Shown here one piece after another: positions 1-64,000 of a DNA stretch of 64,000 nucleotides. Source of the DNA: an uncultured Chloroflexia bacterium (GTDB taxonomy: Bacteria > Chloroflexota > UBA6077 > JACCZL01); contig CAVXYC010000023.1 of assembly GCA_963765765.1 (NCBI GenBank), positions 224,001 through 288,000 of the forward strand, in the 5' to 3' direction. Numbering within the stretch: the first letter of the stretch is position 1; every line of letters begins with the position of its first letter. Made by a program: the position numbers and the translations under genes. The notes beneath the pieces were generated by a model. It made no database searches and was not told the origin of the DNA. It was given only the letters and a program-made list of their open reading frames with translations.

Positions 1-468
1 ATCGGGCTGTGGTGCCTGAAGCTTTCGGGGCTGCCCCGCAATCTTCGCCAGGGGTACGCCACAGCGAGCATGGTGGTGGCATTGACGAGCGCCCTTGTTC
101 TGGCGCGGTCCACAAGCTTCGCGCCCGATCTACGCTCGCTTCGCAATCCCGTAGCACCCTCGAGCGCATCGCTGGCGCGCGGACAGGAGCTGTATCAAAC
201 CGCGGGCTGCGCGGAGTGTCATGGCGTGGCTGGCGGTGGTGATGGACCTGTGGGCCGCACGTTAAATCCGCGGCCGGCGGATTTTCGCGTTCACATGGCC
301 GCTGGTCACACCGACGGAGAGCTGTTTGATTGGGTGGCGAACGGAGTGCCAGGAACCGCCATGCCGGCGTACCGCGATTCACTCAGCGAAGAGGATCGCT
401 GGAACTTGATCAACTACATTCGGAAGTTCGCCGAAGTAGACACGGTGGCTGAGGCTCCGTCTGGATGA
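1..468 (+). CDS. c-type cytochrome domain protein, 5'-truncated (probably C-terminus of a membrane protein)
   Basis: Frame open from base 1; CAECH heme-binding motif; PRPADF...GVPGTAMP with axial Met; hydrophobic segment upstream. Confidence 0.8.
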   Translation: MGLWCLKLSGLPRNLRQGYATASMVVALTSALVLARSTSFAPDLRSLRNPVAPSSASLARGQELYQTAGCAECHGVAGGGDGPVGRTLNPRPADFRVHMAAGHTDGELFDWVANGVPGTAMPAYRDSLSEEDRWNLINYIRKFAEVDTVAEAPSG

Positions 469-511
469 TGATCCCCAGACCGGCGCGGTCCAAAGGGCGT
501 GAGTAGACCGC

Positions 512-1313
512 ATGCTCATTGACATTACCCTAGATCCAACCATCTTCACACTCGGCCCGATTGTGATTGGCTGGCATGGGATTCTTACGATGCTGGCCGT
601 TGTGCTTGCTGTCTGGTATGGAATGTATCGGTCTGACCGAGCGGGGCTGGACATGGCCATCATCGAACGGGGGGTGACTGCGGCAATTGTCGGTGGATTC
701 ATCGGCGCCCGTGTTTTTCACGTGCTCGATCACCTGGACTACTACTCTCAGAGCTCGCTCGAAATTGTGTATCTCTGACAAGGCGGCATGGCCGCGTACG
801 GTGGATTCATTGGCGGGCTTCTCGCGGGCCGCATCTTTGCCCGCCGTACTGGACTACCCGTGTGGCGGCTGCTCGGCGCGGCGGCGCCCGCGCTTCTCGT
901 CGGGCAGATCATCGGGCGGCTCGGCTGTCTCGCAAATGGGACGCGTGGGGTGCGCCGACGGATTGTGCCTGTGGAATGGTGTATTGGAACGAGCAGGCTT
1001 CGATCCCCGCAGGTCTGATTGGTATACCGACGCATCCATATCCGTTGTACGAGATGGTGGCGTTGTCGGCAGTTCTCGGAGCGCTACTCTGGCTTGCGCC
1101 GCACCTTCAATGGCGGGGGCAGCTTTTCTCCTGGTGGTTATCAGCTACGCAGGCACTCGATTCGCGTTGACGTTTGTGCGCCAGGAGCAATTGCTATTTG
1201 CCGGATTGCAGGAGGCACAGGTCGTCGCGGTCGTCACTGCCTTCATTGCGTTGGCCTACATGCCGATGCGGCGCTCCGCATCTCAGAAGACGGTAGACGC
1301 CACATCTGACTGA
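512..1313 (+). CDS. lgt: prolipoprotein diacylglyceryl transferase (frameshifted)
   Basis: Pieces 512-778, 788-~940, ~940-1140, ~1140-1313 carry Lgt motifs DPTIFTLGP-IGWHG, GGFIGARVFHV, GQIIGRLGCLANG, HPYPLYE, Y...RFALTFVR. Confidence 0.85.
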
Positions 1314-1485
1314 CGTGAACAGTAGTTCGGATGGCAGACCCACCGGTACAAAACGTGCCACTGGACTTAGAGCAGGATTGTCTGCAATCCGTTCTTGCGA
1401 GCTTGTTCGTTTATTTGACTAAGGGCAGTCGCATTTGAAGACAACTCGCCCCATTCGACGCTCGCAACGTTCTTCAGGAGAGCTC

Positions 1486-2274
1486 ATGTCCCCTCGGTTG
1501 GTATTTTCGTCCAGAATTCGCGCGGGACTTACCATCTCGCTCGCAGCGCTTATGCTGGCCTGCTCTGGACCAACGGCCAGTCCAACCAGCGCACCGCCTA
1601 CATCGAAGCCTAGCGCCCCTCCGGCCGCTGCCAGTCCGGCCGCGGCGGCATCGCCAGCGGTTCCGGCAGCGTCTCCTTCGGCACCCGCATCCCAGCCCGG
1701 CTGCTGTTGCGCCCGCCAGCTCATCCACAGCCGCTAACTCAATGCGTTTCGTGTTCGAGCCGGGCGGAAGTGAGATTCGCTATCGCGCCCGGGAAACGTT
1801 CGCCAACCAACCCACGCGGCGGAAGCCGTTGGGTCTACGAGACAGGTAACCGGAGCAATCGTGCTCACCAGCGATGGCGCCATCGTTCCGGATGACTCGA
1901 AGGTCGTCGTTGATCTTTCAACGCTCACCAGTGATCGCGGTAATCGCGATAACTTCATCAAGCAGAACACGCTTCAGACGGCGCAATATCCGAACGCCGA
2001 GCTCGTGCTGCGTGAAGTAACAGATCTTCTCAGGCCGCTACCAGCTACGGGTGCGGACTCGTTCCAGCTTCTCGGGGATCTCACCGTCCATGGTGTCACG
2101 CGTCCCGTTCAGTGGGACGTCAATGCCCAGTTTTCGCCGGATGGAGTCACTGGCACTGCCACGACGCGCGTCAAGATGACCGACTTTGGCATGCAAACTC
2201 CGCGGACGGCTACGATCTTGAGTGTGGAGGACGAGCTTCGGCTTGAGCTCGACTTCAACGCCAAGCGATCCTGA
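1486..2274 (+). CDS. YceI-family lipoprotein (frameshifted)
   Basis: SD AGGAG; lipobox LMLAC; Pro/Ala linker; C-terminal YceI motifs DLSTLTSD...RDN, GDLTVHGVTRPV, MTDFGM. Confidence 0.8.
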
Positions 2275-2299
2275 GCTCTTCCAGCATATCGGAGTCTTG

Positions 2300-2326
2300 A
2301 CGAGGGGCGCCCCTAGGGCGCCTCGT
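2300..2326 (+). terminator. probable hairpin terminator
   Basis: acgagg-ggcgccc cta gggcgcc-tcgt stem just after the YceI stop. Confidence 0.4.
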
Positions 2327-2366
2327 TGCTTGTCGCCTGGAATTGACGTGATAGGATGCGGGACCA

Positions 2367-2948
2367 ATGATAGAGCTCTCCGCTGACAATTCTCTCCCCG
2401 GTCGTGAGCTCCATGATCACCCAGGCGACCACAAGACTCTCGTGATTCGCCGCGCGCTCAATGCACCCGTTGAACGGGTGTGGAGCGCATTGACCGATCC
2501 GAAGCAAGTAAGTCGATGGTATTTGCCGCTCGAGGGTGATCTCCGTGAAGGCGGCTACTACGTGCTCGTGGGGAACGCGGTGGGGGAGATTTGGCGGTGC
2601 GATCCGCTCCGCGAGCTCACGCTATCATGGGTGTATGGCGAGTTCGAAAGTAAGCTTGGACTTCGATTCGCCCCTCATCAGTCAGGGACGATGCTCGAGC
2701 TTGTGCACGGACCCATTCCGATTGACATGATTGCGAATCCCACGCCGGAGCTCTGGGGGCTGGCCGTAAATTGGGAAATGGTGTTGTCCGGCCTGGATGA
2801 CTTTCTGGCTGGGAAAACCCCGAGCGGCCTAGCAATCGAGTGGATGCCACGGCTCTCTCACGAAGAGCGGTCCGCCAGTATGGCTCTCGCCAATGCCCTC
2901 AATGATGCCTGGGTGGCGCTCATCGGTGCTTCTCCGCGGGAGCGCTAA
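2367..2948 (+). CDS. SRPBCC/AHSA1 domain protein
   Basis: APVERVWSALTDP...RWYLP..GDLREGG.Y..GNA.GEI..CDP. Confidence 0.85.
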   Translation: MIELSADNSLPGRELHDHPGDHKTLVIRRALNAPVERVWSALTDPKQVSRWYLPLEGDLREGGYYVLVGNAVGEIWRCDPLRELTLSWVYGEFESKLGLRFAPHQSGTMLELVHGPIPIDMIANPTPELWGLAVNWEMVLSGLDDFLAGKTPSGLAIEWMPRLSHEERSASMALANALNDAWVALIGASPRER

Positions 2949-2954
2949 CGCGCG

Positions 2955-3561
2955 TTACGCTGGAATCTCGCGACGGATGGCGACCGCGAGGTACCGATCG
3001 ACACCATCATCGATCCTTTGAGCTGACCACCCGGATGCATCCAGTAGACCTCGCAGAACGGGGGCTGCCAGCGTGTCGTCATCCGAAGGCGTTCCTCCGT
3101 GTCGAGCTGCCAGAGCGACGCGTCCGATAGGGTGAAAGATGGCGAGAGTCCCGTCGCCGGAGGTGACGCGGGCGACCTCCAGCAGGCCGCTCAGCGGATC
3201 GCCCAGGTGAGGTAGTAGGCCGGCGGCGAAGACAACGTCAAATTGTGCGGCGCCGAACGGCAGACGCATGACATCCGCCACAAGGAGATGCGAGACCGAG
3301 CTACGGCCACGGCGAACGGCCCGCTGAATCATGCCCGGTGTGAGGTCGGCTCCCACCACCACACCTGCGCGCCCGACGGAACTCTTGAGAAACGGAAGGG
3401 CGCCGGCCGGTGCCGCAGCCGGCATCCAGTACACGGGCCCCAGACCGCAGGTCGAGCTCGGCAATGGCCGCCTGGAAGAGCGGATCGTCGTCCGGGAAGC
3501 GGTCTTCCCAGCCGGCAGCTCGCGACTCGAAAAATTCCTGGGTGTCGCGAACGTAGTTCAA
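2955..3561 (-). CDS. class I SAM-dependent methyltransferase (frameshifted)
   Basis: VLDAGCGTGR in 3301-3561 continues as GADLTPGM...ADVMRLPF..FDVVF in 2955-3464. Confidence 0.85.
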
Positions 3562-3656
3562 GTATGTCGCTCAGGCGCGAAGCGCTTTCGTGCGCGGAGC
3601 GCCGCTTTCTATGGTTCCCGTACCCGTTTGGGATGCCAAGAAAGCGGCACTTCGGT

Positions 3657-3872
3657 TTAGGTCAGGCCTTCGGTATGCGAACCGGAGACTTCCCCGATGA
3701 TCTCTTCGAAGGGGATCTCGCGAACGTCTCCGACCGGAATCTCGGGATTATCAAGCGAGTCGAGATACTTCACTCGAACGTGAATCTCATCGGGCATGAG
3801 CGACTGCACCTCGATCAGACTGCCGTCTGATAGGGTGCACTCCATGCCCGGTCGAATGAATTTGATATTCAT
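3657..3872 (-). CDS. small hypothetical protein (71 aa)
   Basis: SD GGAG; 20 nt after the Rieske gene stop; acidic, beta-strand-like pattern. Confidence 0.6.
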   Translation of the reverse strand: MNIKFIRPGMECTLSDGSLIEVQSLMPDEIHVRVKYLDSLDNPEIPVGDVREIPFEEIIGEVSGSHTEGLT

Positions 3873-3892
3873 GCGTCTGCTCCGGAGTTTGC

Positions 3893-5191
3893 TCAGTCGC
3901 GCGGGTGAATCTGTCCGAAGCCGGCCAGCTCTTTCCGCACCTTCTCAGGCGTGGCGAGGCCGGCCTTGCGGGCACGCTGCTGGGCTATTGGGCTGTACTT
4001 CACGGCCTGACCCGTGGAGATCTCACCCTTCTTCCGGCCAGCGCCTCGGTGATCGTCTGGCACGGAAATAGAGACGTTGGTGGCCGGGTCGCGGAAGGTG
4101 TTCATCGGGTCGCCGCCCTGCTCCACGATCTTCATCTGATCGCGTAGCAATCGACGATAAAGAATGATCCCGCGGTCGGACTCACCGAGATGCTCGGTCC
4201 AGCGTGGGGTGATTGGGCCCTGAGACTGCCAGGCGAAATTGTCCTGGCCGGAGTTGTTGTCCATCACGTCCCAGATGGGGAGGCCGTCGCGTCCTACGCC
4301 GGGAAGCGGAACCTCGTAGAGCGGGATCTCGTTCTTGGCCTGCTCCGGCTCGCCCTCGTCTCGAGGGTGGACGTTGTACCACCAGTAGAGCGTGTGGGTA
4401 TCGTCGATCGGCACGCGGATCTGGTCCTGACGCAGCATGTTGGGGAAGCAGATGGGGTGGCCGATAGCCCAGTTGGGATGGCTCTCGTCATCGCCCTCGA
4501 GTACGCGTCGCTTTACGATGCCGTGCTCGAAGATATCGAAGCCGATTTTGGCGTGCTTCTGGACGTTTGTGCGCTCTCGCCAGAAGCTGGGATCGACGTG
4601 AGGTCGGTCCAGGCGCTCCAGCACGTAGTTGGCAAAGTACTGGTGGAGCCACTCCACGTGGACCGGATCCAGTGAGTTCTCCATGATCTGGAGCCAGTTG
4701 CAGGGGAGGATGGCCCAGCCGATATCGCGGACGCCGTCCTTCACGAAGGCTTCCCAGCGCGGCACCATGGGCTTCTTGTCGAGCGGGCCCAGCCAGGCCC
4801 AGAGCATGCCGCCCAGCTCCTCTACGGGATAGGTCAGCACTTTGATTCGATCTTTGAAGGTGGAATCTGGCGACTCCGCGGGCTGCTCGAGACAGTTGCC
4901 TTGCGGATCGAAAAGCCAGCCGTGGTAAGGACAGCGCAGACCTTCTGGCTCAGGAATGCCCCACAGCATGTTCACATTGCGGTGAGGGCAGTACTCTTGC
5001 ATGAGGCCGTAACCGCCTGAGCGATCCTTGTAGGCGATCAGATGCTCGCCCAGAATATCGACCACGCGGGTGGGGTGCTCGTCGAGCTGCGCCACTGTGG
5101 CGAACGGCGTCCAGTACCTGCGGAGCAGGTTGCCCATCGGTGTGCCCGGACCTACCTCAGTGAATCGCCGGTTCTGTTCCTTCGTAAGCAA
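3893..5191 (-). CDS. Rieske aromatic ring-hydroxylating oxygenase alpha subunit (phthalate 4,5-dioxygenase-like), copy 1
   Basis: VGPGTPMGNLLRRYW; CPH...CPYHGW Rieske ligands; ENSLDPVHVEWLH and QD mononuclear iron ligands. Confidence 0.92.
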   Translation of the reverse strand: MLTKEQNRRFTEVGPGTPMGNLLRRYWTPFATVAQLDEHPTRVVDILGEHLIAYKDRSGGYGLMQEYCPHRNVNMLWGIPEPEGLRCPYHGWLFDPQGNCLEQPAESPDSTFKDRIKVLTYPVEELGGMLWAWLGPLDKKPMVPRWEAFVKDGVRDIGWAILPCNWLQIMENSLDPVHVEWLHQYFANYVLERLDRPHVDPSFWRERTNVQKHAKIGFDIFEHGIVKRRVLEGDDESHPNWAIGHPICFPNMLRQDQIRVPIDDTHTLYWWYNVHPRDEGEPEQAKNEIPLYEVPLPGVGRDGLPIWDVMDNNSGQDNFAWQSQGPITPRWTEHLGESDRGIILYRRLLRDQMKIVEQGGDPMNTFRDPATNVSISVPDDHRGAGRKKGEISTGQAVKYSPIAQQRARKAGLATPEKVRKELAGFGQIHPRD

Positions 5192-5448
5192 GTACGTCCT
5201 CCAGATCCTGAATTCGTTCCTGCATTGTACGGCACGGGTACCGGGGGCGCTTTTGCCTGGATTCGCATGGAAGACCCGATACGAATGCTCTAAGTACAGT
5301 CCGGTTGGTGCTGCCGCATTTCAGCCGGCGGTGAGCCGTTCGCATCGGGCCGGGCGGGACGCCCGCGCTCCCAGGCATGTCGGGGTGTCCCAAGGCATGA
5401 TGTACAGTCCAATCAAATCTCCAGGCAGTCGATTCAAGGGTTGATTGT

Positions 5449-6435
5449 GTGAAGTTTGCCACTTGTTTTGCCCTTCTCACCGGGCTCTTCGTGCTTGGCT
5501 CTCTGGGCACGCCGGCGGCTGCTCAACCGGTGACTCTATCAGGCCATATCGCTCTTCCCAGGGGCGCAGATCTCCTCCTTTTGAATGCAGGCTCTGGCGA
5601 GGAGCAGATACTGACGCTGCAGGGCGACGCACTGATTTCGAGCGTGTCTTGGTCGCCTGGTCGTGAGCGGCTCGCCGTCGCTCGATCGTCGCGCCCGCCT
5701 GGTGACCTCGCTTACGGACAGGACATCGATATCGTGGACGCCTCGAGTGGCGAGATGCTGAGCTCGGTGAAGCGAGACAAGTCAGGCATCATTCTCGACA
5801 TACCTGTGTGGACCCCGGACGGGCAGTGGCTCTATTTCGACCGCCAGGAGACCGTCCGTTTCGGCGTCGAAAACCGGATCGAGCGCGCGCACCGCGATGG
5901 CTCGGCCCGTTCCACGGTCATTGACAACGCGCGATCACCCTCCCTTTCTCCTGACGGCAGCCGACTGGCTTTCATTCGTGCTGATCGAGGTGAGGTGCTC
6001 TATGTGGGCGGCGTGGATGGGCAGGGCGTTCAGCCGCTCGTTCCCGCGGGGAAGTTTCTCCTGATTACGTATCCCCGGTTCTCGCCTGATGGCGAATGGA
6101 TCGTATTCGCCACCGTCACCGATCCGACGCGAGATGTCTCGCCTCAGCCCACGCGCCAGCCTGGAATCTCGAGTGCGCTTGGCGCCATTCAGTCCACGCT
6201 ATTTGCTCCGCGTCGGCATGGCATACCGTGGGATATCTGGCTTGTGCGACCAGACGGTCGCGATCTCCACGTCGTTCGTCTAGCGGAGGACGACCCATCG
6301 CTTGCCTGGTCCCCCGACGGTTCGGGCGTTGCCGTATATGGTGGTCGAGGCCTTGGTATCCTGGACGAATCTGGACAGGTCCAGCCGATCAAGGACGAGA
6401 TCATGGGCTACGGCGGCATCGACTGGGCGCGTTAG
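5449..6435 (+). CDS. secreted TolB-like PD40 beta-propeller protein
   Basis: Signal peptide; repeats WSPG, WTPDG, LSPDG, FSPDG, WSPDG. Confidence 0.85.
   Translation: MKFATCFALLTGLFVLGSLGTPAAAQPVTLSGHIALPRGADLLLLNAGSGEEQILTLQGDALISSVSWSPGRERLAVARSSRPPGDLAYGQDIDIVDASSGEMLSSVKRDKSGIILDIPVWTPDGQWLYFDRQETVRFGVENRIERAHRDGSARSTVIDNARSPSLSPDGSRLAFIRADRGEVLYVGGVDGQGVQPLVPAGKFLLITYPRFSPDGEWIVFATVTDPTRDVSPQPTRQPGISSALGAIQSTLFAPRRHGIPWDIWLVRPDGRDLHVVRLAEDDPSLAWSPDGSGVAVYGGRGLGILDESGQVQPIKDEIMGYGGIDWAR
6382..6435 (+). repeat. direct repeat copy A (3' end of the TolB-like gene; putative attL)
   Basis: 47/54 nt identical to 20228-20281. Confidence 0.85.
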
Positions 6436-7149
6436 TTATCAGCTCTCACAGGTGGACACCGCGCGTGACAGCAGTCTTCGGCACGTCACTCGGTTGTTCC
6501 CCCAGACATTTACCGAGTTGACGTCCCCTCAGCCAGACAACCTAGATCTCTAATCTGCACGGGACACGGCGTCGCCAGTAAAGGCATGGACACGGCCTTC
6601 TCCGGAACAGCTTCCGGCGGACAGGGCGGAACCCGAGTCTCGATGGGCTTAATCGGTCGGCTGCTGAGCCGCCATAACCGGGCATCAAAACGGGACGCCA
6701 ACCACGTGCTTTTGTACGAGCTCGCTTAGGGATAGCCCCGTTAATTGATGGACCTGAGAGTTCGGGGCCAGCGATCGGCGGCGGCCCTGTCGGGGCATCG
6801 CACAGGCCGGCGTAACGAGTCCTTCTGCTGCTGACCTTCCTGAGATGCAAGTTCTCGCCGCGTTCGTGGATCTTTGAGAAAGGCAGGAACGAAGGCCATA
6901 TGAACCACAGCGAGGTCGCTTGACTGGCCAAGCGAGGTTAAACCTCAAGGTAAGGGCGCTCAAGGAACTCTCAATCGAGGTGCCCGAGGAGACGGACCAG
7001 ATCGGGACGCGTTCGTGGAGCCTCTGCCTACGATCAGCCTGCTGCCCGGAGTGAGGCGGATGCCGTGAACTTTCGATACCGAGCTGGCTTTCCCCGATCA
7101 CGTTCGATCAGCGAGAGAATCCGTCCTTCGGCAGCGACCAAGATGAGGC

Positions 7150-7560
7150 ATGGCACCAATGAGCGAACATATTTTCAAAGACAATTTGGGACCAAAATCA
7201 GACTTCTCCCCCCATAAGTTTCGACTCTCCTTTCATGAGCTATCGGTTTTCGAGGAGGCGCTATTCGTCGGATTTAGAGATGAACCAGTGCTTTCGGCCC
7301 GCCTGGACGCTCCAGATGACCGAACTGGTCAGACACAGACATCAGTGGCCACAGGATCGCCGTGGCCCGCAGCCTGGCAAGCTGCCATTCTGGGAATCGT
7401 GGCGGCAATTGGGTTGGGTCTCATCTTGCTCCTGCCCCCAAGCGTCCCAGACATTGTGGACGCGGAGGATGCCGGTTATTCGCTCGCCATCGATCTCGAC
7501 ATGGGGCCCGCGGCTGATGCTCGGCATGAGTGGGCCGATGTGCGAACTCTGTTCCGGTAA
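7150..7560 (+). CDS. hypothetical single-TM protein
   Basis: ORF with GAGG SD and one hydrophobic helix (AILGIVAAIGLGLILLLP); no family recognised. Confidence 0.35.
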   Translation: MAPMSEHIFKDNLGPKSDFSPHKFRLSFHELSVFEEALFVGFRDEPVLSARLDAPDDRTGQTQTSVATGSPWPAAWQAAILGIVAAIGLGLILLLPPSVPDIVDAEDAGYSLAIDLDMGPAADARHEWADVRTLFR

Positions 7561-7841
7561 GCGCTTGATCCCATTGAATTGAACGCCGCAGCATCTGCAT
7601 CAAGGCTGTGTACGTCAGGCGGCGGATATTACTCTACGGGAAGAGGTCCGCCGGGCATGCGGCCTCCTCCGCGGAGGCCGCGAGGGCTTGTTTGGACGAT
7701 GCCGTTGCCAGGCATGGCTGGATTGAGCGTAGATTCGACCCTCGGGATCCAGAATCGGATTGCAGACTCACTAACTGCCCGGACCGAAGCTCGAAATTCG
7801 TCGAGCATCCGACAACTGTTGCCTTCAGTCTTCGCTCATGT

Positions 7842-9641
7842 CTATTTGTCGATCCACCAATTTGCAGCGTCCCAGGTGAGATTGTTGGCGAAGACGTTGA
7901 CTTGCCAACCTCTCACAAACTTCTTAAATGCGTCGAGCTGCAGCCGGTTGTAAAGCACAATTTGACCCTTGCCTTCACTCACTCTCTCAGCAACGACGCC
8001 GTAAGCCTGCTTTCGCTGAGCTTCATCCAATGTCGATTCACCTTGAGCTAGGGCCAGATCGATCTGAGGATCCATTATCCGGTGGAAATTTGCGCCACCA
8101 CGATTCTGCTCAGTTGGAATTTGAGAACTGTGGAAGTTGCCCTGGAGAAAGCTATGCGGCTCCAACCCGGTTGCGCTGAAGGTTGCCATGAGCATGTCAA
8201 AATTTCCACGCGCACGTTGTGCGTTGTCTTGCCAGGTCCCAAGCACAACCGCAGATGGCGCGGTCTTAAGCTCAACTTCGATGCCGACCTCTCGTAGCTG
8301 CTCTTGAATGACCTGCTGGGTCTGTTCGCGCAGTTGATCGCCAGAAGTGGTTAGCAACTCAATCTTCGCTCGCACACCCTCGCGTGTGCGGATATTGTCC
8401 GTCCCCACTCGCCAACCAGCATCATCAAGAAGCTGCTTGGCGCGAATCACGTTGTATTCACTCGGTGGAAGTGAAGGAGCGAACCATCCAAGCGGTATGA
8501 CGGATGTCGCCACAGTCGCCTTGCCGTAAAGCAACGTATCCACCAGCAATTTCTTGTCAATCGCCATCTCGATGGCCTGGCGTACGCGGAGGTCACCCAA
8601 TAATTGGTGGGGACAGTCGGGGTTGCCTTGCCCATCTCCTGATGAGCAGCTCGTATTGAGTACGAGTCGTTCAAGCCGTGGACTCGGCTTTGGCTCGATC
8701 ACTGCGTCAGCGATGCTCTCGATTTCGGGAATATTTGGTTCGGCCAGGTTCCAAAGGACGTCGGTTTCGCCAATCTTGAATGACTGAATCGCAACCTCTC
8801 GGCTCGGAATGAACCTGAAGATGAGCGAGTCCAGGTGAGGCTTCCCGGAGTCTCGGTAGCGTGAATTGCGAGTTACGGTTATTGCTGTCCCACTCTCCCA
8901 GGAATTAAAGACAAATGGGCCTGTACCAATCGGGGCCCGATTAAAGGCGTGCTTATCAATCGCGGGATTCCCGCCAAAGACATGCTCTGGCAGAATCCAT
9001 GGGAAATGTTCGCGATACGGAGCGTACGGTCGCCTATACGTCACGACCACCGTGCTGTCATCGGGTGTCACGAGCGACTCGATCTCAGAATAGCCGGCAC
9101 GAAGGACTACTGGATTCTCCGGGAGGATCATGACTTGGTAGGTGAACGCGACATCCTTGCTCGTAAACGGCCTACCGTCCGACCAAACAACGCCAGATCG
9201 CAATTTCCACGTAACCGTCCGCCCGTCCTGTGACACACCACCGTTGGTAAGTGAAGGAACTTCCTGCGCCAGGACAGGGACATAGGTTCCATCGGCCCCT
9301 GACGCAATTAAGCCCTCCAGAATTGTGCTGGCAACAACGGTGGCTACCGTCTGACTGCCAAAGATCGGGTTGAGGATGGCCGGTTCCTGAGCTAATCCAA
9401 TTCGTACATTGCCACCTGACTTGACGAGGTCGGAGACGGGTTTTGCGGCGGTTGCCTCAGGTGACGGCGCGGATTTGGTTTCGTTTGATGTGCGGATGAT
9501 GTTGGAGTAAGCGTTGGCGCCGGGAAAGGCGTGGAGGACTGAGTGCAGCCGACGATGAGTAGGACCGACGAAAATGCAGTGAGGAACAGCCGAAACTCTA
9601 ACGGATGCCATTGCGGAATTCCCTCTCATCCCTGAAAACAC
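7842..9641 (-). CDS. peptide/nickel ABC transporter substrate-binding protein (family 5), orphan
   Basis: EPAILNP, TWKLRSGVVWSDGRPFTSKDVAFT, PIGTGPF, VRQAIEMAIDK; lipobox LIVGC lies in another frame (N-terminal indel). Confidence 0.9.
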   Translation of the reverse strand: MFSGMRGNSAMASVRVSAVPHCIFVGPTHRRLHSVLHAFPGANAYSNIIRTSNETKSAPSPEATAAKPVSDLVKSGGNVRIGLAQEPAILNPIFGSQTVATVVASTILEGLIASGADGTYVPVLAQEVPSLTNGGVSQDGRTVTWKLRSGVVWSDGRPFTSKDVAFTYQVMILPENPVVLRAGYSEIESLVTPDDSTVVVTYRRPYAPYREHFPWILPEHVFGGNPAIDKHAFNRAPIGTGPFVFNSWESGTAITVTRNSRYRDSGKPHLDSLIFRFIPSREVAIQSFKIGETDVLWNLAEPNIPEIESIADAVIEPKPSPRLERLVLNTSCSSGDGQGNPDCPHQLLGDLRVRQAIEMAIDKKLLVDTLLYGKATVATSVIPLGWFAPSLPPSEYNVIRAKQLLDDAGWRVGTDNIRTREGVRAKIELLTTSGDQLREQTQQVIQEQLREVGIEVELKTAPSAVVLGTWQDNAQRARGNFDMLMATFSATGLEPHSFLQGNFHSSQIPTEQNRGGANFHRIMDPQIDLALAQGESTLDEAQRKQAYGVVAERVSEGKGQIVLYNRLQLDAFKKFVRGWQVNVFANNLTWDAANWWIDK

Positions 9642-10000
9642 ACTGCAATATCGTCAGGGACGGTCGAGTGGAACCGAAGTCGTGCGCATTGGCCGTACAG
9701 CGCACTTCGGCGGTACGCGAAGCCGAGACCCACCCTACCACAAGCGCAACATCGTGTCGACGGAGCCGGAGCTAGCCAGGCCGAAGGGTCAGGAAACACC
9801 TCTGCCTTCGAATGTCCCTCATGTCTGGCCCCGTAGCTATCATGTCCAGGCCGTGATGAAATGCGTTGCAAGGGCAGCAGCGCAAAGTAGGACGTAACGA
9901 AGTTACGCAGTGGGTACCTTGCAATTATTGGCCACGGTGCTATCGTTGACGGCAATTTCCTGTTTCCTGGCGACGCACGGAATCTAGAGAGGCTGGTGAT

Positions 10001-11817
10001 ATGACGAGCGCATTTCGCCGATACGCAGAAGGCGTCAGCTCCAAACCTGGCGGTCGACTATCGATCGCCTCTCGCCCAGGGGCCCTTGACGATGTCGTGC
10101 TCGAGACTGACGAAATTCAGGGCAATATCCTCGGGGGTTTCAACAAACCCTTCCAATCCATTCTTGGTTTGAAGATTGAGAACCCCCGGGTCTTCCGATG
10201 GCGACTCGGTGAGCTCGCTCCGCGGATTGCATCAGCCACCGAGGTACTTGCCTTCAATCGCCTCTATAAGGCAATCGAACAACGGCAAGCAAACGGGATG
10301 GGATCTCGTCGAGGGAATCCGGTGCAAGCTGTGAGAGCTACGTGGGTCAATATCGCATTCTCGTACGTCGGCCTACGCAAGCTAACAGATGGGACAAGCC
10401 TCGAGCTTGCGTCGCCTGATGACTTTAAGGATGAGGCATTCCGTCAAGGCTTAAAAGAGAGGTCAAAGCAGCTCGGGGAGCCGGCCACTGGATCTGGAAG
10501 TACACGCGAGTGGGTCGTGGGTGGAGATGACAATGAGGCGGACGTGCTCATCATCATCGCCAGCGATGACCGCGGGGATTTAGGTGAGGAGGTCGTATGG
10601 TGGCGCACCCAGCTCGAAAAATGTGCCCCGATCACCTTCCCGAAAAATCTGCCTCGCTACGTACGAGAGCCTCGCATGCTCTTTCACAAAGACAGTGGGG
10701 TGGAAGTTGGCGCCAAGCTCCCGGGGGGAAAAGAGCATTTTGGCTATCGTGATGGTATTTCACAGCCGGGACTGCGCGGAACCCTATCCACGGACCCTCG
10801 TGACGTACTGACGCCAAGGCAGAATCCGAGCAACGGTGAGCAGGGTCTGCCCGGACAGGATCTCCTATGGCCCGGTGAATTCGTCTTTGGCTATCCGACC
10901 CAGGTTGCCGGTGGCGAAGTGACTGAACGAGGCCCAGAGTCGTCCGCCGGACCCGAGTGGGCCAGAAATAGCTCATTCCTGGTATTCCGTCGTCTCACGC
11001 AGGATGTCTATGCGTTTCACAGCTTTCTTGAGAGCGCGTCGAAAAATCTCGACCTTCCCCCCGAAGCAATAAGCGACTCCACCGATCGAGCGGCTTGGTT
11101 AGGCGCCCGGCTGGTCGGTCGATGGCCGAGCGGAGCACCCGTTTCTCGGACTCCAGAATGTGATTTACCCGACCTGGGGGAAAACGAGTGCGCCAATAAC
11201 CATTTCGCATTTCAAACGGCCTCATCAGCCATCCGACTCGACGGGATGCGTGTCGGGGACCAAACGCAGGACACCTTCCCCTCGCTCCAATGGATCCCCA
11301 CGGTCTCAGATGCCCCTTCGCCGCCCATATCAGAAAGGTGTATCCAAGGGACGACTCATCACCCGATACGGTCCAGCCCACGGTTCAGGGTGAACTCACT
11401 GCCCGCGGGCGACTGAGTAAAGCCGATACACAGACGCATCGTCTGCTTCGACGGGGAATTCCATTCGGGAAGGCTTCGGGCCCAACGCCAGTTCAACTAC
11501 GGAGCGATGACCTTGAACGGGGTCTGTACTTCATCGCTTACCAAACATCAATTGTTCGCCAGTTTGAATTCGTCACGACGCACTGGGCCAGCGATCCCGA
11601 TTTCAAGGAAGACGAAGCCGGCTATGACCCGTTCATTGGACAGAATGACCTGAGCAATCATCGGCCACGAACGTTCAACATACCGCTAGCTAATGGCGAA
11701 CAGAAAAAGCTTGAAATAGATTCCCCTTGGGTGACGCTGACAGGGGGCGGATACTTCTTTTCTCCCTCAATAAGCGCGCTTCAGCGGATTGCTCGTGCGA
11801 CTCCAAATCCGGTCTGA
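10001..11817 (+). CDS. DyP-type heme peroxidase (frameshifted near 11285)
   Basis: IQGNILGGF, EHFGYRDGISQP (GxxDG), CPFAAHIRKVYPR (proximal His), RLLRRGIPFG, QFEFV, GGGYFFSPS. Confidence 0.92.
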
Positions 11818-12238
11818 TTGAGGCGGTTGAGAAAACTCGTGCCGTCGACTTGCACATGATCTAATCTTGGTTTCTCCATCTTTCAAAGGCTGTAACGCAT
11901 TGGGCGATCATCGACCTATGAATTCAATTGAATGGCGCGAGTGGAACTAGCTGAGATGGCCACGTTGCTTTGTGTGCGTTGTCCTGTCGAAACATATCGA
12001 CTTACCAGATATTTGGAGCGTGGTGTCGCTGATAGGAGTCTGCGTAAGACAACACATATCCTCGGTAAGAAAGGATGGCATGGCTCGCTAATCAATAAAC
12101 ACATCAAGGCTCTGAGCACCTTGAAAGCTCATTCAGTCTTTATCGATTCGATGGAACATCATCATCCGCTGAGCAATAGTCTTTCGGAATGTTGCACAGA
12201 GTGGCATGTCAGTTGCGATTTTGTGATAGAGAGGAACC

Positions 12239-13090
12239 GTGATGACTAATTATCCGAATGGTTGGCCAGATGTCAGCGCCGAGATTGAAGCAGACCAGGA
12301 GAGTAATAAGCCGTACAAGTGGGATTCCCAAGCGCTCGATAAGTTGGCAGAGTTTGTGCGACTGCAGTCAAAGGGTGCGGCTTGGGACGGTGATGCGATC
12401 AGAACCATCATCACCGATCTCGCAGGAGCAAGTAATGCCGACGGGTTTGACTATGCGTCTGCCATCGAGCTTGGCAATCAGATAATCGCTGAGAGTCCGT
12501 ATTCGTATAAGCTAGGAAGTGTTTACCTTAAGGACTACCAGGGAAACGAGGCCTTTCGTGTTGGAGGCTACTACGCGGAGCATAGTATAGGTAAAGGTGA
12601 CCCTATTACCCAGAAGCCAGAGAAGGATTGCGTCAAGTTCCGAACGCCAAAAAGTGGCCAGAAAGGAGATGTCGCTGATATCGAGAAGAGGCTTGGTGAC
12701 TTCAAGAGCCCGGATGAGGACAAGCTCTGCGCATATAAATGGAACCCGTGGTTGTATCCGCACAAGCCCGAGCAGTCAATAGAGCAGACACACAACGTTC
12801 TAAAGACCCTCGAATACGGGTACAAGGATCTGCCAACTGGAGAGGACCTCACTAACCACAGTCCACACCTCGTCATCCTTTACACGGCCACGAATGATTT
12901 TCACGTGCCCGCGCCCCCGATTGGAAGGACGCGGGTGCGGCACTCGCCTCATGGAGTAGTGGAAGATCAGGCGGGTTGTGTTTCACGTGATCGGGGAGTC
13001 GATGTCGAATTGGAAGATTCAACAGGGGAACTTTGGCGTGACCGTAGTCAGGTCATGCGGGATCGGAAGCGGATGATGTGGGCTGTGTAA
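12239..13090 (+). CDS. hypothetical protein
   Basis: 283-aa ORF, SD GAGAGGA, protein-like composition, lower GC; no family recognised. Confidence 0.65.
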   Translation: MMTNYPNGWPDVSAEIEADQESNKPYKWDSQALDKLAEFVRLQSKGAAWDGDAIRTIITDLAGASNADGFDYASAIELGNQIIAESPYSYKLGSVYLKDYQGNEAFRVGGYYAEHSIGKGDPITQKPEKDCVKFRTPKSGQKGDVADIEKRLGDFKSPDEDKLCAYKWNPWLYPHKPEQSIEQTHNVLKTLEYGYKDLPTGEDLTNHSPHLVILYTATNDFHVPAPPIGRTRVRHSPHGVVEDQAGCVSRDRGVDVELEDSTGELWRDRSQVMRDRKRMMWAV

Positions 13091-16000
13091 CCCGAGGCTT
13101 GTCCAGCAACTCTCGTATCCGCGGACCGATTTCTCGCAGGCGGGCGGAGCAATCACCGGCGGCGTCAGCGAATAGTTTGTAGCCAACCGCAGAGTCTGTC
13201 CGTTTGAAGTAGGCAAGGGCGGCGTTGAAGTGGCGCAGGACAGCATCTGCCTGATCACGGGTGTAGCTAGCCTGCTTGGCTTGCGCGAGCCGGGCTTGCC
13301 CCAACAGGTACGAGCTGCCGAAGGATTCTGCAAGGTCGACCGCGGAGTCAGCGCTGGACTTCGCGGTCGAGGAGTCTCCAAGAACATGACAGAGCTCGGC
13401 GAGTAACGCATGGGCAGCGATCACGGCACTCGCAGGCAGACCTATCGAGAGCGCTCCACTCACCATTTCAAGGCGGGTCTCAGGCAATGGCAGGTATCCC
13501 CGGCACTCTGCCACTGCTAACATTGTGAGCGGTCGCTCGATGGAGCTGGGCATAGCGTCCGCCAGTTCCATAGCACTCCGCAATTGCGATAGAGCTTGTT
13601 TGTCGTCGTCAAGCCACGTGAGTAGCTGTCCGAGGCCACGTCTGGCCGCCACGAGGTAGGGACTGGGATCCATCGACTCCGCTATGTCGATCGCCTCAGC
13701 GTACGACTGACGTGACGCTTCCCATTTCCCCTGGTGCATGTACACCTCTCCGAGGCCGATGAGACTGAGGATGCTCCGGCGAGCTGATCGGCGCGGTTTC
13801 GCAGGGCCAGCGAGCGCTGAAAGCTTGCCTCGGCGGCGGTCCAGCTCGAATCCGCGATATGCACGGCTCCAACGACGTTGTGACAATCAGGCAGAAATCG
13901 GCCACCCACATCCTGAGCAAGTCGTAGCGCGAGATCCGCGTTGGCTCGCGCCTGCTCCAGGTCGCCTTCCGCTAGATTCACGCGTCCAAGCCACAGCAGA
14001 GAGTTCACCGCCCGATGTTCTGCCGCCGCGCTCCGACAGATGTCGATGGCGCGCTGGAAGCCCCGGTGCGCCACGGAAAAATGCCCCGCCATTGCATAGT
14101 CCACGGCCAGGTTCGATTCGCGTACGGCCAGATCAATGACGTCAGCCTGTCCCAGTGCGATGTCCCTCGCCATCTGGTCCTCACGGATGCCGTCGTCAAT
14201 TCTGCCTAGCAAAATGTTTGCGGCCGAAAGCGCTTTGTGGCCGGCAATCCGCGCACTCGGCTCGCCGGACTGCTGAGCGTCCTCCAACATCTCGCGGCCG
14301 AGAGCGAGCAATGCGTGCCCCTGGCCACGCAGGAACAGTACTTGCGCCTGGTGCTCCTGAATGCTGAAGCGCACTCGGGCCACGCCAGGCTCGGCCCCTA
14401 TCTCTGGCTAACTCCGCCAGACCCGCGTCGCCTTCTTCGTGAGCTAACGACCCTTGTGACATCTGAAGCAGTGCGTGGGCGCAGATCTCATGTGATTGGG
14501 CGCGCTCTATCGGGTCGTTGGTGAATAATCGCGGGCTTCCTGAGCGTACTCTAAGGCGCGCGCCCAATAGCCCATCGATCGAGACGCATGTGCCCGTTGG
14601 ATCGCCAGCTCAAAGTGCGTCGCCGATTGAGCTCGCTCTCAACGAGTGGCAAGAGCTCGGCTGCATTATCAAAATGTTGAAGCGCCTCCCGGTGGGAGAA
14701 CAACTTCGCCGCTTGCCGGCCCGGCATCCAGAGAGTACTGGAGCTGCCTTGATTCGCAATTCTGAGCTCGTGCCTGCAAGGACATAATGATAAGCAAGCT
14801 CTCCTGGGCGCTGTGACGAGCCGTTCAGAGCTCTTCAAGCACGGCGCCGGCGCGGGCATGGAGAAGCATGCGCCGTGGGCGACTGAGATGTGCGTACAGG
14901 ACTTCCCGAAGCAGTCCGTGCGAGAAGATATACCCTGGCAGGTGTCTCCTGGATGAGCTGAGTCGCTATGGCTTCTTCCAAGGGTCTCACGATATCGATG
15001 TGGCCTGCCGATTGCAGCATTCCCGCCAGCGCTTCATAGTCGATGACCCGTCCCAGGATGGCTGCTACATTGAGTACCTCACGGCATTCCGGGCTCAGGC
15101 GGTTCAGGCGATGGCCAATGACGGCCTGGGTGATAGGCGGAAGAGTCTGACCAAGCGAGCCTATTGACTGCCAGACGCCGTCAAGGCAGTCAATCCGGCC
15201 GTCTTCCTTCAGGGCGAAGGACGAATTGCTCGAGGAAGAGAGGGTTTCCTCCCGTGGCATCATGAAGATGTGCAATCAATAGCGGACTGACAGGGCCATC
15301 AAGGAGCCGTTCCACCATACGTCCGGCATCATCGCGGGCGAGGGGCGGTAGCCTGATCTGCTCCGCGCCCTCACGCAATAGCACAGCCTCGAGCTGGCCC
15401 AGCGGCTCAGATGGCTGCACTTCATCATTGCGAAATGTCCCTAGTAACACGACCGGCAGCCGACGAGCCTGACGTGTGATGAAATGGATCAGGTCGAAGG
15501 TGGCGGCGTCAGCAGCGTGTAGGTCTTCAAGACAGATCAAGACTGGCCGTTGCGCTGCTAATGCCCGCAGCAGGGTATGCACGGCACTGAAGAGACGCGT
15601 CTGATCCGGTGGGGTGCGACCGGGATCATTTGCAAGCCATAAGTGCTGCTGAAGCTCCGGGACGATCTCGGCGAGATCGTTCGCGACTGCGCCGAGCTTG
15701 GAGCGGATCCAGTCCGGAGGTGCAGCCAGTAAGTAGTCGGCGAACGCGTCGTGGAACGGGCCCTGCGGCACCACGCCCTGCTGTTCGTAGCCGCCACCGA
15801 CCAGGCACAAATAGCCCATGCGTTGGGCACGCCGGACGATGGCGCCTGCCAGGGCGCTCTTGCCGGTCCCGGCAGGTGCACTCAGGAGAAGCACCTGGAG
15901 GGACTGGCGTCCCTGCTCCAGGAGACGCTCAGCCACGTTCAGCTCTGGTACCCGACCAATGAGCTGTTCTGGCGTCCGAAACGGGTAGGACGGCAGATAC

Positions 16001-17504
16001 GGTGGAGGGTCCGCGGAGGTTTGCGACTTGGTATGCGGAGGATTGACCTGCTGCGATTTATCCTGTGCCGGAGCCGGGGGTGGCGGTATCGCCTGCGCAG
16101 GCCGCGGCTCAATGATCGCCTCGAATTCGCCCGCGGCAATTTGCTCCCGCAAGATCATCGTGCGATCCTCTGGCTCAATCTCGATACCGCGTAGTGCTTC
16201 CATCGAGCCGGTCAAACACGCGGAGGCTTTCCGAGCGGCGACCGTGGATTGCTAAAAGCCGCATGAGTGCCCGTGCGGCCCGCTCATCGCACGGGTCGGA
16301 CTGAAGGATGCGCCGCAGGGCATTCGACGCCGCCTCGACATCGCCGCGCTGCTCGCGGGCCTCCGCCAGGCTGAGCTGCAGCTCCACCCATTGACGTCGG
16401 AGCGATTCCCGCCGCTCCTCGGCCCAGGTCTCATACGGATCACCGGCCAGGTAATCGCCGCTATACAGCTTATCCGCCTCCTCCAGAATCGGGAGGGAGT
16501 TCTCGGATGCCCGTGCGGCTCCAACCATGTGCTCAAATGCGTCTGCGTCCACCCAGATGTCGGCATCGGGGGGAACCAGAACCGCCCCTGCTGGGTGATC
16601 ACAAGGCCCTGGCCACGGGCCGCTCCGGAGGCGCCCAGCGCGGACCGGAGAGCGCTGAGCGTGGAACGGAGCGTCTTCTGCGCGGCCTCAAAATCCGGTG
16701 CCTCGGGCCAGAAGAGATCGATGGCTTCGTCGATGGTCATGCGTCGGTGTGGGCGGGTCAGCAAGCATTTCAGGAGCTGCCGTGCCTTCTGCTTCTTCCA
16801 GACACCATCCGTGAGCTCGCGGCCATCGACCAGCACGCGGAAGTGGCCCAGAAGGTGCACGCGGATGGACGCACTCGTGGCGCGCTCGGCTTGAGCTCCT
16901 TTCATTGTCGAACGGGAAAGCGGGCGAGGTCTCAGCTCCCGGATCGGCTCGTCATCTGGCAAGTAAGGAGCCACTACGCGATAGATCTCGATCGGTCGCT
17001 TCACACCGCGCAGCTGCCGCTGCCCCAGCATCCGGAGCTAGGCTTCGGGCGGAAGATGATCCCAGACTAGCTCGGCAGTGGAGGGACCCAGGAGCACTTG
17101 CTGCCCTCCGGCGAGCGCGAGCAGGCGCGATGCGCGATTCAACACCAGTCCGAAGTAGTCCCCGTCTCGTTGCCCGGCAACGCCGGTCAAGAGCGCCATT
17201 CGGACTCTCAGTGGGGCGTTTTCTGACCACGCCTGGCGGGTGATCTCGCGCTGCGTGTCAAGTGCGGCTGTCAGGGCGTCTGACGCCCTGCGAAGGCGGC
17301 GTAAGCGCCATCCCCCGTCGTCTTGAAGATGGTTCCGCCGTGCCGCTCGACGTTGGCTCTCACGATGGAGTCGTGTAGAGCCAGGTGGGATTCCATCCCG
17401 AGTGGATCGCGCTCCCAGTGAAGGGTGCTGTCCTCGATGTCTGTGAGAAGGAATGTGACCGTGCCCTGAGGTAGCGCTTTGCCGACTGGCACGGCTTGGC
17501 CCAT
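13053..17504 (-). CDS. multidomain signalling protein: class III nucleotide cyclase - wHTH/BTAD - AAA_16/STAND ATPase - TPR (multiply frameshifted)
   Basis: VTFLLTDIEDST..KTTGDG and GDYFG..LNRASRL (cyclase); VHLLGHFRV..KARQLLKCLL (SARP wHTH); LYSGDYL..DPCDE (BTAD); APAGTGKS Walker A, LEDLH Walker B, TGGNPLFLEQ; TPR helices 13053-14400. Confidence 0.85.
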
Positions 17505-17673
17505 CTGGCTGACATCGTCAGCCTAGAACCGGATATCCAGTGCCTGGCTCTTTTTCCGCCACCGCCACCTCAGTGGTCTCGTGTTGGGATGGTCAACCGC
17601 CGTAATGACGTGATGGTAGCAGGTTGTTTTGCTCATGCGGGTGGACATTCGGACGTCAATTCAGCGCCTATGC

Positions 17674-17728
17674 GGAAATGTTTGGAACTGGTCCTATCTG
17701 GAACTTCGCTGGAGCGTGACGGGAACTT
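17674..17728 (+). promoter_or_regulatory. phased GGAACTT-like heptamer repeats in the divergent promoter region
   Basis: GGAACTT 17700, GGAGCGT 17711, GGAACTT 17722 (11-bp period); GGAAATG 17674, GGAACTG 17684. Confidence 0.45.
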
Positions 17729-17770
17729 TGCCTCTCTAGCATGGCCGCAGATGACTCCTAGGAGGCAGCC

Positions 17771-18463
17771 ATGAGGACAGTGAATGAAGCCCGTTTCGAT
17801 CCACAGCTGACAACCGTTGCGCCGGCATACACAGCCATCATTCCTTTGAACACGCCCGAGTGGGATCGGCCGTGTCTGGACGAGAGTGATCATCAGACTA
17901 GTCTCGACGGAGATCTGGCCTGGAGTGCGATTTACTCACGGCTCTCCTTTGATCGCGGCGACCATCAGGCGTTTCAGGCGCTTCAGCGGCGTGTCGCTCG
18001 CTGGGCGCATCGTCAGCTCAGCTCCCCTACCTCGCTCCGCGAGCAGAGCGATGACGTCGTCGCTGACACCTGCGCGGCGGTGGTCTTGGGATTGGGGCAG
18101 GCGTACGGCGCGGAAACATTTTCGGGGTTCGTCTATGGTCATTTCCTGAGTGCCCGCCGTCGTTACCTGCGCTTTTCTCGTATGGAGCTTGTTCCGCTGA
18201 ATGATCATCTGGTGGATGCACACACCGAGATTGACCCATCCGCTGACGAGCTGGCCCTTTTGCGCCGATGCCTGCATGGGCTTACGCCTCGCGAGCGGCG
18301 GGCCGTGGAGCTGCGGTACTTTGACGATGTCTCGTCCCGAGAGATTGCCAGCGCACTCGGAGTCACGGAGACCAACGCGCGTCGGATCGTGTTCAACGGC
18401 ATCGCGCACATGCGACGGAGTGCCCAGCGTATCTGGCCTTCAGGGCGCGAGGGTGAGCAGTGA
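17771..18463 (+). CDS. ECF-type sigma-70 factor
   Basis: SD GGAGG; region 2 (DDVVADT..FSGFV); region 4 LTPRERRAVELRYFDDVSSREIASALGVTETNARR. Confidence 0.88.
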   Translation: MRTVNEARFDPQLTTVAPAYTAIIPLNTPEWDRPCLDESDHQTSLDGDLAWSAIYSRLSFDRGDHQAFQALQRRVARWAHRQLSSPTSLREQSDDVVADTCAAVVLGLGQAYGAETFSGFVYGHFLSARRRYLRFSRMELVPLNDHLVDAHTEIDPSADELALLRRCLHGLTPRERRAVELRYFDDVSSREIASALGVTETNARRIVFNGIAHMRRSAQRIWPSGREGEQ

Positions 18464-18707
18464 AAGTTAGTCGCCGACTTGTAAGGGAGTTACGGAAGTC
18501 GTTCGGCGAGCAGGACTTCGTCACGTTCGTCGTTTGTACTTGGATCGAAGGCGCCGAGCGATTCGCGGCGTCTGACTGCTCTCCGAATGAATCGGTCTTG
18601 GCGCTGAGAATCATCACTGTCGGCCATGTCCTGCCTCGTGGAGCCGATGTCTCGTTGGGAGGTGACAACGTGTGTATCAGATCAGAGATCTCGGGTCGGT
18701 CGTTCTG

Positions 18708-19756
18708 ATGGTTATAGGACTTAACCTTCCCGACACAAGCGACCCCCTTTCAGATGCGCACTGGGCGCGGTTTCGGCAGCTTCGCATCGGACAATTCACA
18801 GTCTCGAGTCAGGCGCATTCGGAGACGCTGGAGCGGCTGTCGGATGATTTCCCGCACGCGTGGATCCACGTAAGACCGTCGATAGCGTCGCAGGCCCAAA
18901 CTGCACCGGCCCATGCGCTCGACTGTCGATCGGGCGGTCGGTCCAGATCGTTAGGTGAGTGCCTGGAGTCGCTGCGCCGAGGCTTTCCCCGGAGCGCCTG
19001 TTTTGGGTGGGAGGAACGCCGCTCACCAATGAGCCTGGGAACGCTGGGTCGGCGGGAGGCCTTGGGCCGAGGTTAGATCTAGATGCGATCCAGAGCTATG
19101 CGGTCTGGTGGGGTGAAGCCGTAGAGGAGATCTTGCAGCAATTCCCCAGGGTTCAGGTTGCCGTAGGGCCGCTTGGACAAGGTGCGCCTGAACTGCAATG
19201 GTGCTGTTTTCGGGCACTCAAGCGCCTCGGTTGTTATGACCAGGCGACCTACCTTGCAGACCACAACGCGTTCTTTAATCGCCCGTACGGCGATCGGGAA
19301 TGGGGTGGTCGCGGAGTCGCGTTGCGCGAGCTTCTCCCTGAGCTTGGGTTGGTGCATAACCTGCAAGCCCACGATGCGGGGCATTTTGCCGCTGTTAAAG
19401 CGCCTCAACGCGCGGATGTCTACTCAGGGTATCTCGATTGGTGTAGGCGCAGCGGCAGTTATGCGTGCGTATCGCTTTCCTTCCCCAGCGCTCAGGACGA
19501 CGCAAGTCCGCAGACACAATGGCACACACTGCCGCTAATTCTCAGTACCTCTGTAGACGCGGATGACGCCCAAGAAACGTTCGAGGTGAACAACCGTGGT
19601 CCATCAAATGATGAACCAGAACCCCGCTCTCTCCGATATCGAAGGCAAAAGAACGACGTTGTCGTGATTCGGGCCGCTCTCCAAGAAAACGGCAGAAGTC
19701 AGAAATCACCGCGGCTTGCCATCTTCGATTTGCCGAAACTCTCTTCGCTGACCTGA
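18708..19756 (+). CDS. hypothetical protein, possibly a TIM-barrel glycoside-hydrolase-like fold (frameshifted)
   Basis: Pieces 18708-~18900 and 18959-19756; NEP motif then W...I..QFP.VQVAVGPL pattern. Confidence 0.4.
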
Positions 19757-19801
19757 ACCAACCCTCAACGGCCATCATCATTTCACTGTTCGGAGTTGCT
19801 C

Positions 19802-20101
19802 ATGACAGAAACATTCCAGCTTAGTCACTCAATCGATCGCGCGATCCTTTTCCCCTTCACGCGAGACGACCTATCCGTAGCTGGATTTCCTGTGGAGGAG
19901 GATGCAGAGCTCGACTCGTCCTTCGCCCGGCAAGAGCCAATTGATGCAGTTATGGAGCCCGATCCACTGGCGCTTGATTGGTCAGCAATCGTCGGCGGTG
20001 ACGCACGAGGCTCTGCGATTCTCAGGTCAGTGGCAGACTTGGCGACGAGCTTTGCTGATTGGCTCTCTTCAGCCGGCTCTCCGGATGGATGGTCTCCGTG
20101 A
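19802..20101 (+). CDS. small acidic hypothetical protein
   Basis: SD GGAG; 99-aa ORF co-oriented with the upstream genes. Confidence 0.4.
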   Translation: MTETFQLSHSIDRAILFPFTRDDLSVAGFPVEEDAELDSSFARQEPIDAVMEPDPLALDWSAIVGGDARGSAILRSVADLATSFADWLSSAGSPDGWSP

Positions 20102-20227
20102 CGTACCGAGGGGGCTTCTTCTCGGCCGCTAGGCTGTGGACGTGCCCGGTGTGCGTCGGCCTCGGGGAATTAGAAGGTTGATTTGTCGCGCGCAGACTCT
20201 CCGGTTAGCTCCGGCATCGCCGTGTAG

Positions 20228-20281
20228 CAGCCGATCAAGGATGAAATCATCGGCTACGGTGGCATCGTCTGGGCGTGCTAG
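20228..20281 (+). repeat. direct repeat copy B (orphan TolB-like gene 3' end; putative attR)
   Basis: Encodes QPIKDEIIGYGGIVWAC* versus QPIKDEIMGYGGIDWAR* at 6382-6435. Confidence 0.85.
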
Positions 20282-20297
20282 TCGGGACTAGATCCCC

Positions 20298-20336
20298 GTG
20301 CCAGCCCCCTCGCCCTTTGGGGGAGGGGGCTGGCAT
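20298..20336. terminator. GC-rich hairpin
   Basis: gtgccagccccctc ... gagggggctggcat inverted repeat between the orphan gene end and the converging NTF2 gene. Confidence 0.55.
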
Positions 20337-20337
20337 G

Positions 20338-21135
20338 CTAAGGCTCGAGGCCGAGCGAGGCCTTCCCATCTGTGGGCGAAAACGGCACGGAGTTATGCTC
20401 GTGGACGACCATCCACTTGCCATCGAATCTACGGAAGCATGTTGTGGAGCGGATCCACATGTTGAGTGGGCCGCGTGCTGTGGTCCCGCTGAGGCGCGTC
20501 AAGCAGTACGCAAACCCGATATCGCCGCCAGCCGCCACCTGCAGATCGCGAACCTCGTATCCGATTGGACCGTCGAACGTGGAGAACCATTCCTGCGCGC
20601 GCTTTTTTGTTTCGATGGACCCCGTGTACTGCAGCGGATTCACCACGTCAAACGCCAGGTTCTCAGGCGCAACCTGCTCGTAAAGGTCATCGACGTTTCT
20701 GGATCGCAGCGCATCCCCCCGCCGCTCGATGAGTTTTTGAATGGCGGCCAGGTCGTCGGCGTTCCCTATGCTCTCAGTGGACCGGGTAGCGGCGAGGGCG
20801 CCGAAGAAGACCTCGACTTCCTTTATCTGACCAGCTTCGACCCTGAGGCGCTCTGAATTCCGAAACACATCACCGTGTTTCGGTTTGATCTCGTAAATGA
20901 TGACGACTCGGTCCCCGGATTCCATCACGTCGAGGATCTCGAAGCTGTCGATGGTATCGCCGAATGGCCAGCAGCGCTCGAAGTAGGTCGATCTGTTGAT
21001 GTGATCGTCGTAAGGGCTGGTGAAGGTGAAGTCGTCACTAAGGATTGACTCGACGGTTGCACGATCTCTACGAGCGAAGGCCTCATACGAGCGCCGCACG
21101 ATGTCAGCGGCGGATTGGGTCATCGACATCGTCAT
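20338..21135 (-). CDS. tandem SnoaL/NTF2-like domain protein
   Basis: Domain 1: LSDDFTFTSPYDD..YFERCWP..FRNSE..VEVFFG; domain 2: W.RSTTCFRR.DGKW.VVHEHNSVPF; SD GAGAGGG. Confidence 0.85.
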   Translation of the reverse strand: MTMSMTQSAADIVRRSYEAFARRDRATVESILSDDFTFTSPYDDHINRSTYFERCWPFGDTIDSFEILDVMESGDRVVIIYEIKPKHGDVFRNSERLRVEAGQIKEVEVFFGALAATRSTESIGNADDLAAIQKLIERRGDALRSRNVDDLYEQVAPENLAFDVVNPLQYTGSIETKKRAQEWFSTFDGPIGYEVRDLQVAAGGDIGFAYCLTRLSGTTARGPLNMWIRSTTCFRRFDGKWMVVHEHNSVPFSPTDGKASLGLEP

Positions 21136-21193
21136 TCCCTCTCTTGCTTCAGCGAATACAACGGATCGCTGGCAATTGCTGGGCCAACGGGTC

Positions 21194-22534
21194 TTACGGT
21201 TGCAGCGTGGCTTCAGAAATGATGAGTCCTTTGCCGCAGGCAGGATCGTCTGAGCTCTCCGGCCCGCCCTCGCTGCGTTGAAGAACATAGCGCCAGATCT
21301 GGCGCTTCGGCTCAATGTCTTCATCTGAGCCATTCGAGTGTCGGATTTTCCCACCCCATCGTTCTTCCACAATGGCGAGTAATCCAGATTTGAAGGCGTC
21401 AGGCTGAGCTTCGCTCATACTTTGAACTTGCACCTTCCGGGTCAATCGAGCATCCAGGACGTCGCCCAGGGCACGAAGATTCTGAAGCTGTTGCCGACGC
21501 GCGGAAAGTGCTGCGCCAGAGTAGGCGCATTCCAGATCGGAGATCGGGCGAGTGGCGTCTCTGCCTAGTCTGACCCATGTTTGGGCAGCGTGCGCCACGG
21601 ACTGAGCGACAAGCGGCTCCATCAGCTCGCGCGGACCGACGGCAGTTGCCGGCGATGCACATTCGTCAGGCCCGTTGCGTGGCGCGATACAGAGCTGTAT
21701 GCCTTGATCAGAGAACAACCAGTTGGTCGCCGAATCGGGGACTGTATAAATCGCGTAACTGCCAGGCGTCTGATCTCGATCCGTATCCCAGACGTACGTC
21801 GCGTTGCCGTGTTCGTCGCTGTTCACACTGACAAGTGGGCGATCGAATAGCGCAAATGCCCCAAGCGCGTTGCTCTCCACAAGTCGGAAAAGGAGCAATG
21901 CCACATCTTGATTCGCGGGAAAGCCCGTCATTCGAATATTGAGGCGAGCTCCGGCCCGGCCGGTTGGCAGGAGTTCAGTAGGCGCATCGGGCCCCTCGCG
22001 CCCCCAGCCCGCTGCTACCAGAGGTGCTCCGGTGCGTGCGGTTACTTTGGCCGGAAACTCCGCAACGTTCGTACCCTGACGCATCAGCAGCACGGCGTTG
22101 CCCAGAGACGCATCCAGCGGTATCCACCAGAAGACCACATCTGCTTCATCATGCACCGGTGTAAGCTCTCGGCCGTCTGCGAGTCGGAGAGAAAACGTTG
22201 GTCGCGGCTGACTGGCCCATCCTCGTGCCTCGAGCGCGGCATCGCGATTCACACGCATGATCTGGTTTTGCGAAACCTCGCATGGTGCCTCGTAGCCTGC
22301 GTCGCTGGTCACGCCGCAGCCCCGCCCGATGACCCCGCTCGCCCCGCCGCCGGCCCAGTTCAATAGCAGCGCTAAGTCGTCCAACACCTCGTCGGGGACG
22401 TCTTCTTCGTTACCGTCCTGGTCCATCGGCGCCGCGGCGGCGATTCCAGGCCTTCCGTCAAGCCATTGAGCCTGGAACGGCGCGAGACCAAGGAACACGA
22501 GAAGAATTATCAGGATCGGACGGATGGCGCACAT
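21194..22534 (-). CDS. secreted hypothetical protein with possible ARC6/IMS-like C-terminal domain
   Basis: Signal-like ILIILLVFLGLAPFQA; Ig-like middle region (GFPANQDV..PGSYAI); C-terminal L..AYSGAAL....L..LRA.G...VEERW pattern; several Cys. Confidence 0.6.
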   Translation of the reverse strand: MCAIRPILIILLVFLGLAPFQAQWLDGRPGIAAAAPMDQDGNEEDVPDEVLDDLALLLNWAGGGASGVIGRGCGVTSDAGYEAPCEVSQNQIMRVNRDAALEARGWASQPRPTFSLRLADGRELTPVHDEADVVFWWIPLDASLGNAVLLMRQGTNVAEFPAKVTARTGAPLVAAGWGREGPDAPTELLPTGRAGARLNIRMTGFPANQDVALLLFRLVESNALGAFALFDRPLVSVNSDEHGNATYVWDTDRDQTPGSYAIYTVPDSATNWLFSDQGIQLCIAPRNGPDECASPATAVGPRELMEPLVAQSVAHAAQTWVRLGRDATRPISDLECAYSGAALSARRQQLQNLRALGDVLDARLTRKVQVQSMSEAQPDAFKSGLLAIVEERWGGKIRHSNGSDEDIEPKRQIWRYVLQRSEGGPESSDDPACGKGLIISEATLQP

Positions 22535-22553
22535 AATATCGTTCCAATCATGG

Positions 22554-25299
22554 CTATAAGCCCTGCTTCCCAAGGTCGAAGCCGGTCTGAAATTGCTGTT
22601 GGCAAGCACGCTCACTCGCGACCGGAGGTAGGTCTGCCCCGCTTCTCGCTACGGTCCCGATATGAGCGTGGACGCGTCCCAGATTTCGGCAGAACAGATA
22701 ACGTCGCTCTGCTTCCCCGCCCATTTCGCGGGCGGACTGGATGCTGCTGAGCTCAATGGCCGAAGTAAAGGCTCTGGCCGCGGCTTCGTAATCTTCATCA
22801 ATCAGCGTGATGGCGCCATTCATGGCGTGTGCCTCGATCGCCCAATCCTTCAAACGGCTGTCTCTTGGATCGGCCGGCGTAGGCGTCGACGACTCGCTGC
22901 AACTCACGGCGAGCATCGGCTGAGCTGTAGCCCTCCAGTCCCGCGCGGGACAAACAGTACGTGGCGCGACCAATCCCAAAGTGCACCTTCGGCTCGATAT
23001 TCGCGATCGGCGTCTGGTGCTTCGATGCTAGCGCTCGCCTATACAGGTCGATTGCCGATTTCAAGCCATCAATGTCGACGGCCGGCGAGTTTCTGGGACA
23101 GGAGCCGGCAGATTGAAGAAAGGTCACTTCCGCCAATCCGACGTAGGCGCGCGCAAACTCGCGATCGAGCTCCAGCGATTGCTCGTAATGTGCGCGAGCG
23201 CTTTCGAATAGTGCGCGCCTTTGACCGAGGCCGGCCGACGCGGCGGCCTGCTTACTATCGAGATCGCCCATCAGCAACAGCAGTGTCTCGAGGCCGTGCG
23301 TGCCTTGTGACGAGAGATTCTCGGCAGATAGGTCCAAGCCCGACGCATCTACTGAGTCCTTGAAGTTCGATGACGCCTCTTCGTAACTCCGAGTGGCGAA
23401 TGCGTTGACACCCAGAATGAACTGGACGAGCGATCGCGTGGATTGGGCGAGCCGTTGCTGAAGCTCTTGCTGATCGTTGACGCTAACAAAGAGGTTGGCG
23501 TCCGGCCGAAATCGAATATCGCCAAAGGCGTAGAAACCGGGGTCAATGGTATTCAGGCCCTGGCGACCTGAGACGAATATCTCCGGAAGAAATCGCTTCC
23601 CACCTTCAATGACCTTGCCTGAGACGATGAGATCCGCCTGAATGCTGGATGCCAGCTTCTCCGCTGCTTTCTCACGCTCGCTGGTGGTTGCTCCCGTGAT
23701 GCGTCCAGTCAACTCTGGCCCACGGATCTCCACCGCGCTCCCAGCCACCGAGGCCGCCGCCTGATCCAGGGGAGCGCGTCGTTCGTTCAGCTCAGCCGCA
23801 AATCGGCTGGCCAGCTCCGCGCCGCGATCCCACGGTTTCACTGCTTCACCATCACCAGCCTGGCCGAATTCCGCCACGGCGATGTTCATGCTGCCGCCCA
23901 TCACCGGAAGCGGTTCAGGAAAGAGGACTGGCCACAGTGAAGGCAGGCCAAGGGCGAGCATCGCCGCCAGGGTGACCGACGCCACCACCGTTCCGATCAC
24001 GGACGTTCGCTCATGCATCCAGGGCAGACACGTCTTCCAGGTAAGTGGAATGGGCGGTGGGGATGGGACGTCGAAGCGAATGGCCTCACCGGCGGCCAAA
24101 TAGCACGTGGGAATGCCCGTGAGCGGGTCCGGCGAAGTGCTCCCCCGTGACCGTCGTCTGACGGCGGCGGCAAGGGCGAGATCCACCGGTGCGCCATCCA
24201 GCACCGCCGAATAGAAGGTGCGAAAGGTCCGCGCGTCCTGCTCTTCAATGCCCTTCAGAGGCACGCCAATGACGGCGGCCAGGTCTTGCTCCAGCAGGGC
24301 CGGCCCGCTCCGAACCAGGGTTTCCGATGTGGATGAGCTCGGTGATGGGGCTGTGGAGAATGCCGCGACTTGCACACCGTATCGCTGCATCAGCGCCCCG
24401 AGCAGCGTAAGCGACCACGTATCGTCGCCCTCGGCAGTACCAAGTACGTGGATAACGTCCAGGGAGCACTCCGGGCCAGCCGCGTCGACGATCGCGTTCT
24501 CAAGGGCCTCAGTGTTCGACGGGGCGGAGCGCGTCAGTACAAGTCTCCGTGCGTGCTCCATATCCGCGACGGAACGCTCCATGGCGGCGGCATTGATCGC
24601 TATTTGATCCGCCCCCCGATGTTGACTCTGTACATCCACCACGAGCACGCGAAAGGGCGAGAGCGTCGCAATCGGTCCGACGTTTCGGGATTTGGCGCTG
24701 TCGTCGGTACTCCGAACGACCGTTCCGCGCTGAAGAAGCCACTGCGTAGACTCCTCATTCCAGAGCAGCTCCCAGGGAAGCTCATTGAGCGCCGCGTCAT
24801 GGAGATGAAGCCGCAAACGGATGAGGTTCGGTCGATCCTGACACAGTCTGTACAGCTTGAGCAGTGGTGGGGTGAACAGTGCGCGAAACAGGCGCTCCCC
24901 GTACGCGCGGGCATCGGCATTTAGCTCGCCGCGCCGCCGAGCCGCGCGGGCACCGATCAGCTCCAGCTCGGAGAAAGGAGAACGGAAGGTCGAGACCGTT
25001 GGGCGGCGCTCATCACCAATATTGCTGATGACAACGTATTCACCGGCCACTCTTTGCTCGAAACGGACATCGAGCTCCTGGACGCCGGCTTCGGATCCTA
25101 CGATGAGCGTACCGACGACATTGTTCTGGTCGCCTGTGACGATGATGGAGTCCACCACGTCACCGCTCACGGTCACGCTGCCGTCGCCCAGCGGTGGCTC
25201 ACTCAACGCCCTGGCGACGTCAGGATCGGCGACGAGCGGCTTAGGAGACGAAGGCATTCCCACCTGGGAATCGATGTCTTTGCGGTCGGGCTGGTTCAT
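22554..25299 (-). CDS. N-terminal amyloid-like motif - degenerate CHAT domain - TM - TPR protein (C-terminal frameshift near 22870)
   Basis: YGERLFRALF..RLRLHL..LNELPWELL, PFRVLVV, DARTFRTFYSAVLDGAPVDLALAAA (CHAT); TM ~23930-24000; NIAVAEFG domain; TPRs (YEQSLELDREFARAYVGLA). Confidence 0.82.
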
Positions 25300-25308
25300 T
25301 GAGCACCG

Positions 25309-25746
25309 TTACTCTGATAGGCGGTTACGGTCACCCGTGACGATGGTGCTCCCCTGGACGGACCCGCCTACCGCTACACTTCGCTCTCCACCGGCTGACA
25401 CGTTCACCGTTCCAGCATCGCCCTTTGCGCGCTCCAGCAGTCCCTGAAGGTCCCCGGCTAACTCAGTATCATCTGTCAGAAGCTTTCTAAGCTGTATTCG
25501 CAACGCGGCCTGATAGTCGGCGTCCTCGGGGTTGGCGGCGGCGTCTTTCACCGCCTCATCGGCCGCTGGAGCAGAGCTCACCTTGGGAAAGAGTCGAGCC
25601 CATAGAGCCTCGGCAAGAGAGCTTTTCTGCTTATCAACCTGGTCGGCAACGCCTTCTGCAATGGCCTGACCGGACTTGATGAGCTGGGGCAAAAACGGCG
25701 TCAGAATAGCCGCGAGCTGCGTCGCCAGCGGCGCTAGAGTATCCAT
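25309..25746 (-). CDS. Bell-like helical protein with C-terminal BASS-type amyloid signalling motif (145 aa)
   Basis: SD AAAGGG; LAAILTPFLPQLIKSG..AE..LWARL..P.DAD.QAALR.QLRKLL..D..LA helical domain; tail VSAGGERSVAVGGSVQGSTIVTGDRN. Confidence 0.78.
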   Translation of the reverse strand: MDTLAPLATQLAAILTPFLPQLIKSGQAIAEGVADQVDKQKSSLAEALWARLFPKVSSAPAADEAVKDAAANPEDADYQAALRIQLRKLLTDDTELAGDLQGLLERAKGDAGTVNVSAGGERSVAVGGSVQGSTIVTGDRNRLSE

Positions 25747-26012
25747 CGCATCCAACCCTTTCTCGTGCCAGTGAAGAGCGGGGGGTAACGCGACACGTTC
25801 CACCTCGTGGTGCGTTGCGCGCACAGTACCTGTGGCGGCGGGAGGTGTCAAGCACAGTTGGCCTAGTTGATTGTCGGAGCGGAGGAGCCGCCACGACCTT
25901 CCTCTCCTTGGACTGCGGCGGTCTTCGCCGCTTTCGATTAGCGCAAAGCGTGTCCGCATTCGGCTTCCAGCCGGCGAGAAAGCGGCGACCGCCGCAGTCC
26001 AAAGTCTGAGTT

Positions 26013-27274
26013 TCAGGCGCGTTGAACTCCGCCCCTGGGCAAGTAGAAACGGGCTCCCAGCGCCAGAAGAATGAGAGCACCAGCCATGAGCGCCGTGGTG
26101 ATCGGTGCTCCGATCATTGCCGTGCCAGCCCCTGCCATCAGCGTGCCGAGTGGCACTGCCGCTCGATCCAGGAACAATGTACTCAACACTCGACCACGGA
26201 ATTCCTCATCCACGGTCTCCTGAATCAATGTGTTATTCAGGGCGTTGTAGAGCTGCCGAAAGGTACCCACGACGACGATTGCAATAGCCGAGAGCCAGAC
26301 CCAGGGCGAGAGCGCAAATATCGCCAGCGTAACCCCGAACCCCACTAGCCCAATGAACATCAGCCGACGGCGCCCACGTTGTATGCCGAGCGAAGCAACG
26401 ACGAGTGCTCCCACCACAGCTCCAAGTCCATTGCAGGCAGTAAGAAAACCAAGACCCTGGCTGCCGATCTGCAGCACGTCCTTGGCGAAAATGGTCAGCA
26501 TGCTCGAGTACGGCATGCCAAAGACCATCGGGATCAAGGCGAGTAGTACCAACCCGCGAATGTTGGGACGACTCCAGATGTAGTGACACCCCCGGTGAGG
26601 TCCTCGAGGACACCTCGGTGCTTCCTTCGCGTCTGCGGAGGAAACTGCATCATTGTCAGACCACAGAGTACCGCCACAAAACTCAGCGCATTGACATAGA
26701 AAGCTCCTGCCACGCCGATGTAGGCGATCAAGATGCCGCCGATTGCTGGCCCCACGATCCGGGTGGAATTATTTGTGGCCGCGTGGAGCGCTACCGCGTT
26801 CATGAGGTCCTCACGCGGAACGAGGTCTGAAATCAGTGACTGACGGGCAGGCTGATTAAACGACATCATCATGCCGCGCCCGAAGGCCACTATCAGGACC
26901 ATCCAGAACTGAACGATCCCAGTTGACACGACAATGGCCAGGAGCAGGGCCAGCAGCATTGCCACGGTCTGGGTAGTGATGAGAAGACGCCGTCGTGGCC
27001 AGCGGTCGGCCACGACTCCGCCGACTAATGTGAACAAGAGGACTGGGATCATTCGAATGGCGTTCATGACACCCAGGGCAAGGGCGGATCCGGTGATGTC
27101 GTACACCAGCCAGTTCAACGCAATCTGGTCCATCCAGTCGCCTGAAGACGACGCCATGGTGCCAAACCAGTGAAGCCGATAGTTCCGGTGTTGGAGGGAG
27201 GCGAACGTCTTGCGTACGCCGCGCACCCGCTCATTCTGGTCCTTGATTTGAGCGGGCGGCTCTCCTGTGATCAA
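26013..27274 (-). CDS. MFS transporter (MFS_3/EntS-like; frameshifted)
   Basis: FASLQHRNYRL.W.G...S..GDWM, GGVVADRWPRRRLL, FNQPARQSLISDLV, FRGRVLS. Confidence 0.9.
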
Positions 27275-27450
27275 TGGCTAACTCCTCAACGAATCCGATT
27301 ATCTACCGCGCGTGCATTTGAGGGATAGGGCGAAGGTCCGAGTACGTACAGCGGCGTCCTGGTTATTTCGCCCTACGATCTTCCACGGGATAACTCGACC
27401 GTTCAGCTCGGAATCACTACCATGACAAGATCCGCGACGGGAGATATCGC

Positions 27451-28302
27451 ATGACCACCATATCGGCGCCGACGAGTCGAATGCTGACAGTGAATGGGTT
27501 AGAGCTTCATCACCTGGACTGGGGCAATGCCGATGCTCCGGCCCTTGTATGTGTCCATGGCCTACGCGGTAACGCTCATGCGTTTGATGGATTTGCCCGG
27601 CGATTCGCCGATCGCTACCACGTGATCTCTCTGGATGTACGCGGACGCGGTGACAGCGCCTGGTCACCTGACGGCAAGTACCAGATGAGCGACTATGCCT
27701 CTGACCTTGCCCGGCGTCGTCGATCAGCTTGGGCTCCAAACGTTCAGCTACATTGGCACGTCGATGGGCGGACGTATTGGTATGACATACGCGGCGACCA
27801 AGGAGATCGCCTCACCCGATTCATCCTCAACGACATCGGTCCTGACGGAGAGGCCGGATCCGATCGAATCACTCGGGAAGCGGGCAAAGCGCCCGATTCC
27901 TTCGAGAGTTACGAGGAAGCCGTGGGCTACCTCAGAGACACGGCCGGCGCGGCCTCGCGGATGTCCGAGGAAGCGCTGCAGGAGCGCGCCAAGCATACCT
28001 TCAAGCAGCGCGATGACGGCCGATGGATCGCGAAGAACGATCCCGAATTCCTTCGGCAGCGCGCCGCCGCCGGCACGGCTCACGATCCCGCGGTGCTCTG
28101 GAAGGCTCTAGCTGAGCTACCCTGCCCGGCGCTTTTACTTCGCGGCACGGTCAGTGACGTTCTCTCAGAAGCTCAAGCGCAAAAGATCGTTCAAACATTG
28201 CGTAACGGCACGCTGGCGCACGTTCCAGACGTAGGCCACACACCGACGCTCGATGAGCCCGAGTCCGTGGAAGCGCTGGAGAAGTTCTTGGGGAACCCGT
28301 AG
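27451..28302 (+). CDS. alpha/beta fold hydrolase (internal compensating frameshifts)
   Basis: VCVHGL, DVRGRGDS, GTSMGG nucleophile elbow (alternative frame), VGHTP. Confidence 0.9.
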   Translation: MTTISAPTSRMLTVNGLELHHLDWGNADAPALVCVHGLRGNAHAFDGFARRFADRYHVISLDVRGRGDSAWSPDGKYQMSDYASDLARRRRSAWAPNVQLHWHVDGRTYWYDIRGDQGDRLTRFILNDIGPDGEAGSDRITREAGKAPDSFESYEEAVGYLRDTAGAASRMSEEALQERAKHTFKQRDDGRWIAKNDPEFLRQRAAAGTAHDPAVLWKALAELPCPALLLRGTVSDVLSEAQAQKIVQTLRNGTLAHVPDVGHTPTLDEPESVEALEKFLGNP

Positions 28303-28391
28303 TACCCTGGGACCCATTCTTGCCCTCCGACGAGTGGCACAACTAGGATGGACGCAGGATGCCCGTCACGTCTGGTTCGTGGAGGTCGTAG

Positions 28392-29447
28392 GTGCAAACC
28401 AGTTCATCGAGTGGGATCTCCGCTGGAAATGGGCACGTAGGCGAGCAGGCGTCTGTCGTCGACTCGCGTCACCGACGGCTCGGGCTCTCCGATGACGACA
28501 TCGTTACGATGTATCGGCAGATGATGCTGGCGCGGAAGATGAGTGAGCGCTGGTCGGGCCTGGCGGTGCAGGGCAAGGCTGCTATCGCCATCCCGTGCGA
28601 CGGGCACGAAGCCGCGCAGGTTGGCACCACCTGGGCGCTCCGCAAGACCGACATCTTTTTCCCCTATTACCGCAGCACGGCCGCGGTGCTCGCGCGGGGA
28701 ATGACACCCGCGGAAATGTTTCTGGACATCTTCGCTCGTCGTGATGGACCAAGCTCCGGAGGCCGGCAGATGCCCGGGCACTGGACGAGTCCGAGCTTGC
28801 GCATGCTGACATCCGGTAGCTCGGTGGGAACCAAGATTCCGCATGCCGTGGGCGCCGCGTTAGCGACGAAGCTGCGGCGCGAGGATGATGTAACGGTCGT
28901 CTATTTTGGCGAGGGCGCGAGCAGCAAGGGCGATTTTCACGAAGGACTTAACTTTGCTGGGATCCATCACCTTCCGGTCATCTTCGTGTGCGAGAACAAT
29001 CGCTATGCGATCTCAGTGCCCTTTGAGCTGCAATCAGCGGTGCCAAGCGTGGCTGGCCGAGGCGCAAGCTACAACATCCCGGGTTTGCCGATTGACGGCA
29101 TGGACATTCTGACCGTCTACGAAACCATGAAAGAAGCGGTAGACCGAGCGCGTGGTCACCGTGGGCCTACACTCATCGAATGCCGTGTCTACCGATTCGG
29201 TTTTCACACGAGCCACGTGGGGCGTGAAGACTTCCGAACCAAGGAAGAGATCCAGGCTGCCCGTGCGCGTGATCCCCTGCCACGTTGCAAGGCCTATCTC
29301 GAGAGCGTTGGTCTGTGGGACGATCACCGCGAGGAGGCGTACTTGAAGGAGGTCAAGTTAGAGCTTGACGCTGCCGTGGATGCGGCGGAGGCGGCGCCTG
29401 TTCCGGATGCCGCGGCTGCGCTCGATCACATCACAGGTTCGGTGTAG
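28392..29447 (+). CDS. TPP-dependent 2-oxoacid dehydrogenase E1 alpha subunit
   Basis: GHEAAQVG, GGRQMPGH, FGEGASSKGDFHEGLNFAG..LPVIFVCENN. Confidence 0.92.
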   Translation: MQTSSSSGISAGNGHVGEQASVVDSRHRRLGLSDDDIVTMYRQMMLARKMSERWSGLAVQGKAAIAIPCDGHEAAQVGTTWALRKTDIFFPYYRSTAAVLARGMTPAEMFLDIFARRDGPSSGGRQMPGHWTSPSLRMLTSGSSVGTKIPHAVGAALATKLRREDDVTVVYFGEGASSKGDFHEGLNFAGIHHLPVIFVCENNRYAISVPFELQSAVPSVAGRGASYNIPGLPIDGMDILTVYETMKEAVDRARGHRGPTLIECRVYRFGFHTSHVGREDFRTKEEIQAARARDPLPRCKAYLESVGLWDDHREEAYLKEVKLELDAAVDAAEAAPVPDAAAALDHITGSV

Positions 29448-29940
29448 TGCCCCTGGCGCAATCACCGGTCGCGATGGAAAGTTGCCCTGCTACGCTGGAT
29501 CCTCAACTGTAATTCCCTCTTCCTGCATCACTTCTTCCGGGATCTCGGTCATTTCGAGAACTTCTTCAGTTTCCTGAGTCATTGGTATGCCTGCCCTTCT
29601 GGGTGATGAGACGGAGAATACGGCTCAAGGTTGCATCGATTAAACCCCCTCATGCTGTTCAAGCACCGTCTGGCGCAGCGCCGATACCGTCTGGCGATCA
29701 TTTCAGACCATCTGGCGATGTACAGAAGCGTTCCGTAACTCGGCAACGTACCATATGAGTGTTCAGCAGCGTGCTGAGCAAGACCCTCTCTAGACCCCCA
29801 CCCCCTCCAAGAGCGCGGGCCGAGTTCGCAAGAACTCGGCCCTTGCGCTTTTCTGTCCACCAAATCTCCCCGATTTGACTACCGGGTGTCTGTGCCGCCT
29901 CGATATACTGGGTCGTTACGCATCGGCCAGGGGGTAGGTC

Positions 29941-31032
29941 ATGCCGCAGACGATCCGCGTTGCCAGCTTCAACACCGAGAATCTCTTCAGTCGGGCCAAG
30001 GTGCTCAACTTCCCGGATGACGCGGAGATTTCCACAGAGCTCGAGAAGATTCGCGAGCTCGATAGTCTGCTGCGTAAGTCCGTCTACGATGCCGCTATCA
30101 AGAAGCGAATCATCGTCCTCTACGGCGAGCTGAGGACGTTTATCGAAATTCGCGAGAATCGCGGTCGCTTGTTCAGCAGCCGTCAATTCAACCCCGCGAC
30201 CACCCGGGTTGTAGCGCGCGGCGCGGCGGAATGGGACGGGGAGATCTGTTTCAAGCGCGCCGAGTTCTCAGAGCTTACCCGTGAGAACACAGCGCGCGTG
30301 CTGAAGGAGATCAAACCCAACGTGCTTTGCCTCGTTGAGGTTGAGAACCGCGAGAGTCTCCTCGCGTTCAATCGCGCCCTGCTCGGCACTCGCAAACTGA
30401 AATACGGCATGTCCATTGACGGAAATGACGATCGTGGAATCGATGTGGCCGTGTTGACAAACTTTCCGATCGTGAGACTCAAGACCCACGTGTACGATGG
30501 AACGGCGACTTCACCGACGTTCAGTCGCGATTGTCTTGAAGTCGCCATGCAATTGCCAGATGGTCGCTTGCTGCACATCCTCTGTAATCATTTCAAGAGC
30601 AAGTCCGGCGGCGATGCGGCCACCGACCCCAAGCGTACGAAGCAGGCGACCCGAGTGAAGGAGATTCTCGACGAGTACGACCTTGCCAACGATCTCGTGA
30701 TCGTCGCCGGGGACTTCAACGACATGCCCACCCGGCCGCCGCTTCAGCCACTACTGACGATGCCTCTGCTGCACGATGTGCTAGCCCTGCAGTTTCCCAC
30801 TGACCTGGCGGCGCGATGGACCCACCACTTTGACTCCGAGGTCTCGCAGCTCGACTACATTCTCGTCTCGGAGCCACTCAAGAACGCGTTGGTGAAAGCT
30901 GGCGTCGAGCGACGCGGGATCTTTGGTCTCAAAGCCCTCACCAACGGCGCTCAGGATTCCTTCCCAACCGTGACTAGCGAGGCGAATAGCGCCTCGGATC
31001 ACGGAGCGGTGTGGGCTGAGTTTTCGGTGTGA
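29941..31032 (+). CDS. endonuclease/exonuclease/phosphatase family protein
   Basis: SFNTENLF, LVEVEN, NHFKSK, GDFND, LDYIL, SDH. Confidence 0.9.
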   Translation: MPQTIRVASFNTENLFSRAKVLNFPDDAEISTELEKIRELDSLLRKSVYDAAIKKRIIVLYGELRTFIEIRENRGRLFSSRQFNPATTRVVARGAAEWDGEICFKRAEFSELTRENTARVLKEIKPNVLCLVEVENRESLLAFNRALLGTRKLKYGMSIDGNDDRGIDVAVLTNFPIVRLKTHVYDGTATSPTFSRDCLEVAMQLPDGRLLHILCNHFKSKSGGDAATDPKRTKQATRVKEILDEYDLANDLVIVAGDFNDMPTRPPLQPLLTMPLLHDVLALQFPTDLAARWTHHFDSEVSQLDYILVSEPLKNALVKAGVERRGIFGLKALTNGAQDSFPTVTSEANSASDHGAVWAEFSV

Positions 31033-31257
31033 GAAGACGAGAGGCGGTCAGAGGTCAAGGAGTGGTTCCGAAGTCCGCGTCCATCACTGACCTCTACCCG
31101 GATTATTCACCGGAGTTCGGAGCAGGCGAAATTGTCGAAACTGCTCCTTGCGGCAACCCGCATCACAACGCAACAGCGGCACAGGAAGCTGCTCCGAACC
31201 GCTATTGCGAGTCGGTCTCATTACCGGTGAATAATCCGGGCTAGCCCTCTCGTCCAC

Positions 31258-32496
31258 TCAGCCCCAGGGGCCCAGAAACGGCTCGCCCATATAGGTGTCT
31301 GAGCGAGCCTCAATGGCCTTTGGCCAGTCGGCAATGCTTCCTTCACGGCGGAGCTGGCGCGCCCGTGGTTGTCCGTCCCAGCCGATCTGATCCATACCGT
31401 AGAACAGCTCGATCGCATGACCCTCGGGATCGATCGCGAATGCCGAGTAGTCGATGCCCAGGCTCAGCTCCGGCGGTAGCTCCACGATACGAACGCCGCG
31501 ATCCCGCAGGAACTGAATTCCTTCGCGAAGCTGTCGATAGTTGGCAACCTGGACCCCGAACGACATGCACGACGAGTGCTCACTGAGTCCGAGGGATGTG
31601 CGGAGCTGTTTTGGATAGAGCGCCAGAGAATGATGCTCTGTATTGCTCCGCAGAAATGTACAGCGCTGCCCGTCATAATCAATTTCTTCAGTCAATGTGA
31701 AGCCGAGCACCCGCTGATAGAAGTCGGTCGATCGACCAACGTCAGTCACGAAGAGACGCACGGGGCCAATGCGGACGATTTTGAACGGCCGTGGTAACAG
31801 CACGCCGTCCACGTCATACGTCGCTTCCAGAGCGTCCACGTAGCGGTAGCCTGAGAGCGGATCGACCCCCTCGGAGAGTGCCTGCTGGACTTCGTCGAAC
31901 TCCGCCATCTGTGGTAGGACGGGCTTTTCACGGAACCCGCGGCCATACATCGACCTCGGCTTACTTACACCGTCCCAGCCTACCTGCTCCATCCCATAGA
32001 AGAGCTCATTAGTGTGGCCATCCGGATCATAGATATAGGTGTGCCAGTTTGAACCCGGCATATCGCGGCCGGTCCGTTGAATCTCAACACCGTGGTCCGC
32101 GAAGAACCCGACCGCATCACCCACCTCGCGGAGGCTGCCAACTTGCCAGGTGATCTGATTAATGGTGATGTCCTCGCCAAATCGGCGATCGTGGCCGCGA
32201 GCGTCCATGACCGCCCTGTTGAACAAGACGAAGGCGTGATGATCGCCGCCGTAACGCATGAAGTAGCCTGTGGTAGGACTGCCCAGCGCCTCGAACACCT
32301 CGGGCGGCAAGGTTCGTCGGCCGAACTCAGCCACGTCAGAGATGCGGAACCCCAGAAGGTCGCGATAGAACTGAGCACACTCATCGAGCTTGTAGACGTT
32401 GAAACCGAAGTGACCCAGTCGCCGAATCTTGAACGGCTGGTCAAGGAGGATTCCCCCTACGTCAAATCGGGTGCCGGCCGAAACATCAACTGCCAT
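31258..32496 (-). CDS. two-module VOC-family (extradiol dioxygenase-like) protein
   Basis: SD GGAGG; two repeats PFKI.R.G(H/P)..HH..DP.GH..ELFYGM.Q.GWDG. Confidence 0.88.
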   Translation of the reverse strand: MAVDVSAGTRFDVGGILLDQPFKIRRLGHFGFNVYKLDECAQFYRDLLGFRISDVAEFGRRTLPPEVFEALGSPTTGYFMRYGGDHHAFVLFNRAVMDARGHDRRFGEDITINQITWQVGSLREVGDAVGFFADHGVEIQRTGRDMPGSNWHTYIYDPDGHTNELFYGMEQVGWDGVSKPRSMYGRGFREKPVLPQMAEFDEVQQALSEGVDPLSGYRYVDALEATYDVDGVLLPRPFKIVRIGPVRLFVTDVGRSTDFYQRVLGFTLTEEIDYDGQRCTFLRSNTEHHSLALYPKQLRTSLGLSEHSSCMSFGVQVANYRQLREGIQFLRDRGVRIVELPPELSLGIDYSAFAIDPEGHAIELFYGMDQIGWDGQPRARQLRREGSIADWPKAIEARSDTYMGEPFLGPWG

Positions 32497-32792
32497 GATT
32501 CCTCCGCGCTCAAGCGTCGCGCACGCCGCCGCATTGGGAACTGTATCCCGCATGTTGACAGGACTACAAATGATCGAACACGGTCCTCGGGTCATGGCTG
32601 ACGCTAATTGCTTCGCGTTATTTCCAGGTGAAGGGGATAACCGTGGAGATGGTAAACATGCCCGTGCCTGCCAATTTTGATAGGCATCGCGATTCGCGCC
32701 TGTGAGAGGTGCATTGCTAGGGTGGATCTCTGACGCACATCGGCGACGGCTACTTCGTCAGCAGGAATTCGCTTAACCATTGACGGTGGTCG

Positions 32793-34022
32793 GTGTACCC
32801 TGATTCGGTGCAATTGACAATACAGCGCTCCGACCAATCCCACCGCGGGCCGCTCTTGCTGGCGTTCTGCATAGGCGTTGGCATCATGTGCATTCGCGCT
32901 GGCTTTGCTGTGATGTACCCGGCGTTCGCCGAGGATTTGCAGCTCACTACCTCCGAAGCGACCGGCGCCTATGCGATGAGCATGCCGATATATGCAGTCT
33001 CTGTCATAGGCGCGGGCGTGCTGCTTGACCGCATTGGCATTCGGAAAACGATGCTGATCAGTCTGAGCGTGCTCACGCTGGGTCTGATCCTGGCCGGTTT
33101 TGCTCAGGATATTGTCCAGCTCTATCTGGCGTGGGGCATCTTGATCGGCATGGGCATGAGCGGTGCTGGGTACGTGGCGAACCTCAAGATGCTGGCCGTG
33201 ACTGCGCCACGGCAGATTGGACTCGGACTGGGCGTGCTTTCCGCGGGGCAAGGAGTCGGAGCGCTCCTGGTCAGTCCTGCAATTCAGCTCATGATCGATT
33301 TTGGGGGATGGAGATTCGCTCAGGTTGGCATCGGACTGTTCATCGCCGCGATGCTCGTCCTTCTGGTGCTCTTGATCGCACCGCGCGGTGAGCGTCGCGA
33401 GCACGGGGAAGACGCCGCCGGCGACAGCATGATTGACGCGGTTCGTAACCAGCCAGTGGCGTTTTCCTGGGCATTACTCGCGCTGGCTTCTATGGGTTAC
33501 ACATTGTTGCTGCCAACCCACCAGGTTGCCTATCTCACCAGCGTGGGGACACCGGCAATCGCGGCAGCGACAATTGGCGGTGTAATGGGTGGCATGATGT
33601 CGGTCGGCGGCATGATGGGTGGATGGCTGGCTGGTCGAGTGGGAGCGCCACGGCTCATTCTCACCGGCGGGATCATGGCGGCCCTGGGAGCCCTGGCGCT
33701 CCCCCTGGCTGGACCTGACACGCCGCTCTTCATCGCGTTGTATCTGCTGGGCGCGGGCGCCGGCCGAGGCATCACAACGGTTGGTCTCGGGAGTATTCAG
33801 GCGCGCGTGTTTCCCGGGAAGACGCTGGGACGCATCAGCGGCCTTCTCGAGATTGGCTTTGGCATGGGCGGTCTTGCTGGCCCGTGGCTTACCGCGGCCG
33901 CCCGTGATGCTACTGGCTCATACGTTCCTGGAATCATCACCGCGGCGCCGGCCGCTCTTCTGGTGGCCGTGGGCGGCTTAGCGGCGTGGCGCACGAGATC
34001 AAAAGGACGGACGCGGTTGTAG
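32793..34022 (+). CDS. MFS transporter
   Basis: ~12 TM helices; GVLLDRIGIRK and GWLAGRVG motif-A copies. Confidence 0.88.
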   Translation: MYPDSVQLTIQRSDQSHRGPLLLAFCIGVGIMCIRAGFAVMYPAFAEDLQLTTSEATGAYAMSMPIYAVSVIGAGVLLDRIGIRKTMLISLSVLTLGLILAGFAQDIVQLYLAWGILIGMGMSGAGYVANLKMLAVTAPRQIGLGLGVLSAGQGVGALLVSPAIQLMIDFGGWRFAQVGIGLFIAAMLVLLVLLIAPRGERREHGEDAAGDSMIDAVRNQPVAFSWALLALASMGYTLLLPTHQVAYLTSVGTPAIAAATIGGVMGGMMSVGGMMGGWLAGRVGAPRLILTGGIMAALGALALPLAGPDTPLFIALYLLGAGAGRGITTVGLGSIQARVFPGKTLGRISGLLEIGFGMGGLAGPWLTAAARDATGSYVPGIITAAPAALLVAVGGLAAWRTRSKGRTRL

Positions 34023-34042
34023 ATACGAGCGGCTGTACCAGC

Positions 34043-34165
34043 CCGGGAGCGCCGACATCCTGTCGGCCCGGCCCCCTGAGCCGCCGCGAGCACCAAGTCC
34101 GCCGGAGTCAGAGACGTCTGCAGACGGCCATTTGGGCCGGGTCGACAGGATGTCGGCGCTCCCGG
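34043..34165. repeat. REP-like inverted doublet
   Basis: Arms 34043-34074 and 34134-34165 match 31/32 as inverted repeats; each arm has an internal palindrome (gccgaca-tcc-tgtcggc). Confidence 0.8.
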
Positions 34166-34254
34166 TCCGGTATGGTGCGTCGTCGCAGAGGCTGTTGTTC
34201 GCGGGCGTTCGCCACTCCTGACCACGCTTTGGTACCCTGAGCGCGGAGAAAGCA

Positions 34255-34857
34255 TTGCAAAGCTGGGAAGCACTACGCGGTCGATTGATCGCCATCGAAG
34301 GAATCGACCAGGCTGGGAAGGAGACCGTCTCGCGCTTGCTGGGCGCGACGCTGACGTCGGCTGGCTTGCGCGTGGAGCGCATGGAATTTCCCGACTACAC
34401 GACGCCGATCGGCCGCGAGATCGGGCGATTCCTCGAGGGCGCGCATCGTCATACGGCCGAAGTCCGACAGCTTCTCTACGTGGCCAATCGGTGGGAGCGC
34501 AAGGAGCTTCTCGAGACCTGGCTCGAAGAGGGCGCAACCATCCTGCTGGACCGCTACACAGGCTCTGGCCTTGCATATGGTGCCGCACAGGGACTCTCCA
34601 TGGAATGGATGGAGTCGCTTGAGCAAGGTCTACCCAAGCCCCATCTCGTCATTCTCCTCGACATCACACCGGAAGTCTCCATGGCCCGCAAGCAGCGGTC
34701 GCGCGACACGTACGAAGAGCAGGAAGACTTGCTCGTCCGGGCGAGAAACGCCTACATCGAGCTTGCTGAGCGAGATCACTGGGCCGTGGTGAACGCCGCG
34801 GACGGCCCTCACGAAGTCTGGTCCGCGATGGAGCAAGTACTGCGGGAGCGATTCTAG
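34255..34857 (+). CDS. tmk: thymidylate kinase
   Basis: IAIEGIDQAGKET P-loop, FPDY.TPIG, LLYVANRWE, LDRY..SGLAYG, PHLVILLD. Confidence 0.88.
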   Translation: MQSWEALRGRLIAIEGIDQAGKETVSRLLGATLTSAGLRVERMEFPDYTTPIGREIGRFLEGAHRHTAEVRQLLYVANRWERKELLETWLEEGATILLDRYTGSGLAYGAAQGLSMEWMESLEQGLPKPHLVILLDITPEVSMARKQRSRDTYEEQEDLLVRARNAYIELAERDHWAVVNAADGPHEVWSAMEQVLRERF

Positions 34858-34927
34858 CTCCAGGACTTTGCGCTGGCACGCACGGTGCACTTGAGGGGCA
34901 TTCCCTATCTCGAGGTGACACGGTGCT

Positions 34928-35332
34928 ATGAAGGCTATCGCATTGGCTGCACTCATGCTGGTAACCAGCGTGGGATGTACAACGCGGAGCGAATCGGGGA
35001 CATCCAACTCGCTCGTTAACGCTACTCCCGGCTCTACGACGGCCCAGAGCTCACCGCCGCAAAACGTTCAACAGCTTCAGGTGGCTATTCAGGATGGGAA
35101 GTTCAAGGACAGGGTTTACTCCGCGCAGGTGGGCGCCGCGGTGCTCAATATCACCTCGGATGAGGGGCCGTACACGCTGCGTGTGGACGAAATCATTGAT
35201 GCATTCCCGGTGCCGGCTTCGCAGCCAACTCGTGTTGAGACGAATCTGCCCATGCCCGGCGATTTCACCATGCGGCTCGCGGAAACCGGATCGTTCGCCG
35301 TCCTGAACGTTCGCGAGATCGGCGGTCGATAG
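34928..35332 (+). CDS. small lipoprotein, possibly cupredoxin-like fold
   Basis: Lipobox SVGC; Ser/Thr linker; beta-rich domain ending PGDFTM. Confidence 0.65.
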   Translation: MKAIALAALMLVTSVGCTTRSESGTSNSLVNATPGSTTAQSSPPQNVQQLQVAIQDGKFKDRVYSAQVGAAVLNITSDEGPYTLRVDEIIDAFPVPASQPTRVETNLPMPGDFTMRLAETGSFAVLNVREIGGR

Positions 35333-35427
35333 GACGCTTTGCGCCGCCCGCGTGTTCTTGCTTGCGCGTCGTCAATGTGGGATGTTGATCGTAGGCGCTA
35401 CTGGAGAGTGGCGGCCGGGAGGCGGCC

Positions 35428-37004
35428 ATGACTGAGGAGCAAAAGACACAGAAAATCACCTATGCCACGCTTGCATCACCGAGTGAGGAGCTTCACGCGA
35501 CGTTCGATGCAGCGTTGAGCCGGCAGCGGGAGCTGCTCGGGCAAGAGCACCCAATGTACATAGGCGGTCAGGAGGTTCGGGCTGAGCGGCAGTTCGAAGT
35601 GCGCAGCCCAAGCGATACACGCATGTTGATCGGTCGGTTCCAGCGTGGCACGGCCGAGCATGCTCGTCAGGCGATCGACGCTGCGCAGGAAACGCTTCAG
35701 GACTCTGGGCTCGGATCCCCTGGGAGGAGCGAGTCCGAATCATCCGTCGCGCCACGGATCTCATCAGCGGCCGCGGACACGACTACGCGGCGCGATTGAC
35801 GTACGAGGTCGGCAAGACGCGCATGGAGGCCCTGGGGGACATCGAGGAGTCAGCCGACTTCTTGCGCTACTACTGTGATCACATGGAGCGCGCTAAGGGT
35901 TTTGCCATGCCAATGGCCGGACTTTCGGAAGGTGAGAAACCATATGACGTTATGCGACCGTATGGCGTTTGGCTGGTGATCTCGCCTTTCAATTTCCCGA
36001 TGGCGCTCGCGATGGGGCCCGTGGGCGCGGCGCTCGTCGCTGGCAACACGGTGGTATTGAAGCCATCCAGCGATGCGCCCTGGATGGGCATCGAGATCGC
36101 GCGCATCCTCGCCGAGGCCGGCGTGCCCAATGGGGTTGTGAACGTCGTGACCGGATCAGGGGCGGAAGTTGGTCAGGCACTGGCGGACGACTCGCGCGTC
36201 GGCGGAATGACCTTCACAGGCTCATACGAGGCCGGCATGACGTTGTACCGCGGCTTCTCTCAGCGCTACCCACGACCCTGCATCGTTGAGATGGGCGGCA
36301 AGAACCCCGCCATCGTGACGCGCAATGCCGACCTGGACAAAGCCGCGGAGGGCATTGCACGGTCGGCGTTCGGATTCAGCGGTCAGAAGTGCAGCGCGTG
36401 CTCACGCGTGTATGTGGACCGTACAGTGCGGGACAGTCTCATTGACCTGCTCCGCGAGCGTACGGAGAAGCTGGTGGTCGGCGATCCGACTCGGCGCGAT
36501 ACGTTTACCGGGCCAGTCATCCACCAGTCCAAAGTGGAGGATTTCCGGCGCGCCATTGACCTCTCGCTGAGTGACGGTCGCATCATCACCGGTGGCGCGG
36601 TACTGATGGACGGCGAGTTTGCCAACGGCCATTTTGTGGAGCCAACGGTTGTCGAAGGACTCGGGCACGAGCACGAGCTGATGCGGCAGGAGCAGTTCAT
36701 GCCGTTCGTAGGCCTTGTCGAAGTGAGCTCACTGGATGAGGCAATGAAATTGGCGAATGACACCGTCTATGGCTTGACCGCGGGCATTTATACGGAAGAC
36801 GAGGACGAAGCCCGACAGTTCCTGGATCAGATCGAAGTGGGCGTTGCCTATGTGAATCGGCGCGCCGGAGCGACCACAGGCGCCTGGCCGGGCTCGCAGG
36901 CTTTCGGTGGATGGAAAGGCTCGGCCTCGTCCGGGCGCGGCAGCGGCGGCCCGTACTACTTGCAACAGTACATGCGCGAGCAGGCACAAACGATCATCGA
37001 ATAA
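35428..37004 (+). CDS. aldehyde dehydrogenase, P5C-dehydrogenase-like (frameshift ~35700-35790)
   Basis: ISPFNFP, GNTVVLKPS, FTGS, EMGGKNP, GQKCSACSR, FGGWKGS. Confidence 0.92.
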
Positions 37005-37068
37005 CTAACAGGTAGCCTGTCAATTCCCGATCCACTGAAGATTGTGGGCTTGAAAGTTCGGATAACAA

Positions 37069-37104
37069 AAATATGGGGCGCAGGATATCCTGCGCCCCAT
37101 ATTT
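37069..37104. terminator. bidirectional terminator (perfect 36-bp palindrome)
   Basis: aaatatggggcgcaggat|atcctgcgccccatattt between converging genes. Confidence 0.8.
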
Positions 37105-37125
37105 CGTACTTACGAGAAGGTGACG

Positions 37126-38412
37126 TCAGCTCCGGACAGCCGCGAGAGCAGTCTCCGGATTCTTGTCCCAGGTGGCGAGCGCCTGCTCGATAAGATCGGC
37201 ATGCTCGCTTACGCCAGCCTCACCGGGGCGATACTTCGGTCGCTGAGTCACACCGTGCTTGACCTTCTCCATGGGGAAGCTCACGCAGCGTGCCTTGTCA
37301 GCGCTTCGGAACGTGTTCATGGGGTCTTCGCCCTCACGAACCTTTTCCATCTCCCGTTGCAGCATGAAGCGGAACTGGATGATGCCGCGATCCGACTCGC
37401 CCAGCTTCTCGAGATGCCGCTTGGCAATGGACCCCTGTGTGAACCAGGCCATGTAGTCCTGGTTGAAGGTGTAGTTCAACACCCAGTTTCCATCGCCCTC
37501 CCGTAGCGGTACGACCCTATACGGCACGTGCGGCTGAACCGGTCCTTCCTGCCCCGGCGCGAAGGGATAAATGTACTGCGACACGTGGTACGTCCGGTGG
37601 TCATCGATCGGCACGCGGAACTGCATCGTGTAGCCAAACTGGTTTCCCGTGAGCAGCATGTTGGGGAACAGGATGGGATGCCCCACGGTCCAGTCCTCAT
37701 CTTCGCCAGTGTCGCCCTCAACCATCCGTCGCTTGATGATGCCGTGATCGAATTCATCGAACGCGATCACCTTATGGGGTTTGCCGATGCTTCCGCCCAT
37801 ACGGAACCCTTGTCCCTTGAGCTGAGCGACGTAGCTCCCGAAGTACCCATGCAGCCACTCGGTATGTACGGGATCCAGTGAGTTCTCCTGACACTGCAGC
37901 CAGTTGCAGGGAAGCTCGGTGACGGCGATGTCGCGTACGGCGTCTGTCCAGGTGAGCGGCTCCCAGCCGGGAAGCTCCGGAACGGGAGCCGGGCCCATAT
38001 ATGCCCAGACGAGTCCGGCTAGCTCGCGCACCGGGTAACCCTGCAGTCCGCACTTCGCTCGGAACGCCGCCTCGGGATGCATCGTGTCCTCGAACGGCTG
38101 CTGTACGCACGCGCCAGTCTCGTCAAACTTCCAGCCGTGATACTGACAGCGAATGCCGTCTTCTTCCACCACGCCAATGGCCAGGTTCACGCGACGGTGC
38201 GAGCAAAAACGCTCAATGAGACCCAGATTGCCGCTCCGATCTCGATAGAGCACGAGCTCCTCGCCTAGGATCGTCACTTCCTTGGTGCGGAACGGGTTGT
38301 CCTCGAGCTCCTTCGAGGCCGCGATGGGCTGCCAGTATCGACGCATGAGGTCACCCATGGGGGTGCCGGGGCCAACCCTGGTTAAGACCTCATTGTCCTT
38401 TTCATTGAGCAT
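37126..38412 (-). CDS. Rieske ring-hydroxylating oxygenase alpha subunit, copy 2
   Basis: SD GGAGG; VGPGTPMGDLMRRYW; CSH..CQYHGW; ENSLDPVHTEWLH; NQD. Confidence 0.92.
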   Translation of the reverse strand: MLNEKDNEVLTRVGPGTPMGDLMRRYWQPIAASKELEDNPFRTKEVTILGEELVLYRDRSGNLGLIERFCSHRRVNLAIGVVEEDGIRCQYHGWKFDETGACVQQPFEDTMHPEAAFRAKCGLQGYPVRELAGLVWAYMGPAPVPELPGWEPLTWTDAVRDIAVTELPCNWLQCQENSLDPVHTEWLHGYFGSYVAQLKGQGFRMGGSIGKPHKVIAFDEFDHGIIKRRMVEGDTGEDEDWTVGHPILFPNMLLTGNQFGYTMQFRVPIDDHRTYHVSQYIYPFAPGQEGPVQPHVPYRVVPLREGDGNWVLNYTFNQDYMAWFTQGSIAKRHLEKLGESDRGIIQFRFMLQREMEKVREGEDPMNTFRSADKARCVSFPMEKVKHGVTQRPKYRPGEAGVSEHADLIEQALATWDKNPETALAAVRS

Positions 38413-38560
38413 GCAGGCTTCCTCCTGTTGATTCCAAGAGCATAGCGTCTCGGCCAGGCGTCTGACTAGAGCCCGTCGAGCTCGTTGAAGTCGGGTTGAG
38501 CATCGCGCTTCTTCCGGCATTGGTGCGACAATGCTCACAGCAGTCAACTCACGCTGAGGG

Positions 38561-39454
38561 ATGGCGATGCAGATTGAGCTCGAGCGCATCCAGACGGAAG
38601 ACGGCATGTTCTTGCATGGCGCACTGCGGCGACCGGCCGTGGGAGCGGCATCCCAGCTTGGTGCGGATGTGGTCATCATGCACCACGGTGTGGGCGGGAA
38701 CTTCTACAACCCACACTTTTTCGACCCGCTGGGGGATCATCTGCTGGAGAAGGGATGCGCAATCCTGCGCGTGAACAACCGTGGCCATGACCTGGCCTAC
38801 AACAGCCCCAAGGGCCGCCTTGGAGCTGCATTCGAATCGGTGGATGACTGCCGCAAGGATTGGAAAGCGTGGATCGATCACGCCGTGTCGCTTGGCTTTC
38901 AGCGTATTGCGTTGTGGGGACACAGTCTCGGCGCGGTGAAGACGATCTACTTCCTGTCAACCGACGGTGACCCACGAGTGGTGTGGGCGATCGCTACGTC
39001 ACCGCCGCAGTTCTCCTATAGCGACTATGTGTCACGCCCCGACGGCCATCTGTTCACGGCCTACTTCGACGAGGCAAAGCGCCTGGTTGCCGAAGGGAAG
39101 CCTGACGCGGTCTTTCCAGTCACGATTCCAACGAACGTGTTGCTTGCCGCGAAGACGTACCTGGATAAGTATGGTCCTGAGGAGCGCTTTGACATCGTCA
39201 AGCTCCTCCCCAATGTACGTATTCCGATTCTGGTCACGATCGGTGCTAAGGAAGGCGAAGGCCCGGAGAGCCCGGATCGATTCTCCTTCCTGGGCCTGGC
39301 TGATCGTATAAGCGGTCTGGCACGGACGCAGGATAATTTGAGCTTCTCGCACATTACGGGCGCAGACCATTTCTATACGGGCGTGACGGATGATCTGTGG
39401 GCAGCGATCGATAGTTGGCTGACAAGTCGCGCGCCGATGGCCGCGGCACGCTAA
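38561..39454 (+). CDS. alpha/beta hydrolase
   Basis: HGVGGNFY, NNRGHD, GHSLG, GADHFY. Confidence 0.88.
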   Translation: MAMQIELERIQTEDGMFLHGALRRPAVGAASQLGADVVIMHHGVGGNFYNPHFFDPLGDHLLEKGCAILRVNNRGHDLAYNSPKGRLGAAFESVDDCRKDWKAWIDHAVSLGFQRIALWGHSLGAVKTIYFLSTDGDPRVVWAIATSPPQFSYSDYVSRPDGHLFTAYFDEAKRLVAEGKPDAVFPVTIPTNVLLAAKTYLDKYGPEERFDIVKLLPNVRIPILVTIGAKEGEGPESPDRFSFLGLADRISGLARTQDNLSFSHITGADHFYTGVTDDLWAAIDSWLTSRAPMAAAR

Positions 39455-39473
39455 GAAGGAAGCGGTGCAATGA

Positions 39474-40007
39474 TTGAGATTCAGCAGGTCTGGCGGTAGC
39501 GCAACGGGCACGTCCACGCCCATAAAGGTACGTAAGCTCGGGCACGTCGTCTTTCGTGTTAGTGACGTAGAGCGCAGTACTCGTTTCTGGACCGAGATTA
39601 TGGGCTTCTCAATTTCAGACCGAAACGAGCGCGGGATGGTGTTCCTGCGTCACGGCTCAGACCACCACAGCATCGCTTTGGCCGCTGCTGACCAAGGCGA
39701 AGGTCTCCCGGGGCGTGAGCGTGTCGGCTTCGACCACCTGGCGCTGGAAGTCGGCAGCGTTGCGGAGCTATTCGAGATTCGCGATTTCCTGCGCGCTAAC
39801 GACGTGAAGATCGTGTACGAAGGTCGACGCGGCGCGGGTAGTAACCCGGGTATCGAGTTTTTGGATCCAGATGGTTATCAGCTCGAGGTCTATGCGTCCA
39901 TGGATCAGATTGGTTGGGAAGGCGTGAGTCGCCCGGCCAACCAATGGCGGCGAGCTACGTCGCTAGAGCAGGTGCTCGCCGAGCCTGTCGAGGGAGCAAA
40001 GTACTAG
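39474..40007 (+). CDS. single-module VOC-family protein (catechol 2,3-dioxygenase-like)
   Basis: KLGHVV, DHHSIAL, FDHLALEV, DPDGYQLEVY. Confidence 0.88.
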   Translation: MRFSRSGGSATGTSTPIKVRKLGHVVFRVSDVERSTRFWTEIMGFSISDRNERGMVFLRHGSDHHSIALAAADQGEGLPGRERVGFDHLALEVGSVAELFEIRDFLRANDVKIVYEGRRGAGSNPGIEFLDPDGYQLEVYASMDQIGWEGVSRPANQWRRATSLEQVLAEPVEGAKY

Positions 40008-40052
40008 GCGCGAAGCTCTTCTCCGAACCGCTTGGCGCCCGATCGATGGCAA

Positions 40053-40083
40053 AAAGGCGGGGCGACATAGTCGCCCCGCCTTT
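40053..40083. terminator. bidirectional terminator
   Basis: aaaggcggggcgac-ata-gtcgccccgccttt between converging genes. Confidence 0.8.
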
Positions 40084-40104
40084 CGATTACCTACAGCAAC
40101 CTGA

Positions 40105-41307
40105 CTACTGGCGGTAAGACTGCACCGCCGCGGCATCCGGGGTGGGCGGGGCGCCCGCTCGGTTGCGTCCGTCCGCGCCAAATAAGCCGTCCACGAGGTT
40201 CGTGTCGATCATCTCGTGATTGGGATCACGGATGACGCCCAGCGGGTCCTCGCCGCGCTTGACCTTCTCGATGTTCTCGAACATAACCTTGCGGAGCAGG
40301 GCAACGCCGCGATCGGAGTAGCTGAGATGCTCCTTCGTGCGGTCGGCAATGGGGCCCTGCGTCTCCCAGGCTAAATGGTCCTGCGCCAGCACCGATCGAC
40401 CGTCGAAACGGGTGAAAGGGTGCAGTTTATCCGGCGGGTTCTTGTATGGCTTGAGGTACTCCACCGGCGGATCGGCTTCGTTGTCCTCGATCTTGCCCGT
40501 GTACTCGAAGAGCACGTGGATGTGGCGCGTGTGCTCGTCGTCGATGGGGATGCGGATCTGAGTTGACGGGCCCTGTCGGAGGATGTTCGGGAAGATGAGC
40601 GGGTGCTCCTCTACCGAGCCGTTGTGATACTCGCGATGCTTCATGATGCCGATGTCGTTGACGTAAAAGCTGAAATCTTTCACATCGTCGGTGAAGCCGC
40701 GCGTAGTGTTGACCGGCTGGCGGCCGCGGCCGATGTACTCCTGGTGCAGCACCTGCAGGTGCGCCGGGTCAACCGAGTTCTCCATGGCCTGGAACCAGTT
40801 GGCATCCAGATCCGGATGTACTACGATGCTGCGCTTGCCATCGCTTCGGGTGAACGTGTCGTAATGAGGGATGACCGGAGCGGGCAGTGGTCCGAGATAC
40901 GCCCAATACATTCCCAGGAATCGCTCCACCGGGTAGCTGGTCTGCTTGACGTGGCTCAGGATGGCATCATTCTTTTCGGGTGGCGTCTCAAGAATGTTGC
41001 CTTCAGTGTCGAACAGCCAGCCATGATAGACGCATGAGATTCCGCGCTCTTCCACGCGGCCATAAAGCAGCGAGGCGTTGCGGTGAGCGCACTTGTCTTC
41101 TAGCAGGCCGACGCGTCCACTCAGATCGCGAAAGAGAACGAGCGTCTCACCGAGAATCCGCACTGTGAGAGTGGGGTTCTCATCGGTCAGCTCCGATGCA
41201 ATCGCTACTGGGTGCCAGTAGCGGCGGAGTAGCTCTCCTCCCGGAGTGCCTGGTCCTACGCGGACCAGCGCTTCATTTTCCTCTTTGGTAAGCATCGTTG
41301 CCTCCAA
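40105..41307 (-). CDS. Rieske ring-hydroxylating oxygenase alpha subunit, copy 3
   Basis: VGPGTPGGELLRRYW; CAH..CVYHGW; ENSVDPAHLQVLH; AQD. Confidence 0.92.
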   Translation of the reverse strand: MEATMLTKEENEALVRVGPGTPGGELLRRYWHPVAIASELTDENPTLTVRILGETLVLFRDLSGRVGLLEDKCAHRNASLLYGRVEERGISCVYHGWLFDTEGNILETPPEKNDAILSHVKQTSYPVERFLGMYWAYLGPLPAPVIPHYDTFTRSDGKRSIVVHPDLDANWFQAMENSVDPAHLQVLHQEYIGRGRQPVNTTRGFTDDVKDFSFYVNDIGIMKHREYHNGSVEEHPLIFPNILRQGPSTQIRIPIDDEHTRHIHVLFEYTGKIEDNEADPPVEYLKPYKNPPDKLHPFTRFDGRSVLAQDHLAWETQGPIADRTKEHLSYSDRGVALLRKVMFENIEKVKRGEDPLGVIRDPNHEMIDTNLVDGLFGADGRNRAGAPPTPDAAAVQSYRQ

Positions 41308-41495
41308 GAAGCGACGTGTGCATCGCTTCGATGGCTCCGATTGTACATGAGTGGAAACGTTTCCTTATAGAGGTTAGCGACGGTCTGGGCATGGTGCCCT
41401 GTCGAAATTTCACCTCCTTCAAATTTGACGCCGACCGGTTCGGGATTTAGACTGCCGCTTGAGGCCCCTGCCACACTGAGTGAGGAGATTTGATT

Positions 41496-42740
41496 ATGGC
41501 CGCGAATGCGCCATCGAAGGTGCTGAACGTTGGAATCCTTGGTATAGGCGTGGGCGGTGCAGAAATCCTGCCCGCGCTGGAGTCACTCCCGAACGACGTG
41601 AAGATCGTCGCGGGTGCGGATATCGAGCCCCGAGTCTGCAGCGCGTTCGCGGAGCGCTATCCCGGAACGCACGTCTACGATTCGGCGGAGAAGCTGTGCG
41701 CCGATCCGGATGTGGATGCGGTGTGGATCTCCACACCCAATCGCTTCCACGCGCCGCACACGATCATGGCAGCGAATGCCGGCAAGCACGTAGTCGTTGA
41801 GAAGCCCATGGCGATCTCGCTCGATGAGGGCAAGGCCATGGTGGAGGCCTCCGAAAAGAACGGCACCAAGCTGCTGGCCGGCCATACCATGAGCTTCAGC
41901 ACGCCGATCCGCGCGATGCGCAAGGTCATCCAGTCCGGTGAGATTGGAGATGTGCGCGCAATCAATATCTGGGCGTACTCAGACTGGCTGCTTCGGCCGC
42001 GCACGTCGGATGAGCTCGATCCGACGCAGGGTGGCGGCATCCCGTACCGACAGGGTCCCCATCAGATCGATACGATCCGTCTCCTGGGTGGTGGAAAGGT
42101 GAAGAGCGTGCGCGCGGTGACCGGCCAGTGGTCCAAGGTTCGGCCAATCGTCGGCTACTACTCGGCCCTCTTCGAGTTCGAGAATGGCGCGTCGGCCAAC
42201 ATCGTTCACGATGGTTACGGCTACTTTCTCACGCATGAGCTGGTGCCGTGGGGGACCGATGCGCAGCGTTACACCGCGCCCGAGCGCGTTGAGATCCGCA
42301 AGTCGCTCTATGCCGGTACTCGCAATGAGTATGAGGACAAGAACGATCTGCGCATCGGCGGGCGAGCCGAAGAGGCCGTCTTCCGCAGCAGCGGACCCAA
42401 GGAATGGCTGCCAAGCGATCTCGGGATGGTCATCGTGAGCTGCGAGCAGGGCGACATTCGCCACTCTGCGTACGGGATCCAGGTCTATAGCAACGAGGGC
42501 CGCCGCGATATCAACCTGAACGAAGTTCAGGGCGTCGTCGGTCGCCGAGCCGAAATCCTGGAGCTCGTCCACTCCATCAACAACAATACCCCGGTCTACC
42601 ACGATGGCCGCTGGGGCCTTGCCACACTGGAGTGCTGCCTGGCCGTGCTCGAGTCGGGGAAGGAGCACAAGGAGATCCAGCTCAAGCACCAGATCCCCGT
42701 CCACGACGAATACGATGCGGATTTCACGCTGCCGAGCTAG
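41496..42740 (+). CDS. Gfo/Idh/MocA oxidoreductase (phthalate cis-dihydrodiol dehydrogenase-like)
   Basis: GILGIG, STPNRFH, VEKPMA, DWLLRPR..ELD..GGG....QGPHQID, HDGRWGLATLE. Confidence 0.9.
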   Translation: MAANAPSKVLNVGILGIGVGGAEILPALESLPNDVKIVAGADIEPRVCSAFAERYPGTHVYDSAEKLCADPDVDAVWISTPNRFHAPHTIMAANAGKHVVVEKPMAISLDEGKAMVEASEKNGTKLLAGHTMSFSTPIRAMRKVIQSGEIGDVRAINIWAYSDWLLRPRTSDELDPTQGGGIPYRQGPHQIDTIRLLGGGKVKSVRAVTGQWSKVRPIVGYYSALFEFENGASANIVHDGYGYFLTHELVPWGTDAQRYTAPERVEIRKSLYAGTRNEYEDKNDLRIGGRAEEAVFRSSGPKEWLPSDLGMVIVSCEQGDIRHSAYGIQVYSNEGRRDINLNEVQGVVGRRAEILELVHSINNNTPVYHDGRWGLATLECCLAVLESGKEHKEIQLKHQIPVHDEYDADFTLPS

Positions 42741-42770
42741 GCTCAGCCTCCTCGCACGATCGTCCTGAAT

Positions 42771-42803
42771 ACGGAGCCGGTTCTCATCGAGAGCCGGCTC
42801 CGT
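42771..42803 (+). terminator. rho-independent terminator
   Basis: acggagccggttctc-atc-gagagccggctccgt followed by a T-rich tail. Confidence 0.7.
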
Positions 42804-42841
42804 TCGTTATTGTTTGGGCGGCCTTGGGCATTTGTCGTGCA

Positions 42842-42910
42842 GTGGCGAGGGTCTCTGTACGCGCCAGAATCCGTGCGCAGTGCACTGGCGGGTACAGAGA
42901 CCCTCGCCAC
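42842..42910. repeat. REP-like inverted doublet (GTGG type)
   Basis: Arms 42842-42867 and 42885-42910 match 25/26 as inverted repeats. Confidence 0.75.
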
Positions 42911-42972
42911 CGGACACGCTGAGCCGCCAGCCAAACTGAAGGACTTCTGCCCCGGTGCGAACAGCAGATCCG

Positions 42973-43736
42973 CTAACTCAGGTCTGCGATCACCAGTCGA
43001 TATCCCAGATCCAGTTCCGTCTCATTAGAGAGATGCCCGAAAAGGGCATCCCAGGTGCCGTTTCTCAGGTCTGTTTCAAGTCGGCGGAGTCCCGTGTCGA
43101 CATCGGGAATCATCGCGAATGCGGAGATGGCGCTGCGTACGCTGGGATCGAGATAGGCGTTTGGGCGGCGCCAGTATGCTCCCATGAACCCGTCGGTGCA
43201 ATCGTGTGGAATAGGCACGGGCCATACTTCGATTGGGCCGAGCAGTGAGCGAAGCTCCTCCATTGGTGACATGGTGCGTCGGTCAATGTCGGCAATCTCA
43301 GGAAAGTATCGATCGACGAGCCAGAATGGCTGAGTCAGATCTGGATCAAACGTGAGCAGCACAACGCGATCGTGGGATACGCGGCAGAGCTCGGCTAACC
43401 CACGGCCTCGATCAACCCAGTGATGAATGGTGAGAACCGCTAGCGCTGCGGCGAACGAGTCATCGGAGAACGGTAGTGCTTCTGCCCTGGCCTGAATCAC
43501 GGGGGCAGCGTCGGATGGTCGCTGCCGGATCATCTCCGACGATGGCTCCACCGCGATGAGTGGGCGGTCAACTGGCTCATAGGATCCGGCGCCGGCGCCT
43601 ACATTGAGTACCGGCGCCAGATCCCCGAGCGCGCGCTTGATCGCCGCCCCTATGCGTGGATCAGGCTTTCGGAAGTTGGCGTACCCGATCCCAATTGAGT
43701 CGTAAAGAGGTGGCTCAGAATCGTTCCGAAGCCCAT
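42973..43736 (-). CDS. class I SAM-dependent methyltransferase
   Basis: Frame stays open upstream of the listed ORF: YDSIGIGY..R.PDPRI..VLNVGAGAGSYEP, AEALPF, TIHHW, LDLGYRL; start codon uncertain. Confidence 0.88.
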
Positions 43737-43756
43737 CTTTACGACTACGCGACCTA

Positions 43757-45503
43757 CTAATGCCGGATGCCTACCTTCATGCCGAATGCGCGTGCGATCA
43801 GGGCGACGCCGAGCGTCATGACAACGATGAACAGGCCGATGATGCCGGCCTCCTCGCGCATGGTGACGCCTCCAGAAGCGAACTCGAGGGCCAACAGCGA
43901 GAGCGTCTTCGTCTCCTTGCTGGCCAGCATCACAACATAACTCGTGGACTGGGCTGTCACCACGAAGTGAAGTGTGCCCACCAGAATGAGCGTCGGCAGG
44001 ATCAACGGAATCCAGATGCGCCAGTACACGTTCCACCAGTTCCCCCCTGACGCTCGAGCCGCGTCCTCCAGGTCCTGTCCAAGCTGGAGGAACGTCGCTT
44101 TGTTTAGCTGAATGCCGGTGAGCTTGCCCTGAAGGAGGGCCACGAGCACTAGCGCCCAGAGCGTTCCGTAAAGCGGGCGAAGAAACGGCGTGCCCAGAAA
44201 TGCCCAGAGAAGACCTAGACTTGCAAGGATGCCTGGAATTGCGGCCGATCCCCAGATGATGCCGTCCAATGTGCCACGGCCGGGCCAGCGTGTGCGGACG
44301 AGGATGTAGGCCAGGATCGAGAACAGCAACGGACTGATGATGGCCGTGGCACCGGAGATGAAGAAGGTGTTCCACAGCGCCTGACGGAACTGGTTATCAC
44401 CCAGCACCGTATCCCAGTGCTTCATGGTGAACATCGGGTTGATCTGGAAGAAGCCAGCGCGCGTCATGAAGCTGCCCAGGATCACGGTGACCAGCGGAAC
44501 GATGTTCAGTATGAACAACACAAATGCGATGAACGCAAATGCCAGCCAGCGCCATGGCCCCAGGTCGATGAGTCCCGACTTGAATTTGCTGCCGACCGTG
44601 GTGGTGTCGCGACGATGCAGCAGCCAGCGTTGAATCGGGATGATGGCGAAGATGAGCAGCAGGGTGATACTGGCCAGCGCTGTTGCCTGACCGTACTGAG
44701 GTGGTTCTGAACCGCGGGCCAGGTTGTAGATCTTTGTGGAGTAGACGAAAAAGTTGAACGGCGTCCCGATGAGCTGCTCAATTTCAAATGTCTGAAACAT
44801 CCGGACGATGTTGAGCATGAAGACCACCGTCATGGCCGGAATCATGAGCGGAAGCGTCACGCGCGCCATGGTGACCAAGTTTGAAGCCCCCGACGCGCGA
44901 CTGGCTTCCTCAAAGGAAGCGTCCATGTTGCGGAACGACGGCGTCAGGAGCATCACTTTCGTGCTGATTGCCGTACTCACCAGGTGCGCCCAGATGATCC
45001 CCTGCACCGTATAGATATTGAAAGGGCTCTCCTTGATGAACGGCACCCACTGCTTCAGCGCCACGTTGAGCAGCCCGAGATCAGGATCGATGAGCAGCAT
45101 CCAGCCAATAGTAGTGAAGAGGCCCGGCAGCATGTAGCTGATCCAGAACATGATCTCCAAACCACCGGCAAAGGGGATCCGACAGCGTGCCAGGAGCCAG
45201 GCAATGAGTACTGCCATGGGGAATGCCACGGTCATGTAGCAGACGTAGATAAAGACGGTATTCCAGATCGATTGGAAAATCCCTGCGCCTGCGAATGCCG
45301 CGGTCCAGTTGTCCAGCCCGTAGCGCGCCGGCTCCCCAATGCGCGCAATATTGAAGCTATTGATAAAAATCAGCAACAATGGATAGATGATGTAGAAGCC
45401 GATCACCAGAATGATCAGCGACATCACCATCAGGCCGGTGCTCGGTCCGCCTATGCGTCTTGGGATCCGCCGGAGGAATGGGAAGTGGTTGAGCCTGGGC
45501 CAT
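43757..45503 (-). CDS. ABC transporter permease, Fe(III)/FbpB-like (two TM modules)
   Basis: EAA loops FEEASRASGA and LEDAARASGG; SD AGGAG with ATG at 45503 out of frame (indel). Confidence 0.9.
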
Positions 45504-45519
45504 GTTCGTCCTCTCCTAA

Positions 45520-46815
45520 ACTTGTGCGCGGTATGCGCCGTTAGGTGCGCACAGACTCCGAGGATCTTCTTCATGAAATCCTGCACCTCGGCATCCTTTT
45601 CGAGAGTGGCCGGATCAGCGTCCAGGTACAGATAGTCAGCGTTCGGAACGCGGCCGGTACTGGGGAAGCACAGCGTCCTTGGCGATGTCTTCCCGTAACG
45701 ACTCGTCCTCGGGGTTGGTGCTCATCGCAGTGAGCTGGCCTTCCTTGGAGAGCCACCAGTTGACGAAAAGCTTCGCGGCATTTGGATGCGCAGCCTTATT
45801 GAACATACCGATCGTTCCAGTGCCGCCGGAAGCCAGGAACGCGCCTTCCTTCAGCGGCGTAACGATCTCTTCCACAGGGATGCCCTGGTCCTTGAGCTCG
45901 CGGGGATCGTTGCCAGACTGGATGAAATACAGCGGGTATTTCCCAGAGCCAGCCATTCGGCGCCTTGACGACCCGTCCTTTGTGATGAGCGACTTCCTGC
46001 TCCGTAAATAGCCGACGTCAACCAATCCGGACCAAGCTGCGGATGGAAATAGAAGTTGGCCAGAGCGCTGCCCGTACCCGCCACGGTAGCGTCGCGAGAA
46101 CGATCTTGCCCTTCCACTTCGGGTCGAGTAGGTCCATCCAGGCCGTGATCTCGTCCGGTTTCGACCATGGTCGTGTTGTAGGAAAGCATCGCGTTCGGGC
46201 TGGCCGCGAATAGGAATATCCGCTGCTGATCGAGATCGCCATAGTGATGGTGGTCTCTTCCACCATAGCGACTTGTCAGTGACTTCGGGAAGAACCAGAT
46301 ACGGCGCAATGGGATCGAGTACGCCTTTGGGTATAAGGCGTGAGCTCATGGTGGTGAGGCCGCCCATCCAGATGTCACCCGGTATAGAGGCCGGTGTCGC
46401 GCTCGGCCAGGACTTTCTCAGAGCTTTCCGTACCGGAGCCGACCACCGCGGTGGCTTTGACGCCATATTTCTTCTCGAACTCGGCAACCGCGTCGCGAAG
46501 CTGCCGCGAGCCCGCCCGACCCATGTAGATAACGACCTCGCCCTCCGTCTTTGCAGGGCCAACCAGGGCATCAAGCGCCGACGCACTTCCGGCTCGGTGC
46601 AGCTGGAGCGGCAGCCTTGGCGCGCTGTCGGCTGGCTTAGCTGGCGCCTCAGTCTTGGCCGCTGGTTCGGCAACCTTGGGCGCGCTAGTCGGCGCTCGGG
46701 CCTCGGGAGCGGCACAGGCTGCCAGGAGCGCGGCGCCTCCGCTCAGCGACAATCCAACGAGAAACCTACGACGAGAAACGAGGGGATATGACTTGCCCCC
46801 AGCCTGGCCTGGCAT
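45520..46815 (-). CDS. ABC extracellular solute-binding lipoprotein with Tat signal (heavily frameshifted)
   Basis: SRRRFL..LLAAC; AKTEGEVVIY; LLDPKWKGKI; HPNAAKLFVNWWLSKEGQ. Confidence 0.85.
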
Positions 46816-46977
46816 GCTTGACCTCCGACACGGCAGCCGCGGGTGCGATTAGCTGCTCTGAAGGCGCTTTGTGGGGTCGCGGCGCCTTTCGCACAACTAG
46901 GACAGAGGGGCGTGAGGCTGTCAAAGGATTTAGCCCGAGGTGAGCGTTCACGGTCGCGGTGGCGAGCCACCGTAGTT

Positions 46978-47100
46978 GCGCGTAGCACGGGTCCTTGTGG
47001 CCTGTGCCTGGATTGCGGCCCGCCGAGATCGCAACTCTGGGACCGGAGCCGCCGGCTGATGGCATCCAAGCCACAGGCTACAAGGACCCGTGCTACGCGC
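46978..47100. repeat. REP-like inverted doublet (GTAG type)
   Basis: Arms 46978-47006 and 47072-47100 match 28/29; GTAG followed by an imperfect palindrome. Confidence 0.8.
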
Positions 47101-47283
47101 CGACGATGCCGTAGCTTCCTTCAACTCTGAACAGCTACAGCGCGAGCGCGCGAACTCTTAGGGCGCGCTCCGTGCTGCGATGCTTTCGCGGTCCTCAGGA
47201 CCAAGCACAGGGGACAAGCGCCCGCGATTCTCGTTTGGACTAGGCGGGCACGGCAATGGTCTCGCGCTTCTTTACTGTCTCGG

Positions 47284-47758
47284 TCACACAAAGCCAACCA
47301 GGCTGGCAGCCATGATGCTCGTGAACGCGAGGAAGGCGAAGGAGGCTGGCGCGCCAAAGGCCTCACCGATAAAGCCGAAGGCCGCGGGGCTGATAAACGT
47401 GGCGCCTTGCCCCATGAGGTCCCAGAGGCCGAAGAACTTGCCGCGAGCATTGGCCGGGGCCACGTCTGATGCCAGGGTCTGCATCGAGCCGCCCGTGTAG
47501 CTCTGCGTCAAACTGACAGCAATGAGCACCACGACGAATGTGGTGAAGGGCAGTCCCTACCAGGCAACGAGTCGCCATGACGACCATCGCTGCACTAAGC
47601 GCGGCGAACCCTGGAACGATCGTGGCTTTCCGTCCGAATCGATCCATGATGTGTCCCGCCGAGATCGTCACGGGGATACCTACTGCCGCAACAATCGCGG
47701 CCAAGGACATGAGGGACAAGGACATCAGGGGACGGTCTTTGTTGTCCCTCGTGTCCAA
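47284..47758 (-). pseudogene. C-terminal fragment of an MFS transporter
   Basis: GHIMDRFGRKATIVPG, SDVAPANARGKFFG; no room for the N-terminal half before the divergent gene at 47859. Confidence 0.7.
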
Positions 47759-47858
47759 TTTCGCTTCTTTACACTGAAATCGTTGACGCGCGTCCTTGCC
47801 GGGACTACGCTTTCTCCGCTGGACATACGCCGCCTCGGTTCATCGTAAGGGAGCTGCC

Positions 47859-49038
47859 ATGGTTGCCCGTCGATTCGTACCCAGACTGTCCGTACTCGCT
47901 GCGCTGGCCGTCTTTCTCACGGCTTGCAGTCAGGCGCCGTCGCCGGGAGTGGCGCCGCCGTCATCGTCGGGCTCGAAAGAGCCGGAGGCGCCCAGGCTAA
48001 GTGGGAGCAGACGCTCGCAGGCGGCCAGGAAGGAAGGCGCGGTGGTGGTGGTCACCCACACCAACCTGCTCTACCGCGACCTTATCGAAGCATTCAAAGT
48101 CCAAGTACCCCGACGTCGCTGTGGAGCACGTGGCAATCCGGCCGAGTGAGTTCGGCCCCAAGGTGGTTACCGAGCAGCAGAACGGCCAGTTCAACTATGA
48201 CGTCTGGCTATCGCCCACGAGCACCATGACTGAGGTCGTTGTGCCGGCAGGTGGCATGGAGCCCATGCCACCATTCTTGATCTTGCCAGAGGTGACTGAT
48301 CCAAAGAACTGGCGGGGTGGCAAATTACTCTATGGAACAAAGGAGCCGCTGATTCTACTGAATCGGGGCAATTTGTCCGGAGATGTGTGGGTCAACCGAG
48401 ACCTCCTTCCTGAGTCTCAGTTCAATAGCATCGACCAGCTTGTGGAGCCGCGGTTCAAGGGCAAGATCATGATTCGCACGCCCAATGGCCAACATGGCGG
48501 CAGCCTACCGCTGACGGGCTGGCTACGCGCCCGCGGTGAAGACTTTATCTGGACGCTGCTCAACGATCAGGAGACGGTGTACATCGAGAACGCGCGGCTG
48601 CTGACACAGAACCTGATCAACGGCAAGTATCCGCTGGCTGTCGGCACGGACCAGGCAACCATTGATAACTGCAAGACCTCGGGCGGCTGCCAGCAGTTGG
48701 CCTACGTGCGCGGGCACGAGCACATGCTCGGGCAAGGGGCGGCCATACTCAAAAAGCCCCCGCATCCACAAGCCGCGTCGGTGTTCGTGAACTGGTTCCT
48801 CACCAAGGAAGGCCAGGACGCGTTCATCAAGGGAATCGCTGATACTGAGCCGAACGCTGAGAGTGCGCACAGCATCCGCGTGGACGTGGAGCCGCATCCG
48901 GACGCCGTGGCACTGGGCACGGTTCCGGACTACAGCCAGCTAGACAAATACAGCCTGCAGGGCATGGAGCAGGGCGCCGAGGAGATGCAGACGGTCATGG
49001 ACCTTTATCGGAAGGTGGAATCGGGACAGCCGAGGTAG
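47859..49038 (+). CDS. ABC extracellular solute-binding lipoprotein (frameshifted)
   Basis: Lipobox LTAC; ARKEGAVVV; EPRFKGKI; PHPQAASVFVNWFLTKEGQ. Confidence 0.88.
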
Positions 49039-49406
49039 GCCCGCCGGCGTGCAGTGTGTCTCCCGGACGCCGCGCACCTCGTCATCAGGGAGCACACCAT
49101 TCCGCGGCACGTCCAGAACATCTTCGCCAACCTAAGTGTCTCCTCGAGCATGACGGCGGCCGCGTTCGCGGTTGCTCACGAACGCCTCTGAGGCGCTGGC
49201 ACGGCACTCGACCGTGACCCCTTCCCGCCAGCTTTAGATGACGCCAGGGTGAATGGGGCGCTACCTTCTGATATCTGGCGTTGTCAGAAATCACGCCGCG
49301 GTCGCCGGGCGAAAGTTGGTGAATTGAACGAAGCGACCGAAGAGCCACCGCCGAGCGGCTATCCCTGGGCTACCACGACCGCGCCAAGGTGGGTGTGGTT
49401 GTCGAT

Positions 49407-49472
49407 CGAGCCATCCTGGCCGATCCGAGAGTACTGATTCTGGACGAAGTTACCTCAAGCGTTGTCTCGTAG
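49407..49472 (+). pseudogene. remnant of an ABC exporter ATPase (Walker B region)
   Basis: Translates RAILADPRVLILDEVTSSVVS*, compared with the ABC exporter consensus RAILADPRILILDEATSSVD. Confidence 0.65.
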
Positions 49473-49568
49473 CAGGTGCAGAACTCGGCGAAACTGGCCG
49501 GGCAATTAGATATGCAGCCCGACTATACTGCACCTTGAAGCGGATTGAATGTGACGAAATCATCCCCT

Positions 49569-50420
49569 ATGAGTCAGACTGATACGACGGCTCGAACGCG
49601 ACTGAGGCGGTTAGATTTCAATCGGGTGTCCTACGAAACACGAATTTCGCCTGGGCGACGCTCGGGATCTTCGAGTGATTTCGGACGAGTCCGTAGAGTT
49701 AGTTGTCACATCGCCACCGTACGGCAACTTGAAAGAGTATCCGGTCCAGGAAGGTCAACTCGGAAATCTCGCCTCATATGAGACATTTCTAGACGAACTC
49801 GACAAGGTGTGGCGCGAGTGCCATCGGATCCTCGCCCCCGGTGGACGAGTGTGCGCCGTCGTGGGCGACTTTGTCTCTCAAGGCGAAGGCGGGCCGACAT
49901 CATGTGCTACCGCTAGCCGCAGACATTCAGGTGCGTGCGCGCAAGCTCGGCTTGGACTCACGCACGCCATCATTTGTACCAGGTCGCCAACATTGCACTC
50001 GAGGCTAGCCGAAGCTCAAGATTCTTGGGCAAGCCCTATTTACCTGGCGGGATCATAAAAAACGATCGCGAAACGATTGTCATGCTTAGAAAGCCAGGTG
50101 GATACCGCAAGCCCACCGCCGGTCATGGAGACGAACAGCCGAATCGGTAAGGACGATTATTTCCGTTGGTTCTCACCCATTTGGACCGACGTGACGGGTG
50201 CGAGTACGCGTGATCACCCTGCTCCGTATCGAGTCGAGATACCTCGGCGGTTGGTGAGTATGTTTTCCTTCGTCGGCGACACTGTCGTAGATCCTTCGGC
50301 GGTACCGGAACCACGCTCAACTCGGCTTGACAGTCGCCGTATCTGGTTTGAAGATGCGCGATCGATCGAGCACGCGGTGGGCGATTTCGGGCCACGAACA
50401 TCACGGACAATTCGGCTTTT
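49569..50420 (+). CDS. site-specific DNA methyltransferase, N6/N4 beta class (frameshifted)
   Basis: VELVVTSPPY, RILAPGGR, GKPYLPGGIIKND.E, HPAPY..EIPRRLVSMFSFVGDTVVDP(F)GGTGTT. Confidence 0.88.
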
Positions 50421-51155
50421 CGAACGTCGCTCAGTACTTCGCCAAAAGTCTATGGCGAGAGCATCAATTCGAGCATCTCAATCAGTTTCGATATCACCCC
50501 AGATCCGCCAGGCACTCCAACGCTCTCGGGATACTTATCGTCGAGGGCCTTCTGTCTGCGTACCCACTCTTGAAACAACGAGCTTCGGAAGGCCGCGTCG
50601 TCTACGATGTCAATATGGACCTATGATTCGGCTCGTACTTGGAATGTAGATTTTGTAATCGGAACCCCTGCCGTAACGGTTGACCTAGACATCGGCCACA
50701 TGGTGAGAGTGACACCTTCCACCGTACAGATTGCCATTGAGATCAAGAGCGTCATGACGGAGCATCGGAAGGCTGTGAAGAATCGTAAGCGTGACTTTGA
50801 GGCACACCACGAACATGTTCACCACTATGGAGATAGAACCATTGCCGGTGGAGTAATGGTTCTTAACGCAGCACCCGAGTTTCGATCGCCACTTCGTCCA
50901 GCTGTGACTCGTCACGGGTCTGCCACCCGAGTCTCAGAATTGATCCATCACTGCGTAAATGAAATGCGCAATGTAACTGAAAGAAGCGGTATCGGAGCAG
51001 TTGGGATGGACGCCAAGACCGTTCTCGTTGTCGACTTCCCCAACGTCGAGGGGCTGGAGTGCTCAATTCGTCGACAAGGCGCCCGCTCCCTCCGTTGGCG
51101 ATCCACTTCACTACAACAGCTTCATTCAAAAAATCTGTTCACTCTATACGTCTAG
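50420..51155 (+). CDS. putative PD-(D/E)xK restriction endonuclease (frameshifted; start uncertain)
   Basis: FRYHPRS..HSNAL; VDFVIG...IAIEIKSVMTEH; directly follows the MTase. Confidence 0.6.
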
Positions 51156-51260
51156 ATTCCCGTAATCCTTCGAATTGCGATGGTTACGGGAAGATTACGT
51201 TCCTTGCAGGGCCGGCTCCCTCCGCATCGAACCATCCCCCAGTCGGCGTTTCCTCCGACG

Positions 51261-52142
51261 ATGTCAACGCCCCGGCATTTCCTGCCACCGACCATTCGAT
51301 TTGCGCTGGTGCTGAGCTGGGCATTTCGGACAGTTCTCGATCGATTCGTCCCTGCCGCGTTCTTTGGCTTTGTCGCGGTCGGTCGCTCCAGTTTGCTGGT
51401 TCGACGTCTCGGTGAGACGCCTGCCGCTGATGATGCGCAGGCCCTCCTGGTCTTCCGACTGGACATCGTTCACCAGGTCGTCGCCTGCATTTTCCTGCTG
51501 TTGGTGGCCGTCTTGTGCCTGATACGCAAGTCGCCAAGGACGCAGCGCGCGGGACTACTGCCACTCGTGGTCGCACTGGCCGGCACCTTCATGATGGCTT
51601 ACCCCGCGACTCAGCCGCGCGTGACAGAGGACGGATGGGTGCTGGTGACCGCCAGTGTGCTGGTGATCGCCGGGCTCGTCTATGCGGTCTACGCCGTGGG
51701 CAGCCTGGGCGCGTGCTTCGGACTCGCGGCGGAGGCTCGCGGTCTGGTTACATCGGGCGCTTACAAGCACGTCCGACACCCGGTGTACCTGGGTGAGCTG
51801 ATCGCCGCCCTGGGTGTCCTCTTGCCCGTGCTTACACCGCTCACCGCGGCAGCATTTGTGTTCTTTGTGGCTCTACAGGGCTGGCGAGTGCGTCTGGAAG
51901 AGCGTGTCCTCGGTGACGCGTTTGAGGACTACTCCGAATTTCAGCAACGGGTGCCGATGCTGTTCCCCTGGCGGCCGGTCCGGCGCCGGCGAAATGCGCG
52001 GCCAGGTACGGGCTGGCGGCGGCGCCGACCCGACTTCCATCGCCGCTGGGACGGCGCCGTCGTGGTCGCCAGCCCGCCCCGTCACACCGGGCGATGTCGG
52101 CGGATCCCGGGCCGGGAGCGGCGGTCAGGCAAAACGCGGTGA
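51261..52142 (+). CDS. isoprenylcysteine carboxyl methyltransferase family membrane protein
   Basis: LVTSGAYKHVRHPVYLG, EERVL..F.DY.EFQQRVP; true 3' end probably near 51990. Confidence 0.85.
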   Translation: MSTPRHFLPPTIRFALVLSWAFRTVLDRFVPAAFFGFVAVGRSSLLVRRLGETPAADDAQALLVFRLDIVHQVVACIFLLLVAVLCLIRKSPRTQRAGLLPLVVALAGTFMMAYPATQPRVTEDGWVLVTASVLVIAGLVYAVYAVGSLGACFGLAAEARGLVTSGAYKHVRHPVYLGELIAALGVLLPVLTPLTAAAFVFFVALQGWRVRLEERVLGDAFEDYSEFQQRVPMLFPWRPVRRRRNARPGTGWRRRRPDFHRRWDGAVVVASPPRHTGRCRRIPGRERRSGKTR

Positions 52143-52899
52143 ACTGAGCTGACGAGTCCAGGATGCGCGAGAGACCGAGCTGGCCGGGGATCGTGATGGA
52201 AGACATCTCCATGAGACTGGTTCCCGCCCATGAGCGACGCTCGATGCGAAAGGCGGCGGCGCCATTCGAGAGTCCGAGCCAGTTTGCAGCATCGCCGCTC
52301 ACGTTGACCGATCGGAGCGATTCCTCGGCGTGACTCACGCGTAAGCCAAATTGCTGCTCAAGGATCGGCTGCAGGCGAGACGCCTGAAGGTCGACCTGGT
52401 CTGTCTCGGGAACCAGCGATGTCGGCAGGTGCATCACCTCTACGGCGATTGGCTTCTGTCGCGCTTCATGCACCCGTGCGATCTCGTGGACCGAGCCCGA
52501 GGCGCCCGGCGGTAAAAGCTGACGCATAGTGTCTGGCGGAGAGATCATCCGTGAGTAGAGCACGCGGATGGCGAGATCTTCGAGCGGACGATCCAGAATA
52601 TGCGTAAACTGGAATCCCTTGACACTGGTGACGCTGTCCGACGCATCGGCTACAAAAGTGCCGCGGCCGCGCTCCCGCCGTACCAGCCCTTCTCGTACGA
52701 GCTGCTCCACGGCCTGGCGAACAGTAAATCGGGAGACGCCGGCGCTTACCGCCAGATCTGGCTCCGGGGGCAACGATGCGCCTGGCGCAATGGTACCGTC
52801 CAGAATTGCCTGGCGGAGTTGTTGTTGAAGCTGGTAGTACAGCGGCACCGGAATCCTCCGGTCGAGCGCCACGTCGATCAAGCCTGACCTCGCAACCAA
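51841..52899 (-). CDS. GntR (HutC subfamily) transcriptional regulator
   Basis: PLYYQL..LPPEPDL...GVSRFTVRQA..RGRGTFV; UTRA domain ends near 52150, so the 3' extension is doubtful. Confidence 0.88.
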   Translation of the reverse strand: MVARSGLIDVALDRRIPVPLYYQLQQQLRQAILDGTIAPGASLPPEPDLAVSAGVSRFTVRQAVEQLVREGLVRRERGRGTFVADASDSVTSVKGFQFTHILDRPLEDLAIRVLYSRMISPPDTMRQLLPPGASGSVHEIARVHEARQKPIAVEVMHLPTSLVPETDQVDLQASRLQPILEQQFGLRVSHAEESLRSVNVSGDAANWLGLSNGAAAFRIERRSWAGTSLMEMSSITIPGQLGLSRILDSSAQFTAFCLTAAPGPGSADIARCDGAGWRPRRRRPSGDGSRVGAAASPYLAAHFAGAGPAARGTASAPVAEIRSSPQTRHRGHALPDALASPVEPQRTQMLPR

Positions 52900-53120
52900 A
52901 TGCGCCGGGTCCGGGCGCCCATCAATGTCCTACGCTGCACCACACGTCCAGTACACGATCCAGATTTGCGCCGCACGCCGCACGGCCCGGTCATCGCCCG
53001 GCAATTGTATTTCATCAGACGAACGGCATTTCAACATTCGGAATGGCCGCTGTGTGGTCCGTTTGGACTTCTTGTGCGGAATACGCGCGTGGGGACGACG
53101 GTAACTCGTCGCCTCGCACC

Positions 53121-54323
53121 ATGAGATCAGTCCACGGCTGGTTGCTTATCGCCGTTGTCGCGACCATGCCGCTCGCCGCGCTACCGGTGATCGTCGGTCC
53201 GATCCAGCTACCGATTACCGAGCTCCTTCTCTCGCTGGCCGTGCTTAGCGCAGTCATTTGTCGAATCACAGATAAAGACGCCCACGGTGCTCCGCGTTTG
53301 GGGAAGTACGAGATGTGGCCGGTGGCCCTCTTCCTGTTAGCGGCGCTGTTCTCGTTCCTGGTGACGGAGTACCCGCGCCAGAGCCTGCGAGAGCTGCGAC
53401 TGTTGATCGTGGAGCCTGTGACGCTCTACGTGCTCCTCCGCGCAACACCCCTCGATATCTCATGGGTGCGACGAGCGGTGGCGGCGTTCGTGGGCGTCGT
53501 CGGGGCACTGGCAATCGTCGCCTTTGGCCTCGCACTGATGGGACGCGGGCTCACGGAGGCGGAAGGCGTGCAGCGCATGCTGGGATTTCATCCATCCGCG
53601 AATCATTTCGCGCTCGTCCTGGGACGAGCCATCCCGTTCAGTCTGGCAATGGCGCTGTCAGGGGGACGACGCTGGTCTGTGTACGCCGCGATGACGGCAG
53701 TTCTTACGCTGGCACTGGCGGCCACGTTCTCGGGAGGCGGGTGGATGGGAACGGCGGCCGCCGTGCTGGCGGTGGTCTGGATGACGCGAGGGTCGCGGCT
53801 TGCGATCGGTCTGCTTGCGCTTGGCGGTGTTCTGATTGGCCTGGCGCTCACTGTGCTTCGTGTTGAGCGCATCGCCTCGCGAGTTGATCCAACCCGAGGC
53901 ACGGGGTTCATCCGCATCAAACTGTGGGAAGCCTCGCTTGCGATGCTGCGCGATCATCCGATTCTCGGGATTGGGCTCGACAACTTCCTCTATCGCTATC
54001 AGCAAGACTATCTTTTGCCGGACGCCGCGATGGAGCCGAACCTTTCCCACCCGCACAACTGGGCGCTGAACTTCTGGCTGAGCCTGGGTGTCCTTGGCTT
54101 CGCGGCGGTGCTCTGGCTCTTAGCTCAGTTCACGGCCGGCATTCGAGACATCCTTAAATACTCGAAGGAGCCGACGGTCCGCGCGCTGGCCATCGGAGCG
54201 GCTGGGAGTATGATGAGTTTCCTGGTCCACGGTTCAGTGGATAACTCGTACTTCCTGCCGGACATGGCGCTGGTGTTCTGGTTCACGCTGGCGATTCCGA
54301 GAATCCTCAACCAGCAGCCCTAG
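53121..54323 (+). CDS. O-antigen ligase (Wzy_C) family membrane protein
   Basis: Multi-TM; ANHFA, TFSGGGW, R.KLW..SL.MLRDHPILGIGLDNF, HPHN, HG.VD. Confidence 0.88.
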   Translation: MRSVHGWLLIAVVATMPLAALPVIVGPIQLPITELLLSLAVLSAVICRITDKDAHGAPRLGKYEMWPVALFLLAALFSFLVTEYPRQSLRELRLLIVEPVTLYVLLRATPLDISWVRRAVAAFVGVVGALAIVAFGLALMGRGLTEAEGVQRMLGFHPSANHFALVLGRAIPFSLAMALSGGRRWSVYAAMTAVLTLALAATFSGGGWMGTAAAVLAVVWMTRGSRLAIGLLALGGVLIGLALTVLRVERIASRVDPTRGTGFIRIKLWEASLAMLRDHPILGIGLDNFLYRYQQDYLLPDAAMEPNLSHPHNWALNFWLSLGVLGFAAVLWLLAQFTAGIRDILKYSKEPTVRALAIGAAGSMMSFLVHGSVDNSYFLPDMALVFWFTLAIPRILNQQP

Positions 54324-54405
54324 GGCATTCGTTGGACCTGAGCGGAAACGTGGCCTATGATGACGGCACGTCGAGCGAACGGTTGCCTGCACAAAGGAGA
54401 GACCC

Positions 54406-54846
54406 ATGCCGAAGCTTCGCCACATTGCCCTGCATACGCCGGATCCTGAAGCCACCGCCGAGTTTTACAAGCGCGTCTTTGAGATGAAGGAGGTTGGCAA
54501 GGTCCAGTCGCCCATCGCGGAGGGCTACTATCTGAGCGACGGTGATCTCAACGTGGCCATCCTGAAGTTCAAAGACCCGGCCGCGGCGGATCGGCATGAC
54601 GGTCTCGGGCCAAACGTCATGGGGATTCACCATATGGGTTTCTGGGTGGAGGAGGCCGAAGAGGTACGCCAGCGATTGCTGGAGGCTGGTGCTGAGCCGA
54701 GAGGCGACATCACCCCCGCCGGTACGTCGTTCTTCGAGGAGAAATGGAAGGGCCCGGACGGCGTGATGATCGACATCTCGGAGCACGGTTGGGGTGGAGC
54801 AAAGCCGCCTGTCACGGCCGACGAGCCGGCCGCGGCTCGGGCCTGA
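54406..54846 (+). CDS. VOC/glyoxalase family protein
   Basis: KLRHIAL, LSDGDLNVAIL, GIHHMGF, PDGVMIDIS. Confidence 0.88.
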   Translation: MPKLRHIALHTPDPEATAEFYKRVFEMKEVGKVQSPIAEGYYLSDGDLNVAILKFKDPAAADRHDGLGPNVMGIHHMGFWVEEAEEVRQRLLEAGAEPRGDITPAGTSFFEEKWKGPDGVMIDISEHGWGGAKPPVTADEPAAARA

Positions 54847-54852
54847 GCCTGC

Positions 54853-55575
54853 GTGACGGCTGATCCGCCGACCGAAGCGCACTTAAAAGAGCAGGTAGCC
54901 ACTTCCTGCCGCATCCTGTTCAGACTCGGGTTGGCCGACTACCTCGGCCACCCGAGCGCGCGAGTTCCGGGTACCGATCGCATCATCATCAAGCCGCGCC
55001 ACTCGATGAGCGTGCACGGTATGGGCGATCTCGGTCCGGACCAGATGGTGGTCATCGATCTGGAAGGCAATCAACTCGAGGGCGGCGATCCACCACCCGG
55101 CGAGCGCTTCATCCATACGGAGATCTACAAGGCGCGTCCGGATGTGATGGGCATCGTCCACACGCACCAGACCATGTCTACCATCTTCGGAATCGTCAGC
55201 CGTCCTATCCTGCCAATTCTCCATGTGGAAGGGCCTTTGGTTGCCCGCGGGATCCCAATCTACCCATCGCCCGAGCTCGTTTCCACTCCTGAGCAAGGCG
55301 CCGCGCTGGCGCAAGCCCTGGGAGACTACGCTCTGGGCCACCTTCAGGGACACGGAATTGTCACCGTCTCCCCGACCGTCGAGGAAGCGACGCTGGCAGC
55401 GATCCACATGGAGCGTCTTGCCCGAGCCAACTACATGGCCGCCCAGCTTGGCGAGCCGCGCGTGATCCCACCAGATGAGATCGAGCGACTGGCGGGACCG
55501 ATGGTCGGCTTCCAGGTCCGCTGGTCTTACTACGTCAGTTTGATTGAGGGGTCCACGGGGCCCGTTAATTTCTGA
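54853..55575 (+). CDS. class II aldolase/adducin family protein
   Basis: GHPSARVPG, E.FIHTEIYKARPDV..IVHTH, GHG. Confidence 0.9.
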   Translation: MTADPPTEAHLKEQVATSCRILFRLGLADYLGHPSARVPGTDRIIIKPRHSMSVHGMGDLGPDQMVVIDLEGNQLEGGDPPPGERFIHTEIYKARPDVMGIVHTHQTMSTIFGIVSRPILPILHVEGPLVARGIPIYPSPELVSTPEQGAALAQALGDYALGHLQGHGIVTVSPTVEEATLAAIHMERLARANYMAAQLGEPRVIPPDEIERLAGPMVGFQVRWSYYVSLIEGSTGPVNF

Positions 55576-55595
55576 CTGACTCAACCGAGAGTCAA

Positions 55596-56402
55596 CTACG
55601 GGCGATCGCCGACCGCCAGTAGAGCCGTCGCCTCGATGTGAAGGCCATCTGCGTGCTGACGGTCATTGAGCCGTTCAGCCAGCGATTCGCGCACACGCGA
55701 GGCATCAGGCTCGTTGAGCTTGGCGAGATCCCGCCTGAGGCCGGTCGTCATGGCAGTGTGCCAGTATTGATCGAGATCGGCATAGACGAACACATTCGAT
55801 GCTTCTTGCACGTGGACACCTTCGAACCTGGCTGATTCGAGCAACTCGGACAACCGTTCAGCTTCTGTGATCCATCCAGGCGCCATGCCACTGCTGAGGC
55901 CCATGGAGTGAAGCACCGCTCCGAGGTCGTCCACCTGGGTTGTCTTCCAGGTGGATAGACCAATGCGTCCTCCGGGTCTGAGGACACGTCGGAACTCAGC
56001 CAGAGCCTGGCTCTGTGAAGGAAAGAACATCACGCCAAATCCGCACAGGACGCGATCGAACGATGCATCGGCGAAATCGAGCTGCTCGGCATCCATGGGC
56101 AGCACTCGGGCGGAGCTGCCGCGTCGATCGATCTCCGCTGCTGTCTCGCTGATCATGGTCTCGGCGAGGTCGATCCCGACGACCTCGCCTGACTCACCCG
56201 TCCGTTCAACGGCGGGAAAGAGCACCGCGCCGCGCCCCGTAGCAACGTCGAGTACGCGCTGACCTGCGTCGAGTCCCACAAGCTCCACGAGCTCTCGGCC
56301 GAAGTGCGCAAAGCATGCTGGCCCTGTAGTGTCATACGTTGGAGCTAACACATTGAATAGGGCCTGCGTCTGCGCTTTGCGAGACTGGCTCTCGGTGTTC
56401 AT
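55596..56402 (-). CDS. class I SAM-dependent methyltransferase
   Basis: VLDVATGRG, MDAEQLDF.DASFD, RVLRPGGR. Confidence 0.9.
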   Translation of the reverse strand: MNTESQSRKAQTQALFNVLAPTYDTTGPACFAHFGRELVELVGLDAGQRVLDVATGRGAVLFPAVERTGESGEVVGIDLAETMISETAAEIDRRGSSARVLPMDAEQLDFADASFDRVLCGFGVMFFPSQSQALAEFRRVLRPGGRIGLSTWKTTQVDDLGAVLHSMGLSSGMAPGWITEAERLSELLESARFEGVHVQEASNVFVYADLDQYWHTAMTTGLRRDLAKLNEPDASRVRESLAERLNDRQHADGLHIEATALLAVGDRP

Positions 56403-56929
56403 CGCGGGCCTCCGATCAGCCATCAACGGTGGTTCGTCAGTATAGCCATCAGTTCTCGGCGACCCTGGCCGGCCTACGGAGTCGACCAGCGTTGTCCCGT
56501 GCTCCACGCAGCGCCTCAGTGTATCCAGTAGTCCATGGGGATCGGCCAGAATCACGAGCCCATTCGAGACAACTCCGGCAGTACCGGCGTCTAGGGGCTG
56601 GGTGCTGGCCCAATCCGCACCGGCGATACCGAATTCGACCTCCGTACCCTCCTGATAGAAGACGCGTAATGACTTCAGCCGGCCCCAGTCTTCGCAAGAG
56701 ATCGATGTAATAGCACCGAAAGCCTCGACCCAGTGCGGTAGCGATGGAGAAAGGGCGCGGGATCCGCGACCAACAGGACGAGATCAACGTCGGAGTCCGG
56801 ACGTTCGGTTCCTCGTGCGTACGATCCGACAACCGCCGCTGCTAGGATGTCTCCTTGGCGAATGGCCCAGTCACGAACGGAGCTGATCACGTTCAGCGCT
56901 TTCGGGTTGCGTAGGCCGGCCATAGCCAC
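56403..56929 (-). CDS. nucleotidyltransferase domain protein (frameshifted; 3' end uncertain)
   Basis: VGSYARG..RPDSDVDL, then in a second frame EDWG.LKSLRV.Y..G.EVEFG..W...PLDAGT..VV..G..IL.DP.GLL. Confidence 0.8.
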
Positions 56930-56998
56930 TCAACCCGTCTTTCTAACCATCGGGTCTCCGTTGGAGCACGCCGTCTGCGTCAAATAGCATTGCTTCTA

Positions 56999-57684
56999 TC
57001 AACGTGTTGCGCTCTCTTCAAACGGATGCTCATCCACCACAAGTACCAGTGGGGCCTGAAGCTTACGTGCCTCACACAAGAAGGTGAGCCACGTGCGAGT
57101 CGGCTGGACCAGGCGGCCCTTCTCGATCACTGTGAACGATGCTTGGTCGAGCATGACCACGAGCTCGCTCTCAGAATAGCGGGCAAAGAGGCGCTGGATA
57201 TTTGTGCCATACCCCGGCTCCCATTGTTCGCCCTCGCCTTCTTGCATGCTCAGCATGAGCAGCGCCCTCGGCTTCAGGACGCGGTGCATCTCGGCGAGTG
57301 CCGCCGGCGCCTCCGCCTTTGGCAGGTGAAGGAGCGAGGCGCAGCACCATCCGGCGTCGAACGAGTGATCATTGAAGGCGAGCTGCCGCATATCCATCGC
57401 CGCGAGGCTTCCGCGGGCGGCTTGTTGAGCAAGCGCAATCATTCCCGCCGAACGATCGACGCCGATGACCGCCATTCCATGAGACTCGAACCAAGCCATG
57501 TCCCGGCCGGTGCCGCAGCCGATATCGACGATTAGTGCCTCCGGTCAAGACGCTCCACGAGGGTCGATCCGAGTCGCTCCAGGTCCGCGGGCATCGCGCC
57601 GTGGTTGCTCTCCGCGTAGACTTTGGCGAGCTTGTCGTAGGCTGCCTGTACCTCGATCGCCGTATCGGGTAACGGAATGTTCAG
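56999..57684 (-). CDS. class I SAM-dependent methyltransferase (frameshifted N-terminus)
   Basis: AYDKLA..YA; VDIGCGTGRD; MDMRQLAF; ASLLHLPK; RVLKP. Confidence 0.85.
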
Positions 57685-57758
57685 TGCCCTCCCCCAAGCT
57701 GGATGTATGTAGCTGCTTCACGCTTGACCAGCACCAAGGCAGCGCCCACAATGCAGCC

Positions 57759-58472
57759 GTGGCGCAACTTCCCGACGTGCTTCTGCTGGATCTCGACGAT
57801 ACCATCCTGGATGACACCGGAGGGGTGGCGGCGTGCTGGCGGGCAACGTGTGAGACGTTTGCCGCCCGTGCCGGCGTTGAGGCAGCTCGGCTCGATTCGG
57901 CCGTCGATGTCACGCGAATCTGGTATTGGGACGACCCCGAACGCCACCGCATCGGCCGCTCCGACCTACGGGCCGCCTCCGCGCACATCGTGGACCTCGC
58001 CCTTCAAACCTTCGGCCTCGCCGACGCGTCGCTTGCCCGAGCAATCGCGGACCATTATCGCGACCAACGTGACGAGTTTATCTGTCTCTTCCCCGGAGCG
58101 CTGGAGACTCTCGAAAAGTTGCGCGAGCGCGGCATACCGCTTGCCCTTCTCACCAACGGCTCAGCCGCGGCGCAACGCTGGAAGGTGGAGCGGTTCAATC
58201 TGGCGAAGTACTTTGACTGCATCATGATCGAAGGCGAGCAGGGGTTTGGCAAGCCAGACGAACGGGTCTACCGCAATGCTTTACGGGCCTTGGGCGCCAG
58301 CCCCGTGGATGCATGGTGCGTCGGGGACAACATCGAATGGGATGTTGCCGCCCCGCAAAATCTCGGCATCCATGGTGTGTGGGTGAATCGGAACGGCTCC
58401 GCGGTGGCGGAGCGTTTCAAATCGATCGTTCCGAACAGAATCATCACCGAGCTCGCGGACCTGCTGCGCTAG
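57759..58472 (+). CDS. HAD-superfamily hydrolase
   Basis: DLDDT, LTNG, KPD, VGDN..WD. Confidence 0.9.
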   Translation: MAQLPDVLLLDLDDTILDDTGGVAACWRATCETFAARAGVEAARLDSAVDVTRIWYWDDPERHRIGRSDLRAASAHIVDLALQTFGLADASLARAIADHYRDQRDEFICLFPGALETLEKLRERGIPLALLTNGSAAAQRWKVERFNLAKYFDCIMIEGEQGFGKPDERVYRNALRALGASPVDAWCVGDNIEWDVAAPQNLGIHGVWVNRNGSAVAERFKSIVPNRIITELADLLR

Positions 58473-58540
58473 CCGGGGCACTACGATTCGCCGCTGATTT
58501 CGACGATAATCAAATCGTAGCGCATGTGACGGAACTTGAG

Positions 58541-59536
58541 ATGGCGCAGCAATTGGCACCTAGCCATAGTGGCGATCACCAGCAACACGAACACGCTCAC
58601 CACGGCAATGAGGTGGGCGCTCATCTGCATGGACGACTGATCTGGGCGCTGGTGCTCACGGCAGCCTATATGGCGGCCGAGATCGTGGGTGGGCTGCTCA
58701 CGAACTCCCTCGCACTGCTGGCCGATGCCGGCCACATGGCCTCGGATGTCGCCGGTCTCATCATCGCCGTGATCGCGGCCCGCCTCGTGCAGCGCCCGGC
58801 AACATCCGGTCGCACGTTCGGGTTCCGTCGAGCCGAGATTCTGGCGGCGCTGGTTAATAGTGTCGCGCTGATTGGGATCGCGGTCTTCATTGCCTGGGAA
58901 GCAGTCGTCCGATTCCGTGACCCACCTGAAGTTCAGGCCGCCGGAATGCTTGTTCTCGCGCTCGGCGGCCTCCTCGTCAACGCGGTGTGCGCCCGACTTC
59001 TACACGACGCGGCGCAGCACAACATGAACGTGCGTGGCGCTTTCTTGCATGTGCTCATGGACTTGCTCGGGTCGGTGGGTGTGCTCATAGCAGGTGGCGT
59101 GATTCTCCTCACCGGTTGGAAGATCATTGATCCGCTGATCTCGCTCATTCTGGCGTTGCTCATTCTTCCGCGCGCATGGTCCTTACTCCGAGCCGCCTCA
59201 GACGTCCTCATGGAGTCCACGCCGGCACACCTGGACACGCGGGAAATTCAGACCGCGCTGGAAGCGGTCCCCGGCGTCGTCTCAGTGCACGACTTACACA
59301 TCTGGACGATCAACAGCGGCTTCATTGCCCTCAGCGGGCACGTGATTGCCAATGAGGTGTCCAGCAGTTCACTGCTGCATGACCTGCAGACTATTCTGCG
59401 CACCCAGTTCAATATCCAGCACACCACTCTTCAGGTTGAGAGACCGGATCACGCCGAGGATGGAATGTGCTGTGAGATCGACCCGCGTTGCCTGCCAGAT
59501 CAAGAGGCAGTTAGCGCTGCATCCGGGCGCAACTGA
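58541..59536 (+). CDS. cation diffusion facilitator (CzcD/ZitB-like)
   Basis: His-rich N-terminus; SLALLADAGHMASD; TFGFRRAEILAA; LHVLMD; VHDLHIW; HTTLQVE. Confidence 0.92.
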   Translation: MAQQLAPSHSGDHQQHEHAHHGNEVGAHLHGRLIWALVLTAAYMAAEIVGGLLTNSLALLADAGHMASDVAGLIIAVIAARLVQRPATSGRTFGFRRAEILAALVNSVALIGIAVFIAWEAVVRFRDPPEVQAAGMLVLALGGLLVNAVCARLLHDAAQHNMNVRGAFLHVLMDLLGSVGVLIAGGVILLTGWKIIDPLISLILALLILPRAWSLLRAASDVLMESTPAHLDTREIQTALEAVPGVVSVHDLHIWTINSGFIALSGHVIANEVSSSSLLHDLQTILRTQFNIQHTTLQVERPDHAEDGMCCEIDPRCLPDQEAVSAASGRN

Positions 59537-59711
59537 GCTTTTACCTACGCCGCGATTTACGCCGTCCGTGGTGTCTATCGTGCGGACCTCCGAAGCGGAT
59601 CGACTGGATGTCGGCGAGTCCGAACCGCCCAGGTCCTTTAGCTTTTGAATCGCGTTGCGCTGGCGAAGCGTAGGCTACTATTTGCGGTGCGCAAATCCAG
59701 CACACGGGCCA

Positions 59712-60893
59712 ATGTTGAGCCACCGAACCTACTCCTTTGCGGCGGCGAGCACGGTCATCACCGCGCTCATCGTCGGGCTGACCGCGCCGGTTCTCGGCCA
59801 GGACGATGCCGCGCCGATCGCGGGGATCGGTCCTGACGAGCTGGCTCGATTCGAAGCTGGTCGGGGCGTCTTTACGCATGAGCACTCGCCCGATGACGGT
59901 CTGGGCCCATTCTTCAACGCTCGAGCTTGCGCGGAGTGCCATAGCTCACCGGGGCCGGGCGGCTCGAGCTTGGACGAGAATCACCAGGTTGTGCTCTTCG
60001 GCCGCGGCGACGGTGAGGGCGGCTTCGATCCACTGACGCATCTCGGGGGGCCGGTGCGCAGCCAGCGCACCGTGCGCTCCATGCTTCCCGGCTGCCGCCT
60101 GCAGGGAGAATCCGTGCCGAAAGAGGCAAACGTGAAAGCACATCGGCAACCGCCACCGTTGTATGGCCTGGGTCTTATGGAGGCTGTCGATGAGGAAGCG
60201 ATCATCGCCCAGATTGACCTGGGCGCGGCCGCCGACCCCGGCGAGGTCAGAGGGCGGCTGAACTACGACGGAGGTCGTGTGGGTCGCTTCGGCTGGAAGG
60301 CGCAGGCAGCCTCGCTCGAGGACTTCGTGTCGGGGTCGCTTCGGGACGAGCTGGGGATTACGAACCCGAAAGCTCCAGATGAATCGTCGGCATGGCGCGG
60401 TGCTGCCGATAACTGCGATTCGCGCGAAGATCCGGAAGATGATGGCTCGCGCAGTCGTGCGCTGGTCGATTTCTTGCTGCTCCTGGGGCCGCCTGACAGG
60501 TCGACAGACCCTGAGTCCGTTCGCTATGGCGAGTCTGTATTCCATCAAGTTGGGTGCGCGGCCTGCCACACACCAGCGCTGCGATCCGGCGCCCATTCGG
60601 AGCCCGCGCTGAGCGACCGAGATCTGCCGCTATACTCGGATATGCTGATTCACGATATGGGCGAGTATCTTGCAGACGACGTGGTTCAGGGCCAGGCTGG
60701 TGGCGCCGATTGGCGCACCACTCCGCTCTGGGGCCTGGGCAAAAAGACTCGTTACTTGCATGATGGTCGGTCAACCGACCTGCGCGAGGTGATAGAGCTG
60801 CACAGCGGCGAAGCCCGCGCCGCACGCTATCGTCTACGCGGGCGGCCCAGATCTGACGTCAACGCTCTGATCGAGTTCCTGCGCTCACTCTAA
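59712..60893 (+). CDS. di-heme oxidoreductase (DHOR) family protein
   Basis: GLGPFFNA.ACAECH, PPLYGLGL, GRFGWKA, GCAACH, WRTTPLWG, YLHDGR. Confidence 0.9.
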   Translation: MLSHRTYSFAAASTVITALIVGLTAPVLGQDDAAPIAGIGPDELARFEAGRGVFTHEHSPDDGLGPFFNARACAECHSSPGPGGSSLDENHQVVLFGRGDGEGGFDPLTHLGGPVRSQRTVRSMLPGCRLQGESVPKEANVKAHRQPPPLYGLGLMEAVDEEAIIAQIDLGAAADPGEVRGRLNYDGGRVGRFGWKAQAASLEDFVSGSLRDELGITNPKAPDESSAWRGAADNCDSREDPEDDGSRSRALVDFLLLLGPPDRSTDPESVRYGESVFHQVGCAACHTPALRSGAHSEPALSDRDLPLYSDMLIHDMGEYLADDVVQGQAGGADWRTTPLWGLGKKTRYLHDGRSTDLREVIELHSGEARAARYRLRGRPRSDVNALIEFLRSL

Positions 60894-61071
60894 GTTCAGA
60901 GCCGCATCCCGGCGGCTGAATCACCCAGAGCCTCGGTCGCGCTCTCGGCCCCGACACCGCGGGCGAATCAAGTGTCGAATACGGTGTCGCTCGTTCGACA
61001 CCTATGTAGAAAAGCAAGCGTCGAGCGCCTCAGCCATCAGTCGTGGCCGCTCTCGCACCTGGAGTATCACA

Positions 61072-62607
61072 ATGTCCCTGATCAGGGAGCAGGCCCGAGT
61101 AGCCGGCAGACGAGAGTGGATTGGACTTGCCGTTCTCGCACTTCCATGCCTGCTTTACTCAATGGACCTCACGGTTCTCAATCTTGCGCTTCCCTCGCTG
61201 ACGGAAGATCTCCAACCCACCAGCACACAGCTTTTGTGGATCGTGGACATCTACGGTTTCCTCGTGGCTGGCACGCTCATCACCATGGGTACACTGGGCG
61301 ATCGCATCGGCCGCCGGCGGCTTCTCCTGGTAGGTGCAGCCTCGTTCGGACTCGCCTCGGTGCTCGCGGCGTTCTCCACGAGCGCTACCATGCTCATCGC
61401 CACCCGAGCGCTCCTCGGCGTCGCCGGCGCAACGCTCGCGCCGTCCACACTCTCACTCATCCGCAACATGTTTCTGGATCCGCGTCAGCGCACGTTTGCG
61501 ATTGGGATCTGGGCCACCAGCTACTCAGTGGGTGCCGCGATTGGGCCTGTGCTGGGTGGTCTGATGCTGGATCGCTTCTGGTGGGGCTCCGCGTTTCTCA
61601 TCGGCGTGCCGTTTATGGTGCTCCTCCTGGCGGTAGGGCCATGGCTCCTGCCCGAGTCGAAAGACCCCAATGCCGGTCGAATGGATCTGATGAGCGCCGC
61701 GCTGTCGCTCGCAGCCGTCCTGGCAGTCATCTATAGCTTGAAAAGGACCGCCGAAGATGGCCCCAGCACAATCGCCGGTTTTGCGCTTCTCGCGGGCCTT
61801 GTAGCTGGATTGGCTTTCATATACCGACAGCACACGCTGACTGATCCGCTGATCGACCTCGGCCTGTTCAAGGTGCCCGGCTTCGGCGCCGCGTGTGGCA
61901 TTAACCTGCTGTCAGTATTCGTCGCGTTCGGACCTTTCATACTGATTGCGCAGTATCTGCAGCTTGTCCTGGGACTCACACCGTTGGTCGCTGGCCTATG
62001 GACGTTGCCTTCATCCGCGGGGTTCATCGTTGGATCAATGCTTGCACCCGTATTGGTGCGCTGGATGAGGCCGTCCACGGCCATTGCCGCGGGGCTGGCG
62101 GTCTCCGGGGCCGGTCTGTTGGTCATCGCTCAGGCTCACGGCGAATCTGGCCTCGCGGCCATTGTCATTGGATCTGTGATCCTGTCCCTGGGCTTGTCAC
62201 CAGCGGTCACACTGTCCACGGACCTGATCGTTGGCACGGCGCCCCCCGAGCGCGCGGGCTCTGCCGCGGCACTCTCAGAGACCGGCGCGGAGCTCGGAGG
62301 AGCGCTCGGTATAGCCATCCTCGGAACGATTGGGACAGCCATTTACCGCGGAACCATGTCCTCGTCCATACCGGCAGGAGTGCCGGAAGAAGCTGCCGAC
62401 GCGGCCATTCAGACACTTGGTGGCGCTCTGACCGCGGGGCATCAGCTGGGCAACGTCTCCGGCGACGCGTTGATCGGCGTGGCGCGCGCGGTGTTCGCCC
62501 ACACGCTGGATGTCACCGCGGCAATAAGCGCGGTGCTGGTACTCGGTACGGCGGTCATGGCCGCGTTTGCGCTACGGCATGCGCAGCCGGCGCCTGCAGG
62601 CGAGTAG
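61072..62607 (+). CDS. DHA2-family MFS drug efflux transporter (14 TM)
   Basis: DLTVLNLALP, WIVDIY, GTLGDRIGRRRLL, ELGGALGIAILG. Confidence 0.92.
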   Translation: MSLIREQARVAGRREWIGLAVLALPCLLYSMDLTVLNLALPSLTEDLQPTSTQLLWIVDIYGFLVAGTLITMGTLGDRIGRRRLLLVGAASFGLASVLAAFSTSATMLIATRALLGVAGATLAPSTLSLIRNMFLDPRQRTFAIGIWATSYSVGAAIGPVLGGLMLDRFWWGSAFLIGVPFMVLLLAVGPWLLPESKDPNAGRMDLMSAALSLAAVLAVIYSLKRTAEDGPSTIAGFALLAGLVAGLAFIYRQHTLTDPLIDLGLFKVPGFGAACGINLLSVFVAFGPFILIAQYLQLVLGLTPLVAGLWTLPSSAGFIVGSMLAPVLVRWMRPSTAIAAGLAVSGAGLLVIAQAHGESGLAAIVIGSVILSLGLSPAVTLSTDLIVGTAPPERAGSAAALSETGAELGGALGIAILGTIGTAIYRGTMSSSIPAGVPEEAADAAIQTLGGALTAGHQLGNVSGDALIGVARAVFAHTLDVTAAISAVLVLGTAVMAAFALRHAQPAPAGE

Positions 62608-62760
62608 ACGGGCAATTCAACCAGCTTCAGGATTGGTACTGCCTCGAACCTGTAGTCTGCTGGCATACCGATCCAGAGCCCGTCCAGTTGGGCAGTCGAG
62701 ACGACTGTCCACCGGACGGGACTCCGTTCCATCTCGTAAACTAAGCCGTATTCAACGTCT

Positions 62761-62945
62761 CTACGAGGGCAGCGTGAAGTCGGCAACGTAAGCATCACCA
62801 ACAGGATCTGATGCTTCAGCTCGATCTCACGGTGCTCTCGACCTGATTCCAGAATGGCCAGGCAGCATTCGAGCGTGGCCAGGCCCCAGCGACCATCGTG
62901 GTGTAGAGGCTGCCATTGTTGATCGCATGCACGAATCCAGGATCC
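62761..62945 (-). pseudogene. 3' remnant of a Gfo/Idh/MocA gene closely related to 41496-42740
   Basis: FVHAINNG / HDGRWGLATLECCLAILESGREHREIELKHQI / AYVADFTLPS* across frames. Confidence 0.85.
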
Positions 62946-63138
62946 GTGCAATGATGGTGCAGCCCTACCGGGCCGTGGCGATCTGATGCACACCCGACGC
63001 TTCCGAGAGGAGGATTATGCAGGGCCAACTATCGTCCTACTGAAGCCGGCGTCAGCCGCCAGGCACGAAACGGCGACGGTTGCCGCTGCGATCCAACGAC
63101 TCGCGCAGCACTACAGATTGTGCGCTCCGATTTGCTAG

Positions 63139-64000
63139 TTAGAGGATTGGCTTCAATTCGTCGCGCAATGATTGGGGCATTGACACGATGTCGCGCACGG
63201 CAGTCTCGATCTCCTGGCCCGATCGTGGAGTGAGAAGCAGATTTAGACGCTCGGCGTCGGCCACGGCTTCAGGGTCAACAAGTGCTTGAGCGAATGCCTG
63301 ACGCATTGCCAGGAAGCGATCACGCGGCACTTCAGGCGCCATGGCGTATGGAGGCTGGAACGCCAGTGGGACAGATAGTATGCGCTGCAAGGTCCGCTGC
63401 TCCGGGGTTTTTGAGAAATCCAGGGCATTGGGCACGCCGCGTAAGTAGGGGTGATCAGGAGGGTTCTCTCCGGTCACTGCAAGAACTCTTAAGGCCGGTG
63501 TGGGTCCTTCTAACCGCTCACGGTCCAGGGCGACCACTGCGCTGAAGGAGGGGCAGTACGCATCGATCTCGCCATTGTCGAAGGCCAGCCGTGCCTGGGC
63601 AAGAGTCGGGTAGCCGGCAACGAGCTTGAAGTTCGTTCCCACGAGCGCGTTGAGAGAGACCGGGAACTGATGATCACTGGACCCCTGTCCGAGGGTGCCT
63701 GTGGCAAGCTCTTTGCCACCTACGAGCTCAGAGAAGTTTTGCGCCACGCTGGAGCGAACCAGACAAGTGGAGCGATCCGCGTAAGCTGCGCCTAGCCATT
63801 GGAATTTGTCAGCAGCGAACTCTGCCCCTAGTGTGCCAGTGATCTGTTGCAGGAGCAGGCCTAGTGTGAAGCTGCCTACCACAGTGCCGTCCTTGGGCTC
63901 CGCAGTGTAGACCGTGTTGGCGGCGATCAGGCTGCCCGCGCCAGGGCGATTCTCCACGATCACCGTCGGATTTCCTGGGATGTGCTTTGGGATGTATCTG
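63139..64000 (-). CDS. tripartite tricarboxylate transporter substrate-binding protein (Bug/TctC), 5'-truncated
   Basis: HIPGNPTVIVENRPGAGSLIAAN.VY..PKDG; FKLVAGY; P.VP.DR. Confidence 0.9.
   Translation of the reverse strand, partial: RYIPKHIPGNPTVIVENRPGAGSLIAANTVYTAEPKDGTVVGSFTLGLLLQQITGTLGAEFAADKFQWLGAAYADRSTCLVRSSVAQNFSELVGGKELATGTLGQGSSDHQFPVSLNALVGTNFKLVAGYPTLAQARLAFDNGEIDAYCPSFSAVVALDRERLEGPTPALRVLAVTGENPPDHPYLRGVPNALDFSKTPEQRTLQRILSVPLAFQPPYAMAPEVPRDRFLAMRQAFAQALVDPEAVADAERLNLLLTPRSGQEIETAVRDIVSMPQSLRDELKPIL

Follow-up and report, generated by a model that had tools for sequence, protein, structure and literature searches.

A candidate effector–receptor pair linked by a short shared motif, with a single-pass membrane protein in place of an NLR, in an uncultured Chloroflexia bacterium

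Locus organization

The window, that is, the whole 64,000-nucleotide stretch of an uncultured Chloroflexia genome analysed here, carries on its minus strand a small gene, a large receptor-like gene 9 nt downstream and a third gene beyond it. Their features, in window positions, are as follows.

25309..25746, minus: small putative effector gene, 145 aa, from the ORF listing; Bell-like helical domain and C-terminal beta motif
25417..25746, minus: helical N-domain of the small protein, residues 1-110 (AF2 model)
25324..25413, minus: C-terminal motif of the small protein, residues 112-141, GTVNVSAGGERSVAVGGSVQGSTIVTGDRN
25300..25308, minus: 9-nt intergenic spacer between the small gene and the receptor-like gene, which share a strand
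22798..25299, minus: receptor-like gene; in the assembly its open frame encodes 833 aa
25120..25188, minus: N-terminal motif copy of the putative receptor, residues 38-60, GDGSVTVSGDVVDSIIVTGDQNN, on a tail predicted to be disordered (residues 1-70)
24040..25086, minus: caspase-like CHAT fold lacking both dyad residues (Pfam, Foldseek, dyad columns)
23923..24000, minus: predicted single transmembrane helix, residues 434-459 (AF2 helix)
23530..23889, minus: putative extracytoplasmic alpha/beta domain, residues 471-590, with a conserved NIAVAEFG start (AF2)
22864..23481, minus: TPR-like helical repeats, residues 607-812 (AF2 helices, Foldseek matches to TPR structures)
22863..22869, minus: approximate frameshift site in the receptor-like gene (tblastn of P0068, and sequence)
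22554..22862, minus: out-of-frame C-terminal tail of the receptor-like gene, ~100 aa, resembling the C-termini of homologues
21194..22534, minus: downstream gene for a 446-aa protein with a hydrophobic N-terminus and no Pfam family

The coordinates and sequences in the first-pass annotation were correct, and both the 9-nt spacer and the partner motif at 25120-25188 were re-derived. The small gene ends with a TAA stop (25309-25311), and the receptor-like gene begins at the next ATG after it (25297-25299). The homologues of the small protein (n = 65), mostly 138-148 aa long, share the MD start of the 145-aa protein; a longer ORF of 216 aa, extending to 25959, is not backed by their starts and was set aside.

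In a tblastn alignment, residues 13-807 of the homologue P0068 map to 22870-25251 in one frame and residues 809-909 to 22560-22862 in another (65% identity), so that the ORF at 22798-25299 is truncated by a frameshift; read through into the shifted frame, the gene would end at the stop at 22554-22556. The frameshift, which if real would cost the protein its last ~100 aa, sits within a G/C-rich run and leaves the motif, CHAT, transmembrane helix and most of the sensor unaffected. A nearby MFS gene is likewise split; both interruptions fall within 4 kb of this metagenome-assembled genome.

For the third gene, the ATG at 22534 (446 aa) is the most likely start and was preferred to one at 22615. 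It had been proposed as a secreted component of the system, a suggestion that its distribution does not bear out: seven homologues were found besides its own sequence (eight proteins listed), none of them at loci of the short receptor form described below, and the one other genome with a homologue among the 400 sampled (G347) lacks both the small and the big gene. The third gene probably lies outside the system.

The small protein and its family

The AF2 model of the small protein comprises six helices across residues 4-110 (pLDDT about 57-87); the protein has Asp at position 2, and its most hydrophobic stretch spans residues 5-23 (maximum Kyte-Doolittle 1.31, at residue 5). The original description of this protein as a Bell-like effector received no help from Pfam, NCBIfam and PADLOC profile searches, which returned nothing, or from Foldseek, where the best PDB match of the model was no better than E 0.34, but it is upheld by traits of the family: the motif recurs on adjacent NB-ARC or NACHT proteins, and the N-domain of relatives is fused to NACHT-FGE-sulfatase in four loci and to NB-ARC in one. 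Judged by its relatives, the small protein is an NLR-linked effector, and the family evidence supports a Bell/BASS-like behaviour of its helical N-domain and C-terminal motif, a likeness of description and not of profile score. Named records with this family include Chloroflexus, Roseiflexus, Nostoc, Microbispora and Nonomuraea.

The shared motif

BLASTP aligned the small protein with its neighbour over 23-24 residues (13 identities, no gaps, E 6e-4) and detected no significant similarity beyond the motif, in agreement with the initial observation. The small gene had been said to end in the motif; the motif is indeed C-terminal, but four further residues (RLSE) extend past its GDRN. This short stretch has a high content of G, V, S and T and includes four Gly positions. 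Six of its residues, G120, R122, S123, V124, A125 and G138, are invariant among 26 small-protein homologues. Both copies lie in segments modelled by AF2 with pLDDT <50 (residues 111-145 of the small protein; residues 1-25 and 32-70 of the partner). The partner's copy is conserved in its close homologues P0067-P0069 (59-62% identical, 892-916 aa) and diverged yet present in P0071 and P0155.

Six-frame translation of the 6.49-Mb genome (assembly 91.8% complete) gives 99,334 ORFs of 40 aa or longer, of which just these two match a regular expression for the motif. A motif HMM made from the C-termini of small-protein homologues alone, the partner excluded, was searched genome-wide: its top hit is the small protein (E 8.7e-15), followed by the adjacent big protein (E 0.018) and then, at E 0.081, by the next ORF. 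On these sequence searches, the match exceeds chance.

Recurrence of the motif pair was also found in other genomes. In a metagenomic sample of 80 loci with 78 small genes, a motif-bearing neighbour within 1 kb accompanied 39 of the 78; of the 59 small genes followed by 600 nt or more of sequence, 34 had one. Of the 39 neighbours, 36 were collinear and downstream, and three divergent. Walker A follows the motif in 31 of the 39 partners, and ten metagenomic partners were assigned by Pfam to NB-ARC-TPR, NACHT-HEAT, AAA-PASTA or iSTAND architectures. At a threshold of E <= 0.1, Pfam EAD10 is recognised in the N-termini of 12/40 partners (lowest E 1.1e-10), with full-length matches spanning the motif region at L093 (35.8 bits) and L113 (27.8 bits), and some small-protein homologues bear an EAD10-matching extension; the window's two proteins fall below the family threshold and do not reach even E 1. 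Two motif-bearing NTPases lie near one small gene at L068, L070, L071 and L111. Small genes with ample flank and no motif-bearing neighbour occur at 13 metagenome and 5 genome loci, so adjacency is not obligatory. Pair-specific co-variation, a check suggested by the first-pass annotation, was weak: cognate motifs were 61.3% identical vs 59.1% after shuffling, a value reached in 16 of 5000 shuffles (116 of 5000 without near-duplicates), and the window's cognate is not the best match, as the receptor motif has 13 identities to it and up to 14 to other small proteins.

The membrane-bound partner

A scan of the whole partner found neither Walker A (GxxxxGK[ST]) nor an hhhhD[DE] pattern, and Pfam detected no NTPase, which confirms the reported lack of Walker motifs. 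The CHAT-TM-TPR architecture was likewise recovered. The CHAT match (PF12770; model positions 2-151 of 289) has 30.8 bits, above its cut-off of 24, and Foldseek matches this region to the SAVED-CHAT filament 8tl0 (E 4e-6), craspase and separase. The dyad columns hold Thr288 in place of His and Ala317 in place of Cys; this CHAT is therefore not a protease, and no proteolysis is expected. The title of the best PDB match, 'activated SAVED-CHAT filament', indicates that CHAT proteins can act as assemblies, and the domain probably serves as an oligomerising scaffold only. A single hydrophobic segment follows (residues 434-452, or 437-455 in the stop-to-stop ORF; hydrophobicity 2.24), and the basic residues preceding it suggest an N-in topology, more clearly so in the short homologues. 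The alpha/beta domain beyond it, modelled mostly with pLDDT 70-90, has invariant N472 and V475 and an almost invariant F478. The TPR assignment comes from AF2 and Foldseek, a Pfam TPR_11 match at residues 698-727 lying under its cut-off.

The proposed non-NLR membrane partner recurs beside the small gene in other genomes in a short form that consists of motif, transmembrane helix and sensor, with no effector domain. This form is 31% identical to receptor residues 446-811 (E 5e-34) and adjoins the small-protein gene divergently at L037, L051, L056, L086, L144, L159 and L221 (L159 is apparently the same record as L037); four more clusters at 50% identity are known (P0121, P0164, P0173, P0203). 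The same sensor module also bears other immune-type heads, namely TIR_2 (P0178), protein kinase (P0187), EAD7/EAD1 (P0211) and CHAT with its dyad intact. The motif-bearing CHAT-TM form is rare, being found in the window, P0067-P0070, P0071 and P0155 only. Both dyad residues are absent from 6/6 motif-bearing CHAT-sensor proteins, which fall into two separate, well-supported clades; the dyad is intact in 109 of 116 motif-less members, and its loss extends to the motif-less neighbours P0122 and P0166, which lack both residues, and P0097, which lacks His.

Comparison with known systems

Dyrka et al. (2020; bioRxiv 10.1101/2020.01.06.895854) describe pairs of Bell-domain proteins and NLRs with BASS motifs. 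The window's pair resembles their account in the small helical protein (about 120-140 aa, Asp at position 2), in the Gly/Val-rich C-terminal motif of ~25 residues that recurs N-terminally in the product of the collinear gene following within a few nt, in the alternative fusion of the helical domain to NACHT or NB-ARC, and also in taxonomic spread. Compared by description and not by BASS1-10 score, the window's partner differs in lacking NB-ARC/NACHT and in being membrane-bound, with a module predicted to face outward. Co-occurrence of BASS motifs with CHAT is mentioned in the same report (bioRxiv 10.1101/2020.01.06.895854).

A non-NLR receptor already has a precedent in the E. coli antiphage pair Bab/Agp, in which, as described by Ibarlosa et al. 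(10.1101/2024.11.07.622273), such a receptor activates a Bell-type protein via a common motif of 20-25 residues; this motif, BASS11, forms amyloid and is found also with CHAT, TIR, EAD7, NACHT and NB-ARC (10.1101/2024.11.07.622273). By description, the adjacent genes and the combination of a Bell-type effector with a non-NLR receptor sharing a short motif are alike, whereas the window's partner is membrane-anchored and, by Pfam, without the domains reported for Agp.

The fold of receptor residues ~72-420 is that of SAVED-CHAT, TPR-CHAT/Csx29 craspase and separase; unlike the CHAT proteases, the window's protein lacks the His/Cys dyad. An incomplete His-Cys site is also reported for DdvA of Myxococcus, a transmembrane anti-sigma factor with a periplasmic TPR-CHAT (PMC11506125). 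DdvA, which controls a defence response, is likewise a single-pass membrane protein with TPR, CHAT fold and defective active site. In the published description, however, its TPR-CHAT is periplasmic and a zinc-binding anti-sigma domain cytoplasmic, whereas the window's CHAT and motif are N-terminal and predicted to be cytoplasmic, with the alpha/beta and TPR domains alone outside; Pfam detected no anti-sigma domain in the receptor.

Proposed mechanism and alternative explanations

We consider it fairly probable (roughly 60%) that the two genes encode an effector and its receptor, working together as in Bell/BASS (HET-S/NWD2-like) signalling but with a single-pass membrane protein where the cytoplasmic NLR would usually be. 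The small cytoplasmic protein would be the executioner, a helical bundle sheathing a moderately hydrophobic N-terminal helix, C-terminal to which lies a disordered Gly/Val/Ser/Thr-rich motif of ~30 residues. The receptor would expose its motif to the cytoplasm on a disordered N-terminal tail, followed by the CHAT scaffold, the membrane helix and the extracytoplasmic alpha/beta and TPR domains. An extracytoplasmic cue would cluster the receptor, and the clustered tails would adopt a cooperative, probably cross-beta, fold; this fold would template or recruit the tail of the small protein, whose helical domain would open and attack the membrane beside the receptor. We infer the amyloid nature, toxicity, topology and trigger of the pair, and its role in defence or programmed death. 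If true, the pair may be a cell-death switch set off from outside the cell, not within. The interpretation first offered thus survives in the NLR-linked effector family and the non-NTPase membrane receptor, and is weakened by the CHAT without dyad, the non-conserved third gene and the weak co-variation.

The same two-protein logic would also hold if the motif were an ordinary homotypic EAD10-type beta adaptor, acting by stoichiometric recruitment with neither prion-like templating nor fibrils. EAD10 (PF19954), effector-associated domain 10, is an adaptor family of Kaur et al. 2021 (PMC8195603), and the 12/40 matching partner N-termini point in this direction: the N-termini of many NLR partners of the small family match EAD10 across the motif, although the window's proteins do not. 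In the sensor family, the position of the motif can also be taken by Death-like EAD7/EAD1 adaptors, and the near-invariance of the motif across the small family, with hardly any co-variation with the partner, suits a conserved fold and amyloid equally. However, a short G/V/S/T-rich motif with four Gly and predicted disorder is the BASS description of Dyrka et al., and the TGP architecture that Kaur et al. (PMC8195603) link to EAD10 carries BASS11, amyloid-forming in Bab/Agp; we infer that EAD10 and BASS11 are equivalent. This adaptor explanation seems to us unlikely, if still worth weighing against the Bell/BASS-type module.

It is improbable that the locus is a decaying remnant whose receptor is a pseudogene and whose pair no longer functions. 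The frameshift at ~22863-22869, the dead CHAT and the split adjacent MFS gene would fit such decay, but the two broken genes are equally explicable as assembly indels, the frameshift spares most of the protein, the small gene is intact with copies 98-100% identical elsewhere (P0001, L050), and P0067-P0069, intact at 892-916 aa, also lack the dyad, so its loss is a conserved state and not recent decay. Very improbable, in our view, is that both proteins act downstream of a third, unlinked motif-bearing sensor, such as an NLR elsewhere, the membrane protein then being no receptor. BASS motifs are reported on CHAT effectors paired with NLRs (Dyrka et al.), and four loci have two motif-bearing NTPases near a single small gene; against this, neither regular expression nor HMM found a third motif copy in the 91.8% complete assembly, a CHAT without dyad cannot be a protease effector, and the short form is devoid of any effector domain. 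That the shared stretch is a functionless chance or low-complexity similarity is hardly credible: it is short and compositionally biased, but only one of the 99,334 ORFs, the small gene itself, outranks the neighbouring gene in the motif-profile search, and the motif keeps its N-terminal position in receptor homologues and recurs in half of the related loci (39/78).

A motif shared by two adjacent genes

The 145-aa Bell-like effector candidate (the small protein) and its partner, a putative receptor, are encoded on the minus strand together with a third, collinear gene:

25309-25746, minus strand: small gene, 145 aa, stop codon at 25309-25311
22798-25299, minus strand: receptor gene, 833 aa as assembled, start codon at 25297-25299
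21194-22615, minus strand: third gene, open frame as listed

Nine nucleotides separate the small gene from the receptor gene. The first-pass annotation had proposed that their products share a motif, and our searches upheld this: BLASTP returned a single significant segment, residues 120-143 of the small protein against 38-61 of the partner (13/24 identical, gapless, E 6e-4), and no significant similarity beyond it. A regular expression for the motif matched just these two of the 99,334 six-frame ORFs in the 6.49-Mb assembly, and a 30-position HMM derived from the C-termini of small-protein homologues alone ranked the small protein first genome-wide (E 8.7e-15), followed in second place by its neighbour (E 0.018), the next match having E 0.081. 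The motif pair is real, and chance is excluded as its source. Glycine, valine, serine and threonine account for 20 of 32 motif residues, proline is absent and both copies are predicted to be disordered, sequence features that would be compatible with amyloid formation. In a scan of 20800-26300, no sigma-70-like site was found and terminator-like sites were no commoner than in shuffled sequences.

The small protein and its family

The small protein begins MDTLAPLATQLAAILTPFLPQL, with an acidic residue at position 2. Its 65 homologues in a large protein collection, mostly 138-148 aa long, all have this Met-Asp start, and the C-terminal A-S-G-E-R-S-V-A-x-G-G-...-G-S-T-I-x-T-G-D is nearly invariant in 26 aligned members. 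AF2 predicted helices at residues 4-15, 19-25, 36-58, 60-71, 76-92 and 94-110 with a mean pLDDT of just 68, about 57-87 in the helical part (4-110) and below 50 in the disordered tail (111-145); the hydrophobicity peak of the whole protein, at residues 5-23, is moderate (Kyte-Doolittle 1.31). The proposed Bell-like identity held up in its architecture: a short protein (145 aa) whose first ~100 residues are predicted to fold into a bundle of alpha-helices, an N-terminal helix that is hydrophobic and has its acidic residue at position 2, and a helical domain (N-domain, residues 1-110) that in relatives is also the N-terminal domain of NLR-type proteins. Database searches supplied no name for it. 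Pfam, NCBIfam and PADLOC, none of which has a Bell model, gave no match, the best Foldseek match in the PDB had just E 0.34, and the family profile against PDB sequences reached chance-level matches, the best being the HMA-domain chain 6fu9 (E 0.17). The nearest Atlas entries are unnamed clusters of 131-139 aa from Actinomycetota and Cyanobacteriota. Some homologues continue past the motif into a KTSC domain (PF13619) or a stretch matching EAD10 (P0028, P0059, P0064; P0029, P0058). At ten Nostoc loci (L203-L208, L210, L211, L213, L215) the N-domain occurs in proteins about 150 aa long that lack this motif, and it appears to be joined there to different C-terminal tails.

The family profile matched 31 of 401 sampled genomes of the phylum, and named records come from Chloroflexota, Acidobacteriota, Actinomycetota (Gaiellaceae, Microbispora, Nonomuraea), Nostoc and others. 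The search of other genomes for the same neighbourhood, suggested at first pass, was productive. Eighty metagenome loci yielded 78 small genes; with a partner defined as a second ORF at most 1 kb away carrying the motif near its N-terminus, 39 of the 78 had one (34/59 where at least 600 nt of downstream sequence was available), 36 of them collinear and directly downstream and three divergent. Most partners are Walker-A proteins (31/39), the Walker A lying 48-299 residues past the motif (48-133 save one, at locus L125), and Pfam searches of ten partners identified NB-ARC-TPR, NACHT-HEAT, AAA-PASTA and iSTAND proteins and two with TPR alone. A single motif placed at the C-terminal end of the effector and at the N-terminal end of the neighbouring product, as in BASS pairs, recurs in relatives of the window pair, and the NLR partner (NB-ARC/NACHT) of such pairs is present in relatives and absent from the window pair. 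A motif-bearing neighbour was lacking at 13 metagenome and five genome loci with ample flanks.

The N-domain also occurs in one protein with NACHT and FGE-sulfatase domains (loci L043, L044, L045, L048) or with NB-ARC (L042). Three all-in-one frames (L164:4935-6680, L216:4779-7433, L045:6876-10076) encode N-domain, motif and Walker-A NTPase, the order that a fusion of effector and receptor genes would give if the motif stayed between them. In a frame truncated at the contig start (L223:2-1819), the last part of the N-domain is followed by the motif and by a CHAT domain, so direct attachment of the motif to a soluble CHAT occurs as well. With its helical small protein, acidic residue, motif common to an adjacent NLR and direct fusions, the family behaves as described for Bell/BASS.

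A transmembrane partner with a degenerate CHAT domain

The AF2 model of the partner (14-row alignment, mean pLDDT 76) comprises five segments:

Residues 1-70: disordered tail with the motif
Residues 72-420: small beta unit and alpha/beta domain
Residues 434-459: long helix
Residues 471-590: alpha/beta domain
Residues 607-812: helical repeats

This model, Pfam and Foldseek together agree with the CHAT-TM-TPR layout assigned at first pass. The Pfam CHAT family (PF12770) matched with 30.8 bits against a cut-off of 24, over model positions 2-151 only, its first half; by Foldseek, the first domain resembles the SAVED-CHAT filament, craspase TPR-CHAT and separase (E 4e-6 to 1e-3) and the last resembles TPR proteins. 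The reported lack of Walker A/B was confirmed by pattern search, and Pfam found no NTPase, GreA/B or PIN family in the partner. PADLOC matched none of the small, receptor and third proteins, nor the short receptor of locus L037. The homologues' H-x-I-G-H-[AG] is H-V-L-G-T288 in the window protein, and their L-N-A-C is S-T-A317. These His and Cys columns (GH[GA] and AC) we take to be the catalytic dyad of the caspase fold, which the window protein lacks, having Thr288 and Ala317. Basic residues precede the TM helix, much more clearly in the K/R-rich short homologues, and argue for an N-in, C-out topology.

Three close homologues (P0067-P0069, 59-62% identical to the partner) retain the motif almost letter for letter, two others have a diverged copy (P0071, 30% identical, and P0155), and other homologues begin straight at the CHAT domain. 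The longest contig listed is 10,440 nt for both P0005 and P0068, the sole hint of a small gene beside a close receptor homologue. A pool of 159 proteins, made up of earlier matches and the 150 top-ranking representatives from an exhaustive profile search, included 122 with both CHAT and sensor module. All six motif bearers among these lack both dyad residues; His and Cys are both present in 109 of the 116 without the motif. When 116 full-length members were placed on a quick maximum-likelihood tree, the six motif bearers split into two separate clades (each SH-aLRT 100), and at least two changes of the motif label are required by the starred branches. This repeated coupling of motif gain to a dead CHAT suggests that one effector was replaced by another in the course of evolution. 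The association has exceptions, and dyad decay may predate motif gain, since motif-less proteins adjoining the motif-bearing clades are also degenerate (P0122 and P0166 without both residues, P0097 without His).

A putative sensor module with different heads

A 546-aa ORF in sampled genome G158, divergent from a small-protein gene, matches partner residues 446-811 (31% identity, E 5e-34) and consists of a short motif tail, a TM helix and the same alpha/beta + TPR module. The same layout of motif-TM-sensor protein and small gene was found at three metagenome loci (L051, L056, L086) and in three genome records (L144, L159, L221), of which L221 is heavily broken and L159 apparently duplicates the L037 record; another four 50%-identity clusters show the motif-TM-sensor form (P0121, P0164, P0173, P0203). 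In a sample of 10 of the 35 sensor-only or unusual proteins, CHAT is replaced by TIR_2 (P0178), a protein kinase (P0187) or EAD7/EAD1 (P0211), which suggests a family of putative single-pass surface receptors with immune-type cytoplasmic heads. Judged by this variety of heads, the module appears to be a general input that faces outwards and is wired to heads or adaptors of the immune type.

Motif identity and co-variation

The effector-associated domain EAD10 (Pfam PF19954, gathering cut-off 24.1 bits) was recognised in 12 of the 40 N-terminal regions taken from partners (E <= 0.1; lowest E 1.1e-10), with full-length matches spanning the motif at loci L093 (35.8 bits) and L113 (27.8 bits), and it also matches a C-terminal extension in some small-protein homologues. 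Neither window protein matched it at E <= 1 or in a family search of their own genome, and the N-terminal 103 aa of the receptor gave no match. According to Kaur et al. (PMC8195603), EAD10 sits on TPR-GreA/B-C-PIN proteins; such a protein was studied in the Bab/Agp work, where its N-terminal motif is named BASS11 (10.1101/2024.11.07.622273). Setting these descriptions side by side, we infer that EAD10 and BASS11 are the same.

The expectation that paired motifs co-vary was poorly borne out. Cognate motifs were 61.3% identical versus 59.1% with shuffled partners, a value reached in 16 of 5000 shuffles and in 116 of 5000 once near-duplicates were removed; even so, the signal is overstated because the loci are related. 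The motif pair of the window is no more alike than non-cognate pairs, and co-variation between cognate motifs appears weak.

Proposed mechanism and alternatives

Anatomy, family-wide logic and the Bab/Agp precedent support reading the two genes as an effector-receptor pair, to which we assign a probability of about 0.6 and for which we infer every biochemical step. Clustering of the membrane receptor would bring its N-terminal tails together, the clustered tails would act as a template for the Bell-like protein's tail or recruit it, and the helical domain of the Bell-like protein would then attack the membrane. The same wiring would serve a non-amyloid homotypic adaptor, the leading alternative and a plausible one, although clearly the less probable of the two. 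The composition of the motif would suit amyloid formation. A predicted complex of receptor tail 25-100 with effector tail 100-145 scored 0.02 against a mark of 0.32, a score that weighs neither for nor against binding of the tails.

We consider it improbable that the locus is decaying. The receptor gene has a frameshift at about 22863-22869: residues 13-807 of homologue P0068 align in one frame and 809-909 in another, which ends at the stop at 22554. Less than 4 kb away there is a second frameshift, in the MFS_3-type transporter gene just upstream (26013-27274, minus strand), which is split into two overlapping ORFs (26534-27274, model positions 3-206; 26013-26552, positions 234-389). This second frameshift near the first points to assembly indels or local gene decay, and the split transporter gene makes assembly indels a live possibility for the receptor as well. 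The pieces found in four soil-metagenome contig sets are short and of low depth, and none spans 22611-22921. Slightly less probable again is that both proteins serve an unlinked sensor, against which neither the regular expression nor the HMM found a third motif copy or a trans-acting motif-bearing NLR in the same genome. Chance similarity of the tails hardly merits consideration beside the genome-wide ranking of the two motifs.

Comparison with known systems

Dyrka et al. (2020, 10.1101/2020.01.06.895854) report Bell domains to be common in Cyanobacteriota, Actinobacteriota and Chloroflexota and describe Bell/BASS effectors as small helical proteins with an acidic residue 2 or 3 and a C-terminal motif common to an adjacent NLR, to which they are sometimes fused; BASS motifs on CHAT proteins are already reported there. 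Pairs of Bell/BASS effectors and NLRs have thus been described, and the window pair, which resembles them as described, differs in its transmembrane partner without an NTPase. As far as the available accounts extend, bacterial amyloid-type signalling runs from cytoplasmic sensors (NLRs, RNA-polymerase-associated Agp) to Bell effectors, and caspase domains joined to TM-linked extracellular sensors (CHASE2) have been described. Agp, like the window partner, is a non-NLR receptor, but its described architecture is TPR with GreA/B-C and PIN, whereas the window partner lacks GreA/B and PIN. DdvA (PMC11506125) is described as a TM protein whose TPR-CHAT has a defective site; the window partner also combines TM, TPR and CHAT without the dyad.

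Full-text searches yielded no Bell-type effector with a transmembrane NTPase-free receptor of either form, a pairing that supplementary tables may list, and no account of a BASS or EAD10 receptor that spans the membrane, which may exist in print in supplements and subscription journals outside the scope of our search. What appears to be new, judged from gene architecture, is the pairing of a putative Bell-type effector with a transmembrane NTPase-free receptor, in a motif-TM-sensor or a motif-dead-CHAT-TM-sensor form. If the partner is indeed membrane-anchored with an outside-facing module, the mechanism would extend to cues outside the cell, and a motif-TM-sensor protein with the 145-aa effector would make a very small test system. 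The occurrence of TIR, CHAT, kinase and EAD heads on one sensor points to a wider surface-receptor family wired to cell-death effectors, in a sensor-head layout that parallels animal innate-immune receptors.

More speculatively, and on balance doubtfully, these proteins could be bacterial NTPase-free single-pass membrane immune receptors comparable to animal Toll-like and death receptors, with an alpha/beta + TPR repeat sensor outside, one TM helix and a swappable cytoplasmic head (TIR, active CHAT, kinase, Death-like EAD or just a 25-residue templating motif). In the branch of the window, the receptor would kill by amyloid-type conversion of a Bell-like pore former that has its own gene, so that a surface cue (such as phage attachment, envelope damage or non-kin contact) would lead to local membrane rupture.

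Neighbouring genes

From its probable start, the ATG at 22534, the third gene would encode a 446-aa protein whose N-terminus is hydrophobic; Pfam found no family match. The first-pass annotation had included this downstream secreted protein in the system, a view we rejected, because the gene is missing from short-receptor loci, its seven homologues lie on contigs differing in size from those of receptor homologues, and the only homologue in 400 sampled genomes is in G347, which has neither the small nor the receptor gene. Elsewhere in the window (16252-17504, minus strand, and 17771-18463, plus strand), in a region for which no link to the gene pair was seen, an ORF with a Trans_reg_C-like match and a short ORF just upstream of it resemble fragments of a single broken regulator gene, beside which lies a gene for an ECF-type sigma factor.
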